From NCBI GenBank assembly GCA_001897305.1, contig MKSO01000001.1, positions 90,001 to 122,000 on the forward strand: a DNA stretch of 32,000 bases. The letters run 5' to 3'. This document shows, one piece after another, positions 1 to 32,000 of the stretch. This DNA comes from Candidatus Saccharimonadota bacterium. GTDB lineage: Bacteria; Patescibacteriota; Saccharimonadia; Saccharimonadales; Saccharimonadaceae. The notes under the pieces are model-generated. The model ran no database searches and had not been told where the DNA came from. It saw nothing but the letters and a program-made list of their open reading frames with translations. Numbering within the stretch: the first letter of the stretch is position 1; every line of letters begins with the position of its first letter. A program made the translations under genes and the position numbers.

Positions 1-1199
1 CTGAAAACGTTGATGCCCGCCGTAAGGCGAGTAATATCCAGTGGCAATTAACGCAGATCCACGGTATTGCCGAAATCCGTTTGTATGGGCTGGTTCGATA
101 CCTTTTGGCGCTACGCCAGAAATATCGAGACCAAGACGAGAAAGAGCAAATCCATATAGAGCGAAAATTCCTTAAGCAGGAATTTCTAGCGAGTGTTATT
201 GAAGCAGTTGCAGAAGTCGTGGCGCTTTTGTATGTTGTGTTGCACATTATTGCCCATGCTTTACCAATTGGACAATTTATTTATGTACAACAAATTGTTT
301 CAAGGGGGCTTAGTAGTATGCGTTCTGTGGCGCAGAGCTTTATTAACATAGATGAAGATTTAGCTAATCTTTCCGCCTACGATACTTTTATGAACTTGCC
401 AACTCAGAAGCCAGGCAAGGTAAGGCTAGATACCTCGCCTACATCAATCACAGTCGATGCTGTGTCGTTTCACTACCCAAACAATGATCGTCATGTTCTT
501 GAAGATGTATCCTTGCATGTTACAAAGGGTTCTCATATTGCTATTGTTGGCGAGAATGGAGCAGGTAAGTCAACACTTATAAAACTACTGCTGGGTTTTT
601 ATTATCCAACCAGCGGTACGATTACAGTTGATGGCATACCTACTACCGAGTTAGACCTCGAAAGTTGGCATGCAAAGGTTGGTGTCTTGCAGCAGTCGTC
701 CATCGACTTCGACTATGCCGACGCCAAAGACAATATTTTGCTTGGCGACGTGTCTCGACCCGAAGACGCTAAGCGCTACGAGCGGGCGATTGAAAAAGCC
801 GAAGCTAAAGAATTTCTTGATAAACTCCCCAAAAAAGACCGCACGTATATTGTGCAATGGATGGAGAGTGAAGACGGTACGCCAGGGGTGGCGCTTTCGG
901 GTGGTCAGCAACAGCGGCTGGCCTTGGCGCGTAATTTCTACCGCGACAGCCCGGTGGTTATTTTAGATGAACCCACCAGTGCTATTGATGCCCTGGCTGA
1001 GTCACGTATTTTCAAACGGTTGTTTGAAGAAAAGAACAAAACCATTATTACAATCAGCCACCGCCTTTCAACCGTCCGGCGCGCTGATGTCATTTACGTA
1101 CTCAAGGATGGCAAAATAGTCGAACAGGGGACACATAAAGAGCTAGTAAAGAAAAAAGGTGCCTACTATACGCTGTTTGAGAGCCAGTTAACAGATTGA
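1..1199 (+). CDS. ABC exporter, fused permease/ATP-binding protein (C-terminal part; 5' end lies upstream of the window)
   Basis: The frame is open from nt 3 (ENVDARRKASNIQWQL precedes the track start at 81). Walker A GENGAGKST, ABC signature LSGGQQQR, Walker B VVILDEPTS, H-loop ISHR. A hydrophobic TM-like segment lies upstream of the NBD. Confidence 0.9.
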   Translation, partial: ENVDARRKASNIQWQLTQIHGIAEIRLYGLVRYLLALRQKYRDQDEKEQIHIERKFLKQEFLASVIEAVAEVVALLYVVLHIIAHALPIGQFIYVQQIVSRGLSSMRSVAQSFINIDEDLANLSAYDTFMNLPTQKPGKVRLDTSPTSITVDAVSFHYPNNDRHVLEDVSLHVTKGSHIAIVGENGAGKSTLIKLLLGFYYPTSGTITVDGIPTTELDLESWHAKVGVLQQSSIDFDYADAKDNILLGDVSRPEDAKRYERAIEKAEAKEFLDKLPKKDRTYIVQWMESEDGTPGVALSGGQQQRLALARNFYRDSPVVILDEPTSAIDALAESRIFKRLFEEKNKTIITISHRLSTVRRADVIYVLKDGKIVEQGTHKELVKKKGAYYTLFESQLTD

Positions 1200-1271
1200 C
1201 ATTTGTTAGTGTTTATGCTACTATAAACATAACATTTACCACCATAAAAATATACATATCAGAGGACAATA

Positions 1272-2876
1272 ATGAGTAGCACCGGCCGTCCGCAAGAGCC
1301 ATCACCTGAGTTTGAAGCTCCTGTTAATACACTCGATGCCTTACGCGATCTTCGCCATGAGCGTGCCGAACAAAAGGCGCAAGAAGCCTTGAGGGGTGCG
1401 GTTATTGACCGCATTTCGTTACCAATGAGCCCGTTTGTTATGCCTCCTGCCACCGGTGGTGAGTACGACATAGCCAGGGTATCCTGGGACGACTATCTAG
1501 TTTTAGATAAATTCGGCTATTCCCCCGATGATGTAGCAAGCGTCCTTCAAGCCCCACCAGACACCCCAGTAACATTACAGATCCATCAAGATGCCGAGCA
1601 TATGGATGTAAATAAGATAGGGGAGGGCTTGACACTGCGCTTTAAGGTCGATGGTACTGAAGACGCACCATTTGATGAACTATATCAAATGAAGCCCCAG
1701 GCTATTCGCACCGAAGTGATAGATCGGTATAAGGAATCACCTGCACATCGAGCACTCCACGAACTGGCTCAGCTATTAGATGAACCTGATTATAAAGCTA
1801 CTACCGTGAAAACGGATTGGTTCAACCCCGATGAAGACAATCTCGGAACCCTAGGGGCGTTAAGCAGTTTGGAGCTTATTGATTCATTTCCTCAACCAGG
1901 TGATAGCACTAATGTGCAAGAGCTTCTAGAATTTAGATATGGTATACAAATAGGTCATCGTGTAACTGATCAGGGAGAAGAAACAACTTACACCAAAGTT
2001 GATCGTTGGAATGGGTTAGTAAAGACGGTTCATTACGATGAGACTGGCCGCATGGCTATTTCCTTTACCACGGACCCTGAATATTGGTATGCAGAAAGAG
2101 CCAATAACGCGCGTGACATTGAAGGTGTTCCGTTTATTGAAACGCGTTGTGCAGAAGAATTTTTTGATGCGATTGATAAGGCTGGGCTTGTACTCCAACC
2201 GAGGTACATGGATGAGATGGTTCGGGTCGGTGAAGCGGAGCGCTTTGGTGGTGTATACACTCAAATGTCACGCGAGATCGCTAAATGGGTAGATAGCGAT
2301 GAGCGGCGTGAAGTGGGTAATTTGTTTGTACTACCGGAAGGTACCGTGGATACTCAAGATGCAGCGCTGACGGCCATAGAAGAGCAACTTTTTAGTATTG
2401 ATGAATCTGCCATGGCTGAGCCGGCAAAACTCTTGTTCAGGCTTATGAAACAATCAATTACCAGGGATGCGCGCGACCTTCCTGAGTTACCCGTTACGCG
2501 TAGTTACATACAGATTGAGTACGGGGCTTGTTTCGATGTTGCCAGCTATTACTTAGGTGCAGCAGACTTCGCAGGAAAGTTGCAGGCTATTCAGGTGGGC
2601 GATGTTTCAATGCTTGAAAAAACCTATGGCTCTCATACGTTCCTTCTTCAGGAGCCGACTGCGCTAAACGGTGTTGAGCTTCCAAAAGGTACCCTTGTCA
2701 ATCGTGGTGAAGATGGTGGTTGGGCTATGCAACGACTGACACCGTTTTGTTTTGATAACGACGAAGACCGGTTAGCAATGGGTTCTGAGATTGACAAGGC
2801 GTATGAAAACCAAATGGACATAATCCGTCATATCGGCGGCGCTACACTTGCATCACTTATCGAGGCGGCGCGCTAG
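1272..2876 (+). CDS. hypothetical acidic protein, 534 aa, no recognisable domain
   Basis: Long ORF in backbone composition. ATG at 1272 is preceded by AGAGGA (1261-1266). No TM segment, signal peptide or catalytic motif recognised. Confidence 0.6.
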   Translation: MSSTGRPQEPSPEFEAPVNTLDALRDLRHERAEQKAQEALRGAVIDRISLPMSPFVMPPATGGEYDIARVSWDDYLVLDKFGYSPDDVASVLQAPPDTPVTLQIHQDAEHMDVNKIGEGLTLRFKVDGTEDAPFDELYQMKPQAIRTEVIDRYKESPAHRALHELAQLLDEPDYKATTVKTDWFNPDEDNLGTLGALSSLELIDSFPQPGDSTNVQELLEFRYGIQIGHRVTDQGEETTYTKVDRWNGLVKTVHYDETGRMAISFTTDPEYWYAERANNARDIEGVPFIETRCAEEFFDAIDKAGLVLQPRYMDEMVRVGEAERFGGVYTQMSREIAKWVDSDERREVGNLFVLPEGTVDTQDAALTAIEEQLFSIDESAMAEPAKLLFRLMKQSITRDARDLPELPVTRSYIQIEYGACFDVASYYLGAADFAGKLQAIQVGDVSMLEKTYGSHTFLLQEPTALNGVELPKGTLVNRGEDGGWAMQRLTPFCFDNDEDRLAMGSEIDKAYENQMDIIRHIGGATLASLIEAAR

Positions 2877-2913
2877 TATTTTACTTTCAGGGTAACCGCC
2901 CTATACTATACCC

Positions 2914-3819
2914 ATGACCACTATCATGGAAATAAAAAATCTGTCAAAAACATACGGCGGTTTTACAGCTGTCCGTAACGCATCTTTCTCGGTTAAAAAA
3001 GGCGAGGTTGTAGGGTTTGTTGGCTTAAACGGGGCTGGTAAGTCTACAACTATTAACATGTTGCTTGGCTTTCAAAAACCATCACAGGGCGAGGTGTACC
3101 TTTTTAATAAAAAGGTAACATTACCCCGTGCCCATAAAAGCCATAAACGCATCGGTTTTGCTACTGGCGATATGAGCTTATTCGACGGCATGACGGGTGC
3201 GCAGTACCTTCGGTTTGTGGCCCGCTCGTATGGCTCAAGTACTAAAACCGAAAACTTTAAGAGCCTTGTGGAGCGGTTTGACCCGCAGCTCAATAAAAAA
3301 CTCTCTACCTTATCAAGGGGGAACAAGCAAAAAATTGCTCTTATTGCCGCTTTTATGACCCAACCGGATTTAATTATTCTTGACGAGCCAAGTAGTGGAC
3401 TGGACCCACTTATGCAGCAGCATTTCCTTGAGTTGGTACGTGAAGCATCGCAGCGCGGCGCAACGGTATTTATGTCTTCACACTATCTTAACGAGGTGAT
3501 TGACGTATGTAGCCGGGTGTTGCTTATAAAAAATGGCGAATTAGTAAAAGATATTCCAGCGGCCGAACTTGAAGCCCAGGCGGGTAAACTAGTGCGCGTT
3601 GTCACCAAGCGAAAAGTAACGGCGCCAAAAGGTGCGGAACTGGTTGATACCCAAGCTGTGACTGGCGGGTATGCGCTCCAGTTCATTTATAAGGACAAGT
3701 CATTGCGCCTACAGGAATGGCTCGGCACGCTACCGCAGTTGCAAGATATTTCTATTACCGATCATAGCGCCCAGGCGGCTTTCGAAGACTTATACCAAGA
3801 GGAGCCAAGCAATGTTTAA
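2914..3819 (+). CDS. ABC-2-type transporter ATP-binding protein with C-terminal accessory domain
   Basis: Walker A GLNGAGKST, signature LSRGNKQK, Walker B LIILDEPSSGLD, H-loop SSHYL. An extra ~80 aa follows the NBD. The stop overlaps the next start by 8 nt. Confidence 0.9.
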   Translation: MTTIMEIKNLSKTYGGFTAVRNASFSVKKGEVVGFVGLNGAGKSTTINMLLGFQKPSQGEVYLFNKKVTLPRAHKSHKRIGFATGDMSLFDGMTGAQYLRFVARSYGSSTKTENFKSLVERFDPQLNKKLSTLSRGNKQKIALIAAFMTQPDLIILDEPSSGLDPLMQQHFLELVREASQRGATVFMSSHYLNEVIDVCSRVLLIKNGELVKDIPAAELEAQAGKLVRVVTKRKVTAPKGAELVDTQAVTGGYALQFIYKDKSLRLQEWLGTLPQLQDISITDHSAQAAFEDLYQEEPSNV

Positions 3820-4600
3820 TGTTTTTCTAAAAACCTTGCGTGATAAACGTTACTTTATTCTGGGATGGTCGCTAGGTCTGCTGTTTTTGGGTTTCATGAT
3901 GACATCGTTTTACCCTTCGTTTAGCGGTGGCCAAATTGATCAACTTTTAGATAGTTTGCCGCCGGCATTTCAAGGCTTGGTGGGAAATGTTCAAGATTGG
4001 CGTGAATTACCGGGCTACTTAGGGAGCCAGCTCTTCGATATTCGGCTGCCGATTTTCATTAGCATCCTGTCTATCTTACTTGCTATCGGGTTGACAGTAG
4101 GCGAGGAGGATAAGGGTCAACTGCGCACCCTTATTGCCCTTCCGGTGAGTCGTCGAAAAATTGCCTTTGGCAAGTGGCTCGCCATTGTTGTCATATGCCT
4201 CGTTGCTTCGCTCGCAACGGTGGTAGGAGTTGAAATTGGTATTGCTGTCATACAGAAGACGCTGGATCAGTCGGTTATTGTTCGTCTCGGCTTGTTTACA
4301 TGGCTACTTGTAACGGCTTTGGCAACGATCATATACGCCATTGGTCTCTCAACCGGCAAACGCGCCATTACAACCGGTGTGGCCATTATTGTGGCGATTG
4401 GTAGCTTCCTGCTCTCGACCTTTGGCCAGGCTGTAGACTGGCTGGCCGATTACGAGAAGTTTTCGTTCTTCTACTATTTCCCGGCGGTAAACATCGCCAA
4501 GGATATAGTAGACTGGGGTAATATATTGTTTTATGCAGTTATTATAGTGCTGGGATTATTAGCAACCCTTATCTTTTTCCCGCGGCGTGACGTTAAATGA
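3812..4600 (+). CDS. ABC-2 family transporter permease
   Basis: ATG at 3812 (MFNVFLKTLRDKRYFILGW) overlaps the ATPase stop (ATGTTTAA). About 6 hydrophobic helices. The track start at 3671 would overlap the ATPase by 150 nt and is rejected. Confidence 0.8.
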   Translation: MFNVFLKTLRDKRYFILGWSLGLLFLGFMMTSFYPSFSGGQIDQLLDSLPPAFQGLVGNVQDWRELPGYLGSQLFDIRLPIFISILSILLAIGLTVGEEDKGQLRTLIALPVSRRKIAFGKWLAIVVICLVASLATVVGVEIGIAVIQKTLDQSVIVRLGLFTWLLVTALATIIYAIGLSTGKRAITTGVAIIVAIGSFLLSTFGQAVDWLADYEKFSFFYYFPAVNIAKDIVDWGNILFYAVIIVLGLLATLIFFPRRDVK

Positions 4601-4974
4601 GCGTGTGGCAGTCTGGTCGCGAATCTCGATTACTTGATGCCATCATGGATGGTCGTAAGACCATTGAGGGGCGCTTAAACAAGGGCAAATTTAGCGAATA
4701 CAAGGTTGGTGATACTGTTTCCTTGCGTCGCGATATAAGAGGTGAGGATGGCGTATTACGCGACGGCGCGGCTGATGCTGCTCGCGTCAAAATTGTCGCC
4801 ATTCGGCAATACAGCGATTTTCTTACCATGGTAGCAACGGAAGGCTACGACAAGGTTATTCCCTATGCCAAAGATGCTCAAGAGGCGGCAGACGAGTATA
4901 ACAAATATTATTCGGTTGACGATCAAGCTCGGTTTGGTGTGCTTGCTATTGAAGTTCGGCCCATTATAAAATAG
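4597..4974 (+). CDS. ASCH (PUA-like) domain protein
   Basis: 125 aa. The N-terminal pattern LLDAIMDGRKTIEGRL...KVGDTV resembles ASCH domains. ATGA overlap with the permease stop. Confidence 0.55.
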   Translation: MSVWQSGRESRLLDAIMDGRKTIEGRLNKGKFSEYKVGDTVSLRRDIRGEDGVLRDGAADAARVKIVAIRQYSDFLTMVATEGYDKVIPYAKDAQEAADEYNKYYSVDDQARFGVLAIEVRPIIK

Positions 4975-4995
4975 ATAAAACAAGGAGAACCCACC

Positions 4996-5379
4996 ATGGC
5001 CTATGAAGGTACAAAATTACATAACTTTGACCCGCGTGAGGATGCTGTAAAAGACCTCGAAATTATTGACGTTGAAGTAGGTACTGGTGAAGAAGTAAAG
5101 CCTGGCGCTACAATTACCGCTCACTACACTGGTGCGCTGGTAAAGAACGGTATTATTTTTCAAAGCAGCCTCGATTTTGGCGACCCAATTAGCTTTGGTC
5201 TTGACCAAGTGATCGCCGGTTGGACTCGTGGGGTGCCTGGTATGAAAATAGGTGGTACGCGCCGACTGGTTATTCCGGCAGAGCAAGCTTACGGTGCGTC
5301 AAGCCCAGCTCCAAACATTCCAGCAAATAGCGACTTAGTGTTCGACATTGATCTTATTGCTATTCCGCGAAACGGGTAG
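4996..5379 (+). CDS. FKBP-type peptidyl-prolyl cis-trans isomerase
   Basis: Motifs HYTGAL..G..F.SS, VIAGW..G..GMK.GG.R.L.IP...AYG and LVFDIDLI. SD AAGGAGA lies upstream of the ATG. Confidence 0.9.
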   Translation: MAYEGTKLHNFDPREDAVKDLEIIDVEVGTGEEVKPGATITAHYTGALVKNGIIFQSSLDFGDPISFGLDQVIAGWTRGVPGMKIGGTRRLVIPAEQAYGASSPAPNIPANSDLVFDIDLIAIPRNG

Positions 5380-5450
5380 TATGCGCCAAACCATTCCTCA
5401 AAAGCGTTCTAAAACCCCGCGCGCTGTCTCAGGTTAGCTTTATAGTCGCT

Positions 5451-6011
5451 ATGGTGTTGATTGGCGTGCTTGTGGTTGTGGCATTTATCCATAGTCGGTT
5501 TAATATCGTACCAAACCTTGTGGCAACGACGCAGCTTCCGTCGACCACGCAGGAATTTCCGGCCATTAATACTGCTGGACTCACCAACACCCAAGGCGCA
5601 CTACTTACCTTGTTGAAGCAGGAATACCGTGAACAGCCGCCGGGTACAAAGTACTCTATGGGTACAGAGGAATCGTGGTGTGCTGATTTTGTCAGCTGGA
5701 TCATGAAAGAAGCCGATGCCCCACTTAGCAATCCGAATAATGGTGGCTGGCGTATACCTGGTACTTACACGCTTCGAGACTATTATGAATCCGTGGGAAA
5801 GTTTAAGCCAGCTGATGCCGAATATAGCCCTAAGGTAGGCGATGTTGTGCTGTATGACAACCCAAGTCCGCATGGCCAACATACAAATATAGTGGTTAAA
5901 AATGATAACGGCACAGTGACCACTGTTGGTGGAAATGAAGGGGGTAAAATTCGCATTCAAACTAATATATTACAGGAGGATCCAGGCCTCGTTGGGTATG
6001 GCGTACTTTAG
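5451..6011 (+). CDS. membrane-anchored CHAP-domain peptidoglycan hydrolase (putative)
   Basis: N-terminal TM helix MVLIGVLVVVAF. Cys motif SWCADFVSW and His motif GQHTNIVV with CHAP-like spacing. The start is uncertain (see finding on 5381-5450). Confidence 0.65.
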   Translation: MVLIGVLVVVAFIHSRFNIVPNLVATTQLPSTTQEFPAINTAGLTNTQGALLTLLKQEYREQPPGTKYSMGTEESWCADFVSWIMKEADAPLSNPNNGGWRIPGTYTLRDYYESVGKFKPADAEYSPKVGDVVLYDNPSPHGQHTNIVVKNDNGTVTTVGGNEGGKIRIQTNILQEDPGLVGYGVL

Positions 6012-6031
6012 TTTATGCATTGCTAAACAGA

Positions 6032-6040
6032 TGCTATAAT
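6032..6040 (+). promoter_or_regulatory. extended -10 promoter TGCTATAAT
   Basis: Exact TGnTATAAT. The same 9-mer recurs before other genes in the window. Confidence 0.5.
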
Positions 6041-6050
6041 GAGCCGTACG

Positions 6051-6800
6051 ATGCGACGATTGGTGGGAATGAAACACAAAAAAGCTCCAAGCCCAGGCTT
6101 TACTATTGTTGAATTACTTATTGTTGTCGTAGTGATTGCAATCTTAGCTGCGATTGTCATTGTTTCTTATAATGGGATTAAACAGCGGGCGGATGCTTCA
6201 GCGCGCAAAACTGAGCTTAGCCAATTATCTCGAAAAATTCAAACGGACATACTACAGTCGACGGGTAATACGGTCGACATTAAAACGCCAATTGGCTTTG
6301 CAGAGGCATCGGGTACGACAGTGCTTGATACGCCGCTTGAGTCGGCGCAAGAGCTAACCCTTTATGGGGTATTTGATACGACGAACAGCCCAGCGACAGT
6401 TAGCTGGTCATCTATGATCGAATTATCCCCAAATAACAGTTCTAACAATTCAATTAAGCTCCGCACTGGTGCGGCTAGTAGCGATACGGCGCGAGCCTAT
6501 TACTCTACCTCATCTCAAACTAATCGTGACCTAACAAAAAATAATATCATGAACACAGCGAGTCGCCATATCGGTTGGGTGACCACTAATGGTGCTATGA
6601 TCTACGCGAGTTACGACACACAGTCAGATGCGAGCGCCTCGCTAACTGCGCATACTGGGTTTAACTTTAGCTCGGTGACGATGTATTCTGCCACGGCTTA
6701 TACGCCAGTCGCTGCCCTCGTTTTTGCGCAATATCACGACGCCACGACGCGACAACAAATTGTACAGTGGCTGAATCAGCAGTATACTGTGGGCCTATGA
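6051..6800 (+). CDS. type IV pilin-like protein (prepilin N-terminal methylation motif)
   Basis: Sequence KKAPSPG/FTIVELLIVVVVIAILAAIVIVSYNG matches the class III signal peptide plus hydrophobic helix. The ORF opens at 6039, but that ATG lies inside the -10 box. 6051 or 6069 (MKHKK) are more likely starts. Confidence 0.85.
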   Translation: MRRLVGMKHKKAPSPGFTIVELLIVVVVIAILAAIVIVSYNGIKQRADASARKTELSQLSRKIQTDILQSTGNTVDIKTPIGFAEASGTTVLDTPLESAQELTLYGVFDTTNSPATVSWSSMIELSPNNSSNNSIKLRTGAASSDTARAYYSTSSQTNRDLTKNNIMNTASRHIGWVTTNGAMIYASYDTQSDASASLTAHTGFNFSSVTMYSATAYTPVAALVFAQYHDATTRQQIVQWLNQQYTVGL

Positions 6801-7441
6801 AAATCGGCGTCTTTGATTCGGGCATTGGTGGCAAAGCAATTGCAGAGCGGCTCGAACGTGATTACCCCAGCGATGAAGTGCTCTACGTCAACGATAGTAA
6901 GCATGTTCCATACGGTAGCCGCTCAAGTGAAGAAATTATTTCTCTTACTGATGCGGCTATACAACCGCTTCTCGATGCACAGTGCGATGTTGTTGTCTTG
7001 GCGCGTAATACCGCTACGGCAGCGGCGATAGAGTTTCTTAGAGAGAAGTACCCGACTACACCTTTTGTGGGCCTTGAGCCGATGGTAAAACCAGCTGCCC
7101 AACAAACGAAAACGGGGGTTATTGCTATATGCGCAACTCCTGCAACATTAAACAGCAGCCGCTATAGAGGCTTGAAAGATACTTACGCAAATGATGTAAA
7201 AGTGGTCGAGCCGGACTGTAGCCGGTGGGCTTCTATGATAGAACACAATCAAGTACAGCACGGCCATATCGCGCGTACGATTGAGGGTGTCTTAAAGCAA
7301 GGCGCTGATGTTATTGTCCTTGCATGTACGCACTATCATTGGATTAAAGAGGAAATTACCGGGCTGGTGGCTGGAAGGGCAATAATACTCGACCCATCGG
7401 AGGCGATTTCGCGGCGCGTCGGTGTTATTATCGGGAGCTAA
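6797..7441 (+). CDS. murI: glutamate racemase-like protein with first catalytic Cys replaced by Arg
   Basis: MKIGVFDSGIGG N-terminus, VLARNTATAAA (canonical ACNTA[ST]) and VLACTHYHW (canonical GCTHYP). ATGA overlap with the pilin stop. 214 aa. Confidence 0.8.
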   Translation: MKIGVFDSGIGGKAIAERLERDYPSDEVLYVNDSKHVPYGSRSSEEIISLTDAAIQPLLDAQCDVVVLARNTATAAAIEFLREKYPTTPFVGLEPMVKPAAQQTKTGVIAICATPATLNSSRYRGLKDTYANDVKVVEPDCSRWASMIEHNQVQHGHIARTIEGVLKQGADVIVLACTHYHWIKEEITGLVAGRAIILDPSEAISRRVGVIIGS

Positions 7442-7442
7442 A

Positions 7443-7480
7443 TAAAAAAAAGCCGGCCTAGATGCCGGAAATTCTTTTTT
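7443..7480. terminator. bidirectional rho-independent terminator
   Basis: An A8 run, a CCGGC/GCCGG stem with a 6-nt loop, then a T6 run. It sits after the murI stop and after the minus-strand cassette. Confidence 0.6.
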
Positions 7481-7491
7481 GGAAGGTGGAG
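7479..7491. repeat. left inverted repeat TTGGAAGGTGGAG
   Basis: Exact reverse complement of 7812-7824. Confidence 0.9.
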
Positions 7492-7503
7492 ATAGGGCGC
7501 CCG

Positions 7504-7541
7504 GGGGCGAGAAGCACAGGACTGCTGTGACATCTCGCCCC
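7504..7541 (-). terminator. GC-rich stem-loop 8 nt after the stop of the small ORF (no U-tract)
   Basis: GGGGCGAGA (7504-7512) pairs with TCTCGCCCC (7533-7541). An inner stem forms from CACAG/CTGTG. Confidence 0.5.
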
Positions 7542-7549
7542 TCGCGGAC

Positions 7550-7810
7550 TCAGCTGTGTGCACATCGGCACAGTCCGCAGGCCTGTCGCCCGTGGTCCGG
7601 ATGCGGACAGTGAGTGCAGTAGGCGCCACCGTTGTGTGAGCCACCGCCCCAGCGCTTCAGGATGAAGCGGCCGATGAACACCAACGTGATGAGCGCAGCT
7701 GCGACACACGCGATGATGACCATCGTCGGCAGGAAGTAGCTGACGAAAGCCAGCACGATGATCGCGAATACCAGCCAGCCGACCGGGTTTTGTGCGAAGC
7801 GCTTCAGCAT
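7550..7810 (-). CDS. small two-TM membrane protein with Cys/His-rich C-terminal tail (86 aa), GC-rich foreign composition
   Basis: The ATG at 7810 is preceded by GGAAGGTGGAG. Sequence MLKRFAQNPVGWLVFAIIVLAFVSYFLPTMVIIACVAAALITLVFIGRFILKRW, then ...AYCTHCPHPDHGRQACGLCRCAHS (5 Cys and 5 His in the last 33 aa). The upstream part of the 165-aa track ORF is AT-rich and lies before the SD. Confidence 0.6.
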   Translation of the reverse strand: MLKRFAQNPVGWLVFAIIVLAFVSYFLPTMVIIACVAAALITLVFIGRFILKRWGGGSHNGGAYCTHCPHPDHGRQACGLCRCAHS

Positions 7811-7811
7811 G

Positions 7812-7824
7812 CTCCACCTTCCAA
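7812..7824. repeat. right inverted repeat CTCCACCTTCCAA (contains the SD of the small ORF)
   Basis: Exact reverse complement of 7479-7491. Confidence 0.9.
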
Positions 7825-7830
7825 GGTTCG

Positions 7831-7849
7831 TGAGGATCTCACGGTGAGA
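7831..7849 (-). promoter_or_regulatory. GTGAG-n3-CTCAC-n1-GTGAG palindromic array in the leader of the small ORF
   Basis: CGTGAG gat CTCACG is a perfect 6-bp inverted repeat (7829-7843). A third GTGAG copy allows an alternative pairing. Confidence 0.35.
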
Positions 7850-7864
7850 TTCTCTAACTATCTT

Positions 7865-7873
7865 ATTATACCA
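7865..7873 (-). promoter_or_regulatory. extended -10 promoter TGGTATAAT (minus strand) reading into the GC-rich cassette
   Basis: The reverse complement of ATTATACCA is TGGTATAAT. It lies outside the inverted repeat, in AT-rich backbone sequence. Confidence 0.45.
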
Positions 7874-7932
7874 TACTATTGTTAAAAAAGCAATAATATC
7901 TCCCATGGCATATGGATGAAAGGGCTCTCTAC

Positions 7933-7941
7933 TGCTATAAT
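7933..7941 (+). promoter_or_regulatory. extended -10 promoter TGCTATAAT upstream of pnp
   Basis: Exact TGnTATAAT about 120 nt upstream of the pnp ATG. Confidence 0.5.
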
Positions 7942-8061
7942 GAAGACACCCCACAGCGTCTAAGTGCTGGATAGAGCGGTTTGAGATGTTTCTCCAACTT
8001 CTGTACCCGTTACTTACTCGCTCGAAGAATAAAAGTGGGTCAAACAAGAAGGAGGTTCCTT

Positions 8062-10188
8062 ATGCCAATTATCAACCCTTATGGCAAGGACATTATAAAG
8101 GTGACGACCGAATTTGAAGGCCGTCCATTAACGCTGGAAGTCAACCGTGTCGGTTTCCGTACCACCGGTTCGGTGCTGGTAACCTACGGCGATACCGTTG
8201 TGCTCGGCTCTGCACAGGTGGGCACTCGTCCAGTACAGCTGGATTATTTCCCACTCAGCATTGACTATGAAGAAAAATTTTATGCAGCTGGCAAAATTAG
8301 TGGTAGCCGCTTTATTAAGCGTGAAGGTCGCCCTTCAGACGAAGCGATTCTGATTGGTCGCCTTATTGACCGTCCAATCCGCCCACTGTTTCCAAAAGGC
8401 TATCGCCAAGAAGTCCAGGTTGTTGCCAGTGTATTAAGCCTCGACCCGGCTTTCCGCCCCGATATTATTGCGATGATTGCTGCGTCGGCTGCACTTAGTC
8501 TTACGGGTACACCATTTGATGGTCCAGTAGCGGGCCTTCGCGTTGGGCGTGTTAACGGCGAGTTTAAAGCCTTCTTAACTCCAGAGGAGCGTGAGGCATC
8601 TGATCTCGACCTCGTAGTTGCCGGTATCGAAAGTGGCATCACTATGGTGGAAGCGGGCGCTAACGAAGTACCCGAGGAAGTTGTCGCCGATGCACTGGCC
8701 TGGGCCTACGAACACTACCAACCAGCTATTAAGCTCCAGCAAGAACTGACTGCCAAAATAGCCCCAGTTGCCCAGGAATACACCCTGGTGTTGCCAGACC
8801 CAGCCCTCCAAGAGGCAGCTGATGCTTGGGTGGACGGTAAGCTTGGTGAAGCTATCCGCAAGCCATACCCAGAACGCAACGAACTCATTAACCAATTACG
8901 CTGGGCGTTTCATGAAGAAACCGCTGCGAAATATGCCGAAGAGAACGGCGAAGATGCAACGTACCCACGCGACAAATATGACGAAGCCTTTACGGCTGCG
9001 GTACACAAGGATGTTCGTAAGGGTATCGTTGAACACAAAACGCGCCCTGACGGTCGTAGTTTCGATGAAATCCGTCCACTTTCAAGTGAAGTAGGGGTAT
9101 TGCCGCGCGTACACGGTTCGTCGATCTTTACTCGTGGCCTGACCCAGGCTTTGAACATTGTTACATTGGCACCGCTGAGCTACGCCCAGATGGTTGATAC
9201 CATGGAAATTAACGATGGTGAGCGTCGTTATATGCACCACTACAATGCCCCTGGCTACACAGTAGGTGAAGTGCAGCGCCTTGGTTCACCGGGCCGTCGT
9301 GAAATTGGTCACGGCTACCTTGCAGAGCGTGCGCTTATTCCGGTATTGCCGAAAGAAGAAGATTTTCCGTACGCTATCCGTAGCGTCACCGAAATTATGA
9401 GCCAAAACGGTTCTACCTCAATGGCTGCAACTTGTTCAAGCTGTTTAGCCTTGATGGATGCCGGTGTGCCAATTAGCGCTCCTGTATCGGGTATTGCTAT
9501 GGGTCTTATTATGGATGGCGATGAAGCTAACATCCTTAGTGATATTGCTGATGCCGAAGACTTTGCCGGTGATATGGACTTTAAATCTGCCGGAACGGCC
9601 AAGGGTATCACTGCTTTGCAGATGGACATGAAAGTGCATGGCTTGCCGGTAGAAATTCTTAAAGAAGCCCTGCTGACAGCCAAAAAGGGCCGGGCGGTTA
9701 TTTTGGAACACATGCTCACAACGCTTGCTGCGCCACGCGAAGCCCTTAGCCCGTATGCGCCACGCATCGAGAAGATCAAGATCAACCCTGATAAGATCGG
9801 TGCGGTCATTGGTAAGGGTGGTGAAGTCATTAACAAGATTACTGCCGAAACAGGTGCAGAAATCGACATTAAGGATGACGGTCTTATTACGGTTGCTGCT
9901 GCCGACACCGCTAAGATCGAAGCCGCGCTTAACTGGATCAAGAGCCTTACCGAAGAGCCTGAAGTTGGCCGTATTTACGACGGTAAAGTGGTAAGTATTA
10001 AAGACTTTGGTGCTTTCGTGAACATTTTGCCTGGTATTGATGGCATGGTTCATATTTCACAGCTTTCTGACCAACGTGTTGAAAAGGTTGAAGATGTGTT
10101 AACGATGGGTGAGACCATTAAGGTCAAGTTGATGGGTATTGACGAGAAGGGGCGTTTGAGCCTTTCGGTCAAAGAAGCTAATCGCTAG
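8062..10188 (+). CDS. pnp: polyribonucleotide nucleotidyltransferase (PNPase)
   Basis: The ATG at 8062 follows AAGAAGGAGG. Two RNase PH-like domains, a KH domain (GKGGEVINKITAETGAEIDI) and an S1 domain (GKVVSIKDFGAFVNILPGIDGMVHISQL). Confidence 0.95.
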   Translation: MPIINPYGKDIIKVTTEFEGRPLTLEVNRVGFRTTGSVLVTYGDTVVLGSAQVGTRPVQLDYFPLSIDYEEKFYAAGKISGSRFIKREGRPSDEAILIGRLIDRPIRPLFPKGYRQEVQVVASVLSLDPAFRPDIIAMIAASAALSLTGTPFDGPVAGLRVGRVNGEFKAFLTPEEREASDLDLVVAGIESGITMVEAGANEVPEEVVADALAWAYEHYQPAIKLQQELTAKIAPVAQEYTLVLPDPALQEAADAWVDGKLGEAIRKPYPERNELINQLRWAFHEETAAKYAEENGEDATYPRDKYDEAFTAAVHKDVRKGIVEHKTRPDGRSFDEIRPLSSEVGVLPRVHGSSIFTRGLTQALNIVTLAPLSYAQMVDTMEINDGERRYMHHYNAPGYTVGEVQRLGSPGRREIGHGYLAERALIPVLPKEEDFPYAIRSVTEIMSQNGSTSMAATCSSCLALMDAGVPISAPVSGIAMGLIMDGDEANILSDIADAEDFAGDMDFKSAGTAKGITALQMDMKVHGLPVEILKEALLTAKKGRAVILEHMLTTLAAPREALSPYAPRIEKIKINPDKIGAVIGKGGEVINKITAETGAEIDIKDDGLITVAAADTAKIEAALNWIKSLTEEPEVGRIYDGKVVSIKDFGAFVNILPGIDGMVHISQLSDQRVEKVEDVLTMGETIKVKLMGIDEKGRLSLSVKEANR

Positions 10189-10223
10189 TAGTTGTTAATT
10201 TCAAAAACTAAATTTAGACTGAC

Positions 10224-10973
10224 GTGCGTATAAAAAGCATTGTTACGAAAATCGGAATAGTTGTAGGGTATGTCATCCTCATTCCCTTCGCTATTTTTAT
10301 GCTTGTTGCAATTCTTCCGTTGATTATTCTTACGATTGCACTTGATTGGTGGCGGAAATTATTTATGTACCTCAGACATGATCCGCCACACAGGGTACCA
10401 AAAAAATATCGAATCTATAACTATAGTGGCTATCCGAAGGGTAAAAAAGGACTTCGTGAGTACTTTGACAAGTTTGTTACTGCTATCCAAAAAAACGCAG
10501 ATGTCACGGATATTTCAGAGATAAGGCTAGAGGAGCTCGGAAATAATCAAGGTGAGAACGCTGACGAATATGGGTTTACGTTCTCGGTGACAATACAAAC
10601 CTCAACAGGAAAGGCCCACCTTGAAATGCAGGCTTGTGGAGACACCCAAGGGGACGATGGTGTATTTGTTGCACTAGAAGATGGAGATGTTCCACCGTAT
10701 TTGAACGTTGTATATACTCAAAACGATGGCCTACGGACAGTATTTGATGTATCGGGTGATCATACGTTGGAATTTCTGATTGCTAGTATGCAATATGGTC
10801 AGGTGCTTTCAAATGCAGGCCAGATATGGACACGACTACATAAGGAAGTGTATGCCGTGAATTACGGTGTCAAAAGCTCGGAGAAATCCGACAGAATCGG
10901 TAATGACTATGGTTACCGAAAAGCTTTCTCGAATGCTAAAGCCAGGATGTATTTTTTCGATAGAAAATATTGA
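10224..10973 (+). CDS. hypothetical membrane-anchored protein, 249 aa
   Basis: GTG start. N-terminal hydrophobic hairpin IGIVVGYVILIPFAIFMLVAILPLIILTIAL. No domain recognised. Confidence 0.55.
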   Translation: MRIKSIVTKIGIVVGYVILIPFAIFMLVAILPLIILTIALDWWRKLFMYLRHDPPHRVPKKYRIYNYSGYPKGKKGLREYFDKFVTAIQKNADVTDISEIRLEELGNNQGENADEYGFTFSVTIQTSTGKAHLEMQACGDTQGDDGVFVALEDGDVPPYLNVVYTQNDGLRTVFDVSGDHTLEFLIASMQYGQVLSNAGQIWTRLHKEVYAVNYGVKSSEKSDRIGNDYGYRKAFSNAKARMYFFDRKY

Positions 10974-11015
10974 ACCGCCTCTAGACGATAGTAGGGGTGT
11001 GACGTTGACTTGTGT

Positions 11016-11558
11016 ATGGATACCGTGGACATCAGCAACTTACCAGTTCATACTAATCACATGACTTCCATTCGTAACCAGCCTTGGTTTAGTACTATCT
11101 ACCGCATAGGTGTCGGCATTAAAGGTGTCGACGGCCTTATTGAGCTTGCGGCCGGGCTATTTTTGTTGTTTGCCCCGCATGTACTGCATGCTTTCTTGCA
11201 GGGCATTGTCGGTAAGGCCGAACTACACCATACACATATGTCGCATCTTATAGCGACCTACGTTGCCCATGCAGATGCCGACTTGGCGCGGTCGGGCTTG
11301 GTATTTTTGATAGTTTTCCTTATTGGCCATGGGGTAGTGAAGTTAGCCTTGGTGTATTGTCTGCTACGTCGGATTATTTGGGCGTATCCGTATGCGTTGG
11401 CTATTCTGGGGCTCTTTTTGGTGTACCAGGTGTATGCACTCGTACAAAACCCGCTTTCGCTGGGTATGTGGCTATTTACAATTTTGGATGTCATTATCAT
11501 CTACCTAGTGTGGGGTGAATGGAAAGATCTTAAAGAAAAACACCCAGCTCATGGCTAA
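11016..11558 (+). CDS. DUF2127-like integral membrane protein
   Basis: The pattern IYRIGVGIKGVDGLIELAAGLFLLF plus 3-4 further TM helices resembles DUF2127. The start is ambiguous (11010 TTG, 11016 ATG or 11061 ATG). Confidence 0.6.
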   Translation: MDTVDISNLPVHTNHMTSIRNQPWFSTIYRIGVGIKGVDGLIELAAGLFLLFAPHVLHAFLQGIVGKAELHHTHMSHLIATYVAHADADLARSGLVFLIVFLIGHGVVKLALVYCLLRRIIWAYPYALAILGLFLVYQVYALVQNPLSLGMWLFTILDVIIIYLVWGEWKDLKEKHPAHG

Positions 11559-11575
11559 CGAGAATTTACCACCTC

Positions 11576-11584
11576 TGTTATAAT
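11576..11584 (+). promoter_or_regulatory. extended -10 promoter TGTTATAAT
   Basis: Exact TGnTATAAT, 11 nt before the ATG at 11596, with no SD in between. Confidence 0.5.
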
Positions 11585-11595
11585 TAACTACTAGT

Positions 11596-13263
11596 ATGAT
11601 TCTTTCCGCTACTATTAACGAAAAATCCTTTGGCCCCAAGCTGCTTCTTAAAGATGCGTCGTTTTTTGTTGATGATGGTGAGAAGGTGGGTCTGATTGGT
11701 CGTAATGGTGAAGGCAAGACCTCTTTATTTAGAGTGTTATCTGGCGAGGATAAAGATTACCAGGGCGAGGTACAAGTAGGCAAGGGTGTGCATCTTATCT
11801 CTACCCGTCAGGAACACCATGGTTTTGAGCAAACATCGGTGCTTGAATACATTTTGCATGACCTTCCGCAATACACTAACTTGAAGCATATACTTGAAAC
11901 CTACCCCGATACGATGGGCGACAACATGCGCCTTATCAACGAATACTCTGAAGCGCTGGAGCAATTTGACGCGCTGGGCTATTACACTATTGAAAATGAA
12001 GTCGAAAAGATCCTTGATTCTTTCCAACTAGGCACTAAAATCAACGCTTTATTAGGCGACTTAAGTGGTGGGCAAAAGCGCCTGATTGAAGTGGCTAAGG
12101 TAATGCTTTCTAATGCGCAACTGGCCCTTATTGACGAGCCAACCAACCACATGGACTACGTTGCAAAAGATAATTTCTTGGCCTGGATGGCCGCTGCTAA
12201 AGATGCCATGCTGATTATTACCCACGACCGTGATGTGCTCGAAAAAGTGGATCGTATTCTTGAAATTAAAGACCAGAAGATCATTAGCTATAAAGGCAAC
12301 TACAGCGATTACCTGCGTCAAAACTCGCTGTCGACCGGCTCGTCGATGAACGAATACGAACTTACCCAGCGTCGCATTACTAACCTCAAAGCGAAGGTAA
12401 TCGAATACCAGCGCTTCAAAGAAAAAGCTCGCGATCCTGGTACTATTCAACGCTTTAAGCGCCTTGAACAACAAACCCGCGATGAACTTGCCCAGCTTGA
12501 AAAAATCGAGAAGCCAACCTTTTGGGTGGATCGCGAATCGGTCCAGGATATGGGCCTCAAAACTGGCGAGCAGTACCAAAAATACAAGGCTAAAAATATT
12601 CGTTTGCACGGCGTTACCGGCGAGGAGGGCTTTAGCCGTTTATTGGTAACGGTCCAAGATTTAGCGCTTGGTTATGGCGAAACACCTTTATTTAAAGGGG
12701 TTAGTTTTCAAGTCCGTGAAGGGGAGGTAGTAGAAGTCCGCGGCCGTAACGGAGCCGGTAAAACTACGCTTATAAAAAGCCTTCTAGCTACTATCGAAGC
12801 GGCCCAAAAAAATACCGCCAAGCCCATTGCAACCGCCAAGGTGTTTGACGGTCATATTGATGTCGACAAAAAAATTCGTGTGGGTGTATATGAACAAGAA
12901 ACTTCTAGCGAACTGCTGAATAAAACACTAGCTGAAGCTATTGAACACATATTTTTATCACGGGGCTTAAAAGTAGGTGATACGAAAGTGCGCCAGCTCA
13001 TGGCAGATTACCTCTTTACTGCGGGTGATGCCAATATACCAGTATCTCAGCTTAGTGGTGGGCAAAAAGCCCGTTTGCAGCTTATTGACATGCTGGCTGA
13101 TAACCCCTCATTGCTTGTGTTGGACGAGCCAACTAACCACCTTGATTTGCCAAGTATTGAAGAGCTCGAGCAAGCTCTGGAGCGCTATGCTGGTGCTATT
13201 TTATTCATCTCGCACGATACCCACTTCCGTAAGCAATTGGGTGGCACGGTAGTGCAGCTATAG
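11596..13263 (+). CDS. ABC-F family ATPase (two tandem NBDs, no TM domain)
   Basis: NBD1: GRNGEGKTS, LSGGQKRL, LALIDEPTNHMD. A charged linker follows. NBD2: GRNGAGKTT, LSGGQKARL, LLVLDEPTNHLD. Confidence 0.9.
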   Translation: MILSATINEKSFGPKLLLKDASFFVDDGEKVGLIGRNGEGKTSLFRVLSGEDKDYQGEVQVGKGVHLISTRQEHHGFEQTSVLEYILHDLPQYTNLKHILETYPDTMGDNMRLINEYSEALEQFDALGYYTIENEVEKILDSFQLGTKINALLGDLSGGQKRLIEVAKVMLSNAQLALIDEPTNHMDYVAKDNFLAWMAAAKDAMLIITHDRDVLEKVDRILEIKDQKIISYKGNYSDYLRQNSLSTGSSMNEYELTQRRITNLKAKVIEYQRFKEKARDPGTIQRFKRLEQQTRDELAQLEKIEKPTFWVDRESVQDMGLKTGEQYQKYKAKNIRLHGVTGEEGFSRLLVTVQDLALGYGETPLFKGVSFQVREGEVVEVRGRNGAGKTTLIKSLLATIEAAQKNTAKPIATAKVFDGHIDVDKKIRVGVYEQETSSELLNKTLAEAIEHIFLSRGLKVGDTKVRQLMADYLFTAGDANIPVSQLSGGQKARLQLIDMLADNPSLLVLDEPTNHLDLPSIEELEQALERYAGAILFISHDTHFRKQLGGTVVQL

Positions 13264-13323
13264 ATCGTTAATATCTGTGGCAAAAATATAGTACACTGTA
13301 GGTAAAGAGGAGAGGGTATAATT

Positions 13324-14136
13324 GTGGATTCGACCGAACCGACTGTGTCAAAAGGGCTAAGTTACCGTACTAAAAAAGTACTTATTATTACTGGTGCTAT
13401 TGTGGCTGCATTGCTACTAGCGTTTATGGTGTTTGCTATTTTAGTAACCCCGCTGCGCCAACCGTATCGTGATGCTTTGGCGCAATATAACAATGTTATT
13501 CATGCTGGTGCCCTGCTTGGTGCGGCTGGGTCATCATTAAATGCCAGTGGAGCGACTGACGAACAGTTTAATAAAAACATTGATACCGCTCGTAATTTTG
13601 TAACCTCCCTTAAAACCGAGAATGTTGCCCTAGGTAAAGAAACAGTGCTTACTACGGGTGAAGGTAAAACACTGTACGACGCCTACAACGCAAAACTGCA
13701 GGCTTTTATTACCTATAACACTAATGTGCTTGCTGCTATGCAAAAGGTGCGTCCGGTCCTCGTGCTGTGTAGTCAATCAATGACTAATGTATCAGAGGAT
13801 GTCAAAGCTGCGGCTGCGGTCCGCACCTGCTCGGATAAGCTTAACGCACTTGGCGGTATTCCCGACGCCGACTACACACAGTTGGTCGTTAGTTTTCAAG
13901 CTGAATACGCCAAGCTCGCTACGACCCTTGAACAGTTAGCAACTACAGACCCTGCGGATACCGCGATGATCCAAGACCTCACGCAGCAACGTACCGATAC
14001 TCTTGCGGCAATTAACGCAGCAAGCACGACGTTCAGCGAAAACGTTCAATCAACCCGTAAAACTATCCTTACTACCGATACTCAGCAAAAACTCGAAGAC
14101 TACCTGAAAACCCATTCCAGTGTAGTAGGGGTGTAA
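13324..14136 (+). CDS. hypothetical membrane-anchored Ala/Thr-rich helical protein, 270 aa
   Basis: The GTG start follows AAAGAGGAGAGGG. A single N-terminal TM helix (VLIITGAIVAALLLAFMVFAILV). No domain recognised. Confidence 0.55.
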   Translation: MDSTEPTVSKGLSYRTKKVLIITGAIVAALLLAFMVFAILVTPLRQPYRDALAQYNNVIHAGALLGAAGSSLNASGATDEQFNKNIDTARNFVTSLKTENVALGKETVLTTGEGKTLYDAYNAKLQAFITYNTNVLAAMQKVRPVLVLCSQSMTNVSEDVKAAAAVRTCSDKLNALGGIPDADYTQLVVSFQAEYAKLATTLEQLATTDPADTAMIQDLTQQRTDTLAAINAASTTFSENVQSTRKTILTTDTQQKLEDYLKTHSSVVGV

Positions 14137-14137
14137 T

Positions 14138-14728
14138 ATGGTGGCTGCAAAAGATACCCAAGCTCAACTTGATGCGCTCGCCGAATCTATTTTGGCGGCG
14201 AATGTTTGCCCAGAATTACGCGACCAAGCCACACAATTAGTAATGGGCGATGGCAATCCTGATGCCGAAATTGTATTTATCGGTGAAGCGCCCGGTAAAA
14301 ATGAAGACCTACAGGGAAAGCCTTTTGTGGGTGCAGCTGGTAAGTTCTTGAATGAAATGCTGGCCCAGGCCGGTATGGACCGTAGCGATGTGTATATTAC
14401 GAATATCGTGAAATATCGTCCGCCTAATAACCGTGACCCCTTACCTGAAGAGAAAGCTGCCTTCTGGCCGTATCTTTTAAAACAACTCGAAATTATTCAA
14501 CCAAAAGTAGTCATTACCCTTGGTCGCCATAGCATGGAGTACTTTTTGCCAGGTCTGAAAATCGGCCAAATCCACGGCGAGCCCAAGCGTATTCAATTTG
14601 GTGATCATAAAATTGTGATCATGCCGTTGTTTCACCCCGCTGCCGCTCTGTATAACGGGGGGCTACGCCAAACGTTGATTGATGACTTTCTTAAAGTTCC
14701 AGAAGTTATTAGGCAGTTAAGTCATTAA
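14138..14728 (+). CDS. uracil-DNA glycosylase, family 4
   Basis: Motif GEAPGKNEDLQGKPFVGAAGKFL and C-terminal HPAAALY, typical of family-4 UDG. The start is 1 nt after the upstream stop. Confidence 0.85.
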   Translation: MVAAKDTQAQLDALAESILAANVCPELRDQATQLVMGDGNPDAEIVFIGEAPGKNEDLQGKPFVGAAGKFLNEMLAQAGMDRSDVYITNIVKYRPPNNRDPLPEEKAAFWPYLLKQLEIIQPKVVITLGRHSMEYFLPGLKIGQIHGEPKRIQFGDHKIVIMPLFHPAAALYNGGLRQTLIDDFLKVPEVIRQLSH

Positions 14729-14787
14729 AAAAGCCCCCTGTAGGGGGGTGTGGAGGGGGTGACGTGCGCCACCCCCCCCTTTTTTCA
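14729..14787. terminator. two back-to-back GC hairpins between an A-run and a T-run (composite convergent terminator)
   Basis: Hairpin 1 is CCCCC tgta GGGGG (14734-14747), preceded by A6. Hairpin 2 is GGGGGTG (14755-14761) paired with CACCCCC (14770-14776), followed by CCC and T6. Confidence 0.6.
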
Positions 14788-14788
14788 C
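14759..14788. repeat. direct repeat, left copy GTGACGTGCGCCAC-C7-T6-CAC
   Basis: Aligns with 15297-15322 at 22 of 26 positions, with homopolymer-length and 3-nt indels. Confidence 0.7.
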
Positions 14789-15306
14789 GAGTTGCCCGAG
14801 GTTGGTGTGAATTCTGACTCGAAGGCTTTGAGGTCGATCCCGCACCGCACCAGTGTGGATCGATGCTCATCGAGGTGTCGTTCTCGATCTTCGTCCATCT
14901 CCTGGCGTTGAACCCTCTTGAGGCCCATTGCCTTCGTCAGCCTGTCGTGCAGGTGTTTGCTGGAGAGGTGTGTCGCGAACTCCAGAGCCTCTTGTCGAAC
15001 CATTTCTGTGCGGGGATCTCCTTCGAATTCCACCTCGCCCAAGTGGCTAAAGTGAACTGCGAACGGACCCTGTGGCATGTCGGCGAAGTGCTGCTCCACT
15101 TGGGGCTTGCCGTTTTCCTGCCACCAGAGGTCGAATCGTGGTGTGATGCTTTCGCGCACCTCCTGTTCCTCTTGTCTGAACCTTTGCATGTGATGTTTGA
15201 AGGTCTTTTTTACGGTCCTTTTCAGGCTCCGCGCCAGCTCCTTTCGGATGTAGATAGCGGCCGAGATGACCACTAGTGCGTATGCTATCGACTCTAGTGA
15301 CGGCAT
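14785..15306 (-). CDS. hypothetical N-terminally anchored charged protein, 173 aa, GC-enriched
   Basis: The ATG at 15306 follows GAAGGGAGTGG. TM helix SIAYALVVISAAIYI, then a highly charged, His-rich region. The antisense 137-aa ORF lacks an SD and looks compositional. Confidence 0.55.
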   Translation of the reverse strand: MPSLESIAYALVVISAAIYIRKELARSLKRTVKKTFKHHMQRFRQEEQEVRESITPRFDLWWQENGKPQVEQHFADMPQGPFAVHFSHLGEVEFEGDPRTEMVRQEALEFATHLSSKHLHDRLTKAMGLKRVQRQEMDEDRERHLDEHRSTLVRCGIDLKAFESEFTPTSGNS

Positions 15307-15322
15307 GCGCCACTCCCTTCAC
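15297..15322. repeat. direct repeat, right copy GTGACGGCATGCGCCACTCCCTTCAC (contains SD and start codon on the minus strand)
   Basis: See the left copy. The 3-nt insertion (GCA) creates the start codon, which is absent from the left copy. Confidence 0.7.
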
Positions 15323-15350
15323 TCGTGTTCTTCGGTTGAAGAATAAAAAT

Positions 15351-15359
15351 ATTATAACA
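15351..15359 (-). promoter_or_regulatory. extended -10 promoter TGTTATAAT (minus strand) reading into the cassette
   Basis: The reverse complement of ATTATAACA is TGTTATAAT. It lies in AT-rich backbone and is followed by the hairpin TTCTTC ggtt GAAGAA (15328-15343). Confidence 0.45.
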
Positions 15360-15406
15360 GATTACAGACAAAAATCAATAATTAGCAACTATCCACATAA
15401 ACCAGA

Positions 15407-15435
15407 TTGTGTCTATGGGCGTACTATGCTATAAT
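15407..15435 (+). promoter_or_regulatory. promoter: TTGTGT, 17-nt spacer, TGCTATAAT, upstream of rnj
   Basis: The -35-like TTGTGT (15407-15412) is 17 nt from TATAAT (15430-15435), with an extended TG. This implies a leader of about 150 nt. Confidence 0.5.
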
Positions 15436-15589
15436 AAGATCACTTTCAAGGGGAAATTACCGATTATATCTACCAAACCCCGCCCTTTATGACGAAATTA
15501 TTAATTGTTAACCAGAAAGAAAGCTTCACGGTTCAAAACAGAAAGTACCCGGAAGAACTCTTTTAACAAAAAGGAGAAATAACACAGTT

Positions 15590-17779
15590 ATGGGAGGACG
15601 AAGACTCGCAACTCCACAGGCAGACGATGCTGCCAAAAACCCTCGCGGTCGCTACAATAACAACGGTCAAAATGGCCAAAATAACCAGCGTCCAAAGCAA
15701 AACAACACTGTACTGGCTAACACGCAAACGCGTCGTGGTGAAGTATTCCGCGCCCAACGCCGTACCAGTGATGATGTTAATGCTCGCGCTTCACAGCACG
15801 TTATTAACGTTCCAGTAAATAAGTCGATCTACAACGGCTACAAAGGTCGTCAATTTAGTATTGCTGACCAAAAGAAACAACCACGTACTCCTGGTCCACG
15901 TCTGCGCGTGATTCCAATTGGTGGGCTTGGTGAAATGGGTATTGGTAAGAACATGATGGCTATCGAATACGATAACGACATCATTGTCATTGACATGGGC
16001 TTCTTGTTCCCAGGCTCAGATTACCCAGGTATTAACTATATTGTGCCGGACATTACGTACCTGCTTGAGAACAAGCATAAAATCCGCGGTATTATCTTTA
16101 CCCACGGGCACCTTGACCACATTGGTGCGGTGCGTCACTTACTTCACCAGCTACCTGCGCCGGTGTATGGCTCTAAGTTTACCCTTGCTATGGTGCAAAA
16201 GAACATGGAAGAAGCCACAACCGAATACGCACCCGACTATCACGTCATGGACCCAGAGGCGCACGAGCAAGTCTTCTTAGGTGATAATTTCAGCATTGAG
16301 TTGGTGCGTGTGAACCACTCAATTCCTGACGCCACCGCTGTAGTTGTTCGCACTCCAGAAGGTGTCGTGGTCGACACTGGTGACTGGCGCTTCGAAGATA
16401 ATCCAGTTGACGGCGTAAAGTTTGACCTCGACCGTTTAACGGAGATTGCCACCAAAGAAGGCATTACGCTTCTTATGAACGAATCCACTAACTGTGAGTC
16501 AGATGGTACCCACACCCACGGTGAGTTTGATATCCAACAGAGCATGGGTCAGGTAATGGAGAAGTATCCAAACAGCCGCCTTATTATTAGTGCCTTTAGT
16601 AGCCAGATTCACCGTATGCAAATTATCCTCGACGAGGCTAAAAAGCATGGTCGTAAGGTAGCCTTTGCTGGTTACAGTATGATCCAAAACGTTGAAGTAG
16701 CGCTTCGCACAGGTACTATTACCGTTCCTAAGGACGTTATCGTAAAGATGGAAGACATCATTAAGCTGCCTGATAGCAAGGTAACTATTATCTGTACCGG
16801 TTCACAGGGTGAGTTTAGCGCTGTGCTTAACCGTATGGCCAATGGTTCACACAAGTACATCAAAATTAAGAACAGCGACCAAATCGTCTTCAGCTCAAAC
16901 CCAATCCCTGGTAACGAAAAGTACGTTACCCGTACCGTTGATGGTTTGATGCGTGAGGGTAGTGGTGTTATTCAAAACGGCAAGACCCACCTTACGGGTA
17001 TTGGCCCGCTTCACCTTTCTGGCCACGGCTACTACGATGACCACGTTAAGCTTATCAATGCTCTTAACCCGACCTTTTACATGCCAATCCACGGTGAATT
17101 CCACATGTTGGTGCACAACGCCGAGCTAGCCGAAAAAGAGGCAGCCATTCCACGCGACAACATCTTCGTGTGTGACTCTGGTGATGTTGTAGAGATTAGC
17201 CAGGGCCAAGCCCGTAAAGCAGGGCGCGTGCCGGTTGGTGGCGTTATGTATGACGACTCTGGCGAGATCGTATCTGAAGTTGTCTTGAAAGACCGCATTC
17301 ACATGAGCAACGAAGGTATCTTTGTTGTCGTGTTGACTGTGCAAAAGGGGAGTGGACGGTTGCTTACTAGCCCTGATATCATCAGCCGTGGGTTTATTTA
17401 CCTGCGCGATAGCGAAGAGCTCATGGGTATCATTCGCCAGTACTTGAAGCAAAAAGTAGCCCGCACCTTTAACGGCCGCAAGGTTGACCTTGATGTTGCT
17501 AAGAAGGAAATTAAAGACGAATTAACCCACGTGTTGTATGACCAAACTCGTCGTACGCCTATTGTTATCCCAGTTATTAACGAAATTGGTGGCGGCGGTA
17601 AGCCACAAAACAATGGTGATCGTGGCAATGCCCAGGGCGAACAACAAAACCGTGGCCAGGGTAATCAGGGTGGCAATCGTCCGTTCAAGCGACCTGCTCC
17701 AAAATCATTTCCAGCGCCGGCAGTGCCGGATAGCGAAGCTATCGAGCCAAAGGTTCGTAGCGATACGCGCGGCTACTAA
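15590..17779 (+). CDS. rnj: ribonuclease J with N- and C-terminal low-complexity extensions
   Basis: Metallo-beta-lactamase motif FTHGHLDHIG, a beta-CASP core and a C-terminal domain. About 105 aa of N/Q/R-rich N-terminus and about 70 aa of G/N/Q/R-rich C-terminus. Confidence 0.9.
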   Translation: MGGRRLATPQADDAAKNPRGRYNNNGQNGQNNQRPKQNNTVLANTQTRRGEVFRAQRRTSDDVNARASQHVINVPVNKSIYNGYKGRQFSIADQKKQPRTPGPRLRVIPIGGLGEMGIGKNMMAIEYDNDIIVIDMGFLFPGSDYPGINYIVPDITYLLENKHKIRGIIFTHGHLDHIGAVRHLLHQLPAPVYGSKFTLAMVQKNMEEATTEYAPDYHVMDPEAHEQVFLGDNFSIELVRVNHSIPDATAVVVRTPEGVVVDTGDWRFEDNPVDGVKFDLDRLTEIATKEGITLLMNESTNCESDGTHTHGEFDIQQSMGQVMEKYPNSRLIISAFSSQIHRMQIILDEAKKHGRKVAFAGYSMIQNVEVALRTGTITVPKDVIVKMEDIIKLPDSKVTIICTGSQGEFSAVLNRMANGSHKYIKIKNSDQIVFSSNPIPGNEKYVTRTVDGLMREGSGVIQNGKTHLTGIGPLHLSGHGYYDDHVKLINALNPTFYMPIHGEFHMLVHNAELAEKEAAIPRDNIFVCDSGDVVEISQGQARKAGRVPVGGVMYDDSGEIVSEVVLKDRIHMSNEGIFVVVLTVQKGSGRLLTSPDIISRGFIYLRDSEELMGIIRQYLKQKVARTFNGRKVDLDVAKKEIKDELTHVLYDQTRRTPIVIPVINEIGGGGKPQNNGDRGNAQGEQQNRGQGNQGGNRPFKRPAPKSFPAPAVPDSEAIEPKVRSDTRGY

Positions 17780-17790
17780 CCATAAGCCTC

Positions 17791-17819
17791 TTGCAAAATG
17801 TGGTAAATTTTGCTATAAT
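17791..17819 (+). promoter_or_regulatory. promoter: TTGCAA, 17-nt spacer, TGCTATAAT
   Basis: Near-consensus -35, 17-nt spacer and extended -10. A second TATAAT at 17849-17854 lies 9 nt before the ftsK ATG. Confidence 0.6.
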
Positions 17820-17863
17820 ATAGCTCATCAATAAGGGTAGAAAGCCCGTATAATAAAAAGCAT

Positions 17864-20131
17864 ATGGCAAAAAAGAAACGCAAGTCAGCTGGTCGTAAAA
17901 AAGCTCCCGTAAGTACTGCACCTCAGCATGTATTGCCAAACGGTTTCTGGGCCCAGGTGGGGGCGGTGCTTCTTATTGTCTTCTCGCTGCTTATTATCCT
18001 AGGCTGGTTTGGCCTGGGCGGTCCTGTGCTTGATTGGCTTAACCAAGTAACGGTGGCTACTATTGGGTACGGTGTTTACGTTGTGCCAGTAGTCTTTATG
18101 TATGTTGCTGTCGAGATCTTCCGCGCCGAAGATAACCGCATTCCGTTTGTTATGAAGTTTGCGACAGCTATCGAACTGATCTGGTTTGCTGGTCTATTTG
18201 GCTTACTAAAGAACTCAGAAGGTAAGACTACCGGCGGCTTTGTGGGAGACGCGGTCAATAGTGCTATGCTGCAGCTTGCCAACGCTGGGTTGGCGGCATT
18301 TATTTACATCATTCTTATCTTACTTACCGCTTTGTTTATTACGCGCACCTCTCCTATAACGATTATTAAAAAGCTTTGGGAAATATCGCGCCGCGACACG
18401 TCCGAACAAGAGGCAAATGTTAAAGTCATGCGTAATGCCGCTACGCTTGATGCGCCAAAAGGTAAAACGGCCATGGCTGAATTTACCGTCAATGCCGGTG
18501 TTTCAACCCTTGACCCAGCCGAGGCAGCTACTAAAAAGAGCCCTCATCTTGGTTCATTGAAAAACAGTGTTACTAAGGACAAGGCTGCCGAAGAGCAAGC
18601 TGCGCTCGTGGCGGTTAACGACCCTAATTGGAAGTCGCCAAGTGTCGATCTTCTCGAGAAGAAGCAATCACCAGCTGACGCGGGTGACGTTCAGCAGAAC
18701 GCTCAAACCATTAAGGATACACTGGCCGAATTCAATATTGCCGTTGAAATGGAAGGCGCCAATATCGGCCCTAAAGTGACGCAATATACCCTCCGTCCAC
18801 CTAGTGGTGTGAAGTTAACTAAGATTACCGCACTTGAAACCAACATTGCGCTTAATTTGGCAGCACAAAGCCTTCGTATGGAAGCGCCCATTCCTGGTCA
18901 GAAGGCGGTTGGTATCGAGGTGCCGAACCGTAAAGCGGCTGATGTACGCCTGCACTCTATTATTACCAGTAAACAATGGACAGGTGATCACGAACCATTG
19001 GCGTTTGCAATTGGTAAGGATATTGCCGGGGATGCGGTAGTAGGTGAGTTGAACAAAATGCCCCACCTTCTTATTGCGGGTCAGACCGGTTCTGGTAAGT
19101 CAGTTATGATTAACACGTTGCTTACAAGCTTGCTGTACCGCAATAGCCCAAGTGAAATGAAGCTGATTCTGGTGGACCCTAAGCAGGTGGAAATGGCACC
19201 TTATGAGGATATTCCACACCTTATTACCCCTGTTATTAACGAACCCGAGAAGACCATCAGCGCACTTAAATGGGCGGTTAACGAGATGGAGCGCCGCTAC
19301 AAACTATTGGCTGAACACAAAGTGCGTGACATTAAAACGTACAACACCATGGTAAATAGCGGGAAGACTAAAATAGTTGTTCAGGACGAAGATGGCCACG
19401 AGCAACAGCACGAAAATGGGGCTATGCCGTACATTGTGATTGTCATCGATGAGCTCGCCGATCTCATGATGGTGGCTGCCCGCGATGTCGAGGCCTTAAT
19501 TGTGCGTTTGGCGCAAAAAGCCCGTGCTGTCGGTATTCACCTGGTGCTTGCTACGCAGCGCCCGTCAGTCGATGTTATTACCGGCCTTATTAAAGCCAAC
19601 GTACCAGCTCGTATTGCCTTCACGGTAGCTTCACAAGTAGACTCACGTACCATCCTTGATCAAATTGGTGCCGAAAAGCTGCTTGGCCAGGGTGACATGC
19701 TTATGAGCACTGCTGCCATGCCAAAACCAAAGCGTATCCAAGGTGCATGGGTAACCGATGAAGAAGTTATGAAGATTACTGATCACTTGCGCTTACAATC
19801 ACCGCCACAGTACAACGACGAAGTAGTAAGCCAACCAGTCCAGCTGAACGGTAAAGGTGGGGTTGTGATGGACTTCGATAGCAACAATGGTAACGACGAT
19901 ATGTTCCAAGACGCCGTGCGCTGTGTAATCGAGAGTGGTAAAGCTTCGGCCAGCTTATTGCAGCGTCGTCTGCGCGTTGGCTACGCCCGTGCGGCACGTT
20001 TAATTGAAGAAATGGAAGAGCAGGGCATTATTGGCCCAGCTGATGGTGCCCGACCACGTGACGTATTGGTTTCAAGCATGGATGACGTGTTTGGGGGCAG
20101 CGGTAGTAACGACGATGAAGAGCTTGGATAA
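17864..20131 (+). CDS. ftsK: DNA translocase FtsK/SpoIIIE
   Basis: N-terminal TM helices, a linker, a motor domain with Walker A GQTGSGKS and Walker B VIVIDELADL, and a gamma winged-helix domain (SLLQRRLRVGYARAARLIEEME). Confidence 0.95.
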   Translation: MAKKKRKSAGRKKAPVSTAPQHVLPNGFWAQVGAVLLIVFSLLIILGWFGLGGPVLDWLNQVTVATIGYGVYVVPVVFMYVAVEIFRAEDNRIPFVMKFATAIELIWFAGLFGLLKNSEGKTTGGFVGDAVNSAMLQLANAGLAAFIYIILILLTALFITRTSPITIIKKLWEISRRDTSEQEANVKVMRNAATLDAPKGKTAMAEFTVNAGVSTLDPAEAATKKSPHLGSLKNSVTKDKAAEEQAALVAVNDPNWKSPSVDLLEKKQSPADAGDVQQNAQTIKDTLAEFNIAVEMEGANIGPKVTQYTLRPPSGVKLTKITALETNIALNLAAQSLRMEAPIPGQKAVGIEVPNRKAADVRLHSIITSKQWTGDHEPLAFAIGKDIAGDAVVGELNKMPHLLIAGQTGSGKSVMINTLLTSLLYRNSPSEMKLILVDPKQVEMAPYEDIPHLITPVINEPEKTISALKWAVNEMERRYKLLAEHKVRDIKTYNTMVNSGKTKIVVQDEDGHEQQHENGAMPYIVIVIDELADLMMVAARDVEALIVRLAQKARAVGIHLVLATQRPSVDVITGLIKANVPARIAFTVASQVDSRTILDQIGAEKLLGQGDMLMSTAAMPKPKRIQGAWVTDEEVMKITDHLRLQSPPQYNDEVVSQPVQLNGKGGVVMDFDSNNGNDDMFQDAVRCVIESGKASASLLQRRLRVGYARAARLIEEMEEQGIIGPADGARPRDVLVSSMDDVFGGSGSNDDEELG

Positions 20132-20205
20132 GCCAACAAGTCGCCACATTTCTTGATCGGGTTATTTTTAACGAACTCCCATTTCGCGAGCAGCACAATC
20201 CTAAA

Positions 20206-20745
20206 GTGGTTGTGCTGTTTTCTGGTGGTAATGGCGTGGGTAAGTCAACACTGGCACGGTATCTACAGCAAGAATTCAAAGCGCTGGTTATTGAAAATGA
20301 TGCTATACGTACCGCACTTTTAGATTACGAACCCGAGCTTATTAACGATCGAGAATGCCTCGGTAATGTAATGTGGAACTATACCACGGACCTATACCCA
20401 TCGTTGGCTTCGCGTACTCCTAATGGCCTTGTCGTACGAGATGCAGTAGTTGACTGGAGCTTTGAGAAAATCATTCCCATGTTTCAAAAAGCAGGGTACA
20501 AATTGTTTATTGTACGTTTTGAACTCTCGCGCGAAAAACGCATAGAACTTTTGAAAGCACGCGGCGGTAAGCAGTGGATAAGCCTCGAGAACTTTATAGA
20601 GATGATGGACTTGCATGATATGCACGAGGCGCGTTTTTTAAGCCAGTATACGCCAGACGTTGTTTTGACGGATGAGACGGTTTTTCAATATCAAAATGTA
20701 GCCAAGGTATTAACGAAAAAACTTCAGTCGATAAATACACAGTAA
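20206..20745 (+). CDS. P-loop NTPase/kinase-like protein, 179 aa
   Basis: GTG start. Walker A GGNGVGKST at residues 7-15. No further assignment possible. Confidence 0.55.
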   Translation: MVVLFSGGNGVGKSTLARYLQQEFKALVIENDAIRTALLDYEPELINDRECLGNVMWNYTTDLYPSLASRTPNGLVVRDAVVDWSFEKIIPMFQKAGYKLFIVRFELSREKRIELLKARGGKQWISLENFIEMMDLHDMHEARFLSQYTPDVVLTDETVFQYQNVAKVLTKKLQSINTQ

Positions 20746-20781
20746 TTTAATAATAGCCTGTCACAATAAGAGGTAGCCTCC

Positions 20782-20810
20782 TTGCAAAAAGAGGCAACCT
20801 ACGGTATAAT
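20782..20810 (+). promoter_or_regulatory. promoter: TTGCAA, 17-nt spacer, TATAAT, upstream of rpsF
   Basis: TTGCAA at 20782-20787, exactly 17 nt, then TATAAT at 20805-20810. Confidence 0.6.
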
Positions 20811-20830
20811 TACCAGTGTTAATAACTCAA

Positions 20831-20878
20831 GCTTGCCATCATTTCTTATTTGCGAGATGAAACATGGAAAGGGCAAGC
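20831..20878 (+). promoter_or_regulatory. structured 5' leader of rpsF (candidate S6:S18-responsive leader)
   Basis: GCTTGCCAT (20831-20839) pairs with ATGG...GGCAAGC (20864-20878). An inner stem forms from TTTC/GAAA. It lies between the promoter and the SD AAGGAG (20921-20926). Confidence 0.35.
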
Positions 20879-20933
20879 ATCCCTGCATAAACCTCACTAG
20901 GCGAATGTAGCGGATTCCAAAAGGAGACAACTA

Positions 20934-21296
20934 GTGAAGGAATACGAACTTACCGTTCTAATCCACCCAGATCTCGAAGCAGATTTGGAAACACCACTTG
21001 CGAAAGTGCGTGATATTGTCAAAAACGCTGGCGGTACCGTCACTCGTGAAGACAACTGGGGTAAAAAGAAGCTGATGTACCCCATCAAGCGCGAAGAATT
21101 TGCTGTGTACGTCTACATGGACGTAGAACTACCAGCTGACGCACCGCTAAAGATCAGCAACATCCTAAACATTACTGACGAAGTTCTCCGTTACCTACTG
21201 GTAAAGGTTGACCCTAAGGCTCGTGCTGCCCTTGCAGAACAAGCTAAGAAGGCCGAAGAGAACAAGACTTCAGAAGCAACCAACGAAGAAGCATAG
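20934..21296 (+). CDS. rpsF: 30S ribosomal protein S6
   Basis: GTG start after AAGGAG. KEYELTVLIHPDLE...WGKKKLMYPIKREEFAVYVYMDV is typical of S6. Confidence 0.95.
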   Translation: MKEYELTVLIHPDLEADLETPLAKVRDIVKNAGGTVTREDNWGKKKLMYPIKREEFAVYVYMDVELPADAPLKISNILNITDEVLRYLLVKVDPKARAALAEQAKKAEENKTSEATNEEA

Positions 21297-21336
21297 TTAA
21301 CGGCTTACAAAGAGAGAGTAGAGGGGAGTAAAGAAT

Positions 21337-21780
21337 ATGGCACGAAGCATTAACCAAGTAATCCTGATGGGGCGCCTTACCCGCGACCCAGAGCAGCGCA
21401 CAACCAGTACTGGTAAAACAATTGCAAGCTTCAGTATTGCAGTTGACCGTGGTGGTCAAGACGACGCAGCTGATTTCTTTAACGTAACAGCGTGGGAAAA
21501 GCTTGGCGAGCTCGTTATGCAGTACCTTGCAAAGGGCCGCCGTGTTCTGGTGCAGGGCCGTTTGCGTCAAGACAGCTGGGACGATAAGGAAACTGGTAAA
21601 AAACAATCTCGTATTGAAGTTGTTGCAACCGACGTAACCTTCCTTGACGGTCCTAATGGTGGCGATGGTGCTGCAAGTGCCGGTTCTAGCTCGAGTTCTG
21701 CTTCTAAGAACAACTCGAAAGATGTCGTTATTGAAGACATCGACGACAAACCAATTGATTTAAGTGAAATTCCTTTCTAG
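21337..21780 (+). CDS. ssb: single-stranded DNA-binding protein
   Basis: OB-fold N-terminus INQVILMGRLTRDPE, a Gly/Ser-rich linker and an acidic tail ending DLSEIPF. Confidence 0.95.
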   Translation: MARSINQVILMGRLTRDPEQRTTSTGKTIASFSIAVDRGGQDDAADFFNVTAWEKLGELVMQYLAKGRRVLVQGRLRQDSWDDKETGKKQSRIEVVATDVTFLDGPNGGDGAASAGSSSSSASKNNSKDVVIEDIDDKPIDLSEIPF

Positions 21781-21820
21781 ATAGCCCACGCGGCACTAGA
21801 AAGTACAGGAGATAAGAATA

Positions 21821-22021
21821 ATGGCAAAACGACTTAAGAAAGATACGCCTGCATACTTTGACTACAAAGATGTAAAAACTTTGCAGCGTTACGTAAACAT
21901 GTACGGACAGATCGAACCAATCGGTAAGACTGGCCTCAGCGCAAAGCAGCAACGTCAATTGGCTGTTGCTATCAAGCGTGCTCGTCACCTCGCATTACTA
22001 CCATTCGTAGCACAGGGCTAG
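21821..22021 (+). CDS. rpsR: 30S ribosomal protein S18
   Basis: 66 aa. [48 protein letters not shown]. Confidence 0.95.
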
Positions 22022-22030
22022 GGTGTTGGT

Positions 22031-22600
22031 ATGGCGCAACTTCAACCAACCGATCTGAAGAAGGGCGTTGTCGTTCAAATCGACAACAAGCCTTTTAAAG
22101 TAATCGACTACAACCAAAAGGTAATGGGTCGCGGCGGAAGTATCGTCAACGTGCGTCTAAAGAACCTTATTGATGGTTCGGTTATACCAAAGACGTACAA
22201 AGGCCAAGAAAAAGTTGATTCTGCTGAGGTGACGTACCAAACGGTACAGTACCTCTACAAAGATGCTGACAACTTCTATTTCATGGACCCAGAAACCTTC
22301 GAGCAGTTCCAGCTACCAGCCGATGTGTGTGAAGACGCCGCGCCTTATCTAAAAGAAGGCGACAACCTGTCACTACAGCAGTTTGATGGCCGTGTTATCA
22401 ACGTCGAACTTCCAAAAAACCTCTACCTTGAGGTTACCTACACCGAGGATGTTGTAAAGGGTGACACCACCAGTAGTGTTCTAAAGGACGCAACGCTCGA
22501 AACAGGGCTTGTTATTAAGGTGCCAGCGTTTATTAAGACGGGTGACGTTATCTCGGTTGATACCGAAACCGGTGCCTACCGCGAACGTAAAAAGGACTAA
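22031..22600 (+). CDS. efp: elongation factor P
   Basis: 189 aa. The N-terminal KOW-like region ...NQKVMGRGGSIVNVRLKNL and two OB domains. Confidence 0.95.
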   Translation: MAQLQPTDLKKGVVVQIDNKPFKVIDYNQKVMGRGGSIVNVRLKNLIDGSVIPKTYKGQEKVDSAEVTYQTVQYLYKDADNFYFMDPETFEQFQLPADVCEDAAPYLKEGDNLSLQQFDGRVINVELPKNLYLEVTYTEDVVKGDTTSSVLKDATLETGLVIKVPAFIKTGDVISVDTETGAYRERKKD

Positions 22601-22608
22601 TATACACT

Positions 22609-23103
22609 ATGCTACTCGCCAAAGAGGCAGAAGCCAGAGCATCGTCGGCAAAGTTTTTGCCGGCGTTCTTTGTTGAGCCTCTTGAGCGAGGCGAGACTAT
22701 TGCGACTGATGCCTTGCCGCCACATGTTGCGCTCTATTCAGAGGTGAACATGCTATATAGGCCAAAGATGGATGAATTAGTCCGTTTTGCCGTGCAAGGC
22801 ATTGCTCCGCACGAGATTAAACTAGCCGAACGAACCTATGACGATACGAACGGCTCATCAACTTTCCGCGTTATGGGCAGCCTGTCGCTAAGTATGACCT
22901 ACCGCTCACTCTTTACGATTCTTCAAAGCTTTTCCCGTGAAACTGTTCAGCCGTTTCGCCCTAAGATTGTTGTGCCGCAAGGTCCATCGCAGCTGCACGA
23001 GGATCAACATTTATCAGTGAATAGCATTACTGTCATTGAGACATATGCCCAAACCTCTGACTGGGAGGTGGTCGATGTTATTCCTTTAAGGGGTAAAGTA
23101 TGA
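22609..23103 (+). CDS. hypothetical protein, 164 aa
   Basis: ORF in backbone composition, tightly packed between efp and tlyA (ATGA overlap with tlyA). No confident domain. Confidence 0.5.
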   Translation: MLLAKEAEARASSAKFLPAFFVEPLERGETIATDALPPHVALYSEVNMLYRPKMDELVRFAVQGIAPHEIKLAERTYDDTNGSSTFRVMGSLSLSMTYRSLFTILQSFSRETVQPFRPKIVVPQGPSQLHEDQHLSVNSITVIETYAQTSDWEVVDVIPLRGKV

Positions 23104-23831
23104 AGAACCGTTTAGACGCCGAACTAGTAAAGCGCGGGCTTGTTCAAAGTCGCTCTCAGGCCGAGAGTTGGATAAAACTGGGTAAAGTCACCGTTGATGG
23201 CAGGATAGTTACTAAATCAGGTCATTTTGTGCACGAGGCTAGTGATATTAAACTTACCACCACCGAACAATATGTTAGCAGGGCTGGCCTTAAATTAGCC
23301 AGTGTCGCAAAACTGTTAGGTGTTTCATTTAAAGATGCAGTTGTGCTCGATGTCGGTAGTAGTACGGGTGGTTTCACCGATTACGCTCTACAGCACGGAG
23401 CTAAGAAGGTATATGCCGTCGATGTAGGTACAGACCAGCTTCATCCTAGTTTGCAAGGCCATGAGCTCATTGAGCTACACGAGAAAACTGATATTCGAGA
23501 TTTTATTCCCAGTGAAACACCCGACATTATTGTTATCGACGTTTCTTTTATAAGCTTACGAGAAATCTTGCCACATTTAGCACATAGTGTAGCCGGCCCA
23601 AACACGGCCATTATGGCAATGGTAAAACCCCAGTTTGAAGCCGGGCGCAACCAAACCAACAAAGGGGTGATTAAGAATGATTCCGTCCGTCGCCAGATAT
23701 TGAAGGACTTTGAAGATTGGTCACGCGACTTGTTTGTTATAAAAGACAAGCGCGATAGTGAAGTGGCGGGGTCGAAGGGGAATAGAGAGCGATTTTATTT
23801 GCTGAATTTAGGGCTGAGGCAGCGGCCCTGA
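23100..23831 (+). CDS. tlyA: TlyA-family rRNA 2'-O-methyltransferase (S4 domain + FtsJ-like methyltransferase)
   Basis: RLDAELVKRGLVQSRSQAESWIKLGKVTVDG (S4 domain), the SAM motif VLDVGSSTGGFTD, and DVSFISL. Confidence 0.9.
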   Translation: MKNRLDAELVKRGLVQSRSQAESWIKLGKVTVDGRIVTKSGHFVHEASDIKLTTTEQYVSRAGLKLASVAKLLGVSFKDAVVLDVGSSTGGFTDYALQHGAKKVYAVDVGTDQLHPSLQGHELIELHEKTDIRDFIPSETPDIIVIDVSFISLREILPHLAHSVAGPNTAIMAMVKPQFEAGRNQTNKGVIKNDSVRRQILKDFEDWSRDLFVIKDKRDSEVAGSKGNRERFYLLNLGLRQRP

Positions 23832-24782
23832 GGACGCCGAATTACCTGCGGTGCCTTTCCAGGCCCAGCCAGGTGAATCACCGTCTGCGTAGGTATAGGC
23901 AGTAGACCCTTCGGTGAGCATTATTGCATCCCAATACGTATCACCACCACCTTGTCGAGCACCGTTGTATAGCCGAGCAAAGGCTTCGGTTGCATTAGTA
24001 GGTACTGTAAAAGTAACATTTAAGCGAGTGGTACCTGTCGCATTGGTGGCCTGCTGAGAAGAAGTGGGGACGTACCCAGCAGTTCCTTCTTTTGTATAGA
24101 CAACGATTGTTCTTGCGCGGGTGTCTAGCGTTCCTGACATTGCTGAGGGTACGCGAATTGTAGCAGAGAGGGTATACGTTTTTCCAGGCTCAAGGCCCAT
24201 ACGGATGCCACCACTATCACCACCAATTGCCGAAAAGCTATCGGAACTTGAGGTTGAGCCGGGTACTTGCCTTAGCGACCGAGTTCCTTGGGCGGCCCAG
24301 TTGGTGCTCATCGTAGCAGATACGTTTGATGCACCGTAGGTGCTGATGTCGTTCTCTATACTAGGGTTTGTCGTAAGGTTAGTAATAGCCGCCACGCCGT
24401 TAGCGGCGTGTCCAGGGTAAGCGCCTGGAGTGGGCTGGGTATTGGTGCTTGATATGTAATACGAGAACTTTCCGCTCGTAGCAGTAAGGCCAAACTTTTG
24501 AGGAGAGGCGGTATTATCAACAGTATACTGCAGTTTTTGTTGGTCGGAGCCGCTTATATCAATTGCACTTAGGCTTGAAGGGTAGTCGCCGTTGTTTAGT
24601 GTTGCGTAGAACTGAACCTTTTTGCCTACTTGCTGGGCCATACTTTGGGCTGCTGACTGCATAGCACGGTTGTTGATGCCGTTATAGGATATTAGGGTGA
24701 TAGCTGCAAGTATAGCTATCACCACGACGACGATGAGTAACTCTACTATAGTAAAGCCATGTCGCTTTTTTATTGCCCACAT
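23808..24782 (-). CDS. type IV pilin-like protein fused to a CBM-like jelly-roll C-terminal domain, 324 aa
   Basis: KKRHG/FTIVELLIVVVVIAILAAITLISYNG N-terminus. The C-terminal part shows NPSIEND...GTRSL...GKTYTLSATIRV...ARLYNG...YWDAIMLTEG and YADGDSPGWAWKGTAGNSAS. Its 3' end overlaps tlyA by 24 nt (convergent). Confidence 0.8.
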   Translation of the reverse strand: MWAIKKRHGFTIVELLIVVVVIAILAAITLISYNGINNRAMQSAAQSMAQQVGKKVQFYATLNNGDYPSSLSAIDISGSDQQKLQYTVDNTASPQKFGLTATSGKFSYYISSTNTQPTPGAYPGHAANGVAAITNLTTNPSIENDISTYGASNVSATMSTNWAAQGTRSLRQVPGSTSSSDSFSAIGGDSGGIRMGLEPGKTYTLSATIRVPSAMSGTLDTRARTIVVYTKEGTAGYVPTSSQQATNATGTTRLNVTFTVPTNATEAFARLYNGARQGGGDTYWDAIMLTEGSTAYTYADGDSPGWAWKGTAGNSASSGPLPQP

Positions 24783-24791
24783 ATGGAGGTA

Positions 24792-24800
24792 ATTATAGCA
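24792..24800 (-). promoter_or_regulatory. extended -10 promoter TGCTATAAT (minus strand), 9 nt before the pilin ATG
   Basis: The reverse complement of ATTATAGCA. There is no SD between the box and the ATG. Confidence 0.5.
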
Positions 24801-24821
24801 TAAGTGGGTTGTTTGGAGGGT

Positions 24822-25904
24822 TTACTTACTTACGTTAAAGCGAAACTCGACAATGTCGCCGGGCCGCATTACATAGTCGCGGCCCTCTGTGCGAAGTTTA
24901 CCAGCAGCTTTAGCGGCTTGTTCAGAGCCGGTCTCGACAAGATCGTCGTAGTCTACGATAGCAGCAGCAATAAAGCCTTTTTCAAAGTCGGTGTGAATAA
25001 CGCCGGCAGCTTGCGGGGCGGTAGAGCCTTGCTTGATAGTCCAGGCGCGCACTTCTTTTGGCCCAGCGGTAAGGTAGCTTTGAAGCCCAAGGGTGCTATA
25101 AGCCGTGCGGGCAAGTTGCGACAAACCTGACTCACCAACGCCGTATGATTCAAGCAATTCGGTGGCATCGGTATCATCAAGGCCGCGCAGCTCTTCTTCA
25201 AGCTTTGCGCAAATAAAGACAGCTTGGTGAGGGGCTACTAGCGCAGCAAGTTCGGCTTTGCGATTGTCATTTGCTAAGGTGTTCTCGTCAACATTAAAGA
25301 CATAAATAACCGGTTTCGCGCTCAGTAATTGAAGGTCTTGAAGAACTTCTTTATTCAACCCTTCAACTGATGAGGCAAGGGTGCCAGCCTCTAAGGCGGT
25401 CTGTAATTTTTTTAGCTCATCAATCTGCGCACGAGCGGAAGGGTTAGCTTTCGCTTCACGCTCGAGCTTAGGAATGTGACGCTCGATCGATTGCAGATCC
25501 GCCAATATGAGTTCGGTATTGATCACTTCAATGTCCTGGAGCGGATCGACACGGTCGTGAACATGTGTCACATCGGCGTCCTCGAAGGCGCGTACTACAT
25601 GGGCAATGGCATCACATTCACGAATGTTAGCCAAGAATTTGTTGCCTAGGCCTTCGCCCTTACTCGCACCGGCAACTAGGCCGGCGATGTCAACAAAGGT
25701 AACAGTTGCCGGGATGACTTTTTGAGCGGAATACATAGCTTGTAATACTGAAAGCCGCTCGTCGGGCACGGCAATAATACCGGTATTCGGTTCAATCGTG
25801 GCGAAAGGGTAGTTAGCTGCCAAGATATCGTTGTCGGTGAGGGCATTAAAAAGCGTCGATTTACCGACGTTGGGGAGACCGACGATGCCGATGGATAAAC
25901 TCAT
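24822..25904 (-). CDS. ychF: ribosome-binding ATPase YchF
   Basis: [33 protein letters not shown], and a C-terminal TGS-like region ending [11 protein letters not shown]. Confidence 0.95.
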
Positions 25905-25912
25905 ATATGGCT

Positions 25913-25921
25913 ATTGTATCA
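25913..25921 (-). promoter_or_regulatory. extended -10 promoter TGATACAAT (minus strand), 8 nt before the ychF ATG
   Basis: The reverse complement of ATTGTATCA. There is no SD between the box and the ATG. Confidence 0.45.
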
Positions 25922-25971
25922 CAACAGGGGTGAATAGTAACAAAGCAACCTAAGTACAGTATCTACTATGC

Positions 25972-25977
25972 CTATAA
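25972..25977 (+). promoter_or_regulatory. -10 box TATAAT in backbone sequence reading toward the GC-rich island
   Basis: TATAAT is preceded by TGCC. An ATG 11 nt downstream opens a 15-codon ORF (25989-26036). Confidence 0.4.
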
Positions 25978-26072
25978 TCACACCTGTTATGATATTGATT
26001 TTTAACACTTTTTGTGTTATAGTTCACTTATCGTGACGAGTCAAGGGTTTCTTTGATATTGTTGCGTGCACT

Positions 26073-26092
26073 CGGCGAGCGCCCGCTCGTCG
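26073..26092 (+). promoter_or_regulatory. near-perfect palindrome CGGCGAGCG-cc-CGCTCGTCG upstream of the island's first gene
   Basis: 8 of 9 positions are complementary across a 2-nt centre. It lies 25 nt upstream of the ATG at 26117. Confidence 0.3.
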
Positions 26093-26116
26093 TCCTTCCT
26101 ATCATTGGAGAAATTC

Positions 26117-26875
26117 ATGTTCAGCACCACCCGCCAGCGCATGAAGCGCGCAGCCGCCCTGGCCGTCACCCTCGGTTTCGTCGGTGTGGCTTTCGCCGTG
26201 GCAGCACCTGCTTCCGCGGACAACCTCCTGGAGGCCGGCGGCAGCGCCAGCGACGCGTACTGCGTCGATGGTGGAGCCGCTACCGACGTGGAGGTCTACG
26301 TCAGGCCCGCAACGGCGAACATCACCACGTACGTCAGCCAGTCCGTGGATGGAACGGGCATCGTCACTGACTTCGGTGGCCCGACCAACGCCAACGGTTC
26401 GTACAGCGTCACTGTTCCCATCGCCAAGCAGGGCACGACCGTGATCCAGTACGGCTACCTGCTGCCGTCCGGTGAAGGTGTCTTCGCGGGTGACCGCGAC
26501 TTCACCTTCCCGGAGAAGTGCGTGGTCGACCCGACTCCGACTCCGACCCCGACGCCCACCGAGACGCCGACGCCGGAGCCCACCCCGACGCCCACCGAGA
26601 CCCCGGTCCCGACTCCGACGCAGAGCGCCGGTCCGGTGACCCCCTCGGAGCCGTCGAACCCGTCGACCCCCGCCACGGGCAACACCGACACGTCGACCAA
26701 GGCGGACACGTCGCAGCAGAACACGCTCAACCCGGCCAAGACCGACGGCGCCGATCTCGCTTCCAGCAAGTTCGGCATCAACCCGTGGTTCGCCGGTTCG
26801 AGCGTCGCTGCGATCACCGCCCTGGTGATCGCGATCGCCTGGGTGGCTCGCCGCCGCCGTGGCGAGCAGCACTGA
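26117..26875 (+). CDS. secreted surface protein: signal peptide, ~100-aa domain, Pro-Thr linker, C-terminal hydrophobic anchor + RRRR
   Basis: The ATG follows TTGGAGAAATTC. MFSTTRQRMKRAAALAVTLGFVGVAFAVAAPASA/DN, then DPTPTPTPTPTETPTPEPTPTPTETPVPTPTQ, then ...AGSSVAAITALVIAIAWVARRRRGEQH. No exact LPXTG or LAXTG motif. Confidence 0.75.
   Translation: MFSTTRQRMKRAAALAVTLGFVGVAFAVAAPASADNLLEAGGSASDAYCVDGGAATDVEVYVRPATANITTYVSQSVDGTGIVTDFGGPTNANGSYSVTVPIAKQGTTVIQYGYLLPSGEGVFAGDRDFTFPEKCVVDPTPTPTPTPTETPTPEPTPTPTETPVPTPTQSAGPVTPSEPSNPSTPATGNTDTSTKADTSQQNTLNPAKTDGADLASSKFGINPWFAGSSVAAITALVIAIAWVARRRRGEQH
26528..26623 (+). repeat. coding tandem Pro-Thr (CCG/CCC-ACN) low-complexity repeat
   Basis: 32 codons of P-T/E repeats. 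The nucleotide units CCGACTCCGAC and CCCACCGAGAC(G/C)CCG recur. Confidence 0.85.
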
Positions 26876-27605
26876 CAACGGCCGTCGAGCGAGGCGTCAA
26901 CCCAAGAGTCGCCAGCGGCTTCTTCGGTATGCCTTCATCGCCCTGTGCACGCTGAGTGCACTCTGTCTGTTGGCGGGGTTTGTAATCCCCATGCCAGCGT
27001 ACAGTCAGGGTGCGGAGGGGTCGCCATCCATTGCGGTGGCGACCCCGACGGCCTCGCCGACGCCCATGCTGACGCCGACCCCAACCCGGTCGGCCACGCC
27101 CACTCCAACACCCAAGCCTCCGTGGCAGTTTGGCTCAGCCACGCTGTCGATTCCGGCGGCAGGGGTGAACCAGTCGATCACGCCGTATACCCAAGCGGAT
27201 ATCGACGCAAATGGTGGAGTGGAGCCGCCAGACATGGCTGCGATCTCGTGGGATACAACCATCCCCGGGTCGAAGTTGTCTGTCACCACCACGAACACCA
27301 TCTACCTGTATGGGCATTCGTGGATCGAGCCGGCGGTGTTCAACGACGTGTGGAAGCTCCAGCCTGGAGCGGCTGCTTCGATCACGTCGACGGCGGCTGA
27401 CGGTTCCGTGGAGGTGTTGGACTTCGTGATGAACGAACCTACCTTCACGGTCATGAAGCCAGATTTCGACTCCGACGCCCGAGTAACACCGGTGGATCGT
27501 TGTCGTCTGGTGGTTGTCAGCTGCTACCGGCCTGACGGGTATGACCCGCAGTCGAAAACGGTTGAGAATGTCGTTGCGATCTTCCAGCGACCCGCCTGCG
27601 GATAA
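26859..27605 (+). CDS. sortase-like transpeptidase (class-F-like), membrane anchored
   Basis: GTG start overlapping the upstream gene by 17 nt. A positively charged N-terminus plus TM helix (FIALCTLSALCLLAGFVI), a PT linker, then LSIPAAGV, LYGHS (His153) and VVSCYRP (Cys222). The start codon is uncertain. Confidence 0.7.
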   Translation: MASSTDNGRRARRQPKSRQRLLRYAFIALCTLSALCLLAGFVIPMPAYSQGAEGSPSIAVATPTASPTPMLTPTPTRSATPTPTPKPPWQFGSATLSIPAAGVNQSITPYTQADIDANGGVEPPDMAAISWDTTIPGSKLSVTTTNTIYLYGHSWIEPAVFNDVWKLQPGAAASITSTAADGSVEVLDFVMNEPTFTVMKPDFDSDARVTPVDRCRLVVVSCYRPDGYDPQSKTVENVVAIFQRPACG

Positions 27606-27649
27606 CCCGCGTCTACGGACCTTCGCGGTCTTGTAGGCGCGGGTTATCC
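27600..27649 (+). terminator. long GC hairpin beginning inside the stop codon, no U-tract
   Basis: GGATAACCCGCG (27600-27611) pairs with CGCGGGTTATCC (27638-27649) as a perfect 12-bp stem. Inner stems form from CTAC/GTAG and GACC/GGTC. Confidence 0.55.
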
Positions 27650-27669
27650 CGCTCCGATGAGGAAGGATA

Positions 27670-27700
27670 CCCCGGCCACAAGCCGGGGTCTTTTCTTTTG
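27670..27700 (+). terminator. rho-independent terminator
   Basis: CCCCGGC cacaa GCCGGGG, followed by TCTTTTCTTTT. Confidence 0.75.
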
Positions 27701-27739
27701 GGGCTAAATAATCCTCTTTAGATAGCGTAAGCAATATAC

Positions 27740-27745
27740 TATAAT
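27740..27745 (+). promoter_or_regulatory. -10 box TATAAT 9 nt before the ATG at 27755
   Basis: TACTATAAT. There is no SD in the gap (TGGCTTAGT). Confidence 0.4.
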
Positions 27746-27754
27746 TGGCTTAGT

Positions 27755-28240
27755 ATGAAGCAGAAAAAGAAAACGCTCCGCATCATTTTGCTTTCTTTGG
27801 GTATTGTGATTCTTTTAGGTGGGTCAGGGGTGGCATACATGTTTGTAGCGAAGGTTGGCCTTTTTGCGAATCCTCATCAGACTTCAGTTGATGAGCGAGC
27901 ATCATACAAGAAGGCGTCGACTGGTATTGCCAACGCCGGAACGACGCAAGCGGATATTATTAATATGGTGGCCGCGTATGGTCCTCAATATGATGCGGCA
28001 TATGCCGAGGTGCAAAAGTCTAATCCATCAACTTGGGATAGTCTTATGGTGGATAAAGCTTTCATGTGTGTTCTTTATGCAAATAAAATTAAGGCAGCCT
28101 CTCAGGTTGAAACCTTATACTACAAAATACAATCAGCACGAGATGCTGGAATAAGTGTGGATAGTAATAATGCTGGGGTTACGAAAGATCAACTGCAAAC
28201 CATCTTTGATAATCGTAGTAAACATGAGGGATCCCAATAA
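27755..28240 (+). CDS. hypothetical N-terminally anchored protein, 161 aa
   Basis: KKKTLRIILLSLGIVILLGGSGVAYMFV is a signal anchor. The stop overlaps the next ATG (TAATG). Confidence 0.6.
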   Translation: MKQKKKTLRIILLSLGIVILLGGSGVAYMFVAKVGLFANPHQTSVDERASYKKASTGIANAGTTQADIINMVAAYGPQYDAAYAEVQKSNPSTWDSLMVDKAFMCVLYANKIKAASQVETLYYKIQSARDAGISVDSNNAGVTKDQLQTIFDNRSKHEGSQ

Positions 28241-30690
28241 TGAGACTTTTTGATACTCCGCTGAAAAAAGCCCTTGTCGTACTTGCCCTGTTGGCTGGTC
28301 CAGCTTTTATGGCCTTCGTGGGTATTGGTGGCTCGAAGGCATTCGCGGTTATTAACTATACGGAGGCTGTACAGGCAATCGATAATGCGTGCGGTCGTGG
28401 TCTTCGTATGGCACACGCTGCATATGGAGAAAATCCCGTCTTGGACGAATCAAGTGGTACGGTAACTTATGATCTGGTTATTTTATGGAAGCGCTGTTCT
28501 TGGGGGACAGTTGGAGAGTATGCAATTACTGGTTACGATGGAGACGCTTGCCCGCCTATAGGTAAGTATCACTACGATAATTACACTGAAACACGTGACT
28601 GTGTAAAGTATACAAATCGACACGGTACAACTTATGGTTTGTGTGGGGTGTATCGCTGTGTATATCAGTCGTTTTATGACTATGGGATTAAACAGGGTGG
28701 CGATGGCGGGCCATTTGATTTGGACCTGCATAGTAAGAAATTTTCCGGACGAACAGTAACTATTGGTGACTGGGGTAATAAAACAAAGAAGTCCGGTACT
28801 GAGGATGTTTTCGTCTCGAGACTTGGGGATTATTACTCAGGCGAATCCAATCGTATTAAACAGGATACCTATGTACGTGTTTCCTGGACACGCCCCTGGT
28901 CTATTAACGGGCAATCTTATATTCAAAATGGTACCGTTGCTAATAAAGACCTTGCAAGCAAAGGGCCTGTTACAGCTAAACCGGGTGATCGCCTAAACTG
29001 GTATCACGACCTTCGCAATGATGGTCCGCATGATATGGATAAGAATGTCTATTGGAATGTTGATAAAACTGGCTTCTCTAATGGCTGGAATGATCATAAA
29101 GAGCCACTGGGCAATACAAGTGGCGGGGCGAATGTGTTGTTTGTCTACGAGTATGCCCAATTCCCCGCAGAACCATGGAGGGCGGCGAGTCCCTATACTA
29201 AGTATGATGTGACCCAGGACGATGTAGGGAATACTTTATGTCAAAGAATCGCCTGGAACCCGGGTAAATATGATGATAGCAACTGGTATGCGAGTGATTA
29301 TGCTTGTGCGGATGTGCCGTATAACTATAGCCTCGTTCCAACTATTAGTAATGTCACTGATGGTAATACCGTTGAGCCAGGCGGAACGACGATACCGGTT
29401 ACGGGGCGAGTAACGAATAATGGTCCTACGAAATCTCAAACAAATGTGAAATGGCAAATAACAGAGGTAAAGTATGCACCGGGGGCAACTATTAATAATA
29501 AGTCAGGTGGTGAAAGCTCATCTAACCCTTGCGCATACTTCACTGGTGGAGCTTGTCGTTCTCTGAGTGACGGAACAGAAACGAGTGGCTACACCTACCC
29601 AGATACGAAACCGTATGATGTAAATGCCAACATTAACGACGAGCCTGTGGGCACAAAAATGTGCTACGCAATGTCTGTTCAACCATATACCCAAAGCTCA
29701 TCTAACTGGAGTCATTCTCAACTGTATTGTCTTGTTGTTAACAAAAGGCCAAAGGCAGATGTCTTGGGTGGTGATTTGATTGTTGGGCGTGGTTCGGTGA
29801 CGAACTCTGCGCGTGTTTCGGAGGTAACGACATCTGTTTCAAAAACAAGCTCAAACGGGTATTTCGGTTCATGGGCTGAATACGGCATTACCTCGACAGG
29901 TATCGTAACGGGTATGGCTTCGGGCTCAGGCTTTGCAGGGGGCGCTTCTGGGTCTAGCTTATGTGGTAAGTTAAGCGTCCTTACACTTACTAATGCTAAT
30001 GCTGCGGGGTCTTGTTCGGAGTCCGCCATAGGTAAGTACCCAACTGCTAGTACGGCGCCTAGTATTGCGGCGCGTTTCCCCGTTAACTCGGCTACTCCGG
30101 CACTATCGGGTGTGGCAAATATTACAGGTGATAATCTATCCGGCTTATATAAGGCAACCGACGCAGCGCTTACTGTTGTAAGTGATGGTGCCATTCCGGC
30201 TGGCCGTTGGGTAGTTATCAATGCCCCTAACACTACAGTTACTATTGGGAGTAATATTACCTATACAAACGATCCGCTAACATCTATAGCTCAAATCCCC
30301 CAAGTTGTTATTATTGCCAAAAACATTATTATTGCCGATAAAGATGTAGGTAAACCGGGTGACCCTGCAATATCCCAAGTTGACTCTTGGCTAGTAGCTG
30401 TTGGGAGCGGGTCTGAAGGGCGCATTAATACCTGTGGTGCGGGAACGGTGAGTGAGTCTACTGCACTTACCTCTAAAGTCTGTGATGCTAAGCTGACGGT
30501 GAATGGTCCAATTACCGCTAATCGTCTTATTCTTCGTCGTACGGCTGGTGCTGGTGTTGGCTCGGCCGCCGGCGACCCAGCTGAGGTATTTAACTTACGT
30601 TCAGACGCTTATATCTGGGCAACGAGCTATAGTCCGGGGACCGGCCGCCTTCCGACTGTCATGACAAAAGAAATTCCGCCTCGCTTTTAA
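28240..30690 (+). CDS. large secreted protein, 816 aa, Cys-rich N-terminal region, Ig/CARDB-like middle, Gly/Ser/Ala-rich C-terminal region
   Basis: Signal peptide ALVVLALLAGPAFMAFVGIGGSKAFA. There are 9 Cys between residues 50 and 140. Segments LRNDGPHDMD and VTGRVTNNGPTKS resemble CARDB-type Ig domains. It lies directly upstream of pilM. Confidence 0.75.
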   Translation: MRLFDTPLKKALVVLALLAGPAFMAFVGIGGSKAFAVINYTEAVQAIDNACGRGLRMAHAAYGENPVLDESSGTVTYDLVILWKRCSWGTVGEYAITGYDGDACPPIGKYHYDNYTETRDCVKYTNRHGTTYGLCGVYRCVYQSFYDYGIKQGGDGGPFDLDLHSKKFSGRTVTIGDWGNKTKKSGTEDVFVSRLGDYYSGESNRIKQDTYVRVSWTRPWSINGQSYIQNGTVANKDLASKGPVTAKPGDRLNWYHDLRNDGPHDMDKNVYWNVDKTGFSNGWNDHKEPLGNTSGGANVLFVYEYAQFPAEPWRAASPYTKYDVTQDDVGNTLCQRIAWNPGKYDDSNWYASDYACADVPYNYSLVPTISNVTDGNTVEPGGTTIPVTGRVTNNGPTKSQTNVKWQITEVKYAPGATINNKSGGESSSNPCAYFTGGACRSLSDGTETSGYTYPDTKPYDVNANINDEPVGTKMCYAMSVQPYTQSSSNWSHSQLYCLVVNKRPKADVLGGDLIVGRGSVTNSARVSEVTTSVSKTSSNGYFGSWAEYGITSTGIVTGMASGSGFAGGASGSSLCGKLSVLTLTNANAAGSCSESAIGKYPTASTAPSIAARFPVNSATPALSGVANITGDNLSGLYKATDAALTVVSDGAIPAGRWVVINAPNTTVTIGSNITYTNDPLTSIAQIPQVVIIAKNIIIADKDVGKPGDPAISQVDSWLVAVGSGSEGRINTCGAGTVSESTALTSKVCDAKLTVNGPITANRLILRRTAGAGVGSAAGDPAEVFNLRSDAYIWATSYSPGTGRLPTVMTKEIPPRF

Positions 30691-30741
30691 TCCTATATCG
30701 CTTGCTTTTACGCTTATGCTTTCGGTATAATGAGGGACAAT

Positions 30742-31788
30742 ATGGCAAATCACGGCGTGGGCGATTTTTTTGCACTAGATATTGGCACGAATGCAGTTCG
30801 TGTAGTTCAGCTTTCTCCGGCTGGGGGTGATACATGGAATTTGACCCATTTTGGCTATGCTCCCGTCGATGAGAAGATAACAAGCTCTTCGTCTCCAGAA
30901 GCACAGCGAAAACTGGGCGAAGTTATTATGACGGCAGTAGGGCAGAGCGGTATCAAAACGAAAAATGTCGTTATTGGTTTGCCTTCAAGTAAAACCTTTA
31001 CGACTGTCATCGAAGTGCCGCTGATGTCCGAGAACGAGTTGCGTAGCACTATCAAGTATCAAGTTGATCAGTACATTCCTATGGCTGTTAATGAGGCTAA
31101 AGTGGATTGGGCGCTCCTTGGTACTTCGCTGCACGATCCAAAAATGCAAGAAGTTATTATTGCCAGTACGGCTAATAGTTATGCTGAAGAGCGACTCGAG
31201 TTTGTTGAAAGCTTGGGGCTTAATGTTATTGCGGCTGAACCAGATCCTCTGGCTATGATCCGTTCGCTACTTCCCGCTGGAGTACCTGACGCTCGTCTTA
31301 TCATCGATATGGGTGAACAGGCTACTAACTTAGCTATTACCTTCGGTGATACTCCTCGACTTGTTCGTACCATTCCAACCGGTGTGCAGTCACTCGTGAA
31401 AGCGACGGTACAGAACCTCAATGTTCAAGAGGACCAAGCCCGTCAGTTTATTCTCAAGTTTGGTTTGGCGCCAGATCGCCTTGAGGGGCAGGTTTACCGC
31501 GCTATCGAAGCGACACTCGATAGCTTCACCACCGAACTTACTAAATCAATCAAGTTCTTCCAAACGCGGTATCCTAATACGCCAGTGGGGGGTATCTTAC
31601 TCTCGGGGTATAGTGCGGTTGTTCCTGGCTTTGGCCAGTACGTTGGTACAAAAGTAGGTATTCAGGCTGATATGGCCAACCCATGGCAAAAAGTGCGTGT
31701 TTCTCAAACTGACCAACAGCAACTTGCGGCTGTCGCCTCAGAGTTCGCTACGGTTATCGGGCTGGCACAGCGAAGGAATGTCATATGA
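30742..31788 (+). CDS. pilM: type IV pilus assembly protein PilM (actin-like ATPase fold)
   Basis: FFALDIGTNAVRVVQL, VIGLPSSK, and a DMGEQATNLAI phosphate-binding-like motif. The ATG at 30742 follows GAGGGA. The track start at 30730 lies inside a TATAAT box (30726-30731). Confidence 0.9.
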   Translation: MANHGVGDFFALDIGTNAVRVVQLSPAGGDTWNLTHFGYAPVDEKITSSSSPEAQRKLGEVIMTAVGQSGIKTKNVVIGLPSSKTFTTVIEVPLMSENELRSTIKYQVDQYIPMAVNEAKVDWALLGTSLHDPKMQEVIIASTANSYAEERLEFVESLGLNVIAAEPDPLAMIRSLLPAGVPDARLIIDMGEQATNLAITFGDTPRLVRTIPTGVQSLVKATVQNLNVQEDQARQFILKFGLAPDRLEGQVYRAIEATLDSFTTELTKSIKFFQTRYPNTPVGGILLSGYSAVVPGFGQYVGTKVGIQADMANPWQKVRVSQTDQQQLAAVASEFATVIGLAQRRNVI

Positions 31789-32000
31789 TAGAAATTAACC
31801 TCATCCCTGACGTTAAGCGCGAACTATTAAGGGCTCAACGGGCACGTACAACAGTTATCTCGGCGGCAATTGTTATCAGTATAGTCGCTGGCGCTGTTGT
31901 TGCGGCGCTTGCTCTGTATGTGTACGGAGTCCAAACAGTTCGTGGTGCGCTGCTGGATAATCAAATTAAGGACGGCGCTGCAAAATTATCAAAAGTGGAA
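31785..32000 (+). CDS. pilN: type IV pilus assembly protein PilN (N-terminal part; runs off the window)
   Basis: Not in the ORF track. The ATG at 31785 overlaps the pilM stop (ATGA). MIEINLIPDVKRELLRAQRARTTVISAAIVISIVAGAVVAALALYVYG has the INLIP motif plus one TM helix. The frame is open to nt 32000. Confidence 0.8.
   Translation, partial: MIEINLIPDVKRELLRAQRARTTVISAAIVISIVAGAVVAALALYVYGVQTVRGALLDNQIKDGAAKLSKVE

Follow-up and report, generated by a model that had tools for sequence, protein, structure and literature searches.

What does a perfect 13-nt inverted repeat do around a small, GC-rich gene that lies between murI and pnp in a Saccharibacterium? The window, by which we mean the whole 32-kb stretch of DNA that was analysed, is identical to part of JAFKGM010000001.1 (GCA_017307155.1); the relatives of its MurI come from Saccharibacteria MAGs, and the organism is accordingly a Saccharibacterium (TM7). 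An earlier note, made from the letters alone, had offered two readings: that the repeats are the terminal inverted repeats of a small mobile or recombined cassette, or that the left repeat is transcribed and serves as an anti-Shine–Dalgarno (anti-SD) sequence for the ribosome-binding site (RBS) of its own gene. The 13-nt perfect inverted repeat, the 86-aa ORF, the GC hairpin and the GC-rich patch described there were all recovered where the note had placed them. The identity of the flanking genes also held: one encodes a PF01177 Asp/Glu racemase (murI-like, E 7.6e-14) and the other a PNPase with RNase_PH/KH/S1 architecture.

We consider the most likely explanation, to which we assign a probability of roughly 70 %, to be that a single mRNA contains both 13-nt repeats, one as its RBS arm and the other as an anti-SD arm in its tail. 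Under this explanation, the minus strand carries a single-gene transcription unit, from approximately 7873 (promoter) to 7444 (terminator), that encodes a small membrane Cys/His protein, and a helix between the SD and the 3′UTR anti-SD is predicted to shut the RBS in the complete mRNA.

The inverted repeat is specific to one gene

The sequence TTGGAAGGTGGAG occupies positions 7479–7491, and its exact reverse complement occupies positions 7812–7824. Searching the window for the 13-mer with up to one mismatch returned two matches, which were the two arms, against 0.03 expected, and none of 100 dinucleotide shuffles of the window contained two matches. The earlier note had already judged a chance origin very unlikely. 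When the search was carried beyond the window into approximately 230 kb of other fetched Saccharibacteria DNA, only the same locus was returned. As a window-wide control, 32 other gene-sized ORFs were examined for complementarity between the 25 nt ahead of the start codon and the 130 nt that follow the stop codon. Their longest perfect matches were of 4–7 nt, compared with 13 nt here, showing that the SD/anti-SD match is specific to this gene and is not a genome-wide habit.

A rare family of membrane proteins with a Cys/His tail

The 86-aa ORF proved to be a genuine gene, one of a rare family that has no name. No homologue came up in a word-indexed protein search with this ORF alone. With HMMER, an exhaustive scan across 1.84 billion cluster representatives yielded 18 proteins at E≤1e-3, of which nine reached E≤1e-10, and the family amounts to approximately 20 clusters among these representatives. 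The homologues are 76–104 aa in length and 31–49 % identical to the 86-aa query. A 165-aa version with a TTG start (P0019), predicted by some pipelines, was rejected as an over-extension of the 86-aa ORF, because all homologues begin at the 86-aa N-terminus and the promoter falls inside the extension.

The family alignment has two hydrophobic stretches before the Cys/His tail. The tail of the 86-aa protein contains the five Cys and five His residues that had first been counted, with the motif C65-x2-C68-x-H70-x2-H73-x4-C78-x2-C81-x-C83 (i.e. C-x2-C-x-H-x2-H-x4-C-x2-C-x-C). Residues C65, C68, H73, C78, C81 and C83 are invariant in the family alignment and H70 is nearly invariant. These invariant columns are consistent with the earlier suggestion of metal binding, and the tail probably binds metal. 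In the AF2 model, residues 2–54 are helical (pLDDT 83–97), and the tail has pLDDT 60–69 with no secondary structure.

The C-x2-C-x4-H-x4-C spacing of CCHC zinc knuckles is present and invariant here as C65, C68, H73 and C78, and C65-x2-C68…C78-x2-C81 has the short spacing of a Cys4 zinc ribbon. Unlike either of these domains, the family adds H70, C81 and C83 as putative ligands, together with a membrane anchor. A PDB profile search gave only weak zinc-knuckle matches, to Air2 (E 0.12) and to retroviral nucleocapsids (E 0.5–4), none of which was significant. Matches in Pfam, NCBIfam, PADLOC and PHROGs were likewise insignificant and driven by the hydrophobic helices, and no Pfam match to the 86-aa ORF was found at E≤0.1.

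A back-translated motif scan of metagenomes retrieved five contigs, representing two new members of the family, the window's own species and two contigs with a soluble protein. The soluble protein on the last two contigs carries the same Cys/His motif. The loci share no block with sufficient conservation for alignment-based searching of metagenomes and viral contigs. No partner gene was identified, and the small ORFs beside the family gene vary from locus to locus.

Organization of the transcription unit

The features of the window gene are listed below; the transcription start, the 3′ ends and the translation of the gene are predicted.

7865–7873, minus strand: extended −10 promoter, TGgTATAAT, proposed from the sequence; the box recurs in homologous loci.
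7832–7854, minus strand: 5′-terminal mRNA hairpin with a 9-bp stem and one mismatch, an inverted repeat that is in both the MFE and the centroid structure.
7812–7824, minus strand: 5′ arm of the long-range helix, UUGGAAGGUGGAG in the mRNA, covering the SD from −14 to −2 relative to the AUG.
7550–7810, minus strand: ORF of 86 aa with two hydrophobic helices and a Cys/His tail, supported by translation and homologues.
7504–7541, minus strand: GC-rich hairpin, GGGGCGAGA...UCUCGCCCC, with 9-bp perfect arms, 8 nt past the stop codon.
7479–7491, minus strand: 3′ arm, the putative anti-SD, CUCCACCUUCCAA in the mRNA, between the GC hairpin and the terminator.
7444–7478, both strands: bidirectional intrinsic terminator (stem 7453–7468, flanked by A/U runs), common to the convergent murI.

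From the position of the promoter, transcription is predicted to start near 7858. The 3′UTR of the window gene is approximately 105 nt long, and its anti-SD arm lies between two hairpins, of which the GC hairpin at 7504–7541 is proposed to be a barrier to 3′ exonucleases. Because the promoter, the 5′ hairpin and the terminator are conserved outside the arms, the conserved unit is approximately 430 bp in length (7444–7873) and not the 346 bp enclosed by the repeats.

DNA was fetched for 13 further family loci, 12 of them distinct. The full layout, of extended −10 box, 5′ hairpin, SD, ORF, GC hairpin, anti-SD and terminator, is shared by five loci, or six with the weaker L024. A −10 box is found 50–64 nt upstream of the start codon in 11 of 13 homologous loci, often with a good −35; it has the extended form TGnTATAAT in ten of the 13 and is TATAAT without the TG in L030, while L039 has a weaker TGcTAGAGT and L021 has no −10 box at that position. 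For L031, the contig provides only 54 nt of sequence ahead of the start codon, too little to judge a −10 box. A 5′-terminal hairpin of varying sequence is present in all 12 folded transcripts. Hairpins equivalent to the GC hairpin, again of varied sequence, are found in L020, L024, L025, L031, L035, L036 and L038. Rfam yielded no match close to the threshold of any of its families.

We divided the loci according to their 3′UTRs. Class A comprises the window, L035, L020, L036 and L025, plus the weaker L024, and is defined by a GC hairpin, followed by a single-stranded anti-SD and then a terminator. A clear 3′UTR anti-SD is a property of 5 of the 14 family loci (6 of 14 if L024 is counted), the remaining eight being the six class B loci, L038 and L031. 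Class B (L021, L028, L029, L030, L037 and L039) is without a separate GC hairpin and anti-SD, and in five of its six loci a near-identical terminator, CCCCUUGGAUACUGUCGAG...CCACUAUCCAAGGGG, lies directly past the stop codon; the hairpin of L029 differs.

The class B transcripts also tend to close in predicted folds, which covered L028, L029, L030, L037 and L039. In all of these but L029, a pyrimidine tract in the 5′UTR (−27 to −11) and a purine tract located at the stop codon are predicted to form a helix, with sequences that differ between loci, and the ends of L029 are closed via other segments. The SD of L028 is predicted to bind the 3′ portion of its own ORF (z −6.0). Among the loci assigned to neither class, the SD of L038 is hidden in a local hairpin, and L031 has the GC hairpin and a weak 6-bp match, its upstream region being truncated where the contig stops. 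From the folding models, strong structure and closure of the two ends thus appear to be family-wide, but outside class A occlusion of the RBS is not consistently predicted.

The pairing is kept by compensatory change

The arms of the six class A loci are given below, with the number of perfect base pairs between each SD and its own 3′UTR.

Window: SD side UUGGAAGGUGGAG; 3′UTR CUCCACCUUCCAA; 13 bp.
L035: SD side AGAGAAAGGUGAC; 3′UTR GUCACCUUUCUCU; 13 bp.
L020: SD side CUGAAAGGUGAG; 3′UTR CUCACCUUUCAG; 12 bp.
L036: SD side CUGAAAGGUG; 3′UTR CACCUUUCAG; 10 bp.
L025: SD side GAGAGAAGG, with AGG after a 2-nt bulge; 3′UTR CCUUCUCUC, then CCU; 9 bp.
L024: SD side CUGAGAG(G); 3′UTR (U)CUCUCAG; a weaker match of 7–8 bp.

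The arms occupy equivalent positions across the strong loci, at −16 to −2 from the start codon and 57–100 nt past the stop codon. When the SD of one locus was matched to the 3′UTR of another, no match exceeded 9 bp except between L020 and L036, which have identical SD arms. The own-locus match had a shuffle P≤0.005 in each of the five strong loci.

The six sequences, including L024, were aligned by hand-anchoring on the complementary cores. In this alignment 87 % of cells pair, 8 of the 13 pairs have changed on both sides across the six loci, and the covariation score was reached by 0 of 500 shuffles; slid registers pair at 42–51 %. Part of the complementarity is automatic because all of the SDs have an AAGG core. 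As judged from this comparison, the pairing is kept by compensatory change across related loci. The second reading of the earlier note, in which the left repeat is an anti-SD to its own RBS, is supported by five of these loci, or six with the weaker L024, each with a complementary pair of differing sequence, and by the presence of the helix in MFE and centroid folds.

Predicted closure of the ribosome-binding site

Predicted folds of 400-nt RNAs often join the two ends of the molecule. The transcript predicted for the window (7858–7445, 414 nt) folded at −186.5 kcal/mol (z = −5.4). Its MFE and centroid structures each contain the 13-bp long-range helix, and the terminator, the GC hairpin and the 5′ hairpin are likewise part of the two. 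The long-range helix is also in the MFE and centroid structures of L035 (z −7.2) and L020 (z −7.6). For the window, L035, L020, L036 and L025, pairing of the SD region to the 3′UTR had a mean probability of 0.61–0.85.

Predicted accessibility of the RBS (−14 to +3) depended on the 3′ end of the transcript. In the four clearest loci, it was approximately 0.3–0.6 for 5′ fragments, whatever their length, and for transcripts cut back to the GC hairpin, and fell to 0.06–0.14 in the full-length transcript, the predicted fall being, for example, from approximately 0.4 to 0.14. Accessibility in L036 fell only to 0.33, and in L024 it was unchanged. The window duplex has a predicted energy of −22.6 kcal/mol, compared with approximately −10.7 kcal/mol for the SD paired to the canonical 16S tail, and for the five strong loci the corresponding ranges are −15 to −23 and −9 to −11 kcal/mol, the 16S tail in these calculations being an assumed canonical sequence. 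In these models the helix is about twice as stable as the pairing of the SD with the canonical 16S tail, and would bury the RBS once the full mRNA has been made.

A cis-acting 3′UTR anti-SD as the most likely mechanism

The covariation and the fold predictions together make a cis-acting 3′UTR anti-SD the most likely mechanism. We propose that, once the transcript is completed, the 3′ anti-SD would pair with the SD and close the RBS. The helix may limit translation, mark the mRNA for decay, or both. In that case, nascent transcripts and 3′-trimmed molecules would be the main templates for the protein, and 3′ trimming to the GC hairpin could remove the anti-SD and reopen the RBS.

There is precedent in three papers. 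In B. subtilis, anti-SD (aSD)-like sequences bind an RBS that lies hundreds of nucleotides upstream of them, which prevents initiation and promotes decay of the mRNA (PMC12697547). The icaR mRNA has a 3′UTR that binds its own SD, which blocks initiation and gives an RNase III substrate (PMC3868564), and full-length aapA1 mRNA is untranslatable until 3′ processing (PMC5416894).

The class A arms resemble the B. subtilis aSD-like sequences in being pyrimidine-rich, in lying several hundred nucleotides downstream and in pairing with the RBS. However, aSD-like octamers are otherwise depleted from the natural genes of B. subtilis (PMC12697547), whereas here they are conserved in the 3′UTR of a natural family via compensatory change. 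The likeness to icaR of S. aureus is that a motif in the 3′UTR is complementary to, and pairs with, the mRNA's own SD region, here at 13 of 13 positions and co-varying across genera. The icaR mRNA has a long 3′UTR with a short UCCCCUG motif and encodes a transcription factor; here, the 3′UTR is of approximately 105 nt with a 9–13-nt arm, the product is a membrane Cys/His protein, the pairing is predicted from sequence, comparison and folding, and there is no sequence homology to icaR.

The mechanism is therefore of a known kind, 5′–3′ UTR pairing over the SD, and the instance is new, non-homologous, in Saccharibacteria and on an undescribed family. Few bacterial genes, most of them from Firmicutes and Proteobacteria, are known to be regulated by a 3′UTR that pairs with its own RBS. 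Support for such pairing usually comes from single-gene experiments rather than from comparison across genomes; here, the support is the compensatory evolution of the two arms among divergent Saccharibacteria. We know of almost no post-transcriptional regulation in the Saccharibacteria, which are episymbionts with reduced genomes. The analysis also flags an unnamed family of small membrane Cys/His proteins.

Alternative functions of the long-range pairing

A more specific version of the anti-SD explanation is that the locus is a type I toxin-like module, in which the membrane protein is harmful when over-made and the full-length mRNA is an inert store activated by 3′ trimming, in the manner of hok or aapA1. 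We regard this version as tentative and on balance unlikely. The strong, near-consensus promoters are in keeping with it, as are the very structured mRNAs (z −5.4 to −7.6), the sequestration of the SD by the 3′ end with release predicted on trimming to the stable GC hairpin, and the occurrence of a single-gene unit at several different genomic positions. Type I toxins are typically <60 aa in length with one hydrophobic helix, and hok/sok is an example of a type I toxin mRNA with a 5′–3′ fold-back. The present proteins, in contrast, are 76–104 aa in length with two hydrophobic helices, and their Cys/His domain is strictly conserved.

The layout of the unit parallels that of aapA1/IsoA1, with which it shares a small hydrophobic product, a strong promoter, a structured mRNA and an SD sequestered by the 3′ end (PMC5416894). 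In aapA1, 3′ processing yields the translatable form (PMC5416894), whereas here release by trimming is predicted only. The larger protein and its Cys/His domain separate the family from both hok and aapA1, and two further differences concern the RNA. Our consensus scan for antisense promoters (sigma-70-like only) in the 14 loci returned only the promoters of divergent neighbours, outside the transcript; at none of these loci was a conserved antisense promoter found that lies within the transcript or overlaps it. Moreover, the SD is not predicted to be hidden in the nascent transcripts, in contrast to the metastable structures of hok and aapA1. No toxin-family match was found in Pfam, NCBIfam or PADLOC.

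It is possible, though doubtful, that the locus represents the first type I toxin-like, self-silencing membrane protein module in the Patescibacteria/CPR, with a stored, end-paired mRNA and a zinc-binding product directed at the envelope or at nucleic acid at the membrane. If this were true, a strongly transcribed and extremely structured mRNA would be translatable only after 3′–5′ trimming back to the GC hairpin, the zinc-binding product would be anchored in the membrane, and the family-wide GC3 excess (see below) would reflect selection on mRNA structure, not on codons.

Alternatively, the 5′–3′ pairing could mainly stabilise the mRNA by shielding its ends from RNases, without translational repression, as for the hbs gene of B. 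subtilis, where an interaction between the 5′- and 3′-UTRs is described as controlling the access of RNases (PMC5737220). That both 3′UTR classes close the 5′ and 3′ ends, and that every folded locus has a 5′-terminal hairpin, would fit such a role. However, the class A helix lies exactly on the SD and not at the very 5′ end of the mRNA, and its predicted strength is well above that of the SD:16S-tail pairing; in addition, the experiments on aSD-like sequences gave lower mRNA levels together with blocked initiation, and not stabilisation (PMC12697547). We consider stabilisation alone to be improbable.

Distribution, GC content and genomic position of the family

The 12 distinct homologous loci have Saccharibacteria-like gene contexts and a GC content of 46–53 %, from which we infer that they too belong to Saccharibacteria. 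One homologue is named Candidatus Microsaccharimonas, and the neighbours at other loci include type IV pilin-like genes, CAP, L21, ParAB and LytR. The family appears to be restricted to Saccharibacteria.

The GC content is 60–66 % over positions 7400–7800, against approximately 47–48 % in the backbone. A local GC3 baseline was available for 12 loci, and in 11 of them the family ORF lies above the local median (0.60–0.86 versus 0.44–0.61), the window having 0.79 against a local median of 0.47, and L037 being the exception at 0.54 versus 0.58. High GC is a trait of the gene family, as the excess is common to homologues that are only 30–60 % identical. Since the GC3 excess is family-wide, the GC-rich patch is not the mark of a recent high-GC import. 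Recent horizontal transfer from a high-GC donor is not supported by the homologues either, the 12 distinct loci all lying in Saccharibacteria-like contexts. The actinobacterial link raised in the earlier note was not borne out: the host is a Saccharibacterium, the homologues are found only in Saccharibacteria-like contexts, and nearly all of them have the GC3 excess. Locally high GC3 may reflect mRNA structure and not foreign origin, which calls for caution in GC-based calls of horizontal transfer. A second GC-rich island, which is probably foreign, lies elsewhere in the window.

These data bear on the first reading of the earlier note, a mobile or recombined cassette of 346 bp with the repeats as its terminal inverted ends, and on the recent acquisition of such a cassette from a high-GC donor. 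The ends recognised by transposases are conserved in sequence among copies and relatives. Although a perfect 13-nt inverted repeat does bracket a GC-rich patch, the family lies at different positions in different genomes and the window holds the other, probably foreign island, the cassette is very improbable and we reject it: the arms differ between loci (TTGGAAGGTGGAG, AGAGAAAGGTGAC, CTGAAAGGTGAG, GAGAGAAGG) with complementarity alone being kept; there is no target-site duplication (the flanks, ...TTCTTTTT/TTGG and CCAA/GGTTCGTG, contain no direct repeat); each locus has one copy, with none elsewhere in the 32-kb window or the 39 fetched loci; no transposase adjoins the unit, which extends past the arms to a conserved promoter, 5′ hairpin and terminator; no homologue was found outside Saccharibacteria-like contigs among 1.84 billion representatives; the back-translated motif scan of viral contigs gave 0 matches; and the GC3 excess is shared by the divergent homologues.

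The genomic positions of the family gene were as follows.

Between rplU and parA: L020, L025–27 and L035.
Between pth and der: L021 and L030, and L037 with the pth side only on its contig.
Adjacent to hisS: L028.
Adjacent to msrB: L039.
Between murI and pnp: the window.

In eight Saccharibacteria loci found via MurI (57–67 % identical), pnp is not beside murI and there is no family member. The closest relative that we found, L035, is 60 % identical and lies at rplU–parA; the window copy has therefore been relocated or is in a rearranged region. Nine contigs with the same ORF are from the same species, at >99 % identity.

Codon composition and transcript structure of the family ORF

GC3 of the family ORF, which in the window lies between murI and pnp and encodes an 86-aa two-helix membrane protein, is raised in nearly all genomes in which the ORF occurs. 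In the window and the homologous loci (L020-L039 range), values of 0.54-0.86 were observed against a local median of 0.44-0.61, and the family ORF transcripts folded far better than shuffled sequences, with z scores of -5.4 to -7.6. The raised GC3 may stem from selection on mRNA structure.

Variation around the transcript was assessed in seven near-identical contigs (L003-L009), all of them from metagenome 3300009416 and possibly themselves error-bearing reads. Compared with the window, point substitutions in these contigs numbered 18 across the flanking murI, pnp and spacer sequence (~1.3 kb), which also held one insertion of 10 nt; the 414-nt predicted transcript of the ORF (window 7445-7858) had no substitutions or insertions. 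The unchanged transcript may reflect constraint, or merely small numbers.

On the 3' side of the family ORF, the homologous loci L021, L028, L030, L037 and L039 have terminator hairpins of nearly the same sequence, CCCCTTGGATACTGTCGAG...CCACTATCCAAGGGG; their family proteins are just 35-50% identical and their genomic positions differ. A downstream gene for a small membrane protein, the 5'UTR of which is conserved (gtgggcaactccg.cca.gt.cttcccc), is a further feature common to L021 and L037.

The Cys/His motif in a soluble protein

The family motif, C-x2-C-x-H-x2-H-x4-C-x2-C-x-C, was also found in a soluble protein at two loci, L032 and L033:

L032 449-709 (-), soluble protein of ~70 aa, also in L033

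This protein carries the motif (FCQFCPHAAHGTERCSRCHC) and ends in an amphipathic C-terminal tail. Because it has no hydrophobic helices, the Cys/His module may exist independently of a membrane anchor.

Neighbouring genes

Two features were identified on either side of the small gene:

7934-7942 (+), extended -10 box TGCTATAAT, ~120 nt upstream of pnp (start codon at 8063)
6039-6800 (+), type IV pilin-like gene with an N_methyl motif, upstream of murI

The position of the -10 box implies a long predicted pnp leader, divergent from the promoter of the small gene. In other bacteria, PNPase leaders act in autoregulation. The length called for the pilin-like gene varies (243, 249 or 259 aa) amongst the window and the near-identical contigs L001-L004, which could result from differing start calls or from genuine differences between strains in a surface protein.

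A second GC-rich island

26066-27605, two ORFs (both +), GC 65-70% versus 47% in the backbone

The product of one island ORF (269 aa) is a secreted protein that has a linker rich in Pro and Thr and, at its C-terminus, a hydrophobic anchor with RRRR after it. The second ORF (248 aa) is class F sortase-like, with a PF04203 match (E 0.0016) that falls below the Pfam cut-off; among its relatives are Candidatus Microsaccharimonas (53%) and two genera of the Microbacteriaceae, Cryobacterium and Leifsonia (36-43%). Actinobacteria are known hosts of cultured Saccharibacteria. In contrast to the family ORF, this island could represent real transfer between Saccharibacteria and actinobacteria.

Follow-up and report, generated by a model that had tools for sequence, protein, structure and literature searches.

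The GC-rich island at positions 26060–27700 of the window (the whole 32,000-nt stretch of Saccharibacteria DNA analysed here) is probably a sortase-substrate cassette of actinobacterial origin. It occupies a variable surface-protein region between ychF and a type IV pilus operon of a Saccharimonadaceae bacterium that is the same as, or almost the same as, Candidatus Saccharibacteria bacterium 47-87, and its two genes appear to encode a surface protein and a dedicated sortase that would cleave a TDG-type signal. The horizontally acquired, actinobacterial-type surface-display module proposed in the initial annotation is supported by the sortase fold of gene 2, by its class F relatives, by a GC3 that is an outlier here and native in the high-GC locus L005, and by the recurrence of the same genomic context. 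The elements of the island are listed in Table 1.

Table 1. Elements of the island and its edges (positions in the window)
Feature	Position	Strand	Basis
Promoter-like site: TTGATT, 17-nt spacer, TATAGT with upstream TG	25995–26023	+	Consensus scan
GC-rich 5′ leader with small hairpin; GGAG ribosome-binding site at 26107–26110	26060–26116	+	GC step
Gene 1, 252-aa candidate substrate	26117–26875	+	ORF list, GC3 0.86
Proposed sorting motif N202-T-L-N-P-A-K-T209-D210-G211	26720–26749	+	Alignment of 14 signals
Hydrophobic helix (aa ~227–243), then RRRR (aa 245–248)	26795–26860	+	Sequence, AF2
Gene 2, 248-aa predicted divergent class-F-like sortase	26859–27605	+	AF2/Foldseek fold, GC3 0.72
Codon of His153 (LYGHS), predicted catalytic histidine	27315–27317	+	Invariant in alignment A1
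Codons of Cys222-Tyr-Arg224 (VVSCYRP), Cys222 predicted catalytic	27522–27530	+	Invariant in alignment A1
Long GC-rich hairpin over gene 2 stop codon, without U tract	27600–27649	+	Inverted repeat
Canonical intrinsic terminator, 8-bp stem then CTTTTCTTTT	27669–27699	+	Terminator scan

Composition and edges of the island

The island has a GC content of 64.7%, versus 47.3% in the rest of the window. The left GC step lies between 26020 and 26060, with a rise from 0.38 to 0.70 at 26060, and the right step lies at ~27700. The 500-nt windows covering 26001–27500 have a GC fraction of 0.61–0.69, and all other windows fall between 0.39 and 0.55; among windows of the island's own length (1641 nt), those elsewhere stand at 0.475 ± 0.019 and never exceed 0.527, compared with 0.647 for the island. 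Its tetranucleotide distance, 0.059 versus 0.027 ± 0.003, places it ~12 sd from the backbone. At third codon positions, gene 1 reaches a GC3 of 0.86 (z = 7.2) and gene 2 one of 0.72 (z = 4.7), versus 0.46 ± 0.056 in 29 backbone genes. The cargo domain alone has a GC3 of 0.85, so the Pro-Thr linker does not account for the high values. The jump and fall in composition and the G/C-ending codons that had been described for both ORFs are thus recovered, and the GC hand counts of 46/60, 35/60 and 28/60 proved exact on recounting. The crowd of spurious ORFs mentioned there is real as well: nine extra ORFs of at least 60 aa lie on the two island strands. None of the nine had a detectable homologue, and they are the by-product expected from high GC. 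Minus-strand ORFs 26102–26878 and 27135–27734 were considered as genes and rejected, having no homologues and lying opposite plus-strand frames that carry the coding GC3 pattern.

The promoter-like site lies in AT-rich, backbone-type DNA upstream of the island. Its sequence is conserved in L001, a locus from a different species whose YchF is 92% identical to that of the window, and similar AT-rich promoter-like sequences precede the module in L004 and L022. On the left, the foreign DNA begins with the 5′ leader. Its sequence is ~90% identical in the window and L001, two genomes that have diverged almost to saturation at synonymous sites; its fold is unremarkable (z = –0.8), and a search for a conserved leader across sublineages and Actinobacteria found it common to the window and L001 only.

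At the 3′ end, the initial annotation, which named GC hairpin terminators without a U tract as typical of high-GC Gram-positive bacteria, needs one correction. Such a hairpin is present, but downstream of it lies a second, canonical terminator whose stem runs into a T tract. The first hairpin contains a 17-nt inverted repeat, forms ~22 pairs in the RNA fold and differs from L001 by three compensatory base-pair changes, as read from the alignment. A 19-bp hairpin without a U tract occupies the corresponding place in L005, and L002 also has a 19-bp hairpin. The element looks like a terminator, or an mRNA stabiliser, of the donor (actinobacterial) type and would mark the right edge of the foreign DNA. 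The canonical terminator is conserved in L001, and in L004 and L022 a similar terminator with a U tract comes after the module. Folded together, both 3′ hairpins reach –74 kcal/mol (z = –9.6). Two other identities for this region were rejected. The single Rfam match, anti-hemB, is sub-threshold (25 bits versus a gathering score of 49.5) and merely reflects the two hairpins, and an integron-cassette (attC-like) reading is accompanied by neither an integrase nor a cassette array.

A search of the flanks turned up neither direct repeats nor att-like sites, and the neighbourhood contains no mobility gene such as an integrase and no tRNA target; these absences count against our preferred reading. 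Sharp GC steps at both edges would also be expected if the assembly were chimeric or a co-binned actinobacterium had contaminated it. We consider this explanation almost certainly wrong because at least 23 contigs share the context: an identical gene 1 protein occurs in 41 index blocks, and of 24 contigs read, drawn from several projects and up to >1 Mb long, 23 have the same neighbours. Furthermore, both module junctions match base for base in L001, and the module also sits next to ychF in four more Saccharibacteria assemblies.

A divergent sortase and its candidate substrate

Gene 2 overlaps gene 1 by 17 nt if translated from GTG 26859, which was chosen because it is the sole start that includes the membrane anchor shared by homologues. 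The anchor (aa 17–40) is followed by a Pro/Thr/Ala linker (aa 46–88) and a catalytic domain (aa 89–248). Overlap, signal anchor and second PT linker, all noted initially, are borne out by the sequence; so are the motifs LSIPAAGV, LYGHS and VVSCYRP, which occupy columns that do not vary within the family. The AF2 model of gene 2 (mean pLDDT 83, >90 across most of the catalytic domain) predicts the eight-stranded β-barrel of the sortase fold (PF04203 superfamily). In a Foldseek search of the PDB the best nine matches are all sortases, with a probability of 1.00, E-values of 1e-6 to 7e-5 and target-normalised TM scores of 0.45–0.63. A PDB sequence search with the family profile returned no sortase among its matches, and fold comparison alone therefore linked gene 2 to solved sortases.

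Neither the Pfam nor the NCBIfam sortase model accepts gene 2 at its threshold. It scores 18.6 bits (E 0.0016) against Pfam Sortase (PF04203), below the gathering score of 26.6; most of its homologues have a PF04203 hit in their precomputed annotation. NF033748, the class F model of NCBIfam, does not match gene 2 at E ≤ 1 but matches 17 of 20 aligned relatives (best E 4.4e-10), suggesting a divergent sister group or subfamily rather than a model-level member of class F. The assignment of gene 2 as a sortase thus holds by fold and by its class F relatives, and fails at the Pfam threshold and at NF033748.

Alignment A1 sets gene 2 beside relatives that are 33–63% identical to the window protein. 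His153, Cys222, Arg216 and Arg224 are invariant in it. With a manually entered sequence of S. aureus SrtA, hhalign pairs His153 with His120 and Cys222 with Cys184 (E 0.0028), and both residues sit at the ends of predicted strands (148–153 and 216–223). The predicted catalytic His, after β4, and Cys, at the end of β7, thus appear to occupy the conserved positions. The sortase catalytic triad is His-Cys-Arg, with the Arg on β8 (PMC8225981). Predicted β8 of gene 2 (residues 236–243) lacks an Arg and has the invariant Asn237 at the canonical position, which counts against our preferred reading. Most listed relatives with a readable region carry [D/E]N[IVF]VV in place of the β8 Arg, and the motifs GRLVLxxC and xN[IVF]VV recur in most of them. 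Arg224, two residues after Cys222 and hence at a non-canonical position for the arginine, or Arg216 might substitute for it.

Gene 1 most likely starts at ATG 26117, preceded by GGAG; GTG 26066 is less likely. Its product, identical to GenBank OJU96679.1 (Candidatus Saccharibacteria bacterium 47-87), begins with a Sec signal peptide (aa 1–33, ending in ASA before DN; N-terminus MFSTTRQRMKRAAALAVTLGFVGVAFAVAAPASA, then DN). A predicted Ig-like β-sandwich with two Cys (aa ~38–135) is followed by the Pro-Thr linker (aa 138–169), an S/T/P-rich stalk and a C-terminal sorting signal. The AF2 model contains eight β strands, with a pLDDT of ~80–90 over aa 40–130, and a helix at 227–249; sequence and model agree with the signal peptide, ~100-aa domain, PT linker and C-terminal helix plus RRRR reported originally. 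The signal peptide combined with a C-terminal motif, hydrophobic segment and basic tail is the layout of a sorted protein, with a non-canonical motif. Neither Pfam nor NCBIfam gave a match for gene 1 or any other cargo protein. Foldseek returned only FN3, CARDB and macroglobulin-type sandwiches for gene 1, and no function can be read from such generic Ig-like matches. Its homologues are P0043 (L001, 49%) and P0044, from a contig of 66% GC; P0044 ends with a canonical LAETG signal, and its contig carries LAETG and LPATG surface proteins.

The motif of gene 1, NTLNPAKTDG (NxLxxxxTDG, aa 202–211), contains neither LPXTG nor LAXTG and had been overlooked in the initial annotation; the TDG-type signal occurs once in the 32-kb window. 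Fourteen such signals, attached to otherwise unrelated cargo domains, were aligned: T-D-G never varies, and conservation of the N located seven residues before it is at least 90%. In the consensus, a spacer separates N-x-[L/V]-x4-T-D-G from a TM helix with a basic tail, and helix and tail recur in all aligned substrates; the motif is also found in L014, L024, L109 and L110. The substrate gene lies directly upstream of the sortase gene in 24 of 24 distinct loci, often with an overlap of 4 or 17 nt. All 24 encode the TDG signal with TM helix and basic tail, without LPXTG or LAXTG, on cargo domains that are otherwise unrelated. Anchor models in Pfam and NCBIfam gave no match to the TDG signal. 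The spacer between TDG and the TM helix is ~12–22 aa, which counts against a sorting signal; in classical LPXTG signals the distance from motif to helix is shorter.

These data bear on a second explanation, in which gene 2 has the sortase fold but is not a transpeptidase, or is a protease only, the gene 1 protein stays membrane-tethered, and TDG is a glycosylation site, a protease site or something else. The missing canonical β8 Arg, the sub-threshold model scores and the long spacer all fit such a protein. Class F sortases, moreover, have no established physiological role, and a quadruple srtF knockout in Actinoplanes gave no phenotype (PMC13251363). We nevertheless consider this explanation unlikely: four residues invariant across 33–63% identity argue for a conserved active site, and strict pairing, translational coupling and a TDG signal kept with the enzyme while the cargo is swapped are what a dedicated sortase-substrate pair predicts.

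Distribution and origin of the cassette

The sortase subfamily is confined to one Saccharimonadaceae clade, the Microbacteriaceae genera Cryobacterium and Leifsonia, and a further high-GC bacterium. Its named members, all from Cryobacterium, Leifsonia and Microsaccharimonas, are annotated as class F sortases, and the named relatives outside Saccharibacteria are all Microbacteriaceae. Among the Saccharibacteria, the module is present in the window, L001–L004, L022 and L024 and absent from L028, which also lacks the GC spike and whose YchF is 82% identical to that of the window and 89% to that of L022. The distribution is patchy among close relatives; a metagenome scan with YchF yielded mostly distant non-Saccharibacteria loci, L028 being the sole useful module-free relative. 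Saccharibacteria modules always lie within one gene of ychF and near the type IV pilus operon. The window and L001 carry theirs on the opposite side of ychF from the other Saccharibacteria loci (ftsJ side), and in the window the adjacency to the pilus operon stands as first described.

High GC3 accompanies the module throughout the clade, with z-scores between 2.7 and 15.2 where both genes are present (four other Saccharibacteria loci) and 1.5 for the sortase alone in L024. In L005, a high-GC locus taken as actinobacterial, the module GC3 values of 0.84 and 0.86 match its own backbone, and the Cryobacterium modules (0.68–0.90) are within the range of neighbouring ORFs. In composition, the island stands apart from its host genome and agrees with the presumed donors. 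Closest homologues from the same lineage with backbone-like composition had been named as evidence against acquisition. The closest homologues do come from related Saccharibacteria, but they too are GC-rich islands beside ychF rather than backbone-like, which makes the module a clade-level feature, not a strain-specific novelty.

A neighbour-joining tree of the sortases separates Saccharibacteria plus L005/P0011 from Cryobacterium/Leifsonia with 100% support. Inside the Saccharibacteria/L005 group, where L005/P0011 is nested, bootstraps are 33–76, and with this poor resolution the number and direction of transfers are not proven. The half of the tree that holds the window contains more distinct Saccharibacteria-type than actinobacterial sequences, and sortases are common in CPR bacteria (PMC6744442), as would suit a cassette native to Saccharibacteria and exported to Actinobacteria, its high GC resulting from amino-acid composition and selection. 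We judge export very improbable. Wherever a Saccharibacteria locus has both genes, their GC3 is an outlier, but it is native in L005 and neighbour-like in Cryobacterium, and the non-repetitive cargo domain is GC3-high too. The related genome L028 has no module, the cargo homologue P0044 resides on a high-GC contig with LAETG and LPATG proteins, the relatives are recognised by the class F model, and actinobacteria are reported to have class F sortases.

More weight belongs to a single ancient acquisition in the ancestor of the Saccharimonadaceae clade, followed by vertical descent, a ychF-local rearrangement in window/L001, loss in L028, and selection that keeps GC3 high. All Saccharibacteria sortases lie on one side of the fully supported split, the sister pairs window + L001 and L002 + L003 mirror YchF, and the module never strays more than one gene from ychF. 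Between the window and L001, dS is 0.88 for gene 1 and 1.3 to >4 for backbone genes, and the lower value could reflect constraint on synonymous sites. Such a history is conceivable, yet we hold it to be appreciably less likely than not. L005/P0011 nests within the Saccharibacteria group. The sortase of window/L001 is 45–58% identical to other Saccharibacteria sortases and thus as far from them as L005 (50–56%), whereas YchF distances are similar (79–96% identity among all Saccharibacteria compared). Cargo domains are unrelated between sublineages, and with synonymous sites saturated, neutral amelioration should have erased GC3 values of 0.76–0.88.

Judging from these comparisons, the cassette was acquired at least once and probably twice. 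Two acquisitions are suggested by the opposite side of ychF used in the window and L001 and by a sortase as distant from those of other Saccharibacteria as L005. One observation counts against our preferred reading: gene 1 retains a GC3 of 0.86 despite near-saturated synonymous sites in the backbone between the window and L001, and simple amelioration does not explain it. The donor-like GC3 and the swapping of cargo together hint at recurrent acquisition at one hotspot, a point of interest for the question of how epibionts with reduced genomes replace their surface proteins.

Proposed mechanism and known systems

In the mechanism we propose, the backbone-type promoter would drive one transcript from which both genes are translated in a coupled manner. 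The gene 1 protein would be exported by Sec, with its C-terminal helix and RRRR tail keeping it in the membrane, where the dedicated, membrane-anchored gene 2 sortase may recognise the N-x-L-x4-T-D-G signal. Its Cys222/His153 centre would cleave within or next to T-D-G (gene 1 segment QQNTLNPAKTDGADLA) and transfer the Ig-like domain on its Pro-Thr stalk to a peptidoglycan precursor, resulting in covalent surface display. Microbacteriaceae-like donors would have passed the cassette to this clade of Saccharibacteria at least once and probably twice; its cargo domain would then have been swapped between lineages while sortase and sorting signal were retained. Cleavage, cell-wall anchoring, the identity of the donor and any role in host contact are all points that we infer.

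An origin in the host lineage is plausible; Microbacteriaceae are documented hosts of Saccharibacteria, and type IV pilus genes mediate host association (PMC9894109). A role of the cassette in host attachment we infer only. Far more speculative, and in our view a long shot, is a host-derived 'grappling' system that is renewed time and again by uptake of host DNA and stitches the epibiont covalently to the host wall or serves mimicry. If it were true, the sortase, given its Microbacteriaceae origin and the unusual peptidoglycan of this family, may accept a host cell-wall precursor as nucleophile and join the TDG-tagged protein to the host wall, a covalent inter-species attachment used alongside the adjacent type IV pilus. 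Under mimicry the epibiont would be dressed in host-like surface domains, and in either case cargo domains would be exchanged as hosts change.

Class F sortases are widespread in Actinobacteria, and this subfamily offers a testable pair of one sortase and one adjacent substrate with a new motif; such a specificity could serve protein-ligation chemistry. For Saccharibacteria biology, the island would be a concrete cross-phylum transfer from the phylum that supplies the hosts. Its genes encode surface proteins, making it a specific candidate for studies of attachment or host range.

Like transferred genes of CPR bacteria and Saccharibacteria, the cassette combines GC and tetranucleotide anomalies with patchy presence and has its nearest outside relatives in the host-containing phylum. 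Unlike typical cases, it is not accompanied by an integrase, tRNA or direct repeats, is small and recurs at one locus clade-wide, and keeps a high GC3 despite saturated divergence.

A specialised sortase beside its one variant-motif substrate is also the logic of class B SrtB with IsdC (NPQTN), part of an iron-uptake operon, and of the class GN/marine sortase system with its single target (TIGR03784). The cassette differs from these systems in sortase class, in motif and in taxa; three A1 members match the class GN model weakly. Class E sortases share the high-GC Gram-positive setting, Streptomyces SrtE1 (PDB 5cuw) is the second-best structural match to gene 2 (E 2.4e-6), and the LAETG signal of P0044 is of their type. 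Class E enzymes, however, are housekeeping sortases with many substrates (PMC8225981), the window motif differs from their LAXTG, and gene 2 has no sequence-level match to any solved sortase. Closest are the class F sortases (NF033748; IPR042001; prototype Propionibacterium/Cutibacterium acnes SrtF), which share the β-barrel fold, the N-terminal anchor, the His and Cys, and occurrence in Actinomycetota, and by whose name NCBI lists several of the relatives. P. acnes SrtF uses LPXTG (PMC8225981), whereas the window subfamily is paired with N-x-[L/V]-x4-T-D-G, couples one dedicated enzyme to one adjacent substrate and extends into Saccharibacteria.

A sharply bounded GC-rich island

The compositional island is genuine and has sharp bounds. 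GC content is 61-69% in 500-nt windows across 26001-27500 and at most 55% in all others of the 32 kb. At a resolution of 40 nt, the left edge shows a step in GC from 0.38 to 0.70 and the right edge a drop to 0.38. Over its whole length the island reaches 64.7% GC, compared with 47.5 ± 1.9% (maximum 52.7%) for equal-length windows elsewhere, and its tetranucleotide distance to the remaining window is 0.059, versus 0.027 ± 0.003 for other windows. GC at third codon positions (GC3) is 0.86 in gene 1 (z = 7.2), which encodes a 252-aa putative substrate, and 0.72 in gene 2 (z = 4.7), which encodes a 248-aa sortase, versus 0.46 ± 0.056 in 29 backbone genes. The non-repetitive cargo domain of gene 1 taken alone has a GC3 of 0.85; the Pro-Thr linker is therefore not the source of the gene 1 value. 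Three hand GC counts in the initial annotation proved exact on recount, and the surplus ORFs that it described on both island strands are present; these are a usual by-product of high GC, and no homologues of them were found. Elsewhere in the window, a local GC bump (0.53) lies at two overlapping ORFs on opposite strands, the minus-strand one having the top backbone GC3 (0.67); an NCBIfam search with both gave no match.

The suspicion that the island might be an assembly chimera did not hold. Exact matches to the gene 1 protein are indexed in 41 blocks, and the 24 contigs read that encode it stem from several projects, extend to more than 1 Mb and have the same neighbours in all but one case. 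L001, a locus from a different species (YchF 92% identical), carries the same island, and both junctions align base for base.

GenBank OJU96679.1, from 'Candidatus Saccharibacteria bacterium 47-87' of a thiocyanate-bioreactor community, has the same sequence as the gene 1 protein. We place the gene 2 start at a GTG because it is the sole start that retains the N-terminal membrane helix of the homologues. Public gene 2 calls (OJU96680.1, MBN9398375.1) begin too late, yielding proteins of 146, 179 or 204 aa that lose the membrane anchor and linker and are labelled hypothetical. The promoter-proximal leader of gene 1 is ~90% identical between the window and L001 despite near-saturated synonymous sites, which suggests a constrained regulatory element; its predicted fold is unexceptional (z = -0.8). 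The two hairpins at the 3' end of the island together fold with -74 kcal/mol (z = -9.6). Hairpin 1 and its L001 equivalent are set apart by three base pairs with compensatory changes, read by eye from the alignment, and comparable long hairpins lie 3' of the sortase in the Saccharibacteria locus L002 and in the actinobacterial locus L005. It could act as a terminator, an mRNA stabiliser or in another role.

Features of the island and its surroundings (window positions)
Feature	Position	Strand	Remarks
Local GC bump	14501-15000		GC 0.53
ORF	14785-15306	-	overlaps the following ORF
ORF	14863-15276	+	
ftsJ-like gene	23100-23831		3' end overlaps pilin gene by 24 nt
Type IV pilin gene	23808-24782	-	convergent with ftsJ-like gene
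Promoter-like site	25995-26023	+	in AT-rich DNA
Gene 1 leader	26040-26116		
Island	26060-27700		
Gene 1	26117-26875	+	most likely start ATG 26117, 6 nt past GGAG
Gene 2	26859-27605	+	start GTG 26859; 17-nt overlap with gene 1
Gene 2 residue 214	27498-27500	+	codon
Gene 2 residue 247	27597-27599	+	codon
Hairpin 1	27600-27649		17-nt inverted repeat, ~22 pairs in RNA fold, no U tract; covers gene 2 stop codon
Hairpin 2	27669-27699		canonical terminator with T tract, 3' of gene 2 stop
g3 and g4	27755-30690		just upstream of pilM

A divergent sortase and its proposed substrate

By sequence models alone, gene 2 would be a marginal sortase: the Pfam Sortase model scores 18.6 bits, versus a gathering score of 26.6, an NCBIfam search gave no match, and a profile search of PDB sequences with the gene 2 family found no sortase. 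Most gene 2 homologues contain PF04203, NCBIfam NF033748 hits 17 of the 20 relatives in the alignment, and several (Cryobacterium, Leifsonia, Candidatus Microsaccharimonas) carry the NCBI name 'class F sortase'. An AlphaFold2 model built from the family alignment has pLDDT >90 over most of the catalytic domain (residues 89-248), and sortases make up all nine of its top PDB matches (E 1e-6 to 7e-5), including SrtA (1t2w), SrtE1 (5cuw), A. oris SrtA (5utt) and C. diphtheriae SrtF (5uus). His153 (LYGHS) and Cys222 (VVSC) are invariant in relatives and align with His120 and Cys184, the catalytic residues of S. aureus SrtA. At the canonical beta8 Arg position, the family has no Arg but an invariant Asn237, within the motif [D/E]N[IVF]VV in most listed relatives with a readable region; Arg216 (GRL) and Arg224 (SCYRP) are conserved and might take over its part. 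At E < 1e-30, an exhaustive HMMER search returned 37 clusters, rising to 180 below 1e-10 and 1180 below 1e-3; the gene 2 group thus represents a small and divergent offshoot within a larger class-F-like family.

The window and L001 sortases end in ..CG and have a Cys in DRCR (residues 214 and 247 of gene 2). Cryobacterium sortases end in ..GC, with a Cys in TLCYV. Such Cys pairs may form a lineage-specific disulfide, which the other Saccharibacteria sortases lack.

The gene 1 product comprises a Sec signal peptide (..ASA/DN), an all-beta domain of ~100 aa with two Cys (AlphaFold2 pLDDT ~80-90), a 32-aa Pro-Thr linker, a stalk rich in S/T/P, and a C-terminal helix followed by RRRR. Foldseek relates the domain to generic FN3, CARDB and macroglobulin-type sandwiches. 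The protein has no LPXTG motif; its proposed sorting signal lies in the stretch QQNTLNPAKTDGADLA, a candidate sortase substrate. At every examined locus of the subfamily, the gene directly upstream of the sortase encodes a secreted protein ending in a signal of this type, N-x-[L/V]-x4-T-D-G (TDG signal), and an overlap of 4 or 17 nt between the two genes is frequent. Between each signal and a hydrophobic helix lie 12-22 residues, and a basic tail comes after the helix. T-D-G is invariant in the aligned signals, and the Asn seven residues upstream almost so.

TDG signals by locus
Locus	Signal
Window	NTLNPAKTDG
L001	NTLSPAKTDG
L002, L003	NTVPGGKTDG
L004	VVPGGKTDG
L022	NAVPKGNTDG
L024	VPGGATDG
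L005	NSVPRAKTDG
Fourteen Cryobacterium genomes	NxLHDS[KRLEN]TDG
L110	NVLYDAKTDG
L109	TVPGGGTDG

The cargo domains differ by lineage and are unrelated to one another: Cys-rich QCN repeats in Cryobacterium, 430-aa proteins in L002 and L003, only a weak 94-aa match between L004 and L022, and again a separate domain in the window and L001. Judged from these sequences, conservation of enzyme and signal alongside exchangeable cargo marks a putative dedicated sortase-substrate pair. The TDG signal has no match among Pfam or NCBIfam models, and searching the literature for the motif in combination with 'sortase' returned nothing relevant.

Origin and history of the cassette

Transfer of the cassette from an actinobacterial, Microbacteriaceae-like donor is well supported by several lines of evidence. 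Named members of the subfamily occur only in Microbacteriaceae (Cryobacterium, Leifsonia) and Microsaccharimonas (Saccharimonadaceae). In L005 (69% GC, with hut and threonine-dehydratase neighbours), GC3 of the pair is 0.84 and 0.86, versus 0.88 for the backbone, and in Cryobacterium loci it is 0.68-0.90, within the range of neighbouring ORFs; at every Saccharibacteria locus with both genes, by contrast, GC3 of the pair is an outlier (z 2.7 to 15.2). P0044, a homologue of the gene 1 cargo domain at 52% identity, comes from a contig with 66% GC; it has a canonical LAETG signal at its end and adjoins an LPATG protein. The U-tract-less hairpin 3' of gene 2 resembles that 3' of the L005 sortase. 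L028, from a related Saccharibacterium (YchF 82% identical to the window and 89% to module-bearing L022), has neither the module nor a GC spike. Finally, Saccharibacteria have known hosts among Actinobacteria, one of them being Leucobacter of the Microbacteriaceae (PMC9894109). The organism's own host is a plausible donor.

Two contigs of ~51% GC also carry GC3-rich pairs of TDG substrate and sortase (L109, GCA_017884045.1, 2023-4783; L110, 3-1854); the cassette therefore occurs in more mid-GC genomes than the clade studied. In Saccharibacteria, ychF is a constant neighbour of the cassette; in L005, ychF lies ~5 kb from it (1339-2412 and 7426-8687), which is probably a coincidence.

The initial annotation had counted closest homologues in the same CPR lineage, with backbone-like composition, against horizontal acquisition. 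The closest homologues do come from related Saccharibacteria (sortase identity to the window 63% in L001 and 42-58% in L002-L004, L022 and L024), but they too form GC-rich islands. The pair is flanked by ftsJ and ychF in L002, L003, L004, L022 and L024, and is found on the opposite side of ychF in the window and L001, which derive from one insertion event. Over the catalytic domain, the window and L001 sortases are 45-58% identical to other Saccharibacteria sortases, the same range as for L005 against those sortases (50-56%), while YchF identity among all compared Saccharibacteria is 79-96%. A neighbour-joining tree places L005/P0011 inside the Saccharibacteria group with weak support (33-76%). 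Opposite sides, sortase versus YchF distances and tree position favour at least two acquisitions at one and the same variable surface-protein region. A single ancient acquisition with later rearrangement is less likely.

Backbone synonymous sites are near saturation between the window and L001: dS reaches 1.3 in ychF and EFP and exceeds 2 in pilM, g4 and ftsJ, compared with 0.88 and 1.26 in island genes 1 and 2, respectively. As a rough estimate from a simple two-state model, inferred rather than computed, GC3 would have relaxed from ~0.88 to ~0.6. The gene 2 values (0.72 and 0.60) agree with this estimate, whereas those of gene 1 (0.86 and 0.76) do not. Substrate GC3 exceeds sortase GC3 in five of five Saccharibacteria loci with both genes. 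Either the cargo genes were replaced more recently than the sortase, or gene 1 synonymous sites are constrained.

Proposed mechanism and relation to known systems

In the mechanism we propose, a native promoter would transcribe both genes, with coupled translation. After export, the helix and RRRR tail of the gene 1 protein would retain it; the sortase, itself anchored in the membrane, would recognise N-x-L-x4-T-D-G, form a thioacyl intermediate at Cys222 and pass the Ig-like domain on its Pro-Thr stalk to a peptidoglycan precursor. The island adjoins the fast-evolving surface proteins g3 and g4 and a type IV pilus operon (pilM-pilB), and Saccharibacteria associate with their hosts by means of type IV pili (PMC9894109). 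Such a location makes a role of the gene pair in host contact attractive, if speculative.

The small, N-terminally anchored g3 (161 aa) and the large g4 (816 aa) also form a pair in L001 (10841-16439), L003 (5084-10192) and L028 (3333-5814 and 7116-10794), and are duplicated in some relatives. They evolve very fast (window versus L001 identity 22% for g3 and 66% for g4, versus 92% for YchF); the g4 C-terminus ...TKE(I/L)PPRF is conserved in all homologues read to the end (window, L001, L028). Pfam and NCBIfam searches with g3 and g4 gave no match. On the other side of the island, a type IV pilin has an N-terminal methylation motif and a CBM_4_9-like C-terminal domain; a comparable L001 pilin lies elsewhere, on the plus strand between ftsK and rpsF.

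CPR bacteria commonly carry sortases (PMC6744442) and relatives of gene 2 are annotated as class F, so this kind of system is already known; class F sortases are still without an established physiological role (PMC13251363). Action of the gene 2 enzyme on the host wall, or recurrent host-to-epibiont transfer, would if true be of considerably more interest. Compared with described systems, four aspects appear to be new: a sorting signal of the TDG type that is strictly paired with the gene 2 subfamily, the departure of this subfamily from the canonical catalytic Arg position, a cross-phylum cassette that in a Saccharibacteria clade persists at one locus as a GC-rich island, and the evidence of cargo swapping between cassettes.
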